From Thecamonas trahens ATCC 50062 (lineage: Eukaryota > Protista > Apusomonadida): a stretch of 64,000 bases of DNA. Made by a program: the position numbers and the translations under genes. Location of the stretch: contig NW_013657627.1 in NCBI RefSeq assembly GCF_000142905.1, positions 224,204 to 288,203 on the forward strand. Reading direction: 5' to 3'. Below the pieces are notes generated by a model. It saw nothing but the letters and a program-made list of their open reading frames with translations. It did not search any database and was not told the origin of the DNA. The first letter of the stretch is position 1. The number at the start of each line of letters is the position of its first letter. Shown here piece by piece: positions 1-64,000 of this stretch.

Positions 1-82
1 AGGCAGCGGATGGAGAAGGCGGCAGAGGGCGTGGGTGACTCACGGAGCGTGGGCGGGAGGGGTGTAGTGTAAGTGTAACGAG

Positions 83-1066
83 ATGGGCAAGCTTCTCTCC
101 AAGTTCCAGGGCTCTATGCCGCCGTCTGAGGTGTTTGTGGACTTTGCCAACGCGGCGCCGCAGACGGACGCCGAGCGGGCGGTGTTTGAGCCAGTGCAGG
201 CGGTCATTGACGAGGCGGACCAGATTCTGCAGTCGCTGCTTACGTACGAGGGGTGTGGCGAGCTGATCCGCGAGGCTATTGTGAACCCGTCGGACGCGTC
301 GACGGCTGCGGCGTGGCAGGCTGTCATTCCGCAGGTGCATCTGCTCCGGCAGTTCTACGAGTTCTCGGTCACGCTCACGGGCGTCATTCCGAGCCTGCTG
401 CAAGCGCTGTGCGAGCCCGGGAATGCAGAGGACACGCTGGTGGCGATGCAGTCATTGACTCGCCAGCTGGCGGACATCATGAACTTTGTGCTCCGCTTCG
501 ACGACTCGAAGATGACCAACCCGGCGATCCAGAACGACTTTTCGTTCTACCGGCGGACGCTGAACAAGATGAAGATGACGGACCCGAATGTCGAGGTGCC
601 GATCAAGGACGACCTCGCCAACAAGATGTCGCTCTTCTACGCCTACCCGACGCCCATGATGAAGTGCTTGTCGGAGACGACGGTCTCGTTTGTGTCCAAC
701 AACTCGCTCCCGCGGGAGTCGGTCACCGAGCTCTTTGCCACCATGGCCAACGCGTGCTACTCGATGGTCCAGCTCGACAAGTTCAACGACCCCGCCGACA
801 CGGTCAACCAGGACCGGCTCAACATGTTCTGCCTCCGCGCCCTCACGGCCTCGATCATCATCTATGACCACTCGGACCCCATCGGCGCCTTCCACAAGAA
901 GTCGCCCATCCACATCCGCGCCGCCATCCAGACCCTCAAGGAGTTCCAGCCGGTCAACCCAGGCGACCACACCGAGACCGAGTCACTCATCAACGCCCTG
1001 CGCTTCACCACGGTCCATCTCAACGACGAGGGTGTGCCCTCTGCTGTGCAGGCCCTTCTCGAATGA
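83..1066 (+). CDS. CYRI: CYFIP-related Rac1 interactor (FAM49/DUF1394 family)
   Basis: 327 aa. N-terminal MGKLLSK is myristoylation-like. Family motifs: FVDFANAAP, LRFDDSKMTNPAIQNDFSFYRR, ANKMSLFYAYPTPM, IIIYDH..P.GAF, LINALRFTTVHLND. Confidence 0.93.
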   Translation: MGKLLSKFQGSMPPSEVFVDFANAAPQTDAERAVFEPVQAVIDEADQILQSLLTYEGCGELIREAIVNPSDASTAAAWQAVIPQVHLLRQFYEFSVTLTGVIPSLLQALCEPGNAEDTLVAMQSLTRQLADIMNFVLRFDDSKMTNPAIQNDFSFYRRTLNKMKMTDPNVEVPIKDDLANKMSLFYAYPTPMMKCLSETTVSFVSNNSLPRESVTELFATMANACYSMVQLDKFNDPADTVNQDRLNMFCLRALTASIIIYDHSDPIGAFHKKSPIHIRAAIQTLKEFQPVNPGDHTETESLINALRFTTVHLNDEGVPSAVQALLE

Positions 1067-1574
1067 TTCTCTGACGCACGATGTTCCAGAAACGAATGAA
1101 ATGCAAATAGGCGTGTAGCATCCCCCCCGCCCCCTCTCTTTCTCTTACACACCGCCTTTGCCTTCCTCGATCAGGCCCCATCTGCCTCGATCAGGCTAGC
1201 AATTAGGCTACCACTCAGACCCTCGATCAAGCCCCGATCGAGGCGCGATGATAGCTGCAGATCGCCAGCCACGATCATGAACTCATTCCGAGTCTTATCA
1301 TCGCCTGCCAGCTTGCTGCCTTGTACATATCCCGCTGCTTGGCCAACCGATAGAGTTGCAACGCCAAGCATCCGCCACGACAAAGTGGCCAAGGTCGCCG
1401 ACTCGCCAAAAAAAAAATATATGGCTTTTCGGCTCGTCAGGCCGACGACGTTCGCAAGTAACCGACGACAGGGCGTGTTCCTCCCCCGCCCCACCGCTGG
1501 TGGTGTGGCCAAGGGTAAGAGACTCGCGTCTGCAAATACACCGCACTCTCTCAGTTGTACAACGATTGTAGAGT

Positions 1575-2216
1575 ATGGCTACTGACAACACAGTCCAGCA
1601 GCTTGCCGGAGCCGTCCTCCCGACGGCCCTCCGTGAGCTTCTTGGAGCACAGGGCCAAATCAAGGAGATCGCAGAGTACTTTGAGCAAGCGTACGCAGCC
1701 GATGCCGACAAGAACAAGGTCTTTTCAGAGACGCAGGTCTACACCAAGAATGCTCTTGGCAACGTTGCCTTTCATGTCAATGTTGTGGGCTCGCACATGG
1801 TCTCCTTCCTCAACAAGCAGTTTGATGAGCTCGATACCATGCAGCTCCAGTTTGACGCCGTCATGTCGAGGCTGAACAACGCTCGCTATACCCTTGGCCT
1901 CTCGAACTTGTCCTCCTACCTCGCTCCTCGCATCTACAAGACTCGCCCGGTCTCTACTCCTCTCAAGGGCGATGCCGTTCCCGAGGGCGCTCGCATGCTT
2001 GATCGCTACGAGCGCCGTCCTGTCGATCTCTCCTCCCTCGACGATGTCGGCATCACCCTCCGTAACTACAAGATGTCCACAAAGCCCCGCGTTGACCTCC
2101 GCCCGGCTGTCACTCCTGCCTCTAGCTCTGCCGCCCCGTCGTCGCCTGCCCCACCGCCCTCGCCGGGAGGTGCTGCACCGCCTACGCCTTTTTGTTGCAT
2201 CTCCGGTTTTGTGGGG
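1575..2216 (+). CDS. ABI: Abl-interactor (ABI/ABIL) WAVE regulatory complex subunit; 3' end lost in assembly gap
   Basis: ABI N-terminal helical region (IAEYFEQAY..DADKNKVFSETQVYTKNALGNVAFHVN..MVSFLNKQ), HHR-like motif RYERRPVDLSSLDDVG, then a Pro-rich segment running into Ns. Confidence 0.88.
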
Positions 2217-3450
2217 NNNNNNNNNNNNNNNNNNNNNNNNNNNNNNNNNNNNNNNNNNNNNNNNNNNNNNNNNNNNNNNNNNNNNNNNNNNNNNNNNNNN
2301 NNNNNNNNNNNNNNNNNNNNNNNNNNNNNNNNNNNNNNNNNNNNNNNNNNNNNNNNNNNNNNNNNNNNNNNNNNNNNNNNNNNNNNNNNNNNNNNNNNNN
2401 NNNNNNNNNNNNNNNNNNNNNNNNNNNNNNNNNNNNNNNNNNNNNNNNNNNNNNNNNNNNNNNNNNNNNNNNNNNNNNNNNNNNNNNNNNNNNNNNNNNN
2501 NNNNNNNNNNNNNNNNNNNNNNNNNNNNNNNNNNNNNNNNNNNNNNNNNNNNNNNNNNNNNNNNNNNNNNNNNNNNNNNNNNNNNNNNNNNNNNNNNNNN
2601 NNNNNNNNNNNNNNNNNNNNNNNNNNNNNNNNNNNNNNNNNNNNNNNNNNNNNNNNNNNNNNNNNNNNNNNNNNNNNNNNNNNNNNNNNNNNNNNNNNNN
2701 NNNNNNNNNNNNNNNNNNNNNNNNNNNNNNNNNNNNNNNNNNNNNNNNNNNNNNNNNNNNNNNNNNNNNNNNNNNNNNNNNNNNNNNNNNNNNNNNNNNN
2801 NNNNNNNNNNNNNNNNNNNNNNNNNNNNNNNCGTATCCGGGAGCGCCGCCGCCGCCGCCGCCTTAATCTACCGCACTGCGGTGGCCATCTTGCTCAACTC
2901 TCCGCCTCAACTTTATTTTTGCGCTGCGGCGAATCTCACTCTCTCTGCACATGACCTTCCGAGTGAATTCGATCGTCGACAGAAGTCAGGCGGCAGCAAA
3001 CGCTCACCAATCCCAATCCTATCTAGTTTGACAATCCATTGAGTGAGTGTGCTCCCAATGTTTGCCACACATCAGCCGACACGAAGCGAGGGGTGCGGAG
3101 CCGGCGAGCTGGGGCGAAGTAAGACCTTCCATCACGCCCCACCAAGCCGACTACCACCGTCAACCACCCACCTTGTGCCAGAGCATATGTCCGCTCATCT
3201 AGCTGGCCACTACCCGACATACCAACAGTATGAGAAGGGCATGCCGCGTTCGCCGAGAATAGAACAGCGGGGAAATAGGCGCGAAAGAAGCGGCATTTTT
3301 TTTTTGTCCAGACACTCTGCCGGTCGCAGCACGTGCGCGGCGAAATTCACTGCTGCGGGGGATCGATAGATGTTCTGCGTGGTTGGGAAAGTCAACTGGT
3401 AACCCCTCACTCCGGCCAAGGCAACTACAGTCAAAGCTGTCTGTCCAAAG

Positions 3451-4821
3451 ATGAAGTTCACGTATGGAGCAGCACCTACACAACGTGTTCGGTGGACGGA
3501 GGAGGAGTCGCTGCTTCTTGCTGAGCTCTATCTCTCGCATGGTGTGACGCAGGGAGTGAAAGGCGGTATGTTGGAGTCACTCGTTGCCACCTTCAACGAG
3601 CGTCTTGGCTACGACCAGCCCAACCACCCACGGTACCGCGACAATAAGTCCATTCAAAACCGCATGTCCCGCCTTCGCACCATGTGGCGCAGCCGGAGGA
3701 AGAAGGGCCCGCACGCCTATGATGCCTACGCCTCGGTCGAGGAGCGCCGCTTCCACAAGCGGATCGACGACCTCCTCGAAAGGATCGAAGACAAAAAATG
3801 CTCAAACAGCGCGGTGCACCGGTCGGCCAAACGCAAACGCGGCACCTCGTCGCGCAAGTCTGTCTCGCACCGAGTCTCCTCGGTCTCCTCAGTCCATGGC
3901 CGCCCTGGCAACTTTGCCCACCACCAGAGGAGCATGTACCCTGCCTCGTCTGCCATCCCGACCTCGCCGTACATGGCTTCGTCCATGACCGGCCTCCACT
4001 CGGGCCTTCTCCAACACCAACAGAGCCAGACAGGCAACCAGCAGGCTGCTGCTGCTGCTGCTGCCGCCGCCGCGTGGGCAAACCCCATGCTCTCGTTCAT
4101 GTACGGCATGGGCTCACCAGCCTCCTCCGCCGCCCCGGGCGCAGGCGCAGGCGCAGGCTCCGACCCGCAGCAGGCCATGTACCTGCCTTTTGCCTACGCT
4201 CAGATGCAGGCCGCAGCCTACGCCCGCTTTGCCATGCAGCAGGCGCAGGCTGCGCAGGCTGCGCAGGCCGCGCAGGCCGCGCAGGCCGCGCAGGCCGCAC
4301 ACTCGACGTCACACGCCCCCTCAGCCGTCTCCAACGACGGCGCCTCCGCACCCACGCGCCCCGAGTACCTCGCCCACCCGTCGCATCCGACCGCATCCGT
4401 TGCCTCGGCCGCTCCCACTAGCCATCTTGCGCCCACCGTGGCGCCCTCGGCTGAAAAGTCGCCCCTTGTTGGCGATGCTACTGCCACAGGCTCGCCGTTC
4501 TTTGGCGACGCCGCCGCCTCGCTTGCCTCAATGATGCTGCCGTCCACCTCGCGTGAACGGTCGCAGTCGCCCACCTCGGCTCGCGCCACGGCCTTTGTGC
4601 CGCCCATCGCCTCGTCAACCGGTCTTGATCTTGGTGCCGGCTCCCTCGCGTCGAACAACAACGACGACGACGAGGGCGCCCCGCCGCTCAAGAAGGCCCG
4701 CGGTCTTGCCCCCTCCAATGACGTCGCTCCGTCTCCCTCTACCTTTACCTTGCCTGGGAAGTCGAGCGGCTCACCCGCCCGGGAGCAGAACGCTGCTGAC
4801 GTTCTCCTTGCACTCTCGTAA
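3451..4821 (+). CDS. Myb/SANT-like (trihelix-type) putative DNA-binding protein with Ala/Gln-rich tail
   Basis: RVRWTEEESLLLAELY...VATFNERLG...RDNKSIQNRMSRLRTMW resembles a Myb/SANT-like domain. Basic NLS-like stretches (AKRKR, PPLKKAR) and low-complexity A/Q repeats follow. Confidence 0.6.
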   Translation: MKFTYGAAPTQRVRWTEEESLLLAELYLSHGVTQGVKGGMLESLVATFNERLGYDQPNHPRYRDNKSIQNRMSRLRTMWRSRRKKGPHAYDAYASVEERRFHKRIDDLLERIEDKKCSNSAVHRSAKRKRGTSSRKSVSHRVSSVSSVHGRPGNFAHHQRSMYPASSAIPTSPYMASSMTGLHSGLLQHQQSQTGNQQAAAAAAAAAAWANPMLSFMYGMGSPASSAAPGAGAGAGSDPQQAMYLPFAYAQMQAAAYARFAMQQAQAAQAAQAAQAAQAAQAAHSTSHAPSAVSNDGASAPTRPEYLAHPSHPTASVASAAPTSHLAPTVAPSAEKSPLVGDATATGSPFFGDAAASLASMMLPSTSRERSQSPTSARATAFVPPIASSTGLDLGAGSLASNNNDDDEGAPPLKKARGLAPSNDVAPSPSTFTLPGKSSGSPAREQNAADVLLALS

Positions 4822-5569
4822 GTGAATTCTTGCCCACTATCACGCTCTCCTTGCCTCTCTCTCTCTCTCTCTCTCCCCCCTCCACACCTCTTTCCCTGTA
4901 CCCTCTACGCCGTCGTCGCCATCTCTATCCGCTAAAAAGGCGTGCTTGCTCCACCACCCAGCCTTCCGCGCGTGCGCCACCGCAAAATGCGGCCCACATG
5001 CCACCACCCCCGGGCTGCCAGCCAAACAACCTCCTACAGAGCCCTTCGCTTGGCTGTCACCACCCTGCCTATGCTCTACCCCCTTACTACCCCCGTAGCC
5101 TCCCCTCCTTCCCGCCTTCCTCACTTTAACTCCCCTCGTTAGCCCCACCGCCCGCCCATACCCGCCAGCTCACCCCTCCCTCCCCCCCACGTGGGGTGAG
5201 GGAGGGGGGCAGGGGCATGTGGCGGAGCAACGCACGTGACCAACCGCTTCGCGCGCGGCTGGTGATCCTCACTTTTTTTTTTTTGCTCTGATGATGTGAA
5301 CCAGTTTGACGTCCACTGGACAATTCTTTATGCTTGCCGGGGAAAAAGTTGCGGCAGGGCGACGGCCAGTTCACTTTCGCGTTGCAAGTACCCTGCAAAG
5401 CGGCTTGCAAGCAGTAGCAGTGCAAAGGAGTCAAGCAAACTTGCTCATCAAGGCAAACAATTCATGCCGAGAAAAGTCCTGGGTCGCAGCGTGCATAGTC
5501 ATCAAGCTGAGAAGCGGTCGAGGATAATCGTCAAGGACGGTCGAGAGCGATCGAGGTCCGGTGGGTGAG

Positions 5570-7405
5570 CTAGCGCTGGGCAAACAGGGCCGGGAAGCGC
5601 GATTGGAGGGCAATGAGCCAGGCCGGGGCGAGTGGAGAGCGGGACTTGCGGTCGGCGGCGACGGCAAACATGTACGAGTTGACGAGGTTGCCAAAGGCAA
5701 AGGGCTTGAGCGGAGTGCGCGACTCGGGATCGCGGAGGTAGTTGTAGCGGCGGCCCGAGACGGTCTCGTTAAAGGTAACGTTGCGGGTAACAAAGACGAT
5801 CTGCGGGATGACGAGGTAGATGACAAAGATGACGCCGTAGCATTGGCAGGTGAAGAGGCCAAAAAGCAGCGGGTGCGACTCTAGCATGTGCGGGAGGAGC
5901 TCGAGCCACGAGGTGCACCAGCCCGAGGTGAGGATGCGGAGCTCGATGGGGAGCACGATCATTGCCGCCACCTCGTACAGCACCATGGCGAGCAGGAAGG
6001 CGCGATGGTTGCCGGCGCCCACGCAGTTGCCCAGCCACACACAGTGGTGATCAAACACGTCGACGCACACCCCACAGTCGGCACAGTGCTTGGACCGGAT
6101 CGGCCGCGGGATGCGGCAGGTGTTGCAAAAGCCCATGACCGAGTCTGGCGCCGTCTCGAGCACTTGCACGTACCTCGCCATCGCCGCCTCGTCGCTCGTT
6201 CCCGCATCAGCCGGCGGAAGCACGCCCGGGTCCGCAAAGCACGCCGTGGCGTACGCTGCCCAGACCAGGGCGGTAGCGACAAAGCCGGGCGCGGTCGAAA
6301 TGGCACCTGACTCGTCATCGTTGTGGTAGCTGAGGAGGGCGGCGACCGAGGAGGCAAAGCCGATGTTGTTGAGCACCACAAAGACGTACCGTGTCGCCGC
6401 CGTCGGCATCTGCCCGAGGTGGGAGGCGATGATGACACCAGCACCGACGGTGAGAACAACGCCAAAGAGAGCGGCCACAAACGGGAGGTGGAGGACAGCA
6501 AGGTAGAAGCCGAGGAGCAGCACACCTGCACTGAAGGCGCAGCGCTCGGCCAGCGCGCTTGCGGCCCGCGCTGCCCGCGCTGGCAGTGATGCCACCTCGG
6601 TCGGCGTCACCATGGTGAGCGGCAGCGCGTCCGGCGCCGTGTGCTCCTTGGCGAGTACCTCGGCAGTCTCGCGATCGGCGAGGTAGCCGGCAATGACTGC
6701 CGCCACGCTCCACAGCTGCATGTCACGAGCGAGATCAAGGACCGACCGTCCCTCGTCCGAGGCGACGGTGACAAGCGCCGCGCGCGGGATGGATTCGCAG
6801 TCGGAGAGCACCCGTCGCAGACACTTGGACTGGCGCGCAAGGACGGCAAGATGCAGCGGGGTGTTCCCGGCCCGGTCGACGGCATCTACTTTGGCGCCTT
6901 CGCCAATCAGCCACGTCGCCGCCATCGTCCTCCCGTAGAACATCGCCTCGTGCAGCGGCGTTCCACCAAAGGCGTCCCTCGTCGAGGGAGACCAACCGGC
7001 GACACGGACCAGGAAGAACAGCACGTCCATCTCGCCATCCCGCGCCGCAGCATGCAGCAGCGTCGACACACTTCCATCGTCATCGTCGTCCATCTCGTTG
7101 CCGTAGCAGCCCGTCTTGCCGTTATTGTTGGAAGGGTGATCCTGATCATCGTGATGGTGATCATGATTGTCGTGATGGTGATCATGATCCTCGCCACGAG
7201 CAAGTGCAGCAGCAGCAGGATCCCTCTCGTCGAGGTTCTTCATTGTCACAGAATCACATGTGTAGAGGGTAAAGTATGCGTTGTCATCAGCACCACGTCC
7301 GCCAAGCAATGGTGCCGCTGCCACTTCCCGCGCTTCCTCCAAATGCTTCCAGAGCTCGAGCACTTCCATAACAGTCTCTTTCACCTGCTTAATTACCTGT
7401 GCCAC
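5570..7405 (-). CDS. Ankyrin-repeat DHHC palmitoyltransferase (Akr1/ZDHHC17-like)
   Basis: Ankyrin motifs (TLLHAAA, GTPLHEA, GNTPLHLA), several TM helices, CNTC..PRPIRSKHCADC..CVDVFDHHCVWLGNCVG.GNHR, and a TTxE-like NVTFNE. Confidence 0.93.
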   Translation of the reverse strand: MAQVIKQVKETVMEVLELWKHLEEAREVAAAPLLGGRGADDNAYFTLYTCDSVTMKNLDERDPAAAALARGEDHDHHHDNHDHHHDDQDHPSNNNGKTGCYGNEMDDDDDGSVSTLLHAAARDGEMDVLFFLVRVAGWSPSTRDAFGGTPLHEAMFYGRTMAATWLIGEGAKVDAVDRAGNTPLHLAVLARQSKCLRRVLSDCESIPRAALVTVASDEGRSVLDLARDMQLWSVAAVIAGYLADRETAEVLAKEHTAPDALPLTMVTPTEVASLPARAARAASALAERCAFSAGVLLLGFYLAVLHLPFVAALFGVVLTVGAGVIIASHLGQMPTAATRYVFVVLNNIGFASSVAALLSYHNDDESGAISTAPGFVATALVWAAYATACFADPGVLPPADAGTSDEAAMARYVQVLETAPDSVMGFCNTCRIPRPIRSKHCADCGVCVDVFDHHCVWLGNCVGAGNHRAFLLAMVLYEVAAMIVLPIELRILTSGWCTSWLELLPHMLESHPLLFGLFTCQCYGVIFVIYLVIPQIVFVTRNVTFNETVSGRRYNYLRDPESRTPLKPFAFGNLVNSYMFAVAADRKSRSPLAPAWLIALQSRFPALFAQR

Positions 7406-7537
7406 TCTATGACAAGTGCTTGCTTGCTTGCCCCCCCCCCCCCCCCCCTCCCCCCCTCCCCTGTCCTCTCCTCCCCCCTGTCCTCGTCTCCCCTCACCTC
7501 CACCCAGACTCCGACTCGACTCGACTCAAATCGGACA

Positions 7538-7610
7538 CGACACGCCCGACACACCCGACACGCCCGACACGCCCGACACGTCCAACACGCCCAACACGCC
7601 CGATACGCCG
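7538..7610. repeat. 9-bp tandem repeat (gacacgccc / aacacgccc)
   Basis: About 8 degenerate copies visible upstream of the DHHC gene. Confidence 0.8.
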
Positions 7611-7886
7611 ATGTTTCCGAATGTTGGCGAATAAGGAGATCGGGATGGGGAGGGGGGGAGGGGGAGGGGGGAGGGGGGGGGGGATGTCGGTGGAGATATC
7701 GAGGCAGCCTGTGCTGGGGGGCCAGGTGATGGCGTTGCGCAACGTGACCGAGGGTGGTCAAAGTGGAAGGCAGGGGGGGGGGGGGGNNNNNNNNNNNNNN
7801 NNNNNNNNNNNNNNNNNNNNNNNNNNNNNNNNNNNNNNNNNNNNNNNNNNNNNNNNNNNNNNNNNNNNNNNNNNNNNNNNNNNNNN

Positions 7887-8152
7887 TGGGCTTTTGCAAC
7901 ACCTGCCGCCATCCGCGGCCGATCCGGTCCAAGCAACTGTGCCGACTGTCGAGGTGTGGCGTCGACGTGTTGATCACCACTGTGTGTGGCTGGGCAACTG
8001 CGTGGGCGGCCGGCAAACAATCGCGCCTTCCTGCTCGCCATGGTGCTGTACGAGGTGGCGGCAATGAATCGTGCTCCCATCGAGCTCCGCATCCTCACCT
8101 CGGGCTGGTGCACCTCGTGGCTCGAGCTCCTCCCGCACATGCTAGAGTCGCA
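7887..8152 (+). repeat. Inverted, indel-containing copy of the DHHC-domain segment at ~5874-6136 (probable assembly chimera)
   Basis: Near-identical to the reverse complement of 5874-6136. Indels cluster next to the N gap and identity ends abruptly after ...CTAGAGTCGCA. Confidence 0.85.
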
Positions 8153-8315
8153 GCAGAGAGGGGGGAGGGGGAATCGGGCAGGGATCGGGGCCCGAATGAC
8201 CCTGTGCGGTCAAAGGGTAGGGCTGCCTCTGATCGCATCGTGTGCAGAAGCGGCTGGTGGTGGTGGCTTACCCACGACCCCCCCCCCCTCCCTCGACCAC
8301 CACCACCTCACTCTC

Positions 8316-9185
8316 ATGGCGATGACCATGGTAACAGTGACGACTGGCATTCTTCTCTTGACCTTGGTCCTCGGTGTGGTGCTCACTGAGTACACCACGA
8401 CCGGACTCACCTTTGAGAAGGTCCGGCTGGTCTCATCGTGGTCGGCCGGGAAAGGCTCGCGGTCGGCCGAGAAAGGCTCTTGGTCGGCCGGGAAAGGCAT
8501 GGAGGAGTCCGAGGTGGTGGGGAGGGAGGAGGGCAAGAGGCTGAGCAACTCGTCGACGACTGTCGTCAATTATCTGTTCCGATCAGATCTTCCGGAGATT
8601 GGCTCTGCTGGAAACAGATCATTTGCATGGAATGAACTGATGAGCTACATGGCTGAGCGTGCTGATGCTGCAGGGTTGCCGTGGCCGACTCACCGTCAAC
8701 CGTATGTGGTCGATCTCTCGCTGCTCGACGCCGTCAAGGACGCGAGCAAGTACGATGTGGAGAAAAAGTTCTTTGCTGCTCATCCAGAGCTCGGCGAGTT
8801 CCACTTGTGGTCCATCTGGGGCATCGATGTCAATCCCAACTCGCTCGGCAAGCACGAGCGCAACGCCATGCTCGACGTCTTTCACCTGTGGGACGTCGAT
8901 CAGCTCTCCTCTCGCTTGCCGGACCTCCACAAGATGATGACCACAGACTATGGCGCGCCGCGCGTCTTCCTCTTCCACTGCTACTCGGGCGTCGATCGGA
9001 CCGGCGAGTTTGGCGGCGCTTGGCAGCTCAAGTATGGCGGCTGGAACTTGACCCAGGCCATCGCCTGGGACACCGCCATCAAGGGCAAACCCATTCTCAC
9101 CCCAAACTCGGACATGCTCGCCTGGTACTGCTACTACCTCGAGCAGAAGGAGGGCATGTCGGGCCTGGCTTGCAACCACCCGTAG
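8316..9185 (+). CDS. Signal-peptide-bearing CX5R (PTP/dual-specificity-like) phosphatase
   Basis: Hydrophobic N-terminus GILLLTLVLGVVL, NYLFRSDLP, and catalytic loop FLFHCYSGVDRTGE. The upstream part of the ORF-track call comes from the duplicated DHHC fragment, so I placed the start at ATG 8316. Confidence 0.75.
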   Translation: MAMTMVTVTTGILLLTLVLGVVLTEYTTTGLTFEKVRLVSSWSAGKGSRSAEKGSWSAGKGMEESEVVGREEGKRLSNSSTTVVNYLFRSDLPEIGSAGNRSFAWNELMSYMAERADAAGLPWPTHRQPYVVDLSLLDAVKDASKYDVEKKFFAAHPELGEFHLWSIWGIDVNPNSLGKHERNAMLDVFHLWDVDQLSSRLPDLHKMMTTDYGAPRVFLFHCYSGVDRTGEFGGAWQLKYGGWNLTQAIAWDTAIKGKPILTPNSDMLAWYCYYLEQKEGMSGLACNHP

Positions 9186-9187
9186 CC

Positions 9188-10360
9188 TCACCCCGCAAGC
9201 CGGATCGAGACCACTGCGGCGGCAATGGTAAATGCAGAGACTGCGATCCGGCCCGCAAGCCCAGGCGTGACCGGCACGCCCACAACCTGCCACGCCACCA
9301 GCTCCAGCATCTGCGTCGCATGCCCTGCAGCCGCAGACTCGAGCAGCGCGCCAGTTCCACGAAGCGGCCGCGTCAGCAGCGCCACTCGCAGCCGCGCTGC
9401 CCGTCCGGCAACCATCACAAGTGCATACAGCGGGCCGAGAAGCAGCGCGTACACCCCGATGGCGTTCACGATCAGGCTCACCACCTCGCCGGCGTCTGCC
9501 TTGGCCGAAAACGACTGCGACAGCTCAACCAGCGAGTACACCAGCGCCATGATCGACGGCAGGAAGAAGATGACCGAGACCACTGCGTACCGCGCCGACA
9601 GCGCGTCGGCCACAGACGCTAAATCCGCCAGCATCGGCAGCAACTCGACACTCTGCCCTCCTCCTGCCCGTCCACCCTCGCCGCCGCCGCCGCCCTCGCT
9701 TTCAGCCGGCGCCACCACACCAGAAGCCACCACATCCACAGCGTGAGCCACAAGCAGCGCAACAACAATCAAATGCCCCACCACCATGCACATGCCGGCC
9801 ACAATCGTGGCAGAGACCACGCCCTCGACAACTAGCCCGAGCCACCAGCGCTCGAACAGCGAAGCGCCAAATCCGACAAAGAGCAAGCCGACGATGGCCG
9901 TCACAGCAAACACACACCGCCAGATCCTCGCCTCACTCGCCACAAACCGTGCCACCGCCTGATCGTCGTCTCGCAGCGCGATGGTCACCACCTCTGACCA
10001 GCTCTTGGCCACCGATCCGGCGAGCTTGACCGGCGAGGCAAAGGCCCACACGCCAGCGAGGTAGAGGACGACCCAGAGGAGCATCGCCAGCGCTCCCGTC
10101 ACCGCCATTTCCCGCGAATACATCCTAGGCGCCACTTGTCCATCATCGACACCGCTGGCCATCACGCCGTAGAAGACTGCAGCGCAGATGCCGATCCCTG
10201 CGCTTGTCGCCACACGTATCGTCGCTCCGCCGTCGAGCGCCCATCCGAGTCCCCACAGCTGGACCGCTGTCGCGTATGGCCGGACATACCGCGGCCGCCT
10301 CTCGCCCACCAGCGCATCCGTCTCCTGCCGCACCTCGGTCTCGCCTTCGCTTCCTGCCAT
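9188..10360 (-). CDS. Seven-TM protein, candidate gustatory-receptor-like (GRL/DUF3537) ion channel
   Basis: 390 aa from ATG 10360. Seven hydrophobic segments, no signal peptide, N-terminal PY..AVQLWGL, a long loop between TM4 and TM5, and C-terminal WQVVGVPVT followed by a final helix. Confidence 0.6.
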   Translation of the reverse strand: MAGSEGETEVRQETDALVGERRPRYVRPYATAVQLWGLGWALDGGATIRVATSAGIGICAAVFYGVMASGVDDGQVAPRMYSREMAVTGALAMLLWVVLYLAGVWAFASPVKLAGSVAKSWSEVVTIALRDDDQAVARFVASEARIWRCVFAVTAIVGLLFVGFGASLFERWWLGLVVEGVVSATIVAGMCMVVGHLIVVALLVAHAVDVVASGVVAPAESEGGGGGEGGRAGGGQSVELLPMLADLASVADALSARYAVVSVIFFLPSIMALVYSLVELSQSFSAKADAGEVVSLIVNAIGVYALLLGPLYALVMVAGRAARLRVALLTRPLRGTGALLESAAAGHATQMLELVAWQVVGVPVTPGLAGRIAVSAFTIAAAVVSIRLAG

Positions 10361-10790
10361 GCGAGACGTGTGAGCCTGCCGCAACTCTGGTACCTTCAGC
10401 CTGCTTTGTCCACGCCAAGACAACTTTATCTCGGTGTATGATTCGGTGTCCAACCATAAAAAGGATACAATTTGCCCCCTCCCCCCTCCCTTCCCCACTC
10501 TTGTCCCCCCCCCCCCCCCCTCCGTCCCCACTATAGACCAGTAACTGCCCTCTACCCATCCATCATCGCTCCCAACGTCCATTCAGCCCCGCTTCTACCC
10601 ATGCTTGTTCTTGCCGCACCCGACCCGGTACAAATAGACCAAAATTTCCCCAATGTTCGACCTTCCCACGCGCGCTTTCCTCCCGCCACTCGCTAGCATC
10701 GAACCTTCCATGACCACCCCCCGCACCCCTCCCCCACTCCACCTCACGCCACCCATACGCCACCCCACCCATACACCACACACAGTGGAG

Positions 10791-12365
10791 ATGGAGGGAC
10801 TTGCATCCCGGGCAGGGTTGAAACGGGTCAACTCTGTAGGCAACTCACTTGGCTGTAGCCCCCCACGAGGGAGTGCTGGTGCGGCGGTGGTGGAGGCGGG
10901 CAAGACAGCAAGCTTAGCAACGTCCATTACCCTGGCCCCCCCCACCCCCACCACCACCCCCACTACCAGCACTACCAGCACAAGCACCAGCACCACTTCC
11001 AACAACACCGCACGGAGTGGTACAGTCTCAGGTCTAGGTGTACCCACAAATGAGATGGAGTCGGCAACAAGTGCAGATGGTCGCCGCCCTGCTGCTACCA
11101 CGACAACCGCCACCACCACGGCCACCACCGCCACGGCCACCACCGCCACCGACAGTGCTGCTGCTGCTGGTGGAAGTGGTGCTGCTGCTGGTCATGGCAA
11201 ACTTGGCGCCTATTCTCAACTACCATCATCATCGACATCGCATCCAGTCTCGCCGTCCTCACTCTCGGCTCCGGTCAGGGCTCGGGGTATGAGTCTGTCT
11301 CGCAAGGCTGTGTCGGCAAGTACTATGGGAGGCGGTGCTGATGACGGGAAGCAGGCCAAGGTCGGGGCTGGGGTCGGGGCTGGGGCCGGGGCCGATGCTG
11401 GTGCTGGTGCTGGTGCTGGGTTGGCCGGCCAGGATGGTCAGAGGAGTTGGACCCAGCGTTGGTCGCCTGGGCCCACAGATCGGCTCGGCATGGCAGTCGG
11501 AGGTGCCAGCTTGTCGCGCTCTCCCGGGGAGTGGCTCCGCTCGCCGTTGGCGTTCTCGCTGCCGGCATCGACGCGGATGGCCGGTGAGCCAGACGAGTTG
11601 AGAATCCGACTGCCACACTCGTCGGTCGGCCTGCCACAGACGCTGGCCATGCAACACTTTAGCGCTGACAAGGCTCAGGTTGCAGGCGGCGACGGCGCGC
11701 TCGGCCAGCTCTCGGCGCGGATCGACGCTTTTCTTGCTCGCACCTTTCTGGCAGACATTGACGACTGCGAGTGCGGCGTGCTCACGGGGTACCGCTACGG
11801 CGGCGCAGGAAGTGGGAGTACAGGCTACGACTACGGCTACACGCCCGAGGCTGACGGCCTGCCGCGCCGCTGGTGGGGCTGCGGCCGCGGCGAGATCGAG
11901 TCTGACGCCGACGGCCACGACATGGCAGCCGGTAGCGGAGCGTCCGCAAGCGGCTGGATGGCTGTCGCGCTCATCATGCTCCTCACCGTCTACGCCGGCG
12001 TCCTGGTCTGGGACGCGCTCGCCACAGCCTCGGTCTCGAACGCCTTTGTGCTGGCCTTTGTGGCGCTCGGCGCCTACGGCGCCTACGGCCAGCGGCTCTG
12101 GCCTCTCCTCGCCTTTCTCGCTGTCCACATCGGGCGGACGGTGGCGCTCATCCTTTACGTCGCCACCTCGCTCGTTCCCGCCATCCTCTCGGACTCGCCG
12201 CCTGTCGACTCGCCCGTGACCCACACCGATGGTGCGCCGTGCTTCCTCTGTCTCGGCCTCTACGCCCTTCTTGTTGTCGGCCACGCCCTCGTCGCCTTTC
12301 TCGCCTTCCGCCTCGTCATTGTCGTCAAGCGGCTCATCGTCAACCGCAAACAATGCTTTGCGTAG
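10791..12365 (+). CDS. Hypothetical membrane protein: long disordered Ser/Thr/Gly N-terminus and about 4 C-terminal TM helices
   Basis: Open frame with coding-like codon usage in the 3' half. Hydrophobic segments WMAVALIMLLTVYAGVLVW, AFVLAFVALGAYG, TVALILYVATSLVPAIL, LGLYALLVVGHALVAFLAF. The start codon is uncertain (ORF opens at 10653). Confidence 0.65.
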   Translation: MEGLASRAGLKRVNSVGNSLGCSPPRGSAGAAVVEAGKTASLATSITLAPPTPTTTPTTSTTSTSTSTTSNNTARSGTVSGLGVPTNEMESATSADGRRPAATTTTATTTATTATATTATDSAAAAGGSGAAAGHGKLGAYSQLPSSSTSHPVSPSSLSAPVRARGMSLSRKAVSASTMGGGADDGKQAKVGAGVGAGAGADAGAGAGAGLAGQDGQRSWTQRWSPGPTDRLGMAVGGASLSRSPGEWLRSPLAFSLPASTRMAGEPDELRIRLPHSSVGLPQTLAMQHFSADKAQVAGGDGALGQLSARIDAFLARTFLADIDDCECGVLTGYRYGGAGSGSTGYDYGYTPEADGLPRRWWGCGRGEIESDADGHDMAAGSGASASGWMAVALIMLLTVYAGVLVWDALATASVSNAFVLAFVALGAYGAYGQRLWPLLAFLAVHIGRTVALILYVATSLVPAILSDSPPVDSPVTHTDGAPCFLCLGLYALLVVGHALVAFLAFRLVIVVKRLIVNRKQCFA

Positions 12366-13225
12366 CTTACATGTCTGATTATTATTGAACAATACCCCCC
12401 AACGCAGTCCCTCCCTCCCCCCCCCCCCCCCCCTACCTCCCTCCCTCCCCCTCACCGGCCAACCGGCCGCCACCTTCCGACCACCACCACCGCTGCCGCT
12501 CGCCACACCACCAACCCACGCCGAACCGTTCTCACGTGTAACACCTCTCCTCAACCTGCACCGTCCCGTTTCTCTGGGTGCTGCACGAGTACGTACCACA
12601 CCCCCTCCGTCCCCCCCCTCCCCCCCTCCCCCCCTCCCCCCCTCTTTCATTTTTTCTTCCCCCCGCCCCCTTCCCCCCCTCCACGTCCTGGTCTGTCTGT
12701 GCCAGCGGGCGTTGCGGAAATGAAAGTCATCGAATATTGTCACGAACGTATCAATTGTTTTCAATGGGGCAAAGGAAGAGGGCAAAGAGTGATGGCAGCA
12801 GCAGGTCAATCGTGTTGATCATTGGCTTTCTCAATGTTACCAAACAATAATGTTCATGAGAGTCTATGGAGCTTGGGGGGGGATGGGGGAGAAGGGAAGG
12901 GAAGGGAAGGGAAGGGATGGGAGGGAAGACGGCGTGGCGCCTACTTTTGGCACTTTTTTGTTCCACACACTCGCCCGCACTCCCACACCCCTACCACACA
13001 CTCACACTCTTTAATCACTATACAAATGCTACTATGACCTCGGTCGTGTCCTCGCCTACACGCTCGTATGCGTTTTGCCTGTTTCACCCAATGCTACCCC
13101 TCTCACACCCTCGCCGCTCATCACCTCCATTTCGTACCACTCTCGGCCCGTCGCTCGTCGCTCGTCGCTCGCCGCTCGTCGCTCGTCGCTCGTCGCGCGC
13201 CCCGCCTCTCTCAACAGGGCTGGGC

Positions 13226-16200
13226 ATGATGAACAACGGACGCCAGTCTCGCTCCAAGTGGGCCGTGTACCTCGCGGTCCCACTGCTGGTGGCTACGGTT
13301 GTGGCGATGGTGGCGCTCTCGCACACCCGCTCATCGCTTCGTGTGGAGCCGGCATCGGCAGACGAGGCCAAGACACAGACTGCTGCGCCCGTCTCGCTCT
13401 CCCACGCCACCGCCGAGCTGCGCAGCTGGATGGAGGCGCATGCTCGTGGCGAGGCGTCGGAGGCCGACGGCGTGGCGCTCGCGGCGCAGCGCGCGGCTCT
13501 GCTTGCCGATGCGGCGCTGTCGGACCCGGCGGCTGTCGCCAGCCATGCTCTGTACCCGGCCGCGCTGGCAGGCCTTCCGCCTGCCGTTGCGGCCCATGCC
13601 GAGACGTGGGTGACCGGCGAGGCCACCATCGAGATGCTTTGCCCTTTCCCCAAGCCGGTCGACCTCACCGCGGAAAAGGCGACCTACGTGCAGGAAGTCG
13701 CTGCTGACCCGACAAACTTGCGGTCGTTTGACCGGCTCGACGAGCGTGCCCAGGCCCAGTTTGAGGCTCGCGAGTCGAAGCGGCTGGTCAAACTTGGCGC
13801 GCGAAAGACTGCGGCGCGCGCCGTCGCCACCAGCGACGACCACGATCATGACCACGACCACGACCACGACCACGATGACCACGATCACGAGTACGACTAC
13901 GTTGTGGTGTACAAGACTGGAACACATGCGACCACCAAGTTCCAGGCCTCGGTCTATGGCGTGCGCGACCAGCGGGCGGCGCGCGAGGCGGTTCCTGTCA
14001 CGGGCGTGCTCGTCGGCTCGCGGCTGGCGGTGCTCGAGTCGCCGATGGTGACGATGTCTGCGGCTGACGGCCAAGTGCTACTGGAAAGCCACGGGCGAGC
14101 GCTCGAGGCGGCGACGCCTGCCGCAGCGGCGGGCAGCGCGAGCCACGTCGGCGTGCACGGCTCGCGGCTGGTCCACTTTGCCAACGAGGCCGAGGCTGTG
14201 GCTGCGGCCGAGTCTGCGCATGCGGCCAACGAGGCCGAGTTTGAGGCCAAGTTTACCTCGTACACGCCGACGGGCGACATCCGGACCATCGTCTTTCTGG
14301 TGCAGTTCTCGGACGAGGCTGCACCGGCGACGACCGAGACCAACTACGCGCAGACCATGACAACGGTCAACACGTACTGGAACATCAACTCGTATGGACT
14401 CTCGCAGTACACGCCGATCGAGTACGAGATCATCACGCTCTCCAACTCGAAGAGCTCGTACTCGTCGGGAGGCTCGACGTGCCCGATCGACTTTGGCAAG
14501 TCGTCGCTCCTCGACGACGATGTGTGGGCGGCTTCGAGCAACCTCGAAGGCGACTACCAGCGGTACCTCATTCTCTTCACTGAGTTTACTGCTTGTCCGT
14601 GGGCCGGCCTCGGCTCGATCGCTGCGTCAGGCACGTGGATCAACGGCCTGTTTGACGCCACGGCGCACTGGCACATTGCCGCGCACGAGCTTGGCCACAA
14701 CTATGCGTTCCGGCACGCCAACGCGTGGTACGGCGGCGGCACGTCGCCGGTCGGCTCGAGCGGACAGACGCTGCCGTACGGCGACGACTTTGACATTATG
14801 GGTGCCGTCACCATCGACACTGACCGCTCCTCGTTCCATGTGAATACTCACAAGAAGCATGGTGTCGGATGGATCTCCGACTCGGACCGCCAGACGGCCT
14901 CGGCCTCGGGTCAGTACCGCATTTTCTCGCACGACGCCATCGACTCGAACTCAGGCGTCCGCGCTGTCCGCATCCGTCGCGGCTCGGGCTCGTCGACCTG
15001 GTACTGGCTCGAGTACCGCCAGAACATTGCCTACGCACCGGCGACGCCGTACTTTTCCAACGGCATCAACGTCCACTGGGCGTACGAGCTCTCGTCGTTT
15101 GAGACCGAGACCGACCTCCTTGATCTCACCCCGGCGTTCATGACCGAGAACCTGTACGACGACCTGCTCGTCAACTCGCCGCTGCAGATCGGGCGGACGT
15201 TCTCGGACCCGGACGAGCAGATCCACTTTACGCCCATCGGCACGTCGTCGCTCGGCGGGCGCGGCTACATTGACGTCTTTGTCAGCTTTGAGGCCGCCAA
15301 CTCGGCGCCAGTCATCAACTCGGTAACCGCGTCGTGCACCCAGCCCGAGGTCGAGGAGGCCGTCCTGCTGGTGGTCGACGTGACCGACCCTGACGGTGAC
15401 TTGCTCGCTTACTCGTGGGACTTTGGCGACGGCTCGCTCTCGTCGGTCAACTCGATTGCGGTCTCGCACGGGTGGGCCACGGCCGGCGCCAAGGAGGTTA
15501 CCGTCACTGTCTCGGACATGCGCGGCTCGGTGACAACCGCCTCGGTCTCGCCTCAAGTTGTCGTTGCCGCCACCGGCCAGGGCGTCTGCCCCCCGTGTCC
15601 CAACGCGTGCAACGGGCACGGAATCTGCTCCGGCGGAGTCTGCGCCTGCTCGCCGGGCTACACCGGTGCCGACTGCTCGCAGGCCATCGGAGTCACACAG
15701 CTGGTTCCCAACTTTGGGCCCATCGGCGGCGGCAACGTCGTCACCGTCCACGGCTTTGGCTTTAACGGCACCTCGTTTATCTGCAACTTTAAGGGCATCG
15801 GCCTGCGGCCGGCGAACCGAGTCGACGAGACAACGGTGACCTGCACGGCGCCACCGGCGCTGTCCAAGTCGACTGTCGAGCTCGAGGTCTCGCCCAACTC
15901 GGGCTTGCACTACACTGGCTCGCGGATCGGCTACACCTTTGGCGGCGGCTCGTGCCCGAACAACTGCACCCAGCAAGGCTCGTGCGACATCGGCCCGGGC
16001 GTGTGTACCTGCTACGCCGGCTTCACCGGCCTTGACTGCTCGACGGCCATCTCGGCGAGCACGCTTGTGCCGGCTGACCAGGGCCCCAAGTCGGGCGGCC
16101 TGCCGGTGACGGTCACCGTCTCGCCGGCGTCGGGCGTTTTTGACGCCACCGGCGCCACGCCCATGTGCCGCTTCGGCCTGACCAAGCCTGTTCCGGCCAC

Positions 16201-17900
16201 CATGGTCGGCCCACAGCTGACGTGCACCACCCCGCCATATGGCGCCGGCGGCGTCACCGTCCCGCTCCAGGTCTCGCCCAACGGAGTCGACTTTACCAAC
16301 TCGAGCCTCACCTTTACCTACCGCACCGCGGTGGATCTGGTGGAGAACGTGGCGTCGACGCCCAAGTCGATTGTCTCGGGTGAGTACGCCTTTTACCGCT
16401 ACTGGCTCGGCGATGTCACCGGGCTCACGGTCGATGTGACTCTTGCGGCGTCGACCGGCGCGCCGGAACTCTTTGCCCGCTCTAACATCGTGCCCATCAA
16501 GGGCGTTGTCGGCTCATTCTCCCTCGCGGCGCCCGGTACGCTCACCCTCGGCGCAACCGACCTCACGGCCGGCTTCCTCTACATCTCCGTCCTCACCACC
16601 GGCGCAGCGTCGGACTTTACGGTCACACTCGCCATCACTGGAACCCACACAGTGGCGGTCAACGCCGGCAACCCGTTGCGCGCGCTCGCATCGGCCGGAA
16701 CGATCAACTACTACGCGGTGAGCCACGACGGGACGACGAACGCGGTGGTGGTCACCGCCGACGTCATCGGAACCGGCACCCCGCCGACCCTGTACCTCTC
16801 CGGCACCGAGACGGCGCCGACTGCCACGACGGCGTCGTCGTCGGGCACCACCGTGGTCATCCAGGCTTGTGAGCCTGCAGGTACATACTACGTCGGCGTG
16901 GAGGGCGACGGCGTGTCGTACGGACTCGAGGCCCGGACCGAGGCGCCCCCGTCCCGGGCACGCTCCCCGGCGAGCTGCCGGGCAAGATCATCTCTGCGCT
17001 CCGCGAAGAGTCGTCGGTCAATGTCACCTTTGCGCTCGCGGGCTCTGCCAATGACTACGACTTTGACCTCCGGTACGATGTGTTCTTCCGGCGCAACCAG
17101 GCCGATGTGGCGTTTGAGACGCCGTGCGACGTCAAGGTGAGCGGGACGGTGTTCCGGCAGAACCTGGCCTATGGTGCGTTCTCGGACCCGCTGCTCCAGG
17201 TCTACCCGCTCGACGCGTCCACCAACTATCAGGTCGCCGTCATCGTCAAGTCGACGACGGGCGTCGAGGCCATGTACCTCCCTGCGCTGCAGAAGACCAA
17301 GCCGCCGCCGATCCCCAAAGCCCTGCTCTACGGACTCATGGCCGGTTCGGTCGGCATGGCCCTCATCGGCGGCTGCGTCGTCGGCTTCTTCAAGCTCCGC
17401 AAGCGCAAGCGCAAGAAGCGTAAGCACCGCAGCCACGCCCGCCGTCGGCGCAAGACCCGCCGCGGCCGCTCACACGCAGGCGGTGCCGCTCCGGGCGTCG
17501 CCGCCGCCGCTGGCGCAGGCCTCCCAGCGCGATCGCCGTTGGGAAGCGCGGCCCCCGCCACGCTGAGGCCCGCCAGGACCGCTCCAAGCCGGCCCGCCGC
17601 ACGGCCGCCTCGGGCGGCGGCTCTCGGGCCACCGGCGGCGTCGCAGGCCCGCCACCCGGCACGGCCGGCGCACGCTCAGGCGCACGCTCCGGCCGCACCC
17701 GGCCCACCACCGCGCCGTCGCGCCAGCGCCAGCGCGCCATCGCCCGCGGCGACTTTGTGCCGCAGTACGAGAACGAGCTTGGCTTCCGCAAGGGCCAGAA
17801 GCTCTACATCCTGCAGAGGATGGATGCCGGCTGGTACAAGGCTGAGCTCGGCGGCAAGGTTGGCCTTGTCCCGGCCTCGTACGTCAAGCTTGTGCAGTAG
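13226..17900 (+). CDS. Multidomain membrane metalloprotease: M11/gametolysin-like domain, PKD, EGF, IPT/TIG x2, PPC-like, TM, cytoplasmic SH3; two apparent frameshifts
   Basis: HELGHNYAFRH zinc motif and YGDDFDIMG Met-turn; PKD (YSWDFGDG); EGF (CPNACNGHGIC..C.C.PGYTGADC) x2; TIG (PNFGPIGGGN.VTV.G..F). The frame changes near 16950 into a TM helix plus RKRKRKKRK. It changes again into SH3 AIARGDFVPQYENELGFRKGQKLYILQRMDAGWYKAELGGKVGLVPASYVKLVQ, with TAG at 17898-17900. Confidence 0.8.
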
Positions 17901-17977
17901 TCACCGCACACAATGAACATATCGCTTTGCTTTAGCTCTTCCACACTCGTCTCTCTAGCTCCTTCGCCTGGCGCACC

Positions 17978-19330
17978 ATGACCGCCGTCGCCGGTGGCGC
18001 TCCTCGGTCTCTCGCGGCTATCTTTGCACACGCGCAATCGGGCGATGTGGCCAAGCTCTCTGCCGCACTCGACGACCTGGGCAGCGAACTCGGCGACGAC
18101 TTCGGGCCCGGCGCATTGCCAGCTGCGCTCGACACGCTTGGCAGCGACGGACAAGGCGCTCTCCATCTGGCAGCGGCCTCGGATCAACCGGCAGCAGTCC
18201 AAGCACTCCTTGCTGCCGGCGCATCGATGACAGCTCGCAACGGATCGGGCAACAACCTCGCTGGTATCGCCGCCTCCCGCGGGTGCATGGATGTCCTCCG
18301 TTGGCTCGCCGATCTCGTCTCTGCCGGCGGCGACGACAACAACCTTGCCGCGACTGTCGTCACCGCCACCAACAAGTGGAATGAGACGCCGACAATGCTT
18401 GCTGTTGCAGCCGGTGAGCTTCCTGCTCTCCGGCTCCTCCTCACCCTCGCTCCCGTCGCCGCTACCCTCACCACCACCCGCGATGCCTGGAACCGCTCCG
18501 CCATCGACATTGCCCGTGACCAGGGCGTGCCGGCCGTTGTCCAGGTCATCGACGCCCACCTCGGCTCGACCTCTGGCTCGGTTCCGGAAGCCGGCTTTGC
18601 TGCCACGACACAGGACGGTGTCGGTGGAAGCACAGGGCCGTTGCCAGGCTCGCCTCTACCGCACTCGCTTCCGCCTTCGCCTCCGCCTCCGCCTCCGCCT
18701 CCGCCTCCGCTTCCGCCTCCGCCGCCGTCTTCCTCGTCGTCAACCAAATCGTCTCCTGCGGGCATCGGGTTGGCGCGTTTGGGGAAAGCGGTGGCTGGGG
18801 CGATTGGTAGCGGGACGATCAAGCTGCGCAAGGTGGAGGGCGGGCCAAGTGTGCGGTCGATGTTTGCAGAGGAGAGCAGAGGGGCAAGGGTGGTGACGAC
18901 GGCAAAGTCGCGCGGGCCACCGTACACCCGGGTCCTCTCCAAGCTCATCGAGGCACCAGGCGATTTTGCGGTGGTGGAGGAGCTACTGGCGGCCGGTGAT
19001 GTGGATCCTGCAGGGCTGGACATGTTTGGTCTACCAGCGCTGCACAAGGTGGCGGCGTGGAGCAAGCCGGGCCTGGTGCAGCTGGTTGCGAGCGTACTGA
19101 GCGACGACGAGCTGGTGGCGACGGCTGGCGACTCGGGCTTTACGGCGCTGCACATGGCGGTGGAGATGGGCGCGGTGGGCGGGGCTACTGCGGTACTGGC
19201 AGTTGCAGAGGCGCGCAAGGTCCGCGCGCGGCTGGTGGCGACGAGAGACGGGGCCGGGCGGACGGCAGGCGAGCTTGCGTGCGAGCTGGCAACGATGCCC
19301 TGCGAAGTGACCGACGAGCTGGCAACATAG
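17978..19330 (+). CDS. Ankyrin repeats - polyproline - WH2-like motif - ankyrin repeats
   Basis: Ankyrin motifs GQGALHLAA, ETPTMLAV, GLPALHKVA, GFTALHMAV. Central PPSPPPPPPPPPPLPPPPP followed by LGKAVAGAIGSGTIKLRKVE. Confidence 0.8.
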   Translation: MTAVAGGAPRSLAAIFAHAQSGDVAKLSAALDDLGSELGDDFGPGALPAALDTLGSDGQGALHLAAASDQPAAVQALLAAGASMTARNGSGNNLAGIAASRGCMDVLRWLADLVSAGGDDNNLAATVVTATNKWNETPTMLAVAAGELPALRLLLTLAPVAATLTTTRDAWNRSAIDIARDQGVPAVVQVIDAHLGSTSGSVPEAGFAATTQDGVGGSTGPLPGSPLPHSLPPSPPPPPPPPPPLPPPPPSSSSSTKSSPAGIGLARLGKAVAGAIGSGTIKLRKVEGGPSVRSMFAEESRGARVVTTAKSRGPPYTRVLSKLIEAPGDFAVVEELLAAGDVDPAGLDMFGLPALHKVAAWSKPGLVQLVASVLSDDELVATAGDSGFTALHMAVEMGAVGGATAVLAVAEARKVRARLVATRDGAGRTAGELACELATMPCEVTDELAT

Positions 19331-19354
19331 AGCCTCGGATTACAGCGGAGCATT

Positions 19355-22300
19355 TCAGGAGAGCGCCTCAAAGTAGGCAAAGTTCTCCAGCATGTTCTCG
19401 AGCAGCGAAGAGAGCTCCGGGAAGAGGGTGACAAATACGGAGAAGAAGGGCTGGACGACAAACTTGATAAAGTTGACCTCGAGCGGCGCAAGCATTGAGG
19501 TCTCGCGGTCAAAGATAGGGGTGACGGGCAGGCCGATGTCGCGCTCGCGGTCGCCTTGGGCGAGGAACTCTGCAAAGACCATATCTGCCCAGTCCTTGAA
19601 GATGGCGAGCGGGCGCGTGGGGTTTGAGATGTCTGCGGCGTGGAGGATGACGCCGGCGAGGAGCTTGCGGTCCGACTCGGAGGTGGGGTCGAGCTCGCGG
19701 GTCTGGACGACGACCTGGAACTGGCCCATAATTTCAAAGTGCGAGGCCATGTCTGTGACGAGGATGGCGTGAACAGCGATGGCGCGGAAGGACGCAGTCT
19801 GATCTGCCGAGAGGACCGAGGTGATGTCGCAGGCCGGCGAGGAGAGGACGCGGAAGAGGAGCGCTGCGTGATGGTTCTCAAGGACCGAGTTGTCGTTGTA
19901 GAGGCGAGCGAGCGGGGCCTGGACGGCGACCAGAAAGTCGTTGTTGAGGCCGGGGTGGTTGACATCGTGCGCCACAGCGGCGCAGAGGAGGGCGAGCGAG
20001 TCGAGCGGGGTGAGGAGGTCCGCCGCGCCCGAGTGGGTGATGTAGTAGTAGACGGACTGGGTGACGTCGGCGGCGTGGACAAAGTTATGATACGGGTTCG
20101 GCGACTTGTAGAGGTGCGAGACAGCGACGACAAAGTTGTAGACGAGCTCTTCGGAGAGGCCAAATGCGGCCATGACGCCAGCGGCATCAAACATCGCGAC
20201 GAGACAGACGATGAGGTCGGGCTTGGAGAGCGAGGTGGCGGCAAACGAGAGCGTGTCGATGTGGTGGCGGGCTTGGGAGAGGGTGAGCGAAGCGTGCTTG
20301 GTAGCGTCGGCGACGAGGGCGGCGACGCACGAGGTGATGGCGTCGACCCAGACAAAGGCGCCCCACGCGGTGGCCTCAACACCCGATGACGGCTCGTAGG
20401 CGAGAGTACCGGCGACAGGCGGGGCGTCGGGCGGGATCGAGGACGTCGAGCCTCCAGCGTCACGGAGCGGCGAGTCCTCAAGATGGCCGACGAGACCGGC
20501 GGCCTGCGAGCACGGCGACTTGGAGCGGTCGCGGTCGGACGAGTTGTCGAGCGAGGCGACCGAGGAGATGGAGCGGCGGAGGGCGTGCGACTTGCCGCGC
20601 GGGCGGCGGGTGAAGGTGTCGAGGATCCACTCCGAGTGGGAAGACATGCGACGAAGGCGCCCGGGCGGGGCCGGCGGGACCTGCGACGGACCGGTCGACG
20701 GTGAGGTCGGTGACATGTTGCGGCCGTAGCGCGGAAGAGGGGCGGCGAGCGAGGCGCGGCGCTTCTGGCCGCGGGCCATGGCGGCGGCGCGGTGGATGGT
20801 CATGGTGTCGTCGGAGGAGACAAGCGGGAGCGGCGGTGGCGGCGAGCGCGAGACCGAGATGGACTGGTGCGAGGTTGGCGGCGAGGACGAGGCAAACTCC
20901 TCCCCGGACGAGCCGCGGGCGCCGCCGCCCGGAGTGGGCGAGGTGGTGATCCGCGGCTGAAAGAGGTCGCCCGAAGCAAGTTGCGAGATGACACTCTGCA
21001 GCTCGTAGCGGACAAAGTCGGCCTTGTGGGGGTTGCCGAGGTCAAGCCTGGTGAGCTCCTGAAGGCGCGAGACGAGCGAGAGGAGCGGCGTCTCAACGAG
21101 GGCGAGCTTTGTCCGCATGTCGTCCATGTGCGACTCGAGGTGGGTGTGCTTCTTCCGCTCGGCCTCGATGAGCGAGAGCTTCCAGCGGAGAGTGACCTTG
21201 CGCATGGCATCGATGGCCGAGTGCTGGTGACCGGCACGGCCGCGGGCGAGGCCCATGCGGTGGAGATGGGCCGGGAGCGAGCTCTTCCGGCTGGGCTGAA
21301 GCATGGTGGGCGGGGCGAGGCCGCGGACGCGGTGGGCAAGCGCGGCGGGCACAAACGGTTTGACGAGGTAGTCGACAACGCCATCGGCCATAAACGCCGC
21401 GATAATCTCGACAGAGTTACGCGGAAAGATGGCAAAGACACGCGGAATGTGGCCCATCTTCTGCTTGACAAGGGTGCGGAGCCAAGAGTGAGCAACTTGG
21501 ACGCCACCAACCTCAATGTCAAGGACAATGAGGTCGACGTGCGCCGAGTCGAGGACAATGAGCGCGTCCTCGGGGTCGGGCGCCTCGTACACGTCGGAAA
21601 AGTTAAAGTGACGCAAGATGTCGGCGGCTGAGATGGCCGACGAGGTGGGCGGCGCAACAGGAATGCCGTTGTGCAGCGCAATGTCGGTCCCGCCGTCGAT
21701 GTGGCACTGGACGGTGCCCCACTCATCCGAGGCTGACGGGGCCAGGTCGGAGGAGGCAGTTGAGTCAGACGAGTCGGACGAGGACGAGTCGGACGAGGAC
21801 GAGGGAGAGTGGGCAGCCGACGCGGTGGCATTGGTGTCGTCCGAAATAGACGAGAGCGACGAGAGCGTCGATGCTGGCGCGCCGTGCTGGACCGGCGGAG
21901 CAAGGTGAGCGGCCGACGAGGCGGCGGCGATGGCGTGCGGGGCTGGGGCGGCGCTAGGGCCAGACTCGACCGAGCCGGTGGCCGAGAGTTCGAGCGAGGT
22001 CCGCGGCGACGTGGGGCTCCGCGGCGAGCTCTCGCCAGACGAGGTGAACGAGGGAATGTCAAGATTGTGGTGGTCCATCTCTCCGAGGCCGCTTGGGTTG
22101 GCGATCTCGGTGGCGGAGCGACGCATGGGGCGAAGAACTGGCGAGACGGAGCGTGACGGGTTTGGCGCCGGCTCGGGCGCGCCCTTGGCCGACTTTGCAC
22201 GCTTGCCGCGGACACGGTGCTTGCGCCGGCCGGAGCGGAGAAGAGGTGAGCTAGCCTTAGTTGTTGCCTTGGCAGTTGCCTTGGATCGCGAGCGCGGCGT

Positions 22301-23044
22301 CAGGTCCATGTTCATCGACTCGGCGAGCTTGCCGAGCGTGTCTGCAGCAAAGGCAACTATGAGAATGTCCTTGACAAAAGCCGACCGCTCGGGTGCAACC
22401 ATACTCTTTGTGGCGGGGAGATCTGGGACGCGATCGGTGCCAGTGGCATCGCCCGCAGCCGAGTCATCGGTCGCACCGCTGGCAGCCTTCCGCCACTTAG
22501 CCATTAGCCTGTTGCCTGGTGAGTCGACGCGGTTGCCTACACGGGCCAGACTCGCCATGTCCCGAGTGGCTGCATGCAGCGGGGCAGAGATGACCTCTGT
22601 CCGCCCGGGCATGTCCTCGATGTTTGTATCCGAGAGCGAGCGAGTTATGGCATGTGGCGGGAGACCAGCCAGAGAGCGACCATCACCAGAGTTACCCTCA
22701 GGAGAAGGAGGGACAAGCCTAGGTATGAGCGGTGAGGGCGGCATGTCTACCATCTGTTCCTCCGCCGCCGACAAAGACGATGATGACGATGACGATGACG
22801 ATGACGAGGAAGAAGACGATGACGAGTAAGAACGCCGAGCGCCACCACCACCAACAGCAGCAGCGCCACCACCACCACCACCACCACCACCAGCAGCCAT
22901 CCTCGCACTACTTGGAGATACCGACGACATGAGTGATGCTGTTGTGTTGGCTGTCTTGTCATGGCTCATTTTCATGCCATTGTGGCTTTCTGTCTCTCCG
23001 CAGCTGGACGACAGCGCGTCGTCCGAGTCCCACGACTGCGACAT
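19355..23044 (-). CDS. Class I cyclic-nucleotide phosphodiesterase with response-regulator receiver domain (RegA-like)
   Basis: PDE motifs NPYHNFVHAADVTQ, AHDVNHPGLNN, LYND.SVLENHH, TDMA.H, HAADISNP, EFLAQGDRER. REC motifs VDLIVLDIEV...GVVDYLVKPF at ~21320-21640. Confidence 0.9.
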   Translation of the reverse strand: MSQSWDSDDALSSSCGETESHNGMKMSHDKTANTTASLMSSVSPSSARMAAGGGGGGGGGAAAVGGGGARRSYSSSSSSSSSSSSSSSSSLSAAEEQMVDMPPSPLIPRLVPPSPEGNSGDGRSLAGLPPHAITRSLSDTNIEDMPGRTEVISAPLHAATRDMASLARVGNRVDSPGNRLMAKWRKAASGATDDSAAGDATGTDRVPDLPATKSMVAPERSAFVKDILIVAFAADTLGKLAESMNMDLTPRSRSKATAKATTKASSPLLRSGRRKHRVRGKRAKSAKGAPEPAPNPSRSVSPVLRPMRRSATEIANPSGLGEMDHHNLDIPSFTSSGESSPRSPTSPRTSLELSATGSVESGPSAAPAPHAIAAASSAAHLAPPVQHGAPASTLSSLSSISDDTNATASAAHSPSSSSDSSSSDSSDSTASSDLAPSASDEWGTVQCHIDGGTDIALHNGIPVAPPTSSAISAADILRHFNFSDVYEAPDPEDALIVLDSAHVDLIVLDIEVGGVQVAHSWLRTLVKQKMGHIPRVFAIFPRNSVEIIAAFMADGVVDYLVKPFVPAALAHRVRGLAPPTMLQPSRKSSLPAHLHRMGLARGRAGHQHSAIDAMRKVTLRWKLSLIEAERKKHTHLESHMDDMRTKLALVETPLLSLVSRLQELTRLDLGNPHKADFVRYELQSVISQLASGDLFQPRITTSPTPGGGARGSSGEEFASSSPPTSHQSISVSRSPPPPLPLVSSDDTMTIHRAAAMARGQKRRASLAAPLPRYGRNMSPTSPSTGPSQVPPAPPGRLRRMSSHSEWILDTFTRRPRGKSHALRRSISSVASLDNSSDRDRSKSPCSQAAGLVGHLEDSPLRDAGGSTSSIPPDAPPVAGTLAYEPSSGVEATAWGAFVWVDAITSCVAALVADATKHASLTLSQARHHIDTLSFAATSLSKPDLIVCLVAMFDAAGVMAAFGLSEELVYNFVVAVSHLYKSPNPYHNFVHAADVTQSVYYYITHSGAADLLTPLDSLALLCAAVAHDVNHPGLNNDFLVAVQAPLARLYNDNSVLENHHAALLFRVLSSPACDITSVLSADQTASFRAIAVHAILVTDMASHFEIMGQFQVVVQTRELDPTSESDRKLLAGVILHAADISNPTRPLAIFKDWADMVFAEFLAQGDRERDIGLPVTPIFDRETSMLAPLEVNFIKFVVQPFFSVFVTLFPELSSLLENMLENFAYFEALS

Positions 23045-23076
23045 GGAAAGGGGGGGGGTGAGGGTGGGAGGGGTGG

Positions 23077-23114
<38 letters not shown>

Positions 23115-23264
23115 TATTGGGGGTGGAGTGTGTATGTGTATGTGTGTGGGTGTGGGTGTGGGTGTGGGTGTGGGTGTGGTAGTGGCAGTGGCAGTGGTGG
23201 GCGTTTGCGGAGCGGGAGTGTCGTAGTCTGGTTGTTCTGATCATTGGCTACCAGCTAGCAAAGG

Positions 23265-23482
23265 CCATCATCTACCGCAGTCGTTGGTCATCATCTACCG
23301 CAGTCGATGGTCATCGTCTACCGCAGTCGTTGGTCATCATCTACCGCAGTCGTTGGTCATCATCTACCACAGTCGTTGGTCATCATCTACCGCAGTCCAT
23401 GGTCGATGGTCATCATCTACCACAGTCGTTGGTCATCATCTACCACAGTCGTTCGTCATCATCTGCCGCAGTCGTTGGTCAT
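23265..23482. repeat. Intergenic 23-bp minisatellite (ggtcatcatctaccgcagtcgtt)
   Basis: About 9 head-to-tail copies with minor variation and no unique spacers. Confidence 0.9.
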
Positions 23483-23796
23483 TGGTGCTGACCGAATGTT
23501 TTTTGCTGCACTTTGTTCTGTTGTGTGTAAAGGGCGGGTATCAGCCGGATGTGTTTGGTGTGTGTGTGTGGGGGGGGTGGGGGGTGGTGTAGTAATTTTT
23601 TTTATATGTCTGGTGGTTGACGAAAATGGAACGAACCAAATGGTGCGAAGGGTGAGTCAATTGAGCGGTAAATGGAGTTACGGAACAGCGTGGGTTCGGA
23701 CCACGGCGGGACGAGGAAGGTGGGGGCGGGGGAGGAGAGCACACTTGTCGCCGAATAGGAACAGGTGTAGACGGCTTGTTTGTACCTTGCAAGATG

Positions 23797-25566
23797 CATG
23801 TGTCATATGTGTTCATGGCCTTGGTCTGCTACGGCGCCATTCTCGGCCTCGTCACCATGCAGTCGGCAGCCACGCCGTCGTCGGTCGGCCACTCCTCGCC
23901 GGTCTCCCTCGCGTCAACCGATGGGACTACCCGGGCTGATCTGAGATCAGAGCTGGCGATGGCAAGAGAGGAGGGTGCGCTGGCAAAGCGTCCCATCCGG
24001 ACTCTCCTGAGGAGAACCGCAACAGGTACCAAGATCTCCAATAGGTATGTGATCAGGGTGAACGAGGAGGAGGGAGGGAAGGAGAGGGGGGAGAGGGCAA
24101 GGTCCGGGGGGTACTTACCGAGGGCATGGCTGGTCGGGGACAGGTTCTGTGCGCTGAACGAGCAGAATGAGTGCGATTGGGAGAACTACGCATCGTTCCT
24201 GCTGGCGGTGGTGGTGCCGATGATTGTGCTGGCGTGTCTGATGTGCGTGTGTGGCCCGCTGCTGGCTTGCTTCCGCATGTGCGGGTGCATGGGCGGGCGG
24301 CATCCGCGGCCGGGCCTCTGCTGTGGCAAGGGCAATGTGGACAAGCTGTATTCCAAGTCGACCATTCATGCGGTCAAGGGGCTCGCCCTGGTTGCCGTTG
24401 TGGTCTGCTTCATCTGTCTCGTGTGCGCGTACGTGGGCAACGCTCGGACGAGCGAGGGCGTCAACGGCGTGGTCGACGCACTCATCAAGGCCGGCGACTC
24501 GCTGGTGGCGCAAGTGCGGGCGATTGGGACGTCGCTTGAGGCGCTTCCATACACGCGCGACGTGGCAGCGTCGATTAGCGAGGCAGCTAACTCGGCCAAC
24601 TCGTTTGTCAACGACGTGCGGTCGGCCAAGAAGGACATCAACGCGTACGAGGTCATCCGGGCGGTGGCGGCCAACATCTCGCTCCTTGTCCCGTTCCTCA
24701 TGCTCCTCACCTCGGTCTCACTCGGTATCCTCAACAAGCGCGGCTGCTGCATCCACATTGTATTTGGCACGCTCATCACGCTCTCGCTTTCCTTTGTCTG
24801 GCTCTCAACCGGCATCCATTCACTGCTGGCCATTGTATTTGATGACGCTTGCGACGAGTTTGCCACCTTTATCGATGGCTCGAACCCTGACAACATCCTC
24901 GACACGCTCGTTGGCTGCTCGTCAAGCTCGGGCATCGCGTCGGGCTTCCAGGGCCTCGCCGACGACGCACGCTCTGGGCTCGACCAGTCGGTCTCGGCGT
25001 CGTGCTCGCGGCTCGAGCCGGCGTGCGCCGTCACGGCCTCGCCGCGGCTCAACGGGTGTCCCAGCGTGTGCAACGCGACGACGCTGCCGAGCTACCGCCA
25101 GGCCACCTGGACTCCGTCGCCCAACACAGGCGGACAGCCGCTTACACTTGACGCCTGCCGCACAGAGTGCACCCAGGGATCAGACGAGCAGTCAACCTCG
25201 GTTGCAGCTTTCACCGAGATTGGCGACGTGATCGAGTACAACCGCATCCTCTCCGAGGAGATCATTCCGCTGCTCAACTGCGACTTTCTCACCACCCTCG
25301 TTCGCGACCTCTTTGCCTCGTTCTGCACCAAGCTCACGTCGGGCCTCAAGATGGTCGCCCAATCACAGATCGCCATGGCCACTTTTCTCATGATCGGCAT
25401 CTTCCTCCTCTGGCTCGGCCAGAAGCGCTTCCTTCCTGTCTCGGAATCGGCCGAAGAGGCCGGCCCGCCCAAGAAGGTCGACGAGTACGGCGCCGCCCCC
25501 CCACCAGCGTACCACGATGACGACATGGGTGTGTATCCTGGCGACAAGGAGCTGGACCAGTATTGA
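23797..25566 (+). CDS. Tweety/prominin-like multi-pass membrane protein; probable in-frame intron 24045-24143
   Basis: Signal-like N-terminus and five TM helices. CAYVGNARTSEGV resembles Tweety GFYGNSETNDGV; VWLSTGIHSLLAIVFDDAC resembles SW..G...AV..SDFC. Cys-rich loop, FCTKLTSGL, and C-terminal PPPAY. The intron is GTATGT...TACTTAC...CAG (99 bp). Confidence 0.7.
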   Translation, partial: HVSYVFMALVCYGAILGLVTMQSAATPSSVGHSSPVSLASTDGTTRADLRSELAMAREEGALAKRPIRTLLRRTATGTKISNRYVIRVNEEEGGKERGERARSGGYLPRAWLVGDRFCALNEQNECDWENYASFLLAVVVPMIVLACLMCVCGPLLACFRMCGCMGGRHPRPGLCCGKGNVDKLYSKSTIHAVKGLALVAVVVCFICLVCAYVGNARTSEGVNGVVDALIKAGDSLVAQVRAIGTSLEALPYTRDVAASISEAANSANSFVNDVRSAKKDINAYEVIRAVAANISLLVPFLMLLTSVSLGILNKRGCCIHIVFGTLITLSLSFVWLSTGIHSLLAIVFDDACDEFATFIDGSNPDNILDTLVGCSSSSGIASGFQGLADDARSGLDQSVSASCSRLEPACAVTASPRLNGCPSVCNATTLPSYRQATWTPSPNTGGQPLTLDACRTECTQGSDEQSTSVAAFTEIGDVIEYNRILSEEIIPLLNCDFLTTLVRDLFASFCTKLTSGLKMVAQSQIAMATFLMIGIFLLWLGQKRFLPVSESAEEAGPPKKVDEYGAAPPPAYHDDDMGVYPGDKELDQY

Positions 25567-25748
25567 TTACATCATAACATTCACTGCACAAACAAAGCTC
25601 ATCTGGCAGAGATGCCCGCGGCCGAGCAAGGAGCCGGAGCCGAGCCAACTATGACCGACCGAGGCCGGTAACCGAATCACACTTGTCGTGCATGCCCAAA
25701 GGACCGTCTACTCCTCGCACCCGTCCCAACGCATACCTGCTGAACCGC

Positions 25749-27653
25749 ATGCGTGTAGTCGGTATGTGTGTCCCCCGCCCGTCTTTGTCATCCCCCCCCC
25801 CCCCCCTCTGTTCCCCCCAAGTGCGACCTCCTCTGGCGCAGGTACTCACGCAGTGGAACAATGGATGGTGGGCATGGGTGATCTGCGGCCGATGTACGAC
25901 CTGTGGCTGGTGTGTTATCTGTGGCTGGTGTGCGACCTGTTGCTGGTGTGCGACCTGTGGCTGGTGCGCGGCTGATCCGTGTGCGACCTGTTGCTGGTGT
26001 GCGACCTGTGGCTGGTGCGCGGCTGATCCGTGTGCGACCTGTGGCTGATGTGCGGGTGATCCGTGTGCAACCTGTGGCTGGTGTGCGACCTGTGGCTGGT
26101 GCGCGACCTTTCGCTGGTGTGCGGATGATCCGTGTGCGACCTGTGGCTGATGTGTGGGTGATCTGTGTGCGACCTGTGGCGGGTACGCAGTCACCACCGA
26201 GACCGGCGACATCGCCACCATCGAGGTGAGCGCCTCAGAGACCATCGAGTCGCTCAAGGCCCTCGCCGCTATCCAGCTTTCCATCCCACTGCTCGAGCTA
26301 ACATGCATGTTCAACGGCCGTCCGTTGTCGGATTCCTCCACCCTCGCTGATGCCGGCATTGCTGACAACGATGTTGTTCTGATGCAGCGGTCGCCTGCGT
26401 CGTCGGCCACACCGGCTCCACCCGCTGCCGCTGGTCAGATGTTCTCTGCTGACCAGATGGCCAACATGCTGGCATCGTTTGGCGGCGGCGGCGCCCCACC
26501 GCCTGCTCCCGCTCCCGCCGCTCCCGCCGCCGTCGCGGGCCCGGGCGCCTCCCCGGCGACAAGCGACCCAGCCGCCGCCCGCCGCGATCAAATGGCTGCT
26601 GCCATGCGCTCATTCTTCCAGAACAACCCGTCAGCGCCGCCGCCGTCGAGCGGCTCGGCCATGGCGCTCGGCGCCACCACAGCGCCTCCACCGCTCCCAG
26701 ACGACGGCCAAGTCCGCATCCAGGTCGAGGGCCAGTACTACACTGCCACCGAGTTTATCGAGTATGTCAAGGCCTCGCCGGACTTTCTCATGCGTCTTTC
26801 GTCGTCCAACCCGCAGCTCGCCCAGCTTGTCCTCGAGAACCAAGTCGACGAGGTAGAGCGCTTTATCCGCTCCTCGCAGGCCGCCGCTAAGAAAATCCGC
26901 GACCTCGAGGCCCGCATTGCCGCCAATCCGTTTGATGTCGAGGCCCAGCGCGAGCTTGAAGAGCAGATCCGCCAGCGCAATGTCGAAAACAACCTTGCTC
27001 AGGCCATGGAGCACAATCCAGAGGCCTTTGGCTCCGTCTACCTCCTCCGCATCAACTGCGAGGTCAACGGCGTACCGGTCCAGGCACTTGTCGATTCGGG
27101 TGCCCAGTCGACCATCATGTCCGAGGCCTGCGCCGAGCGCTGCGGCATCATGCGGCTCATTGACACTCGGTTCGCAGGCACCGCTGTTGGCGTCGGCTCG
27201 GCGCCCATCGCCGGGCGCGTTCACGCCGCGCCCATTACCATTGCCGGCAAGCACCTTACCTCCTCGTTCACCGTCCTCAAGTCGGACGGCGTCGACTTCC
27301 TACTCGGCCTCGACAACCTCCGCCGCCACGAGTGCTGCATCGACCTCCGTGCCGACGTCCTCCGCATCGGCGACGCCGAAGTGCCCTTCCTTTCCGAGGC
27401 CGACATCCACGCTCTCCGCAAGGACGCGCCTAATCCGGCCATCGACTCGGGCCGCGCAGCCATGGACACCACCACCACCACCACCACAACCTCGACCTCG
27501 TCCGCAACTGCCAGCGGGAGCGTCGAGATCTCTGACGATGCCATTGCAAGGGTCATGGCGCTCGGCTTTACTCGCGAGCAGGCCGTCGCGGCCTTGCAAC
27601 AGACCGGCGGCGACGAGGCTTTTGCCGCTAATCTCCTCTTTGCTTCGCAGTAA
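25749..27653 (+). CDS. DDI1: DNA-damage-inducible protein 1 (UBL - retroviral-like aspartyl protease - UBA); exons 25749-25761 and 26191-27653
   Basis: Splicing GTATGT(25762)...CAG(26190) gives MRVVVTTETGDIATIEVS (UBL). Also NPFDVEAQ, AMEHNPEAFGSV, ALVDSGAQSTIMS, and a C-terminal UBA (MALGFTREQAVAAL). Confidence 0.93.
25885..26182. repeat. Intronic minisatellite (gtgcgacctgtggctggt core with gctgatcc insertions)
   Basis: 18-bp and 30-bp unit variants tandemly arrayed inside the inferred DDI1 intron. Confidence 0.85.
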
Positions 27654-27666
27654 GCGGGCCGACCGG

Positions 27667-29261
27667 CTACACACCGGAACCACCGTCCGCCGCCATGTCA
27701 GCATTCTCATCCTCGTCCGAGTAGTACGAGTACGAGTAAAAGTCAAACGACGGGCTGCCGACTACCGCTACCCCGGCCGTGGTCGCAATCCGCGCCGGTG
27801 TCGACGACGCCGCCGCCGCATCGTCGTCGACGTCCGAGTACGACCAGTATGAGTAGTACTCGTACTCGCTGTCATTGCCGCCCGACATCACCGCAGGGCG
27901 ACCCGGAGGCAGCGGCAGCACGCTCTTCTCTGGCGAAGGCGAGAGGGTGATCGAGCCCGTTGTCGAGACGGAAAACACACCAGACGACGAGCTATCACTT
28001 CCATCGTCGTGGTCGTGGTTGACCAGCGCAGGATCCGATGCTGGCGCCGGAGCAGCCTTGGGCCGTGCTGGCAGCGGTGGCAGCGGCGCCGCCCGCTTGG
28101 GCAGTGGCGCCGCCCGCTTAGGCAGTGGCTCGGACTGCGGCGTGGTTGCAGTTGTGATCGGTGGCGTCTCTGACACGGGCGTCTGCACTGGCGCTGGCAC
28201 TGGCGCTGGCACTGGCGCTGGCGCGAGCTCCGGCGCTGGCGCGGGTCTCGGGTCTGGCTTGGGTGCCGGGCGTTGTGGGAGTGGCTTGGGCGCTGGACGG
28301 TGCGGCAACGGCCTGGGTTGTACGGCCTTGGGCTGCGGAGCGGCTGCGACTGGCCGCGGCGGGAGCACCGGTCGCTCGGGCGACGCCGGCTCGGGCGATG
28401 CCGGCTCGGGCGATGCCGGCTCGGGTGGGGCGGCCGCGGGCGACGTCGGCTCGGGTGGGGCGGGCTCGGGCAACGGGAAGGTGGGTGGCGCCGGCTTGGG
28501 TGGTGCAGGAAGCGGCTTGTCCGGAATGCTGACATGAGCAGCAGTCTTGGCCGCGGGTGAAAGGCCGCGCTTGGAGCGCTTGCGGACCCGGACTCGTGTG
28601 CGGGTGCGAGTGCGCTTGGCCGCGACACTAAGCTCATGCGCCGAGTCGGGAACAGGGAAGAGGTCATCAAAGTGAACGATGAACAGTTCAACGGCCTTGT
28701 TGGCCTGGCCCATGGTAGCCACCGAGGCCAGCGGATCATCGGCATCGCCCAGTCCGCGCAGCAGGTTTGGCGCAAAGACAAGGGCCAGGTTTGCGGCGCC
28801 CATTGAGTTTGCGGCTTCGTGGCTGGCGACCTGGCGAAGAAAGGCGATGAGGGCGCGGAGGATGACCATCCGTCTCGGCGACAGTCGCTCGAGTACAGAA
28901 CCGAGTGCAGCAATGGGCTCATCCGCACGGACACTCGCCACCACATCATCATAGAGACGAGCAGGGATGAGCGGATCCGGTAGCTCTCTGAAGAACATCT
29001 TGAGGAGGGCAGCAGCGGTATGCTCATCAATGTTGGCAATGTCCGCGGTTCCATTCGAGGTATCCAGCTCTGTCTTTGTGGCCTTGATGGCCGAAGCCGA
29101 AGCTGAGAGTCTGAACAGACCCTTTGTCTCCAGCGCCCCATCCCGACTCTGAAGTAGCGCAATGAGCTTGCGTGGTACCCGAGGCAGCCACATCGGGTGC
29201 TCCTCCTCCTCCCACTTTGTGATCGACTCGCTTGTCATGCCCCGACCACTGCCACCAGGAC

Positions 29262-29293
<32 letters not shown>

Positions 29294-29478
29294 AGTCCAT
29301 TGTCACCAGTATCAGCTCTGTCTCCCACTGACTTGCTCTTGCTCCTCTTGCCAGACGTGGTGGTAGCCGGCTGACTCTCTGCGAGGTAGAGCTCATGCAG
29401 AGGTCGGCCGAACACAGACAGCGCACGTGCTGCATCAGCCTTCTTCCGCTTGCGTCGTTTGCGGAATGACTTGATCAT
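27667..29478 (-). CDS. RhoGAP with proline-rich and acidic/Tyr-rich C-terminus
   Basis: VFGRPL, GLFRLSA (arginine finger), AALLKMFFRELPDPLIP, NSMGAANLALVFAPNLL, and many PxxP motifs. Confidence 0.92.
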
Positions 29479-29728
29479 CGGTGACGGGGTGCCTGCCTAT
29501 GGCTATGGTTACGGCTATGGAGGGGGGCGGGGCGGGGGGGGGGGGGGAGGGGTGGGAGAGAGGTGTTCGCAGGAACGGGGCACGTTGGCCTGACACGTGG
29601 GAGATCGGTGGGTGCGGGGGGTTATTGATGGGGGTATGATTAATGTTGTTGTTGTTGGGGGGTTGTTGATGGGGGTATGATCAATGCTGTTGTTGTTGTT
29701 GTTGTTGGGGGGATCGACGCGGTCAAAG

Positions 29729-31108
29729 CTACGCGAGCGGGACAGACGAATCGGGCGTAGTGCTCGAAGGCGAACCGCGGCGGCGGCGGATAATGACAAG
29801 GGCGACAACGGCGATGATGGCGATACCGGCGATGGCAGCACCGGCAACAGGGGCAACCTTGGCGAGGCTGCCGCTGTCGGAATTGGAGCTCGGACTCCCA
29901 CCCTGCGCCCCGGCGGTAGCGGCGGGCGACGGTGAGGGTGGAGGAGCAGTGGCCACGGGGGGAGGCGGCGGTGGCGGCGGCGATGGCGGCGGCGATGGCG
30001 GCTGCGGTGGTGACGGCGGCGGCGATGGCGGCGGCGGGAGCGGGGCCTCAGCCATGGCTACACCATACTCGATGGTGTTGAAGTCGGACGAGACGTTCTG
30101 CCCTGCGATGAAGAGAACTATCTTGTCACCGTTGATGATGGCGTTGCCGGCGCGAAGCTCGCATGCGGACCAGAGAAAGTCGGACCGGCGATAGATGGGC
30201 GCGGCTGCGGGCGTAAAGGTGGCTGCGGGCGATGCGGCGTGAGCATAGCTGACTGCGGCCTGTGTCGTCTCCTGCGACGAGCAGCCGGCGACTTGGCCGG
30301 CCTTGTACACGTCGTGGAAGAGATACACGAGGCCGTTGATGATGGCCGGCGCCGGGGTGGAAAACCCAATGTAGCCGTCGCCGCGGGTCCAGATGGTTGC
30401 GTCCTGGTTCAGGACAACCTTGTGCCCTGTAAAGTGCGTGCCGTTGGTCGAGGTCGCCAAGGCGATGTCGTACTGGGTGTTCATCGGCGCTGGCGACGGG
30501 AATCCCACGACCGAAGTGAAGAAGACAAGCAGCTCGCCGTTGGACTCGACCACCCCGGGCTCTGCCACCACAAACGAACCAATGCCAGCCGAGTTGCGAG
30601 TGATGACTGGTGAGGCATCCTTGATCCACGGCCCTGCCGGCGACGCGCTCACAGCGTGGCCGATGGACCACGTCGTCACGTCGAGTGCATCCTCTTGAGC
30701 AGTGTAATACATGTGGTACTTGCCATCGCCGGAGAAGTACGCCACGCTGGGCGTCTCCGCAGCAGCCTCGTCATACGAGCCCGTACCACCGACTTCGATC
30801 ACAGGCGCACCGCCGTTCTCGATGGTCCAGCTCGCGCCGTCATCGGTTGACGTCAGATAGTACGGCTCGACAGGCTTGCCAAAGACAGGCGTCTTTGGAT
30901 GGCTCGCCCACATGTGCCACGTCCCATCACTCGTCTTCAGCACACTCGGATCGTTCCAGGCTACATTGGTCGACTGCGTAAAGCCAAACCGCTGCACGTT
31001 GGCCCAACCACTCAGCTCAGCTATTGCTTCCACGCGCTCATGCTGCAGCACGAAAGCAGCTGCAATAACGACGCCAACGGCAAACGCCACCCATGAGGAG
31101 TGAGACAT
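29729..31108 (-). CDS. Type I membrane protein with GH32/43-like five-bladed beta-propeller and Ser-Pro stalk
   Basis: Signal peptide; blade motifs WNDPSVLK, AETPSVAY..GKYHMYYT, IGHAVS.SPAGPW.K, VAEPGVV, IALATS.NG..F; (SPPP)n; TM helix followed by RRRR. Confidence 0.72.
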   Translation of the reverse strand: MSHSSWVAFAVGVVIAAAFVLQHERVEAIAELSGWANVQRFGFTQSTNVAWNDPSVLKTSDGTWHMWASHPKTPVFGKPVEPYYLTSTDDGASWTIENGGAPVIEVGGTGSYDEAAAETPSVAYFSGDGKYHMYYTAQEDALDVTTWSIGHAVSASPAGPWIKDASPVITRNSAGIGSFVVAEPGVVESNGELLVFFTSVVGFPSPAPMNTQYDIALATSTNGTHFTGHKVVLNQDATIWTRGDGYIGFSTPAPAIINGLVYLFHDVYKAGQVAGCSSQETTQAAVSYAHAASPAATFTPAAAPIYRRSDFLWSACELRAGNAIINGDKIVLFIAGQNVSSDFNTIEYGVAMAEAPLPPPPSPPPSPPQPPSPPPSPPPPPPPPVATAPPPSPSPAATAGAQGGSPSSNSDSGSLAKVAPVAGAAIAGIAIIAVVALVIIRRRRGSPSSTTPDSSVPLA

Positions 31109-31986
31109 GATGTATGAAAAGTGCTCGAGAGAAGTGGATGCCGTTGGGTGGCCGTTGTGTGGCCTGTGGAGCAATTGAGCTAGCGAGCGAGGCTGTGCGT
31201 GAATTGTGGTAAAAAGGTAATGAAAGAGTACTCATGCGCGAAGAAAAATATACATCGACTTGCCCTTGCCTGTGCACTCTGCGGGGGGTACAGCGGGGGG
31301 AATGAGTTTGGATATCGGTACTGGTATCGGGGCTCTTGCGTGCGAGGGCTATGTGCTACAGATTGATGGCGGGGAGGATCATCCAATGCACTTGTGGCTA
31401 CTGGCAGACGACCGCATCAGTCTTCCCTGCACCAGCTGGCATGCTGCCGCCAGCCTTGGGCCAACCGTTGTTGGTAGCCGTGCGTGATTGAATGGATCCA
31501 GGAGTGGGCGATATTGTCAGAACGCATGTGCAGCTACGCCATGGCGTTGGTTTGGGTGAGACGGGGGTGGCTGGTTGGCCAGTGTACCAAAGCGCATGGC
31601 TCTCCGCCCGGACTCCCTCTCATCACGCTCATTGCTCACTTGCATCCTCATCCTCGACCGTCACCCAGCTGCCACCATTCCCACTTGATCATGCCGGTGG
31701 TATCGGCCATCAAACCGTGGTTATCTCTTGTCTTGTCTCGTCCTCATGCCCTGATACCTAGCCATGGCCTGATGGCGGACACGACTCACCCGCCGCTCTG
31801 CCTGCACACCATCAACACCATCCATGGCCACCTCCTTACGCCATCACCCTCCAACCATCACTCCCACCACCATGACATCATCACCACTGATGATCAATGC
31901 TTACCACCACCTGTCGGGCCTTCCACCAACTGCGGACAGACGATCATGTCAGAGAAGCCACTCATTGACAGTGGCGAACAACGAAC

Positions 31987-32060
<74 letters not shown>

Positions 32061-32062
32061 AT

Positions 32063-32111
<49 letters not shown>
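31987..32111. repeat. (GAT)n trinucleotide microsatellite
   Basis: About 40 GAT units with one interruption. Confidence 0.95.
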
Positions 32112-32112
<1 letters not shown>

Positions 32113-32771
32113 ATGGGCTCAAATACGGTCACAATCATGATCGATCACACCAAGGCTGGGCAGACGCACGCCCACTCCTCGCCCGCTCGAGTCAAGCAAG
32201 GGTTGACCACACGCCACACGCCCGAGGTATGTTCTCCCCCCTTCCCCCTTCTGCGACTATTCAGTGTAGCTGTCTCCATAGCTACCCCCTCCCGCCCTCT
32301 TCCCCATGGCCAGCCACATGCGGCATGGCGGCGACCGCGACATGGTGGTGGCAACAGCGGCGAATTTTGGTTCTTTCGGGAGGCGACATGCCCACCATGT
32401 CGCACACCTGCCACATGCTCCACCGCACGGGCTACATGAAATACAGGTGTACAAAGTAGATAGGGAGGCGGGGTTAGGAATCGTTGTTACCCATACAAAA
32501 ATGCATGCACTTACTCTGCTCACTCCCCTCGTTATCCCGGTCTGTGTCCCCCCCCCCCCCCCCCCCCTCGCCCCTCCCGCCACCCCCCGCCGCCCCGCCT
32601 GACGCTCTCTCACCCAACCCGCCCGCCCACCCGCCCGCCCACCCACCTGCCTGTCTTCCTGCCTGCCGCACCTCCTTTCCCGCGCATGTCCGCGTGTAAC
32701 ACCTGTACATCTTCTTGTGACACTGCGACGTTTGACAATTCGATGCCGTCCATCGATGCCGACATGCTCAG

Positions 32772-34186
32772 ATGTCATCGTCTGACCGCCTCTGTCCGGT
32801 CTGCTCATCTTACGTCCCGTCGGACGTCTCGATGGAGGTTCATGTCAACTCGTGCCTCGACTCGTCATCACGCCGCCAGAGTGCGCCGCCGGCCGCCGCC
32901 ACAGTGCCAAAGACGGCTGCTCCGGTCACTGCCGCGCGCACCCGTACCACGGTTCGCGGGACCAAGCTCGCCAAGCCGGCGACGTATGGCGGCAAGAAGA
33001 AGCTGACAACGCGTGAGAAGAAGGCTCGCGAAAAGTTTGTCAAGAGCTTTGCCCGCGAGACAGGTAATCGCACCTGCTTTGACTGCTCCGCGCCGAACCC
33101 CATCTACCTCGTCTTCCCCTTTGCCGTCTTTGTCTGCACCAACTGCTCCTCGCTCCATCGCCAGCTCCAGCACCGGGTCAAGGGCGTCTCCATGTCCACC
33201 TTTTCCGACACCGAGATCGACCAGCTCCATGCCGGCGGTAACGACATGGCCCGTGCCACCTACCTTGCCAACTACACCCAGAGCCTGCCCGACTCCAAGA
33301 CCCCGCCTGCCCGTGTCAAGGCCTTTATCACAGAGGTCTTTGACCGCAAGCGCTTCTACGCTCCGCCGCCCGCAGATGACGAGCTCGAGCGCGCAGAGGC
33401 CGAGGCTCGCGCCCAGGCCGAGGCCCAGGCCCGCGCTCAAGCTGAGGCTCAGGCCCGCGCCCAGGCTCAGGCTCAGGCTCAGGCCCAGGCTCAGGCCGAT
33501 GCTCAGGCCCAGGCCCAGGCCCAGGCTCAGGCTCAGGCCCAGGCTCAGGCCCAGGCCCAGGCCCAGACTGCCGCCCCTGCCGCCGCCGCTCCGGCTGCCG
33601 CTCCTGCTCCCGCTCCCGCTCCCGCGTCATCGTCGTCGTGGATGGACGCTTTCTCCGCGCCTGCCGAGCCCGCACCCGAGCAAAAGCCGACCAAGTCGTC
33701 GACGTCAGACATCATGGCGCTCTTTGCGGCCTCGCCACCGGCTACCGCCGCAGCCCCTGCAGGCTTCGGCGGCGCGCCGTTTGGTGCCCCTGCTGCCTCT
33801 GCCGGGTTTGCCGCCTTTGGCGCGCCGGCCGCTGCACCGGCCGCTGCTCCGACCGCAGGTGGCCAGATGGCCTCACTCGCCTCGGCCTTCTCTGGCATGT
33901 CCACCGGAGCTGCGGCGCCGGCACCGCAGGCGGCTCACGGCTTTGCAGGCTTTGGCGCCGCGCCAGCTCCCGCTCCCGCCCCGGCGCCCACGCCCGCGCC
34001 GGCGCCCGCTGCCCAAGCCATGCCCGCCATCCCGCCGCTCCAGCCGCAGCAGCTCCGGCAAATGATGCTCTCTATGGCCCAGGCCAACGGCCTCGACCCC
34101 ACCCGCATGACGCAACAGCAGGTCCAGATGCTCCAGCAGATGGTTGTCCAGCAGTACCAGCTGGCGATGAGCCAGCAGATGCTCAT

Positions 34187-34224
<38 letters not shown>

Positions 34225-34514
34225 GCTTTGGCGGCGCCGCCGGCTTTGGCGCTGGTGGCTTTGGTGGTCAGCAGCAGCAGCAGCAGCAGCAGCAGCATCA
34301 GCAGCAGCAGGGCTTCGGCGGCACCGCCGGCTTTGGTGCTGCCGGCTTTGGTGGTCAGCAACAGCAGCAGGCCGCCGAGCCGCCAGTTCCCACTGGCCCG
34401 CCGCCGCCGGATCCGTTCGACGGCCTCGTCTCTTTCGACGCGCCGTCCAAGCCCGCCCCGCCACCGACGTCAGCCCCGTCGACAAACCCGTTCTTTGAGG
34501 TAAACCTTTACTGA
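32772..34514 (+). CDS. ArfGAP with FG repeats and NPF motif (AGFG/Hrb-like), N-terminal UBZ4-type zinc finger
   Basis: [15 protein letters not shown]; NRTCFDC-x16-CTNCSSLHR..[16 protein letters not shown]; AQ repeat, GFG repeats, poly-Q; DPF and NPFF near the C-terminus. Confidence 0.88.
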
Positions 34515-34528
34515 GCCGCCGCTTCGCC

Positions 34529-37500
34529 TCAGAGGAGTCCGTCGACAACAGCCTCGAGACCAGCGTTGGCTGCCAGCGCTGTCTGCAGCGCCTCGCGTGC
34601 CTGCTGGCCCTGCCCGTCGCCGAGCAGCACCGCACCTTTGAACAGAGCCACCAGCGGCGACTTCTTCTCGCGCTTGACCGCCTCCTTCAGCGGCCCGCGG
34701 GCCGCATCTAGGTCGCCGGCCTGCAGATGGACCAGGACCGCGCGGAGGAGCGGGACAACTCGCCCGGCGCCAGCCTGCGCAAACCGCATGGCCTGTCGGA
34801 ACGCCTTTTCCGCCGCGGCAGGCGCGCCCATCACCCCGTACACTGTGCCCAGCGCCTCCCATGCTCGCATGTGTTGCGGATCGACACGCAGCGCAGCAAG
34901 CAGCGACTCGCGTGCCGCCGCGACATCGCCCAGCATCAGCCGGGCCCGGCCGAGCAGCACCATCGCTGGCGCAGCCTGAGGGCTCTCCTGCCCATACACA
35001 CCCAGTGCCACCGACGCCGCGTTCACGCCCTCTTGCAGCAGGCCCGGAATGCACGAGTCGGTCGCAACGTACTCGGTGAGGAGGTGCGACGCCAGCGCCA
35101 TCGAGGTCAGCGCCAGCGGCTGCTGCGAGCCGCGACTCTGGCTTGCCAGCTGACACGCGCGGTCGAGCGTTGCACGCACCCGCCCGGGCGCTAGCGGCTC
35201 GCCACAGCCAGCGACCGCGCGTGCACGCAGCGCTGTCGCTAGCACCAGCCATGCGTGCCACGACTCGGGATCGAGCCGCACCATCCGCGTCGCTAGCGAG
35301 TACGCTTCGTTAAGCGCGGCACGGAGCGCGGTGACATCGCCGTAGCGCACGCCAGCTGTGGGCGAGAGCCCGCGGTGCAGCCGCGCCGTCGCCGCAAGCG
35401 ACAGCTGCTCGAGTGCCTGGCTCCGGCTCGCCGGCAACTTGGCTGCCGTCGCCGTCGCCACCGCCACCACCCGCACCGCCCGCCCGGCCTGCCCAAGCTC
35501 GGTATGCATCCACAGCTTGGCGAGCGCGTTCCAGCTCCCGGCATTGCTCGGGTCTACGTGGAGAGCGTACTGCACAAACCGCGACGCGGCCCGGGCGTCG
35601 CCGGCCGCCGCCGCAATGTTCGCCATCAGAACATAGCCAGCAGGCTCGAGGCTTTGGCCGGTCCCACGCAGTCGCGCCGCCATGGCCTGCGCCTTTTCGT
35701 ACGCCCCGGTGCACGCCAGGATCTCTGCGAGCGTCGCCGCTGCCAGCACGTGTTGGGGAGAGCTACTGAGGACGAGCTCGAGGTACTGCGTTGCCACTGG
35801 CACGTTGTCGAGCGCAAAGGCAACCTTTGCAAGTTCCACGGCAACGTCCGCTTGCTCCTCGGGCCGCCCGCCAGCATACGCCGCCTGATACGCCGCAATC
35901 GCCTCTTGGTGCCGTCCGGCGTGGTAGAGAGCGAGGCCGCGGAGCCGCAGCGGCCAGACCGACACCGACGTGTAGCCCGGAACAGCCGTCCCGGCGTCGA
36001 GTGCGTCAAGCAGCGCCAACGCCTCCATCGGCGCGCCGGCCGCCACTGCTGCCCGCGCTGCGTTGAGGACGAGGCCACCGCCAACTTCGGGAGCAACATT
36101 GCGTGCCTGGGCCACGGCCGCCATGTAGTGCGGGAGCGCGAGGCCCGGCTCGTTGCGCAACTCGCGCTGCCGGCCCACCAGCGCGTGGCTCGCCGCGCAG
36201 TTGGGTGCGACCTTGAGGTACTGGCTTCCTGCAGCGAGAACCGATGCTGCGTAGGCCGGGTACGGCTCGAGAGTGTGCGCGTAAAAGCCCGCCTCGCGCG
36301 GGCGGACGCCGGCCAGTGCTGCCGCCTGCAGCGCCTTGTGGACTTCGGTAACCGAGGAGCACTCGATGCCGGCGGCGGCACGAAGCGTCCACGGAAGCGA
36401 CGACTCGGGATCAGCGACCTGAACCGCCGCGAGCTGACGGACGACACCTTGGGCGTCGACCATGCCGGCGGCGTAGTTGAGGGCACCAACAACCGCCAAG
36501 TTGGACGCCACACTCACGTCCGGCACCCGACCAGCCTTGGCTGTCGCCTCTGCGAGTGCTGACTGCGCTGCGAGCGTGTCGGTCGCAGCGAGCAGGACGC
36601 CGCGAGCCGCAGGAACTGTATACGCACTCGGCTCAAGCACAGCTGCGGCGGCCAACGGCTCCTCCACACCGCTCGCCACGGCGAGGTCATGCCAGAGCAT
36701 CCCGGTGCCTGGCGCGGCGCGTAGCGCAGTGGCATACGCACGCGAGGCGCGGCGCAGCTGGGCTGCAGCTGTGGTCGCGTCAGAGGTCTTGACAATGCGC
36801 GCAAGACCCAGCGCCGCATCTCCAAGTAGCTTGCGCGGGAGGACCAAGGTGGGAACGAGGACAGCGGCGGTGCGGGCAAGGTCAGCAGCCTTGGTCAGGG
36901 CGGCCGACGCTGCCGCAAACTGTGGCGCAAACGGCGAGGCCGTGTACCGGCGGGCGGCAGTGATGAGGAACGAGGCGTAGCCGAGGAGGCCCGGCGCAAA
37001 GTCGGGTGCGTCGCGGAGGAGCGAGGCAAAGACAGTCTCGGCCTGCGCGCGCATGTCGAGGATGGCACAAAGTGAGGCTTCGATGAACCGGGCAAGGTCG
37101 GATCCGAGGCCCGGGCTCTCGCGGAGGTGGCTCACCACCTTGAGTGCGGCCGCGTACTTGCCGGATCGCCAGTAGGCAAAGGCGAGGGTCTCCCAGAGCT
37201 GTGCGTCGTCAGGGTCGATTCGCAGCGCGCGCTGGAGATGCGGCATAGCAGCAAGGAGGAGGCCCTCTTCCTCGGCGGGGGTGTAGCCGGTAGCTGCCGG
37301 TGGGTGCGTGAGCTGTGCCAAAAGGTCGAGGCCGACGAGTCGGTGCGCCCACTTGGGGTCATGCCGCTGGGCGAGGGTGTGGTGGGCGAGGTCGATGACG
37401 GCGCGCATGTCGTCGGCGGCGAGGAGGATGGCAGCAAGCGCCGACGCGGCATCGGCGTGGTCTGGCTCGAGCGCGAGCGCCTTCTTGAAGCATCGCATGG

Positions 37501-39433
37501 CCTTGTCGGGGTTGGACGGCGCGTAGAACCGCCCAAGGTGGTGAAAAGCGTCGGCTGAGCTGGCGTCCAGTCGTGCTGCCTTGAGCAGCGCAGTCTGTGC
37601 GTACGGCGCCTCGGTGGCAAAATCACCGCCGCGCTCGAGGTACACGATGCCTAGCCGCAGCTGCGCCGATGCGCGGCCGGGCTCAGCAGCCACGCTCGCG
37701 GCGAGCGCGTCAGAGGCTGCCGGGAGCTCACCGAGCTGGTAGTGGGACCAGCCGAGCGCCTCGAGCTCAGCCGGGCTCGGCTCGGCAATCTGTGCCAGCA
37801 GTGGGGCGGCGTCGGCAAAGTGGCCGAGAGTGTAGTGGGCCGAGGCAAGGAGTGCGAGCGCCTCGGGATGGGGCCCAGCCGCGAGCGCCGCCGTAAGCGG
37901 AGCAATGGCTGCCGCCGGCCGTGGACGAGGCCCATTGATCAGCTCGCGCGCCTGCGAGAGCTGCAGCGTGGCAAGCAGTTGCGCGGCCGGCGACCCATAC
38001 GCGGCAGCAAGACGCTCGGCAGCCGTTGCCGCAGACTTGTACAGCGACGCTGCGAGGCTAGCCGACGAGACCGGCAGCCGTGACGCCACCGCAATGTACG
38101 CGTGCGGAATGCCGAGGTTGGTCAGCGCCCGGGCGAGTGGCTTGGGCAGCTCGGCAGTGTCAGCAAGCGCAGTGCAATCGTCAAGAGACGACGCAACACG
38201 GGCAGCATCGGACGCGTCGGCAGCGAGAGCAGTGGCGATACAATCGAGCGCGGCGGTGAGATCGGTGGCGTCGACAGCCTGACCGGCCGGCGGGCGAGTC
38301 GCCCACTCGTTGACGAGCGCAAGAACGTCAGCGGCGGTGAGGGACGACGCATCGATGGCACCGAGCTGGGCGGTGAGCCGCGGGACAACCCGGCGAGCAG
38401 CGGCAGCGAGCCGCGGGAGTGGGAGCGCATCGGGTGCGGCAAGCTCAATGGCAGTGACGGCGAGCGCCTGGACAAGCTCCCACTCGGACGGGGCCAGGAG
38501 GGCGGCCGGTAACACGAGAGCGTGGTTGGCAGCGAGGAAAGCAACCAGGTTCTCGAGAACGCATGGAAGCTGTGTGGGGAGGACGGTGGCAAGAGCGGCA
38601 ACCTTCTTGCGGGCCTTGGCGGCGGCGGCGCGGCGCTTGGAGGCCATGCCGACGACCATCATCGACTTCTTCTTGGTGCCTGACGACGAGGCCGCAACAG
38701 CGGCCTCAAGCATGTCGTCGAGGCCTCCCAGGGCGTGCAGAGCCGAGACTAGCGCAAATAGCGGAGGTGCAAAGGCTGGAAGGGTACCTCCGTCGACCAT
38801 CGCAGCCTTGTCGGCGTCATCAACGTCAGCCCAGGTAGCGAGTGCGGCCTCCCACTGCCGCCGCAGTGCAAGCGAGACAGCAGCCCATGCCGGGTACTTT
38901 GCTGGCGGAGAGTCTGGCAGCAGCGGCAGCAGAGCATCGATGACCGGATGGAGGCCATCAAAGTTAGAGGTGAGCGTATAGAGCTCAAAGAGGCCCTGCC
39001 AAGCCTGAGGCAGATCCATTTGAGCGCGTGTAGCCCTTGTATAGTACTCGACAGCCGCCGCCATCCGGGGCGATGACGAGCCAGTGGTCGAGGGCGAGGG
39101 CGAGTCGGTGGTCGAGGACGAGCCGGTGGGGGCGTCTGTCGTCGAGTCGGCGTTCGGCATGAGGACGGTATCTGCCGTGGCAAACATATTTTTGTCATTG
39201 CTGGTGGCGGCGGCGGAGGCGGCAGAGGCGGTGGCGGCGGTGGTCGTCGTCGTCGTCGTTGTCAGCTCGCCGTCTTCCTCGGCAAGTCGCACAGTGGCCA
39301 TGCCCGCAAAGACCAGAGCATGGTAGTTGGTCGGTTCGTGGGAAAGCACCTCTTCAGCTGCAGAGAGCGCACTTGGGTAGTCCTGCTGCGCAAGGGCCTT
39401 CTTGGCTGCCTTGAGCTGCTTCTTTGTCGACAT
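34529..39433 (-). CDS. SKI3: Superkiller complex TPR subunit Ski3/TTC37
   Basis: Characteristic start MSTKKQLKAAKKALAQQDY..A...EEVL..EPTNYHALVFAG, QAWQGL, LLKAARLD...ADAFHHLGRFY, LQRALRIDPDD..LWETL..AY..SGKY.AALK. About 1630 aa of TPRs. Confidence 0.85.
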   Translation of the reverse strand: MSTKKQLKAAKKALAQQDYPSALSAAEEVLSHEPTNYHALVFAGMATVRLAEEDGELTTTTTTTTAATASAASAAATSNDKNMFATADTVLMPNADSTTDAPTGSSSTTDSPSPSTTGSSSPRMAAAVEYYTRATRAQMDLPQAWQGLFELYTLTSNFDGLHPVIDALLPLLPDSPPAKYPAWAAVSLALRRQWEAALATWADVDDADKAAMVDGGTLPAFAPPLFALVSALHALGGLDDMLEAAVAASSSGTKKKSMMVVGMASKRRAAAAKARKKVAALATVLPTQLPCVLENLVAFLAANHALVLPAALLAPSEWELVQALAVTAIELAAPDALPLPRLAAAARRVVPRLTAQLGAIDASSLTAADVLALVNEWATRPPAGQAVDATDLTAALDCIATALAADASDAARVASSLDDCTALADTAELPKPLARALTNLGIPHAYIAVASRLPVSSASLAASLYKSAATAAERLAAAYGSPAAQLLATLQLSQARELINGPRPRPAAAIAPLTAALAAGPHPEALALLASAHYTLGHFADAAPLLAQIAEPSPAELEALGWSHYQLGELPAASDALAASVAAEPGRASAQLRLGIVYLERGGDFATEAPYAQTALLKAARLDASSADAFHHLGRFYAPSNPDKAMRCFKKALALEPDHADAASALAAILLAADDMRAVIDLAHHTLAQRHDPKWAHRLVGLDLLAQLTHPPAATGYTPAEEEGLLLAAMPHLQRALRIDPDDAQLWETLAFAYWRSGKYAAALKVVSHLRESPGLGSDLARFIEASLCAILDMRAQAETVFASLLRDAPDFAPGLLGYASFLITAARRYTASPFAPQFAAASAALTKAADLARTAAVLVPTLVLPRKLLGDAALGLARIVKTSDATTAAAQLRRASRAYATALRAAPGTGMLWHDLAVASGVEEPLAAAAVLEPSAYTVPAARGVLLAATDTLAAQSALAEATAKAGRVPDVSVASNLAVVGALNYAAGMVDAQGVVRQLAAVQVADPESSLPWTLRAAAGIECSSVTEVHKALQAAALAGVRPREAGFYAHTLEPYPAYAASVLAAGSQYLKVAPNCAASHALVGRQRELRNEPGLALPHYMAAVAQARNVAPEVGGGLVLNAARAAVAAGAPMEALALLDALDAGTAVPGYTSVSVWPLRLRGLALYHAGRHQEAIAAYQAAYAGGRPEEQADVAVELAKVAFALDNVPVATQYLELVLSSSPQHVLAAATLAEILACTGAYEKAQAMAARLRGTGQSLEPAGYVLMANIAAAAGDARAASRFVQYALHVDPSNAGSWNALAKLWMHTELGQAGRAVRVVAVATATAAKLPASRSQALEQLSLAATARLHRGLSPTAGVRYGDVTALRAALNEAYSLATRMVRLDPESWHAWLVLATALRARAVAGCGEPLAPGRVRATLDRACQLASQSRGSQQPLALTSMALASHLLTEYVATDSCIPGLLQEGVNAASVALGVYGQESPQAAPAMVLLGRARLMLGDVAAARESLLAALRVDPQHMRAWEALGTVYGVMGAPAAAEKAFRQAMRFAQAGAGRVVPLLRAVLVHLQAGDLDAARGPLKEAVKREKKSPLVALFKGAVLLGDGQGQQAREALQTALAANAGLEAVVDGLL

Positions 39434-39769
39434 ACCCCGCGCGGTGGAGGAAGGTGGGGGTGGGGGGGTGGGGTGGGGTGGGGTGGAGAGGTGGTGGACG
39501 TGATCGTGATCATGATCGTGATCGTCGTCGTGATCACACGCCACCGTCGGCAGGTCGTTGGCGGGCAGGCTCGGGATGGACATCGACGGAGAATCGTCAG
39601 GTTTGGCACACCGAAGAAGGCTTTACTCTCTACTACATCGGAACCGATGAGATCAAGAACATCGTGCCCGAGTGCTACATCGCCGTCATTACCCCCCTCC
39701 CCCCCTTCCCCCCCACCCGCGAACGGTGCATCCGCTTACGGCGTACAGCACCTCACTCGACGACCAACC

Positions 39770-40285
39770 ATGGACTGGAGCACGGCGGAAGAGCGAATGG
39801 CAGCCGCACGTGCTGGTGGTGGCGGGGCAGAGGAGCAGCTGTTTGCGGTGGGGCTGGGCATGTTGGCGGTGGCTGGCGGAACGAAGAGGTCGAGTGGCCG
39901 AAAAAGGTCGCGAAGTGACGACTCTGTTGCAGACCGGGACGGGGACAGGGATGGGGGTGGGGGTGGGGATGGGGATGGCGGTAACCCACATGTGGATGAG
40001 TATCCATGGGAGTGTTTTGATCCACGTCGTGTGGAAGAGATCGATGACTCGGTGTTAGGGAAGGGGCTGGCGCTGGCCGTCCCCTCGCCGGAGGTGGCTG
40101 CATCGGGCCTTGCGCTCGAGTCGGTCTCGGTCATCATCAACAAGAATGGCAGTGGCCTTGGTCACGTCGTCCCCAATCCCATGGCAACCGCTCAGCCGCT
40201 GGTCATCGAACGTGAATGGTCCAGAAACGACTTGTTTCCGCCCATCGATGTTGTGTTTGATGCCCATGCCGCTGCCACGCCTTAG
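39770..40285 (+). CDS. Hypothetical protein
   Basis: ATG-initiated 171-aa frame with NLS-like KRSSGRKRSR and a non-low-complexity C-terminal half. No recognised family. Confidence 0.35.
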   Translation: MDWSTAEERMAAARAGGGGAEEQLFAVGLGMLAVAGGTKRSSGRKRSRSDDSVADRDGDRDGGGGGDGDGGNPHVDEYPWECFDPRRVEEIDDSVLGKGLALAVPSPEVAASGLALESVSVIINKNGSGLGHVVPNPMATAQPLVIEREWSRNDLFPPIDVVFDAHAAATP

Positions 40286-41155
40286 CCCACCCACAACCTC
40301 AGCCCACATCGCCTGCCGCGAGACCTTGTTGCGGCACAACTATGACCCTCATGCATCTGACGCTGACTCGGACAGGGAAGGGGGGGGGGGGGGGGGGTTA
40401 GCTGACCGAGCCGCTGCCTCATCACCGCAGCTAGGCCCGACGTGTAGACGCTCTCTGCAGCGTGACCTGACCGAGAATGGCCAACTGATGGCCTGCGCCA
40501 TGTGACCGACACCGCCCAACATCAAACACAACCGAGTCCAGCTCCAGCTCGGGCACTCTTCCGCATCACAAAGGGGAGCAAGCTTGCAATCACCCCCATA
40601 GCTCGTACATCATCGCCATGGTTCTGGCAACGATTGTTTGCTCAGGGATGGATAACGATGACAAGCATTGCCAACCAATTTGAGCTGCCGTGCTCGAACA
40701 GTCAGCCACATCGGTGGGCGGCAGCCAAGCACAAGCCACCCTCCCCACCCCCTTCGACCCCACACCACATCACTCCTCTCCTCTCCCCCCCCATCCCTTC
40801 CCTCCAGAAGAACACATTGTTACTTTCTGTTTGGGTTGTGGTGGTTACTAGCTCTGTGACGGTCTCTACGTGAGAGCTACGAGTTGGTGGGAAGCGTCTT
40901 TGTTGCGCGAACGCGTTGCGAACAAGCGAACGCAACGAGCGAAGAAGCAACAATTGAAGGGAACGAAGGGAGCGAACGAACAAACGAACGAACGAACGAT
41001 TGAGCTGACGGCAGACCATCCCGACGCAACGCATACGTACACGTGGCCAACGCTGACCGAGTGTTACTGGCGCATCACGAGTACCGATGGTCATGATGGT
41101 GTCTGAAAGCGAAGACTGTGTGACCTCTCGTATGGCTCTCGGAAAAGATGTGAAG

Positions 41156-44100
41156 ATGCGCAAAGTGGTGCTGGCGGTGGTCATGCTCGCCTTGATCTGT
41201 GGTGAGTGGTTGCTGGTGGCTGGTGATGGAACCGACATTCTGGGCGTCCAGCAGGCGCTCCGCTCCGAGACAATCATGTTCATCGATGTGGCTGATTTTA
41301 ACTCTGAAGAGATCCGGTGGTTTGGTCGCGACTCGCTGTCGATCTTCCGACCGTCCGACTCGCAGCTCGTGGCGACACTCACGTCGGGCGCTACTCCGGC
41401 GTCGTACACACCGACAGAGAACGGGGCGTATCGGCTACAGCTTAACGCAGATCAAGTCGCGGGCGATGTGTGGGACGTGACCATCCACAACACGCTTCTG
41501 GTCATGGATGTTGGCGGGCGTCTCTGGTCGCGTCAGTGGTTCTTTGCGGCAGCGTCGTTTGCTGAGACCGACGCGACCGACGTCTCGATGTGGGCGGTCT
41601 TCCTCACCTCGCTTGGCAACAAGCTAGTGGAGACTCGGTTTGAGGGCCTCGCCGGGTTTGTGTACGAGCTTGGGGCGACGTCGAACGGCATTGCCACAAA
41701 CACGCCGGCGTACAAGTCGTCGCCGCAGGCTGGGCATGCGATCACGCCCGAGATCCCACTCTACCTCAGGCCGCCGAACCACATCCCGCTGGCAGACACG
41801 CAACCGACGATCGAGTTTGATGACGTGCTGTACGTGACGGTCGGGTGCGGCGCGTTCACGACCGAGTGCACGACGCTTGTCAGCGGGCAAGTCAACCCGC
41901 GGTTCCGTTTCTTCACCGACGCAGCGGGTGGCGCGTATCGGATTGTGTGCGATACCAACAGCGACGGTGTATTCAACATTGTCGACGGCTCGGACACGGT
42001 GCTGAGTGGCACGACGGTGGCTGGGGCTAACGAGGTGACGTGGGACGGGACCGACTCGTCGGGAGCATCCGTGTCGAACGGGTACTACTTGTGTGAGGTG
42101 TGGGTCTTTCTCGCGGAAATCCACTTTCCTATGGTTGACGTGGAGACCATTTACCCGGGCATGCGTATGTTCTCGTACTTTGAAGGAGTTCCGAGGCCAC
42201 AAATCATGTACTGGAACGACGATGATGTGATCAACCCACCGGCGACGCCTGTCAACATGCCGAACGGCCAGCCCGGAGACACCGATTCGGGATGTTGCGG
42301 GTTCAACTCGACGTACGACGCGACGGCGGTGGCCAATGTCAATGCTAGGGCATGGGGCAATTTTGCGTCTGGGAGCAAGGGCGACCAGGCGATCATCAAC
42401 ACGTTTTCGTTTGTGGAGCGATCGATATCTGTTCCACTCAACGTCTCTGTAGGTGTGTCGGACTCGTGCCCGCCTGCAGCAGTGTATGTGCTCAACGAGG
42501 AGGTGATGGAGGGCGATACCGGGACGGTGTCGGTGATGGTCTCGCTTGTGCTCACGTCTGTGGTGTCAGCACCGGTCGACATCGACTATGCCACGGTTGA
42601 TGGCTCTGCGTCGGCGGGCAGCGACTACGTGGCAGCAGCCGGGACGGTGACGCTCGTGCCAAACACATACTGCTACTCGATCAGTGTGGACGTGAATACG
42701 GACAACGTGCTCGAGGTCGACGAGCAATTTTTCATTGACATTTCCTACAATGGTGGTGGGCCGTCGCCGGTCGAGTTCCGTCAGTCACGGGCGGTTGTCA
42801 CCATTCGCAACGACGACTCGAACTGCGGGGCCACGGCGCCTGTGCCCGTCGAGTGGCCAGGCCTCCTGCTCGAGGTCTACGACGACGTGACCGGAACCGA
42901 GGTCTCGGATCTTACATCGTCGAACGCTTATCTGACGCACTCGCCCGGGTGTGTGGATCCCGAGCTCAACACGCTCGAGGCCAACCCTGCGTCGGGCGCC
43001 TGCGCAGCGACACTCGTCTCGTCGCTGAACTACGGGGTGGAGGCATCGGGCTGGCTGCGGGTGGGGCAGACCGACACGTACACGTTTGTAGTGGCGGGTG
43101 ACAACTCTGTCGAGCTGTGGCTCGGGCCGGACGAGGCGTCGCTGGCGCGGGTTGCATTCAACATCCTGCCCAACGCCGACGAGAACTCGTACAATGACGC
43201 ACCGCCGCAGACAAGCAGCCCGATGGCGCTTGCCGCCAACGAGCTGCTCTTTATCCGGGTGCTATTTAAGGAGGGCGATGAAGAGAACCCTTCGGATGAC
43301 TTTTTCTCTGTGGCTTGGTACGGGACAACCGTCTCGACCAATGTGGCAGTTGTTGGCAACGGCGGCTTCTACTCGGAGATGCTCTTCCACAACAACACGA
43401 TCGACGTTGAGTTTGAGAGCGACGACACGTGCTGTACGTCGAGGATTGTGGAGACCGAGGTCCGCGCAGTGCGAACGGAGGCTGACCCTTGCTCTGGCCA
43501 GCTCTTTGGCAACGTGACGAACATGATTGACCTCTCACCGCGAGCCGTGAGCGTGAACGTGGACTTTGAACCCGACGAAGTGCACGAGCTCGAGTATGTG
43601 CGCGACGACCTGTTTGCCGACATTGGAGCTGTAGATGTGACTGGACAGGTGTTTGCTGGGCGTGTGCGGCACCCGCTGACGACCAAGTCGCGGATTGCAT
43701 CCGGCAACGACAACGCATTTGAGCGTGCGGGAGACGGAAGGGTGTGGAACTCGTGGGGGACGCTCCCGATCGGGACGTGGACGCTGGCGACCACGTTCGA
43801 CAGCATCGGCGTCCCGCAAGGCGCAACAATCACGCGGGCGTACATCGAGGTGGAGGGTGACAACGGGGGCGGACAAGACACGGGTACCGGGGTGGATGTT
43901 CCAATCTGGGGCCATGCCGTCGACAGTGGCAGCTCGATTCCGGAGACTGACTTTTACATTACGAGTCTCCCGCAAACGAGTGCGACCGTGACGTGGACCG
44001 AAGTGCCAGAGTTTGTGACGAACGCGCGGTATCAGAGTGTGGACATTGCGCCGATTGTGCAAGAGCTTGTCTCGCGGAGCGGATGGCGCGGCGGTAACTC

Positions 44101-47100
44101 TATGACGATTGTGTTTGGGCTCTCGACTGGGACGTCCAACATCCGACTGGTTGAGTCTGTGAACGGAGACGCGTCTGCAGCGCCGACGCTTGTGATCGAA
44201 TACCACACGGGGTTCGGCACATCTGCGAACACGGGCGCGGTGTACCTTGGTGACTACTCGGACACAGCGGTGGGGACGGTCAACTCGCTCTCTGGTGGCT
44301 TCCGGCTCAACTTTGTGCTTGCAGCCGCCGGCAGCTACACGTTCTCTGTGCGGCACTCTGTGGTGGCGAACCGGCTCGATGCCGGCAGCGAGCGTGTCAG
44401 CGCACTGCTCCGGGTCAACAACGTGTACTTTGGAAACGGCGTTGGCACGGAAGGAGTGCAGGTGCTCGAAGAGTTGACGGCGTCTGGAGTGTCCACGCCG
44501 ACGACGTCGAGCTTTACGCTCTCGCTCCCAGCCGGGGCGAGCGAGATTGTGTTTGGTGGGTATCTCTCGCGGCGAAGCGGGGTGCGCGACTACGCAGCTG
44601 TGTTCTTTGATGATATGGTGCTGAGTACGACCGATTTTGTCAGCTCGTGCTCAACGGCCAATCTTGAGTACAGCTACGAGTGGTGGGCACCATCATGCTC
44701 ACTTACCGCGCCGTGCTCCACGACGCAGCTCTCTTCTGGCCTGTGTGATCCGGAGATCCGGCTGTTTGCGCAGAACGAGGTCTGCTGTCTCGAAGTCAAC
44801 GTGGCTCTACCCAAGGAGATTCCCCCTCTCAGCTTTAACGTCAGTGATGTGGCCGCGAGCGAGCCGAGCTCGGGCTTTGTCGACTATATCGTGGCGCTCT
44901 CGCTTGGATTCGACGCCGAGATCGAAATCGTGGCCGTGCTCGAGACAGTCAATGGGACAGCTCTGTCTGGATTTGACTTTGCGCTTGTGACCCCAACTGT
45001 GGTGTTCCCCGTGGGGACCGAGACGGCCAATGCAGTTGTGCGTGTTTATCAGGATGGCGTGTACGAGGGTCACGCAGAGTCAGCGCCACCCGAGACGTTT
45101 GTCGTCCGGGTGGCGAGCATAACGGATGGGGTGACAGTTGCGGGTGTGACTCTCACAACCGTGAGCATTACCGATACCACACCACCACCAGCACCTCCGC
45201 CGCCGCCGAGCCCGCCCCCACCGAGTCCACCACCGCCGCCGAGTCCGCCGCCGCCGAGTCCTCCTCCGCCTAGTCCTCCTCCTCCGCCGCCTAGCCCCCC
45301 ACCGCCGCCGCCGAGTCCTCCTCCTCCGAGTCCTCCGCCGCCGCCGAGTCCTCCTCCCCCGAGTCTGCCTNNNNNNNNNNNNNNNNNNNNNNNNNNNNNN
45401 NNNNNNNNNNNNNNNNNNNNNNNNNNNNNNNNNNNNNNNNNNNNNNNNNNNNNNNNNNNNNNNNNNNNNNACCGCCGCCACCGAGTCTGCCTCCTCCGAG
45501 CCCCCCACCGCCGCCACCGAGTCTGCCTCCTCCGAGTCCTCCTCCGCCGCCGCCGAGTCCGCCTCCGCCGCCGAGTCCGCCTCCTCCGAGTCCGCCTCCG
45601 CCACCGCCGAGCCCGCCTCCTCCGAGTCCGGCTCCGCCGCCACCGAGTCCGCCTCCTCCGAGTCCGCCTCCGCCGCCACCGAGTCCGCCTCCTCCGAGTC
45701 CGCCTCCGCCTCCGCCGAGTCCGCCTCCTCCGAGCCCGCCTCCGCCGCCACCGAGCCCTCCTCCTCCGAGCCCGCCTCCGCCGCCACCGAGCCCTCCTCC
45801 TCCGAGTCCGCCTCCACCGCCGCCGAGTCCTCCTCCTCCGAGTCCGCCTCCACCACCACCGCCGCCGAGCCCGCCTCCTCCGAGTCCGCCGCCTCCGCCG
45901 CCGAGCCCTCCTCCACCAAGTCCGCTACCACCGCCACCAAGCCCGCCGCTGCCGCCCCCGAGTCCACCACCGCTATCCCCACCGGTGGTTGTTATGGCCT
46001 CGGCCGCTGTCATGGCTTCCGAGCCGACGTCGGGCTCGGCGCTCGTTCCGGTTACCATCTTCCTCTCGGCCCCGTCGCCATCTGCCATATCTGTCACCCT
46101 CACAACCTCGGTTCCGCCAGGCTCTCTGGCTACAAGCAATGTTGATTTTGACCTCGTCTCGTCGCCCATCGTTATCCCGGCCGGTGCCACCTCGGTTGTC
46201 TTCAACGCCGTCGTCCACGCTGATGCCTGGTACGACGGTGGCGAGACGTTTGCCGTCACGATCACCAGCATCGCTGGCTCGGCCGTCATCGGTCCCGTGG
46301 CCGCTACCGTGGTCACCATTGACGACTCGGGCCCGCCGCCCACCCTGCAAGCTCGTGCCCCTGCGGCGTCGCCCACCTCTGCCTTGGTCCTTACTACCGC
46401 TGAAGGCGATCGTGGCAATACGACGCTTATTGGCTTCGAGCTGGTAGTCTCACGCCCATCGGAGCACGCGACACCCATCATCATTACTTCACGCGATGTC
46501 GCCTTCCCGGCCACGCGCGACGTCGACTTTCGCCTGTTGGACGCTGCCTCGGGTGCCGGTCTCTCGTCCATCCCGCCCGCCGCCGTCTCCCACAACGTCA
46601 CCGTGGCGGTCATCGGCGACTTGGACTACGAGACAGACGAACTTGTCGCCATCAGCTTTGCGACCCTCCCGCTGCCTGCGCCTCCGTCGCTCAACGTCAC
46701 ACTCACCATCATCAATGATGACACCCGCCCGGTCTTGTCGTGGGCTGCCCGTGAGGTCGCGGTCGCTGAGGGGTCTGATCCGGCCAGCCTGCGCGGCTCC
46801 GTCGCCAATCTCACACTTGTCCTCTCGGCGCCCTCGTACGAGCATGTAAGCGTCGGCGTCGGCGTCGTCCTCGGTCGTGACGGCGACCCCGCCGTCGCCT
46901 CTGTTTCCGACATCTTCGGCCTGGCCATCAGTCCACTCGGCACGCCTCTCCTCACCCATGCCTTCTCCTTTTATCCGGGTACCACCCAGGTTGCCGTCCA
47001 GCTCTTTGTGGTCGGCGACGTCGAGGTCGAGGACGATGAAGTCGTCAGCATCGAGATTCGCCCGGCCTCGATAACCAACGCTCTGCTCGACGACGACGCC

Positions 47101-48880
47101 CGCTGGTGCGCCGTCACCATCGTCAACGACGATGAAGACTCTCAGCTCTCCGTTGACGGCATCCAGCGCCGCGTCGGTAACTGGTGGTGGATCTTTGTCC
47201 TCGCCATGATCCTGCTCGCCCTCTGCTGCTGCTGCTGTCTTTTCTTCCTCTGCTGCCTCCGAGAGGCTGTTGATGACGAAGTCTTTATCGTTGACGCCAA
47301 GCGCTCGTCGACCTCCGAGTCCTCTTCCGCGTCCTCGACTTCTTCTGCGCTAGACTCGTCTACCGCGCCTTCGTCCGAAAGTGGCGGTACTGCTATGCCA
47401 GCAGCGCTCCCGCCGCTGCCCATCGCGCCGCTCCCACAGCTTTCGACCCTCCCGGCTTCGTTTGCCGAACAAATCAAGCTGCCGACGCCTGCCGTGATGC
47501 AGGGCAAGCAGACTGTAGTCAGTGGCCCAAGCGCCGAAGAGCCATCCCGCCGCCCCCGTCGTCTGGGCGCACCTCGCGCTTGTCGTCAGCCTCGTCACGA
47601 AAGGCTTCGCTCCGCCTGCCCTCCCTCCCAGGCATGCCGCCGCTGCCAGACAGTGTCACCGCGCTCGACCCAGCACCCAGCACGATAACCGCCAAGCTGA
47701 TTGCTCAGGCCAAGACGCGCAACCAGCTGCCGCCCATCCCTGGCCTGTCCGCTGTTGACACGCCGCACGACGTCTCGGTCGTCTCGACCTCGGCCTTTGA
47801 GGCCGACGCAGGAGCCCCATCGGCGTCGTCGTCGGTGATTGGCTCGGTCTCATTCGGTTCCGAGGCGGACATGCGGTCGGCCGCCGCCCTGCGCGCCGCT
47901 AACCTCTCGCTCGACTCGCTGCTCTCTGGCGACGCCGACGACGCCGATGGCAGTAGCTCGATCTCCATCTCGTCGCCAGACTCGCCAGCTTCCCCCGGTC
48001 GGCCTTGCCTGACGCCGCAGGCTTCTCGTCGGCCTCGTCGGCGCCGTCATTGGCGGCGTCTTCCTCGTCCGCATCTGCCCGCCGTTCACCCGGCCGCCGC
48101 CGCTCCATCGGCCGTCGCAACAGCATCACACAGCGCTCGACGCGCACTGGCCGCTCGATAGACCTTGGGCCTAAGCGGAGCAAGGCGTCGGTCGCTGGCC
48201 GCAAGGCGCTGCCGCCCATGCCGCCTGCGCCCGCAGCGTCGCAAACCACCATCCTCGACGCCACCCACAACGCCACCGTAGTCGAGACCGAATCGAACTC
48301 GAGTGGAGAGTCTTCGTCGCTCAAGGACAGTGCTTCCGACGACGACCTCGCTCTGCCGTCGTGCTCTGACTCGGACGGCCCCGCGCCGGTCAAGTCGGGC
48401 GTCGACGTGACGCTCGAGTCGTTGTCCAAGCTGCTCGACTCACCGTCGTCGGAGATCCTCAGTCGCTCGCCTGCCCGCTCGCCCATGCATCGCGAGGTGC
48501 TCCGGGCACGGGCATCACGGCTTGCGGCTGGGCTTTCGCTGCCGAGTCCTAAGGGCGGCACCAAGCCGAAGCCAATTCTCCCGCCCATGCCCTCGCTGCC
48601 CGGAAGCGCCCAGTCCTCACCAGTGCTTGCCCTCGAGGCCACACTTGCCAGTGGCAACGATGGTGGCGAAGCCTCTGATGCCGGCGCCCCGTCGTTGCCC
48701 GACTCGCCGAGCCGACGTCGCGGCGGCAACAGACTCGCGGCCTCGGGCTCGACCGAGGTCACCCAGCTCGGGCTCGGGATCTCCGGCCCTCGCCGCGGCC
48801 GTCCCTCGCTTACCATGCCGCCCCTGGCAGGCGCCGGCGGCTCTTCGCCGATCCTGCCGTCAACGGACAACAGACAGTAG
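41156..48880 (+). CDS. Giant single-pass adhesin-like protein: bacterial-type N-terminal/FlgD-Ig-like region, Calx-beta x5, PA14, Ser-Pro(n) stalk, TM, long Ser/Pro-rich tail; spans a gap and apparent frameshifts
   Basis: Signal peptide MRKVVLAVVMLALIC; WDGTDSSG..V.NG.Y (FlgD-Ig-like); Calx-beta (EGDTG..V..YATVDGSA.AGSDY..GTVT..DNVLEVDEQF); PA14-like (GWLRV..TDTYTF.VAGDNSVELWL). SPPPP repeats surround the gap, then three more Calx-beta repeats and TM WWWIFVLAMILLALCCCCCLFFLCC. The tail continues through ORFs 47580 and 48005 (inferred joins). Confidence 0.72.
45180..45985 (+). repeat. Coding Ser-Pro3-5 (extensin/pherophorin-like) repeat
   Basis: ccgagtccgcctcct-type tandem units on both sides of the 100-N gap. 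Confidence 0.9.
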
Positions 48881-48907
48881 CTGACGTTTATTTGTGTAGC
48901 CGAAGCA

Positions 48908-50302
48908 TCAGCGGACAACGTCAAAGGTGGCAACCAGGCCAAAGTGGTCCGAGCAAAAGATGGGCTTGCTGGCAGCGTCGTAGCCGAACGGCTTCATGCC
49001 GATGCGAACCATGTCGATGAGGACAATCGATGGTCGCGGGCTAGCAGTCGGCTTGGCCCTGCGCGAGGGGCGGAAGAGCACACGATCGTAGCGGGTCTTA
49101 AAGTCACGGATAAAGGCACAGGTGGCATACGGGTTGATGGCAGCGTCCATGGTGGCGCCCGCGGCGTGGGCACGACCGAGCTCAGTCCATGCATCAGCCC
49201 ACGCCCACCCGTTCCCGGTCGGCAGCGGAAGGCCCTCGCGCTTGCGCAGGTTGAGATCGCCGACAAGAATGGCTGCGTCGGCACCAGACTTGGGCGGCGA
49301 GAGGAGCTTGAGGCATGCTCCGAGCTGCGCCACCCGTGTCGTTGCAGCTTGCGAGCCAGACTCGAGGTGCGAGGTGGCAAAGGCGAGCCGGAGCGGGCCG
49401 CCGCAACCTGGCGCCTCGATCTCCACCGACGCCACCACCACGTCGCGCGCCATGCACGAGTTGGCAAAACCGATGCGCTGGACCTGGAGCGGGGCGATGC
49501 GGAGAGCAACGAGGGTAAAGTAAGGCACATCCGCCGGCTGCTCTGTCACGTTGTAGTCGACTGCCCACGGAAGCGCGAGCAGAAGCTCGCGCGAGGTCGG
49601 CGTCACCTCCTGCAGCGCCACCAGTGTTGGCTTCCGCGCCTGGATCTCCCTCCCGATCGCCACCATCCGCCGCGCCATCTCGATAGGCTCGAACCACACG
49701 TTCCACGTCAGTACCGTGAACCGTCCGCCCACCTCGTCCTCGCCCTCTGCATCACTCTCGTCCACAGGCGTGCCGTCCAGCCGCCGCTGCCTTTTCAGCG
49801 CTCTCTCCTCTGCCACCTCTCCGCTTGCCAATCCGCCAGCCAATCCGCTCCTCTTGCTCGCCCGTCTTTCCGCAGCCGCAGCAGCCGCAGCGGCCGCCGT
49901 CATCCCGCCTTGTGCACCCTGTCCGACCAGCGATCCATCCGCTCGCCGCTTGACGCCACCCCCAGCAACAGCCACAGAGCTCGAGGCATGCCGAGCCGGA
50001 GACGAGGTGGCTGTGGACGATGGAGTGATATCTCTGGTAGATGCTCCGGCGTTGTTCTCGGCGTTGCTTCCTAGATTGGACTCGGTATCGGAATCGCCCG
50101 TCAGATCAATGGCGCCAATGCTCGTCGCGCGGCCCGGCTTTGTCGCAGCAGGTGACCGTGCCGGCGAGCTGGCAGGAGGTGGCTCGCCGCAGACAGCCGC
50201 ATGAGTTTGTATGAGGGATGGTGGGTAAGGTTCGCCGCAGAGCGGGCAGTCGATGTTTCGGACATGAGATGGGTGAGGTTGCCTCTCCGCAGACGCCCAC
50301 AC
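48908..50302 (-). CDS. TDP2: Tyrosyl-DNA phosphodiesterase 2-like EEP hydrolase with N-terminal UBZ4-like finger; exact start uncertain
   Basis: VLTWNVWF, RM.AI, VALQEVT, F.NS.M.R, ATSHLES, LVGDLNLR, DAW, RYDRV, SDHFGL. N-terminal CPLC..LIQTHAAVC. Confidence 0.85.
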   Translation of the reverse strand: MWASAERQPHPSHVRNIDCPLCGEPYPPSLIQTHAAVCGEPPPASSPARSPAATKPGRATSIGAIDLTGDSDTESNLGSNAENNAGASTRDITPSSTATSSPARHASSSVAVAGGGVKRRADGSLVGQGAQGGMTAAAAAAAAAERRASKRSGLAGGLASGEVAEERALKRQRRLDGTPVDESDAEGEDEVGGRFTVLTWNVWFEPIEMARRMVAIGREIQARKPTLVALQEVTPTSRELLLALPWAVDYNVTEQPADVPYFTLVALRIAPLQVQRIGFANSCMARDVVVASVEIEAPGCGGPLRLAFATSHLESGSQAATTRVAQLGACLKLLSPPKSGADAAILVGDLNLRKREGLPLPTGNGWAWADAWTELGRAHAAGATMDAAINPYATCAFIRDFKTRYDRVLFRPSRRAKPTASPRPSIVLIDMVRIGMKPFGYDAASKPIFCSDHFGLVATFDVVR

Positions 50303-50501
50303 ATTTTTCTAGAAGGCTGATTTAAGGTTTCCCCCAACTCCGGCCAGGAAAAGCCTTTAGCCATAAGATGCTCAGCCCCTTACGGGGGGAGGGGGGGGGG
50401 GGGGGGGGGTCGCGTCACTGGCTGCGAGTCGCAGTCGGTCAGTCAACCGGAGAGTCGGCCGGTCGGATGGGTTTAGTTTGAGGATGGACGAGTGTGAGCG
50501 G

Positions 50502-53500
50502 CTAGGTTGAGGAGCCGGCGGCAGCGAGATCGTGCTGGTAGCGGAGGAGGGCAGCTTCCTCACGGACGGTGGTGAGCCAAAAGTCTTTTTCGGCGGCCGA
50601 GTCTGCACGCATGATGTAGGTCCTGGTCGGGGTGATGATCTGGAAGGCAAAGTCGAACTTGCGGTGCTCAAATGAGCCGTTGGCGTAGGCGTCGACTAGA
50701 GGAATGCGGCCCTTGGCAAGATTGATGAACTCGCGGGAGCCTGGGCGGGCGGTGGGCGGCTTGACAAAGTAGTAGAGGAAGCCGCCCGAGAGGAGCATGA
50801 ACCGCTTCTTCCAGTTCCGCCGCTTCCCACCCTTCTTCCACACAAAGCCGCCGGCCTTGGAGACGGCGACTACGGGCTTGGGTGGAAGGAGGTTGCGCTC
50901 CGAGGCAAAAGCCGCGAGAAGGACTGCGACGGTCTGCGGAGTGGGCTCGATCCCGGTCGAGTGCAGGGAAAGGTCGATGGGCTCATTGTGGAAAGCAAAG
51001 CGCCACGGTTTGGCGAGCATGGTGAGCTCGACCTTGGAGAGGACGGCGACGAGTTGGAAGGTGTGCTCGCCGCGGACGACGGTGACCTTGCCGAACGAGT
51101 TGCGGGCGATGGCACCGTTGCGCTCGCAGGACGAGTACTGCTTGATGAGGTCGGGACCCTTGTGGTCGGTCGACTCGAAGATGTGCGCCTGGAGCGACGA
51201 GACTTCACCAAAGGTGAGCGACGGGGCCGTGATGCCCTCGGCCGGCACATCGAGCGGAGCGACGTAGGCGACGAGCATGACGTGTGCAACCCGGACGTTA
51301 AGGGCGTCGAGCTTGAGGTGGAGGACCTGCGGGCAGATGGTTTCGTTGTCGTCGCCTGTGACAAGCGCGAGGCCGTCGTCGAGCTCGCTGGCTGCGCCGA
51401 GGCCGACGACATCGATGACCTTGTGCTGGGCGTCGAGGCCAACGGCGGCGAGAACAAGCTGCGCTGCCGACGCGGCCAACCGGCTCCCGTCAGCGAGGTC
51501 CCACGAAAGGCCGACGCAGTGCGGACGGAGGTGTGAGATCTCAACCGGCTCGTTGGTGAGCATGGCGGTGGTAGCGCGACGGCGGCGCGAAGGGCCGGCA
51601 GAAGACGATCGGTGCAGGTACGGCGCGTCTGACGGGGGCGACTCAAAGAGCAAGCTCATCGAGCCGTCGTCAGTGGTGAAGCCGAGTGGGCCAGCCGATG
51701 CTGTCGACGCTGTCGAGGCTGTCGAGGCCGTCCGCGAACGTGATTCAGGCACAGAGCCCGAGTTTGAGCCGTCCAGCTGAGCCTGGCGGGCGCGAACCGG
51801 TCCGGTGGCGTTGATGGCGCGGAGGAAGGAGACCGGAAGCTGGGCGAGAACGTCATCGCTGTCGTCGTCATCGACGGCGAGCGGGACGATCGAGGCCACA
51901 AGCGCGTCGTCGAGCGAGAGAATCAAATGTTCGGTGACGTCACCGGCAACTATGACCTGGACAAGGTAGCGGCCAGGCCGAGCCGACGTGACGCGGACAA
52001 AAAACTGGCCGTCGGGGTCGGCTTCGACCACGGCGGTGGCCGAGGCTGAGAGACCTACAGGCGGTGTTTCCTGCGTCAGGCGGACCGAGACAAGGTGAGG
52101 TGAGGGGTCAGCGGCATCGTCGGCAAAGGTGATGCCAATTGAGACTTCAGCGAGGTCGAGCTCGGCCGAGGGCGGCTGTTCGAGCAGTTGCGACAAGGTC
52201 CCCTTACGAGTCGGGCGCTCGGCCGGAAGCGAAAGCGTCGCGGGCGACGTGGCAGGCTCGGCCTCAGGCAGCTCGGTGCTATCGAGGGTGAGCGAGTCGT
52301 ACGGCAAGAGAGCTGTGCCGTCTGCAGTCTGGCGAAGGAGCGCCTCCTCGGTGTCTTCGCATTGAGAGTCAAAGAGGGACGAGCGGCGCGATGAGACGAA
52401 GCGCGGCGAGTCGAGCGTTGAGAGCGGCTTGTCGGAGAAGAACTCGAGGTAGTTGGACGGAACGTAGCCAACTTGGCCGTCGCGCTCGGCCACAAACCAG
52501 CCAGGTGATGGTGTCTCGAGGATGAGCAGTGTGTCGCCGGCTGCAAACGGCAGCTCGTCGTCGTCCTCGCCCTCAAAGGCGAAGAGGGTACGGGCAAAGG
52601 CACCGGCACGCAGCTCGCCGGCAACGATAGAGAGGCGCGACGAGCGGCGGGACGACGGTGACTGCGACTCGGCCGAGGCGAGGTCGGCGAGCGAGTCAGG
52701 CAGGTCGACAATGAGCGTCTTGCGTGCCTCCTCGCGCGCCGGATTCTTGTTGCCGCGGTTGAGCAGGCGCTGGGCAACAGGGATTGGGGCGCGGGCAGCA
52801 GCCGGGGTGGGCGCTGGAACAGCCTCGCGCATCGGGTCCGATGGCAGGCTCGCCGAGTACACGCCCGAGTCCGAGTCCGAATCAGAATATGAGTCGGAAT
52901 AGTTTCGGTAGGCATTGGCAACGTTGCTGATGGGGATCGCACTCGCGTCGGAAGCAGCCTCAGTAGCTGCGTCCTGTGCGGGGTCCTCGGATTGGGTGGC
53001 GGTGGGTGGAGGTGGGTTGGATGCCTCGTGCTCGGATGCTGTAGCTGTTGCTGCTGCTGCGCTGTGCTCAGCCGCCTCGGTCACTTCAACCGTCTCGGCC
53101 GCCTCACGCTCAACTGCTGCTGTGGCCTCGGCTGCCTCAGCTGCCTGACGCTCGGCGGCTTCGGCTGCTTCGCGCTCGGCTGCCTCAGCTGCCTCACGCT
53201 CAACTGCTGCTGCGGCCTCGACTGCCTCGCGTTCGGCTGCCTCAGCTGCCTCACGCTCGGCGGATTCAGCTGCCTGACGCTCGGCGGCTTCGGCTGCCTC
53301 ACGCTCGGCTGCCTCAGCTGCCTCACGCTCAACTGCTGCTGCGGCTTCGGCTGCCTCAGCTGCCTCACGCTCGGCGGCCTCGGCTGCCTCAGCTGTCTCA
53401 CGCTCGGCGGCTTCGGCTGCCTCAGCTGCCTCACGCTCGGCGGATTCAGCTGCCTCACGCTCGGCGGCTTCGGCTGCCTCACGCTCGGCTGCCTTGGCTG

Positions 53501-54498
53501 CCTCACGCTCGGCTGCCTCAGCTGCCTCACGCTCGACTGCTGCTGCGGCCTCGGCTGCCTTGGCTGCCTCACGCTCGGCGGCTTCGGCTGCCTCACGCTC
53601 GGCTGCCTCAGCTGCCTCGCGCTCAACTGCTGCTGCGGCCTCGGCTGCCTCAGCTGCCTCACGCTCGGCGGCTTCGGCTGCCTCAGCTGCCTCACGCTCG
53701 GCGGATTCAGCTGCCTCACGCTCGGCGGATTCAGCTGCCTCACGCTCGGCGGATTCAGCTGCCTCACGCTCGGCCTCCTTGGCTGCCTCACGCTCGGCAT
53801 GCACCGCCGCAACGCGCTCGGAAAAGTCCTTGTAGAACTGCGCAACGTAGGTGAAAAGCGAGGGAATGTCCGGCTCGCGCGAAGAGAGCAGCTCTGCCGC
53901 GATGAGCGGCTCAACCCCGAGCGCATCATGCGCAAGGTCGAGCGCAGCACGGTTCAGCTCAATCCCCGGCTCGTGGCACGATGCGTTAAAGGCTTCGATC
54001 CGCGTCTGCGCCTCACCGCCCGCCACAGGCGCCAGGGCACGAATGAGCTGCACAAGCAGTTCGCCAGAGCTAAAGCCCAACAGAGACGCCGTCTCGTCGC
54101 CAGTGACTATCCGGATCCATCGTGTGAGCTCGGCCTGCGCCTTACCGCGCCACGACTTGCCAACCGAGTACGACTGAATAAGGTTCCAGATGAGACCAAG
54201 AATGACGACCTTGCGCCCTGAACAGAGCGAGTTTGGATCGATGGAGCCCAAGGCGACGCCGTCGGCCTGAAACACGGCCAGAGCCACGCCAATGTTATCG
54301 ATTTTCTGCGCCATCAGCTTCGGCGTCTTCTTCACCGATCTCGGCGGGGACCAACCCGTCAACGCCGAGGCCAATTCGACCAAAACCGATGCAAACTCTG
54401 AATACAAGTCATTGACCTCGACCTGATGCCCGTCCCGCTGCAGCACCACATTGACCCAGGCTCCGAACGTCTGTCCCGCGCAGTATGCCCGCCACACA

Positions 54499-54562
<64 letters not shown>

Positions 54563-54859
54563 TACACGCATATATATATATAAGTCAGTCACCCAACCCC
54601 CCAGGCCCCCAAGCTCTCTGCCGCCCTTTGTCCCGGTCACCTCGCTCGCAACTGCTCCGTTGCCATACCAAAAACGGACCACCATGCGTGACCACCTACC
54701 GCATCACCACCACCATCATCATCATCATCATCACATCCCCACACACACACCACCACCACCGCCACACCGCTACCACCGCCATGTACATACCTGTCTTTGG
54801 GCTTCGACCCAGGTCTCGTCATGGATATACACCTCGCCTTCGCTCTCGCCGTCCGACAT
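50502..54859 (-). CDS. Tandem calponin-homology actin-binding protein with E/A-rich rod, SH3, TerD-like and PH domains; exons 54859-54791 and 54470-50502
   Basis: Splicing at GTATGT(54790)...CAG(54471) gives MSDGESEGEVYIHDETWVEAQRQ|TFGAWVN (CH1). Further CH motifs: KIDNI..AL, ILGLIWNLI..Y, PD..SLFTYVAQFY. SH3: ARTLFAFEGEDDDELPFAAGD..GWF..GYVPSNY. PH: GFVWKKGGKRRNWKKRF...KDFW. Confidence 0.85.
53085..53800 (-). repeat. Coding tandem repeat (AEREAAEA-type units)
   Basis: More than 20 degenerate gctgcctcacgctcggc units encoding EAAEAAER. Confidence 0.9.
54494..54560. repeat. (CA)n microsatellite inside an intron
   Basis: Dinucleotide run within the inferred intron 54471-54790. Confidence 0.9.
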
Positions 54860-55810
54860 GTTGGCCTCTCAGGCGAGTGAGGTGTCGCTGGCCTCGTCGT
54901 CTCGGCTCGGCACCCACCGGCCTCCGGAGCGATCCATCCGCTGCATGGGCCCATCGCGTCTCGGACATGACATGCCTTAGATCACAAGCGCAATGTATGA
55001 TCGGACGTGTTGGCTCCGATCAGGGGATGAGCGCGGACAGCACGTTCGTGCAGCTGCTGACAGCCAGATCCGTCCGTCCCGGGGAGCTCGGGGCGGCTGG
55101 ATCGGAGTGAGCTGGTTGATCTGAGCCGATACTAACGATAGAATGCTCAGCATCCAGATCATTCTGGCTGGCCGTATCCCATCCTGAGCTTAAGCACACA
55201 TGCAATCGCGGTCTTAAAGAACTGCATGTGAGGTCATGATGTGCACTATTTTACGAGTGGCTGATCAATGCTCTTCTGGCTCACACAAAGCATATCCGAC
55301 TGCAACTCTCGTTGTGACCATTCTACACACAGTCGCACATCACTAACCCCTACAATGCGACGGCTACCATGCCAACATCAAGTGCTCTCAACTGAAGCTC
55401 ATCATCTTAGCCCGCACACCGCAAAGGCCGAAAATACAACCGGCCGCTGCGCGCAACTCGATCCTTCTCATCTCATGCGAGCACGCATGAGGCTCCGATC
55501 TCGGCTACCCTTGCTTCTTGTCCCCTTCCACCCCCTCCCTCCCCCCCCCACTACCAGTACCAACACTGTAGAATGAGCTATTTTGTAACATGATCGATCG
55601 ATGCCATCTCCTTTCGTCTCGCGTGAGCCATCGTCGCCATGGAACGATCCTTCAAAGTTTGGACAGGCGACGAGTGGCGGTCGGCGGGGGGCGTCGCATA
55701 CGCGCCAGGTTGGCTGACCGGCCGGCTGACAGTCGGCGACCGTGGTGGCGGCGGCAAAGTACTTCTCGCCCTGGCACCGACCTTGTTGAGACGGTTGTGT
55801 AGAGCAAAGG

Positions 55811-56923
55811 ATGATCATCTACGCAGTGGTTGCCCGCGGGGCGACCATCCTCGCTGACCACGCCACGGCGTCCGGCAACTTTACCACCATTGCCCCTATG
55901 ATTCTGGAGAAGGTGAACCCGTCGCACAACGAGAAGCGCTCGTATGCCTACAACGAGTATGTCTTCCACTACATGGTCGAGGACGGCCTCATCTTCATGG
56001 CCATGACCGACAAGGGTACGGTTTCCTTCCCGCTTCCTCCACCCTGTTGCTTTGGCACATGTCCCTCGCCATCCCCCCCTCCCCCCCCAATCCGTCAGCC
56101 TTGTCGCGCCCGCGCCGAGCCCTTGTTCCGTCTCGTCCCCCCGCCACCTCCCGCTCGCCGCACCACCCAGCCCTTCCCACCTCGCGTGTTCCGACATCCG
56201 CTTGCCACAGCCACATGCATGGCAGGAGACTACGGGTGTGTGCGGTGCTGTGCGGGTGGGGCAGGTGGTCTGGCAGCCTGGCTGTGGCCGTGATCGCGGT
56301 CGTGATCACGACGGTGATCACGACGGTGATCATGACCGCCCACCGGAAAAGGCCGTAGATGCGAGGACGTGGACGAGCGGGAGAGTGATGGGCATGGCGA
56401 GAGACTCACAGCGGGATTGGTTACTGATGGATGTATGGATGGTCGGGAATGGGTGCGGACAGATACCAAGAAGCGGATTCCGTTTGCGTTTCTGGCAGAC
56501 GTCTCGCAGAACTTCCACGCTGAGATCCCCAACCCGCGGCAGTGGCAGACGGCGCAGGCGTACGAGCTTAATGATCGGTTTGGACGGCGGCTTGCGGAGC
56601 GGACCGACTTCTTCTCGAACAACCCCAGCGCGGACAAGATCGGACACTTGCAGGCCCAGATCGAGGACGTCAAGGGGGTGATGGTGGAGAACATCGAAAA
56701 GGTGCTCGAGCGCGGCGAGCGAATCGAGGTCCTTGTCGATCGGACTGATCAGCTCAACTCGCAGGCACAAGTCTTCCAGAAGCGGTCGACACAGCTCAAG
56801 CGCGCCATGTGGTGGCAGAACATGAAGATGCAGCTCCTTCTCGGCTTTGTCTGCATCCTCATCATCTTCATTATCATCTGGGCCGCCTGCGGCATCTCCT
56901 TCCAGCGGTGCAAGAAGAAGTAG
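55811..56923 (+). CDS. VAMP7: Longin R-SNARE VAMP7; exons 55811-56015 and 56463-56923
   Basis: MIIYAVVARGATILA (longin domain); spliced DKDTKKRIPFAFL; VKGVMVENIEKVLERGERIEVLVDRT; MWWQNMK followed by a TM helix. The intron is GTACGG...TACTGA...CAG. Confidence 0.95.
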
Positions 56924-57125
56924 ACATCACGCCCCCCCCCCCCCCCCCCCCCCCCGCCCCCTCCACCGGCCACTGCACCAGCAGCTGCACAATACACACA
57001 CCATACCCCACCCACCCCCTTTCTGCCCACCCAATCCCATGTTGACATCACACTCGCACGCACCTGCCTTTCTATTGCTTCGACGGCCACTCGTCCTCCC
57101 CCCCCCCTCACCTCCCGGACAAGCC

Positions 57126-58133
57126 ATGGAGAAACTCGCTGGACGGTGCCAGGTGCTGCAGACTGCTGTGACGGGCCAAGTACGACTGTCCATCTCATCG
57201 GTGGCTGGAGTCTCGACCTCTGTCGTCCTTCACTCATCCAAGCTCGTCTTTGACATGGGCTCGTTCGACTCGTTGCTCCCGGCGGCTGCCATCTTGGGCG
57301 CTTCTGTGGTTCTCTGCAGTCATGGGCATCTTGATCATTCGTCTGGAGTCATTCAGCATGCGTCGCGCCGGTCACTGATGAACAGATCAAGCACGTCGAC
57401 GTATGTGGTACCGGCTGGTCCGGCCGAGAACGCCATGCAGGCGTACTTTGAGTCGGCAGAGCTGCTCACCGACTCGCCTCTGGGCGCCACTGTTGTTGGC
57501 GCTGTTGTTGGCGAGAGCTTTGATCCGCATGCTCTCGCTGGTCTTGCCTCGCGTCGACTGCGTGTCACACCTTTGGAGGCCATCCATCGAGTGGATGCCG
57601 TTGGCTATCTCGTTGCTGAGGAGCGATCGGCGCTCAAGGCCGAGTACAAGGCGGCCATTGCTGACGGGAGCATGGCGACAGCAGATGTGGGCAGGCTCAA
57701 GCGCGAGGGCATAGAGGTGACCGAAGCCAGCATTGCCAAGATCTTTGCCTACTCGGGCGACACGACGATCGACTTTCTCACCAACGAGGCCAATCTGGCT
57801 GCGCTTGACGGCGTCTCGGTGCTGGCGCTCGAGTGCACGTACGTGGGGACGTCGCCCAACACGACGCCGGCCAAGGCGCGTGAGCGCGGCCACGTGCACT
57901 TTGATCACATCGTTCAGGCCTACGCCGATGGAAATCGCGTGCTCCACTCGCTCGATGCCCTTGTTCTCCTCCACTTTTCCGCCGCGCACTCAGCCGCGCA
58001 GATTGTGGAAGACATCGCCACTACCGCACCACCCGGCCTCCTCGACAAGCTCTGGCTCGCACTCCATCCGTCACACGGCTCGCTTCCAGACGCAGTTGCG
58101 ACTCCCGAGACACCAGCCGGAGCTAGCAGCTAG
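57126..58133 (+). CDS. Short-form tRNase Z (TM-type/plant TRZ1-like) metallo-beta-lactamase
   Basis: FDMG, SHGHLDH, HRVDAVGY, LKAEY..LKREGIEVT (flexible arm), YSGDT, LECTY, GHVH, LLHFS. Confidence 0.82.
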   Translation: MEKLAGRCQVLQTAVTGQVRLSISSVAGVSTSVVLHSSKLVFDMGSFDSLLPAAAILGASVVLCSHGHLDHSSGVIQHASRRSLMNRSSTSTYVVPAGPAENAMQAYFESAELLTDSPLGATVVGAVVGESFDPHALAGLASRRLRVTPLEAIHRVDAVGYLVAEERSALKAEYKAAIADGSMATADVGRLKREGIEVTEASIAKIFAYSGDTTIDFLTNEANLAALDGVSVLALECTYVGTSPNTTPAKARERGHVHFDHIVQAYADGNRVLHSLDALVLLHFSAAHSAAQIVEDIATTAPPGLLDKLWLALHPSHGSLPDAVATPETPAGASS

Positions 58134-58602
58134 CGGCGCCACACTCGTTGACCACCTTCGATCGCTCTGTCGCTGTTAGCCGCCGATCGATCCGATGAGC
58201 GTGCCCAAGCAGATTGAGATCGACACAAGCACATCTGATCTCTCCCTCCCCCCCATTACCATGCAGCTGTCTGCAGATGCCATCCAGCCCATGTCAGCAG
58301 TTATTGCGGTCGCTGTAGTCGTTGTGGTCGGTGGTGTCGCTGTTGATAGCCAATGGATCCGAGCTTCCATTGCGAGCGGACGGAAGGCCCACAGGCGACC
58401 GCAAGAGCAGAGGGAGGAGCAGGCACCTGGACTGGGACCGTCACCGTCAACAGGCGCAGACATAGACATAGACAGAAGACACTCGACGTGAGTAAAACGC
58501 AAGAGACCTACTTCCACCCCCATCTACAAGCATACCTAGAGGGAGAGAGCGTGTCTGTGTCCGTGTCTCTGTGGCTGCGTCTCGGGTCTCTCTGTCTCGG
58601 CC

Positions 58603-60613
58603 ATGTCTGACTTCGTCTCGCTTCCCGAGGAAGCACTGGTACGGGTGGTGGCTCACCTGGATGTGGCCTCGGTGGTGGCTCTCTCTGCCACATGCTCACA
58701 TGTATGTTGTAAAAGGGGGATGATTGGGATGGGGATGGGCAGGGTGGTGATAGAGGGTCTTACTGTGTGGGCTGATGGTTGTGCTGGTTGTGCTGGTTGT
58801 GCTGGTTGTGCTGGTTTTGCTGGTTGTGCTGTTTGTGCTGGTTGTGCTGGTTGTGCTGGTTGTGGTGGTTGTGGTGGTTGTGGTGGTTGTGCTGATCGAC
58901 CTGCTCGTGCTGCTCATACTGATGCTGGTTGTACTGATCGACCTGCTCGTGCTGCTCATACTGATGCTGGTTGTACTGATCGACCTGCTCGTGCTGCTCA
59001 TACTCGTGCTGGTTGTACTGATCGACCTGCTCATGCTGCTCATACTCGTGCTGGTTGTACTGATCGACCTGCTCATGCTGCTCATACTCGTGCTGGTTGT
59101 ACTGATCGACCTGCTCGTGCTGCTCATACTCGTGCTGATCGTGCCGATCGTCCTGATGCTGCTGGCCGTCACAGCTGCGCCGCGTGGCAACCAACGATAA
59201 GGTCTGGCGCGAGCTGGCGCGCAACCAGTATACGCTGGCGACAAGCGAGATGGCGGCAATCGATGGGTTTCTGAACCGCTGCGAGCCGTTGCATGGCTGG
59301 CGGGCTCTGGCGATGGGCTGGATGGACACAGACGCACGCCTCGCCAAGTCCACTCACGGACTCTGGTCGCGCCGGTGCCAGGTCGAGGGCGGCTGGGACT
59401 ACAACGAGTACACCGAATCGGAGGCCGGATTTGTTCTCCGGCTTGAGCCGGGCACCCTGTCTTTGTTGTCGAGCATTTTGAGCCTCCCAAGGACATGTTT
59501 CTTGTTGTTGCGCCGCTGAAGACGTACACGGGCCAACCGCAGAGCCAAATAGGGCTCATCTCTGCGCACGCGCTTCCTCCTGCCATCGCTCTGCGCCGAG
59601 TCGACTACCTGCGGGCGTTGATGCCATCGGCCCACACCGCTTCTTCGGCCAACTCTTCCAATGATGAGATGGAGACGCTGCAGATGCTGCTGACGAGCCT
59701 GCTGGCGCTCGCCCTGCTTGCGGGGTTTACTCTCGGCACGGCGTCCAAGCTCCTGCTCGGCGCCACCTTTCCGTCGTGGCTCCTCCTCTCGTGCCTGCTA
59801 CAGGGTCTGCTCCTGCTTGGCGGGTACGCGGCGATCACGCGCCTTGCACGCTTTGTCGCCTCGCCAACCGCAGCTGTGTTTGGGCGCTCGACCGGCGATG
59901 AGGCGCTCGTCCAGCTGGTAGTGGTCTGCTGGCTGGTGGCAGCAATGCTGACGGTCTTTGGCGTGGCGCTGCGGCTGGACGCGCCGCCGTCGCCTGCTGT
60001 CGCGTGGTCGACTGTGCTCCGCCCGCTGTCATGGGCGCACACGATGACCGCCCTCGCCCCGGTCATCCGACTTGTCCTCCACGAGAGCGACACCGCCGTC
60101 CTCTCGCCAGCGCGCCTGGCCTGGCTCTATCTTGGTGCCCCACTCACGCTCCATCTCCCGCTCTATGTCTTTCTCTCCGGCCTTGCCACCAACCTCGACG
60201 CATCGACGCGGTCTTGTCTCTCTGTGGCGGCACCGCTGCTGGCCATCGAGTGCGGCGCGGGCTGCCTGCTTCTGCTTCACGCACTCTACGGGCGCGGGAC
60301 GACTCTTGTCAAGTTTACCGCCTATCTTGTCGACCGCGGTGCCGTCCTCCGCGGCCTGCCTGACGTTCACGCCGAGCGGCGGGGAGCAGTGACTCGCATC
60401 GCCACCGGCTTGGCCTGCCTCATCCTCGGGCAACTGGTCTTTTGCCACGCCATCGACGGCACGCCTCCGCTCCCAGCATTTATGGCGGCCTGGATCCCGT
60501 CGCCACACATGCTCATTATTGCCGGCCTCGCTCTCGCCCTCGCCGCCCTCACCCGCACACTCTCCTCGCTCTGCTCTACCATCTCTGCCCTCTCCACCAT
60601 GATCCACCCATAA
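58603..60613 (+). CDS. F-box protein with multi-pass membrane C-terminus; intron 58702-59174 and a frame change near 59440-59520
   Basis: FVSLPEEALVRVVAHLD..SVVALSATCSH|LRRVATNDKVWRELA after removing GTATGT...CAG. The downstream ORF 59495-60613 has about 7-8 hydrophobic helices; joining it to the F-box exons is inferred. Confidence 0.6.
58777..59160. repeat. Intronic tandem repeats: 9-bp (gctggttgt) array followed by about six 42-bp units
   Basis: Unit actgatcgacctgctcgtgctgctcatactgatgctggttgt repeated inside the F-box intron. Confidence 0.88.
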
Positions 60614-60885
60614 CCGAAGCCCAACTCAACGTCGCGCCACCGGCGCCATAGCTCCGTGTCACCCAAAGCCGAAAGCCGTCGCTGTCAACACACCAAAGTC
60701 ACCCGGCTAGCCACTGACCCGCCCCGCCCCCACCACCACGGCCACCCCCAGTCACCCACGCACCCCACCCCCCCCACCCCACCCCCCACCCCATTCCACC
60801 CCCTCCCCCCCACCCTCCCCCTTACCACCCCCACCACCCCCGCCCCGCCCCTCCCCTCCCCTCCCCCCGCACAACCCCGCAGGTC

Positions 60886-61482
60886 ATGGCCGGGCGACGG
60901 CTGCCCAACGCGCCCACGTTTCTTGAGCACGGACGGTACCGGTTCCTCATTACGGACGCGCCGCTGGAGAGCAACCTCTCACTGTACCTGGACGAGTTCA
61001 CCAAGTACTCTGTGAGCCATATGGTCCGTGTCTGTGAGCCGTCATACTCGTCCGAGCCTGTCCTTGCCCGCGGCATTGAGTTTCATGATTGGGCTTTTAC
61101 CGACGGCGAAGCTCCGCCAAGTCACATTGTCGATGAATGGCTGGCTCTGGTTGCCGCTACCTTTGGCTCAGACTCGTCATCGTCGTCGTCCACCGCTGCT
61201 GGTTCCGGCGCCGGCTCTTCATCTGCTGCTGCTCCTTCTTCTTCTTCTGCTACTGCTATGTCCTCCTCCGCTAAGCCGGCCATCGCCATCCACTGCGTGG
61301 CGGGCCTCGGTCGCGCTCCTGTCATGGTCGCCATCGCCCTCATCGAGTCGGGCATGGACTGGGTCGAAGCCGTCGAGATCATCCGCGAGAATCGTCGTGG
61401 CGCCCTCAACAGGACCCAGCTATCATACCTCGAGCACTACACCCCGCGCTCGCGCTCGGGCTGCTCGTGCACCATCCTCTAG
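60886..61482 (+). CDS. PTP4A: PRL-type prenylated protein tyrosine phosphatase
   Basis: RFLITDAP, VRVCEPSY, DWAFTDG..PP, HCVAGLGRAPV, RRGALN..QL, and C-terminal CaaX CTIL. Confidence 0.93.
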   Translation: MAGRRLPNAPTFLEHGRYRFLITDAPLESNLSLYLDEFTKYSVSHMVRVCEPSYSSEPVLARGIEFHDWAFTDGEAPPSHIVDEWLALVAATFGSDSSSSSSTAAGSGAGSSSAAAPSSSSATAMSSSAKPAIAIHCVAGLGRAPVMVAIALIESGMDWVEAVEIIRENRRGALNRTQLSYLEHYTPRSRSGCSCTIL

Positions 61483-61548
61483 CCACACACCCTCCCCACC
61501 TCACCCCGCCCGATAAAGCCCAACCTCTCTCTGCCTCGACTTTGTTCA

Positions 61549-64000
61549 TTAAACACAGTCTGCAAGGACCTCGACCTCGCCTGCAAGCGCCGCCATCTCG
61601 TGGTAGTTGGCGATGTTGCCAAAGGCCTGCATGGCGACGGCGATGTCGTCGCGCGAGACGGCGAGCTTGAACTCGCCCGAGCACTCGCAGTACCGGCGGA
61701 GGTTGGAGAGCTTGACCTGGCGGCACTTGTTGCAGACCAGGTCCTGCAGCTGAAAGGCGGTGATCTTGGCGTGGAGCTCGTCGATGAGCCGTGCCTCGAT
61801 GGCGGCCTTGTCGGCGGCGTGGCCGCAGATGGCGCAGCCCCAGTCGCCCTTGGTCACCCGCGGATCGCGGGCGAGGTCGACCGACCGCGACGCGTTGCAG
61901 TACGAGCAGATGACGTTCTGCAAGATGTACGTCAGGCATGGGTTGCGGAACTCGGCTGACGACGCAAACTCGGGCACGCCGAGGATGCGGAGGAGCGATC
62001 GCTTGAGTTTGTCGACCTGGCTCTCGAGCGCCTTGTCGAGGTAGAAGACCTGCGTGACGTACTTGACAAACTCGAGGCCTGGCGAGTCGAGCGGAAGGTG
62101 CGAGCCTGCCAGGCGCGGAAAGTCGGCCTTGTGGTACTGCCGCGACTCGGTGACAGCGGTGAAAAGCTGCTGCGCGTAGTGGTCGCCGATGAGCGCCCGC
62201 GCGTAGTCCTGCAGCGTCTCGGCGCCGTAGAACGCGCCTGCCGCCGGCGCGCCAGCCTCGGGCCCGCCCACGGCCTCGAGCCGCTTAGTCGCCTTGAACT
62301 CGTACATCTTGTAGATGTACTCGGAGACGACAAAGACAAACTGCTCCTCAAGCGGCTTGGGCAGATAAAGCGACATGTCCCAGTTGGAGATGACCTGCTG
62401 GGCTTGTGAGGTGGCGCGGAGCGCAGCGCGGGTGATGGCCCGCGCCTCCTCGGGCGAGCGCGCCGCCTCGGCCTTGTCAAACTCGGCCGCCAGCTCATCG
62501 ACCACGTGCGGCTTGACCCGGATGCCGCCGTAGTTGGCCGGGTCGACAAACATGAGCTCGGCCCAGTACGCCGAGATGTGGACGCCCAGAAAGTGGAAGA
62601 GCGGCGTCTCGCCCACAGCCTTGAGCACGTACGCAATGTACGCCTCGGCGTTCTCCAGCTGGGTCTTTGACGTGGCGAGAATGATTTTCTCAAACGAGCC
62701 GTACACAATGTGCGCGCCGAGCGAGCGGAGCTTGGCCAGAAGCTGGAGGAAGACCTTCTTCATCATCATGTGGACCAGCGAGTGCAGTTGCGGATCGTAG
62801 AGCTTCGACTTGGGGTCCTGCAGCCAGCGGTAAAAGTGCATCTGGAGCGCGTCCGCGCTGGTGTTCCGCCCGTGGCCCACGTCCACCGACCACTGGTGGA
62901 CAAGAGCCTTGATGATTTGCAGCGCCGGTGCGGCGGCGAGTTCGTCTGACCCACCGCCGGCCGCCTCGTTGAGCACCGCCGGCCCGGCCAGCCCGCCCTC
63001 GATGAGCGCTTCCATCGACGTCGCCGGGCCTGACGCCGTCGCGCCAGACTTGGCCAGCACCGGCCCGCCGCCCACGCTCGCCTCCAGCGAGCCCTCGAGA
63101 GCAGAGAGGTACGTCGACTGGAGGATGGTGTTGATGGCGAGCGAAGAGAGCTCCAGCTCCACACACACCGTGTGGTACGCGCCGGCCGAGACAAACTCCG
63201 GGTTGACCACTGGCGCGGCGACAGCGGCAAAGTCGTCGGCCTCGGACCCGCCGAGATCTGGAAGCGCCGAGAGCGAGGTCCACGCCACAAAGTTGTTTTC
63301 GGCGAGGAGCCGTGCGACGGCAATGTCGGTGATGCCGAGCGCGTAGTCCTCTTCGAGGCTACCAATCGGCACTCGCGCGTACCGGGCAAGCGGCAGCTGG
63401 TTGCCCCACCACTCGTGCATGACAAAGTACCGGGCGAGGCCGCGCTCCACTGCCGCGGCCTGCCACCCAAGCGGCTCGTACTGCGAGTCGGCGACGTTGG
63501 CCGGGACGGTGAGGACAGGCACGGCGGCGAGGGTCGGGATCTCGCGCTGGAGGGTGGCCTTGTCTGCCGGCGAGCAGATCGAGACCACGGCGTTGCCATC
63601 GTAGTAGCCGACGAGCTCGTTGACCTCGCGGTAGCCGCGCGCGAGCCGCTTGACCAGTGTGACAGCAACTGTGTAGCGTGCAGCGGCAGCGTCGGCGGCA
63701 GCCTCGACCTCGGCCATTGACTGCCAGCCGCCAGCGGCAGCGACGGCCGGCGGCGGCGGCTCCGTGCCTGCCAGCAGGCGCGCCTTGAGGACGCTTGCGA
63801 GGACGGCGCGGACCTTGACGCCCGAGCGCGAGATGTCGCTGCCAGTGAGCCGGCGGACTGGATCGGCCGCCGACGGATCGACGAGGACCAGGTCGAGCTT
63901 GGAGCCAAAGGCCGGAAAAACGACAAAGACGGCGCGGGCGCGTGTAGCGTTCCGCTCGAGCGCAGTCGCCGAGTGGTAGATCATGAGGTGGGCCGCCGAG
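61549..64000 (-). CDS. POLE: DNA polymerase epsilon catalytic subunit, C-terminal part (continues beyond the window)
   Basis: ARYARVPIG, PDLGG.E.DD, GAYHTVCVELE..LAINTIL, HFYRWL..P.S.LYDP.L, MKKVFLQL, D.ANYGG. Zinc-binding C-terminus: CSYC..C..C and QDLVC..C..C.C. Confidence 0.95.
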   Translation of the reverse strand, partial: SAAHLMIYHSATALERNATRARAVFVVFPAFGSKLDLVLVDPSAADPVRRLTGSDISRSGVKVRAVLASVLKARLLAGTEPPPPAVAAAGGWQSMAEVEAAADAAAARYTVAVTLVKRLARGYREVNELVGYYDGNAVVSICSPADKATLQREIPTLAAVPVLTVPANVADSQYEPLGWQAAAVERGLARYFVMHEWWGNQLPLARYARVPIGSLEEDYALGITDIAVARLLAENNFVAWTSLSALPDLGGSEADDFAAVAAPVVNPEFVSAGAYHTVCVELELSSLAINTILQSTYLSALEGSLEASVGGGPVLAKSGATASGPATSMEALIEGGLAGPAVLNEAAGGGSDELAAAPALQIIKALVHQWSVDVGHGRNTSADALQMHFYRWLQDPKSKLYDPQLHSLVHMMMKKVFLQLLAKLRSLGAHIVYGSFEKIILATSKTQLENAEAYIAYVLKAVGETPLFHFLGVHISAYWAELMFVDPANYGGIRVKPHVVDELAAEFDKAEAARSPEEARAITRAALRATSQAQQVISNWDMSLYLPKPLEEQFVFVVSEYIYKMYEFKATKRLEAVGGPEAGAPAAGAFYGAETLQDYARALIGDHYAQQLFTAVTESRQYHKADFPRLAGSHLPLDSPGLEFVKYVTQVFYLDKALESQVDKLKRSLLRILGVPEFASSAEFRNPCLTYILQNVICSYCNASRSVDLARDPRVTKGDWGCAICGHAADKAAIEARLIDELHAKITAFQLQDLVCNKCRQVKLSNLRRYCECSGEFKLAVSRDDIAVAMQAFGNIANYHEMAALAGEVEVLADCV

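Follow-up and report, generated by a model that had tools for sequence, protein, structure and literature searches.

Does a single gene of Thecamonas trahens join an extracellular metalloprotease of bacterial type, through one membrane helix, to a cytoplasmic SH3 domain? The question arises at positions 13226-17900 of the window, by which we mean the whole 64,000-nucleotide stretch of this GC-rich protist genome that was analysed, where a coding sequence on the forward (+) strand runs through three frames: frame 2 to ~16950, frame 1 from there to ~17530, and frame 0 up to the stop codon. GC3 periodicity independently shows identical frame switches along the gene. Read across these switches, it encodes an N-terminal hydrophobic segment, a His/Asp-rich pro-region, a metzincin-type catalytic domain, a PKD domain, two EGF and TIG pairs and three beta-sandwich modules, followed by a transmembrane (TM) helix, a polybasic stretch, a low-complexity linker and a canonical SH3 domain. 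We put at about 80% the probability that one gene here encodes a zinc metalloprotease anchored in the membrane as a type I protein, with a bacterial-type catalytic domain and a cytoplasmic SH3 tail, and that its frame breaks are missing bases.

The evidence for a single gene comes from relatives. P0001, a protein of 1447 aa from Tara Oceans contig L004 (marine metagenome), has the domain order of the window gene in a single open frame; its alignment is collinear, at 60%, 54% and 38% identity to the three frames of the window gene and with the SH3 covered. P0095, also from a marine metagenome and present in three independent assemblies, carries M11, PKD, TIG, TM and SH3 in a single open frame and is 60-65% identical to C47, a paralogue of the window gene in the same genome, which has TM, KKRKRRK and SH3 in one frame (Pfam SH3_9, 1.3e-8). 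Scans of JGI metagenomes found no more orthologues, only relatives at 27-31%, and the ESM Atlas gave no usable match. That P0001 and P0095 hold protease ectodomain, TM helix and SH3 domain in single open frames supports, at the level of sequence, their assignment to one gene in the window. A preliminary description of this locus had proposed such a chimera in one gene, which these orthologues bear out, and one continuous frame, for which their evidence is indirect.

The first frame break (frame 2 to frame 1; 16946-16950) is one base short and lies in a run of five C; tblastn of P0001 joins the two frames at 16948-16951, where GC3 also switches, and an intron was rejected because there is no room for one. 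The second (frame 1 to frame 0; 17527-17541) was placed by the P0001 alignment, is likewise one base short and cannot be sited more exactly within that range: P0001 exits frame 1 past ...GAGLP and re-enters frame 0 at GKRGPRH, and GC3 switches between 17380-17499 and 17500-17619. A donor-like GTAAGC at 17420 was considered as the start of an intron at this frame change and rejected, since the orthologue aligns straight through it in frame 1 to ~17525. A window-wide count of GC3 frame switches was too noisy to tell errors from introns and opposite-strand signal and was not used.

With the one in C47, at ~5499-5502 of L003, there are three breaks in this genome, each a one-base deficit, and because all three are of this kind an assembly error is the likeliest cause; most likely, then, the breaks are single bases missing from the assembly and not biology. 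If they were real, both paralogues would be pseudogenes in this strain, or would encode secreted proteases cut short before the TM helix and SH3 domain. Both genes are indeed interrupted upstream of the TM helix, but in the downstream frames GC3 periodicity stays strong and both the TM helix and the SH3 domain (49 bits) are intact, the window stop codon lies within one residue of the orthologue's, and the three breaks share one type, so that we consider real interruptions unlikely. On the reading that bases are missing, the public models of both paralogues probably suffer from one-base errors of assembly.

The GC3 coding signal of the gene starts at ~13180-13300, in agreement with a start codon at 13226. 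The hydrophobic segment that follows (residues 10-34, within 13226-13327; Kyte-Doolittle mean 2.51) would be a signal peptide or a signal anchor, and C47 has an equivalent one. The pro-region (13328-14266) includes a His/Asp-rich run at 13835-13900, with counterparts in P0001 and C47; Pfam offers for it only a weak, ZrgA-like match that stays under the cut-off.

The catalytic domain and its C-terminal beta-sandwich occupy 14267-15290. Its zinc motif, HELGHNYAFRH (14684-14716), has the zinc-site H, E, H and H invariant in an alignment of 13 relatives, as is the Met of DDFDIMG (14783-14803), 28 residues past the third His. An AlphaFold2 model of the domain has pLDDT 68.7, falling below 50 at residues 180-220, around the putative Met-turn. 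The top Foldseek matches of this model in the PDB are all metzincins (ADAMTS4, ADAM10, snake-venom adamalysins, PAPP-A and fragilysin), with probabilities of 0.96-1.0 and target-normalised TM scores up to 0.5, and a PDB sequence search with the domain found nothing. The modelled catalytic fold is thus metzincin-like. Assignment to a family is less clear-cut. Peptidase_M11 (Pfam PF05548) matches the window protein at 7.9e-5 and 22.3 bits against a cut-off of 21, over profile positions 106-184 of 303 only; P0095 reaches 34.7 bits, and across the two proteins the match covers profile positions ~97-184 of 303. The M6 family domain (NCBIfam TIGR03296) had no match in the window domain and scored 32.7 bits in the paralogue against a cut-off of 110.8, Reprolysin_5 (Pfam) stayed under its cut-off of 27 at 21.1 bits, and Pfam found no disintegrin domain in the window protein. 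The domain is more safely named metzincin-type, of a large bacterial family. The preliminary description had called the module M11/PKD of bacterial type; the bacterial type and the PKD domain hold, while the M11 label is marginal and rests on the zinc site.

One residue of the motif invites a different reading of the protein. The Gly of HEXXHXXGXXH is replaced by Ala in the window copy only, and together with EGF, TIG and PKD modules, which are typical of adhesion receptors, this could mean that adhesion or signalling, as a receptor, is the protein's main role, its protease-like domain binding ligands without cutting them, at least in this copy. We regard this as quite improbable: the 13 relatives show no variation at the three zinc-binding His, at the catalytic Glu or at the Met, and the Gly is retained by the other three family members (P0001, P0095 and C47) and by the bacterial relatives.

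The PKD domain that follows the protease (15299-15544) is matched by Pfam PKD_4 (5.8e-14) and PKD (2.2e-11). Two EGF and TIG/IPT pairs extend over 15587-16327 (EGF at 15587-15679 and 15953-16042, TIG at ~15692-15907 and ~16049-16327), where Pfam gives EGF_Teneurin at 4.4e-11, EGF_2 in two stretches and TIG at 1.3e-8 in two stretches. The HEXXHxxxxxH motif and the PKD, EGF and TIG modules are thereby confirmed, by motif and by Pfam, where the preliminary description had placed them. Its PPC-like modules were not. The three beta-rich stalk modules (16328-17319), which span the first frame break, are without a significant Pfam match, with PPC (PF04151) at 12.9 bits (E = 0.22), short of its cut-off of 25.9. 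AlphaFold2 modelled the orthologous stretch as all-beta at low confidence (pLDDT 60), and a fold search with that model matched only generic tandem beta-sandwiches, ColG collagen-binding domains among them.

A TM helix of 26 residues (17320-17397; Kyte-Doolittle mean 1.97) has aligned TM counterparts in P0001 and P0095. It runs into a polybasic juxtamembrane stretch (17395-17490), conserved in P0001, P0095 and C47, in which 19 of the 32 residues past the helix are K or R, in keeping with the positive-inside rule. Hydrophobic segments lie at residues 10-34 and at this helix, and the Cys-rich EGF modules are N-terminal of the helix; we infer a type I topology with a cytoplasmic C-terminus. A basic Gly/Pro/Ala-rich linker (17541-17735), whose frame-0 translation aligns with P0001, leads to the SH3 domain and stop codon (17736-17900, the stop at 17898-17900).

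The SH3 domain is well formed, as had been proposed: Pfam SH3_2 matches at 4.5e-13 and 49.1 bits (cut-off 21.8) and SH3_1 at 1.1e-11 and 44.5 bits (cut-off 22.9). The nearest solved domain is the N-terminal SH3 of Grb2, and the alignment with it shows binding-face residues kept: W in WYKAEL and, in the 3-10 helix region, P..Y. The domain does lie in a third frame, as first described, but an open reading frame list at 40 aa includes part of it, 17757-17900 with a GTG start, where it had been said to be missed for want of a start codon. Its own frame and this possible GTG start at 17757 are what could suggest that the SH3 domain, or TM helix and SH3 domain together, form a separate small gene downstream of a secreted protease, which is very improbable given that P0001 and P0095 hold the same segments in one open frame without an intervening stop, that a GTG start would remove the first SH3 strand, and that there is no intergenic GC drop from 16950 to 17900. 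The idea that TM plus SH3 is a common cassette of this genome was rejected, as at 12 other SH3 loci no TM segment precedes the SH3.

Hundreds of bacterial proteins, chiefly from Verrucomicrobiota and Myxococcota, match the catalytic module at 28-38% identity; at least 258 bacterial relatives were counted, mostly from these two phyla. In a large search with the catalytic domain (3629 representatives) only P0095 was close. These matches support a bacterial type for the catalytic and PKD block. A tree groups the four eukaryotic copies in one clan (aLRT 99) made of two orthologue pairs (99 each), and the duplication into two paralogues predates the split of the two known species. The block probably entered the protist lineage from bacteria and was later joined to eukaryotic EGF, TIG, TM and SH3 modules; no donor can be named because the tree settles neither the bacterial sister group nor the root. 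Outside this family, an SH3 domain was found in none of the best 150 of the 3629 catalytic relatives, and a literature search found no paper combining such a protease with SH3, in keeping with the preliminary description, which had not recognised the architecture as one already described. Protease, TM helix and SH3 are a rare, lineage-specific domain combination, and a clear, conserved case of domain shuffling following a probable gene transfer.

The order of the domains, their union in one gene in the relatives and the conservation of zinc-site and SH3 residues outline how the protein might work; its catalytic activity and SH3 partners are inferred. The N-terminal hydrophobic segment would direct entry to the secretory pathway, and a His/Asp-rich pro-region would precede the metzincin-type catalytic domain of bacterial type, held off the membrane by the PKD domain, the two EGF and TIG pairs and the three beta-sandwich modules. 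The single TM helix and strongly basic stretch would anchor the C-terminus in the cytoplasm, where a flexible linker would end in the canonical SH3 domain. This arrangement suggests a sheddase-like membrane protease of type I topology whose tail would bind proline-rich partners, possibly actin regulators or endocytic adaptors; the coupling to cytoskeletal partners is suggested by the presence of a canonical SH3. The organism's proline-rich proteins include a polyproline-bearing ankyrin protein whose gene lies just downstream. Such binding would position or cluster the protease, or have it internalised, at particular cell-surface sites, for example of adhesion or prey contact. More tentatively, an apusomonad-like lineage may have captured a bacterial secreted metalloprotease and fused it to EGF/TIG, TM and SH3 modules, giving a surface protease wired to the actin or endocytic machinery, perhaps for gliding adhesion or prey capture; as a whole we hold this scenario possible but doubtful. 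The protein offers a simple system in which to ask how the cytoskeleton positions a surface protease.

Among known systems, bacterial secreted metalloproteases of the 'M6-like / Peptidase_M11-like' kind resemble the window protein across the catalytic and beta-sandwich module (~340 aa, 28-38% identity), share the motifs HELGHNYG.xHAN and D.FD[IV]MG with its family and often have PKD next. They differ in carrying Ig, RCC1, Calx-beta or CarboxypepD_reg modules and in lacking EGF, a C-terminal TM helix and SH3. Gametolysin and the VMPs of green algae (MEROPS M11; PF05548) have a HEXXHXXGXXH-type zinc site in common with it, a likeness that rests on the Pfam profile, which matches the window protein over only ~80 of 303 positions. 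Gametolysins are secreted lysins of the cell wall and are not known to carry a TM helix or an SH3.

Membrane-anchored SH3 domains are found in yeast, where Fus1 is a membrane protein with a cytoplasmic C-terminal SH3. Yeast Sho1 has a membrane-anchored cytoplasmic C-terminal SH3 (PMC4411306). This arrangement, shared with the window protein, would recruit a proline-motif partner to the membrane. The likeness of Sho1 to the window protein is at the level of this membrane-anchored SH3 fold, and Sho1 differs in having four TM helices and no enzymatic ectodomain.

Animal ADAMs and membrane-type MMPs are alike in overall plan, with a pro-domain, a metzincin, modules that are EGF-like or adhesive, a single TM helix and a tail tied to the SH3 network, and ADAM/ADAMTS catalytic domains are the nearest solved folds to the window catalytic model. 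These membrane-anchored metzincins are central to animal shedding and adhesion and are linked to the cytoskeleton by SH3 proteins that bind their tails. ADAMs belong to another catalytic family, and the window protein lacks their disintegrin domain. The polarity of the tail is also reversed: ADAM tails bear PxxP motifs that are bound by SH3 proteins, whereas here the tail is itself the SH3 domain. Apusomonads are a close outgroup of animals and fungi, and the link between protease and cytoskeleton was apparently built here the opposite way from animals, with a bacterial-type catalytic module. If the capture and fusion outlined above did take place, the window protein would be the mirror image of the animal arrangement of ADAM and SH3 adaptor.

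The gene at 13226-17900 on the plus strand uses three reading frames one after another in ORF analysis: frame 2 starts at the ATG at 13226 and extends to about 16950, frame 1 covers about 16948 to about 17530, and frame 0 begins near 17541 and ends with the TAG at 17898-17900. GC content at third codon positions tracks the same three frames across this interval and so points independently to coding sequence in each of them. The source genome comprises 28.7 Mb in 131 contigs. GC content is about 64% for the window as a whole, falling to 41% at 2001-4000 and lying at about 60-69% elsewhere.

All three frame breaks in the genome, two in this gene and one in a paralogue on another contig (C47), shift the frame by -1, indicating that the assembly is one base short at each. 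The first break lies at 16946-16950 (plus strand) in a run of five C, and the second can be placed no more narrowly than within 17527-17541 (plus strand). The third is on the minus strand of L003, the sequence stretch taken from C47, at about 5499-5502, where the one-base deficit lies next to three consecutive C, just 5' of the paralogue's TM helix. Real truncating mutations would be an improbable explanation, since the sequence 3' of the breaks is intact and conserved; the breaks most likely stem from errors in the assembly.

We searched the three frame pieces separately, and unbroken orthologues from marine metagenomes served in place of the joined protein. One of these, P0001, was found by word search in a Tara Oceans metagenome, as a single open frame of 1447 amino acids on a contig of 5.2 kb (64% GC). 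It is collinear with the window frames in order, with 60% identity to the frame 2 piece, 54% to frame 1 and 38% to frame 0, and it ends in an SH3 followed by a stop at the place equivalent to that of the window gene. The catalytic domain of the C47 paralogue is 44% identical to the window copy. Beyond the paralogue's long ectodomain frame, a further single frame encodes a TM helix, KKRKRRK and an SH3 (Pfam SH3_9, 1.3e-8). The paralogue's orthologue P0095 (1223 amino acids), found in three independent metagenome assemblies, runs from catalytic domain through SH3 in one open frame. Two species thus each keep a pair of paralogues with this domain order, zinc site and SH3 intact. One gene from protease to SH3, as in the preliminary description, is the reading that holds, and assignment of the SH3 or TM segment to a separate gene can be set aside. 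The last ectodomain module of the C47 paralogue resembles fn3 (P0095 has a weak Pfam match to fn3) and in this looks different from the last module of the window gene. A run of N (X in translation) near the paralogue, at about 3700-3950 of L003, is either an assembly gap or withheld sequence.

Pfam matches were obtained for four of the accessory modules proposed earlier: PKD_4 (5.8e-14), EGF_Teneurin (4.4e-11, two EGF stretches) and TIG (1.3e-8, two stretches) in the frame 2 piece, and SH3_2 (4.5e-13) and SH3_1 (1.1e-11) in the frame 0 piece. The protein has an N-terminal hydrophobic segment at residues 10-34, and the expected TM helix with polybasic stretch is present in the frame 1 piece as a 26-residue hydrophobic helix (17320-17397, plus strand) followed by 32 residues, 19 of them Lys or Arg. 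The "PPC-like" modules were not confirmed: the Pfam PPC match is far under threshold, and the stretch from the second TIG to the TM helix, all-beta in a low-confidence model, gave structural matches to generic tandem beta-sandwiches only. A His/Asp-rich run with alternating H and D lies in the pro-region at window 13835-13900, and also in the pro-regions of P0001 (residues about 26-38) and the C47 paralogue (L003, minus strand). It has a weak ZrgA-like zinc-binding match, under the cut-off; storing zinc, or covering the active site until the enzyme is activated, are possible roles.

Assignment of the protease to M11 is marginal: Peptidase_M11 is matched in the frame 2 piece (7.9e-5; 22.3 bits versus a cut-off of 21) over the zinc-site third of the model only. 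The NCBIfam M6 domain is far under its cut-off. The HEXXHxxxxxH motif reads HELGHNYAFRH (14684-14716, plus strand), with the Met downstream in DDFDIMG (14783-14803, plus strand), and none of the three His, the Glu or the Met varies when the domain is aligned to 12 relatives. At the Gly position of this motif the window copy alone has Ala; P0001, P0095, the C47 paralogue and bacterial relatives retain the Gly. An AlphaFold model of the catalytic module (pLDDT 68.7, unreliable around the Met) combines an alpha/beta fold in the N-terminal half with a beta-sandwich in the C-terminal half. The closest structures to this model in the PDB are metzincins throughout: ADAMTS4, ADAM10, snake-venom adamalysins, PAPP-A and fragilysin.

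The protease is of bacterial type, as proposed. Exhaustive search returned 3629 cluster representatives at E <= 0.001, with P0095 the sole close match (1.8e-90) and the next at 3e-35. Among bacterial genomes, sampled at one per species, at least 258 relatives were confirmed. The best of these, mostly from Verrucomicrobiota and Myxococcota, are 28-38% identical across the whole module. Bacterial relatives often have a PKD C-terminal to the catalytic module. In a quick maximum-likelihood tree of 68 sequences (arbitrary root; loci with a best match under 250 residues or containing a stop excluded), a branch with aLRT 99 separates the four eukaryotic copies from the rest, and these form two orthologue pairs (99 each); no bacterial group is singled out as their neighbour. 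This topology is compatible with one acquisition from bacteria and duplication afterwards, with no donor nameable from the tree.

The SH3 is of standard eukaryotic type and well formed, its closest solved relative being the Grb2 N-terminal SH3, and it retains the binding-face Trp and Pro..Tyr. An HMM made from the four tail SH3s detected no SH3 in any other of 272 fetched proteins, which included the best 150 of the 3629 catalytic relatives, and no TM segment lies upstream of the SH3 at twelve other SH3 loci in the genome. An ankyrin-repeat gene (17978-19330, plus strand; Ank_2, 1.1e-16) starts 78 bases 3' of the window gene's stop and encodes a long polyproline run that could conceivably be bound by an SH3 or by profilin. 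No gene of this kind adjoins the C47 paralogue, and the two may thus be neighbours by chance. Convergent with the ankyrin gene is a long open frame at 19355-23044 (minus strand; 1229 amino acids) with a phosphodiesterase-like C-terminal half.

The N-terminal segment would direct secretion, placing a proteolytically active ectodomain outside the cell, and the basic stretch would hold the tail inside, where the SH3 may bind proline-rich cytoskeletal or endocytic partners and so position or internalise the enzyme. The combination of protease, TM helix and SH3, not recognised as described in the preliminary description, came up in no further protein in word searches of 5.8 billion proteins, among the best 150 of the 3629 relatives from the exhaustive search, or in scans of JGI metagenomes; full-text searches of literature outside subscription journals found no paper with protease and SH3 combined. 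The protein is predicted to be a membrane-anchored metzincin with a catalytic module of bacterial type and an SH3 tail that has no precedent in these searches. On paper, its outside half would resemble ADAM and MT-MMP proteases and its inside half yeast Sho1 (PMC4411306). It belongs to none of these families.
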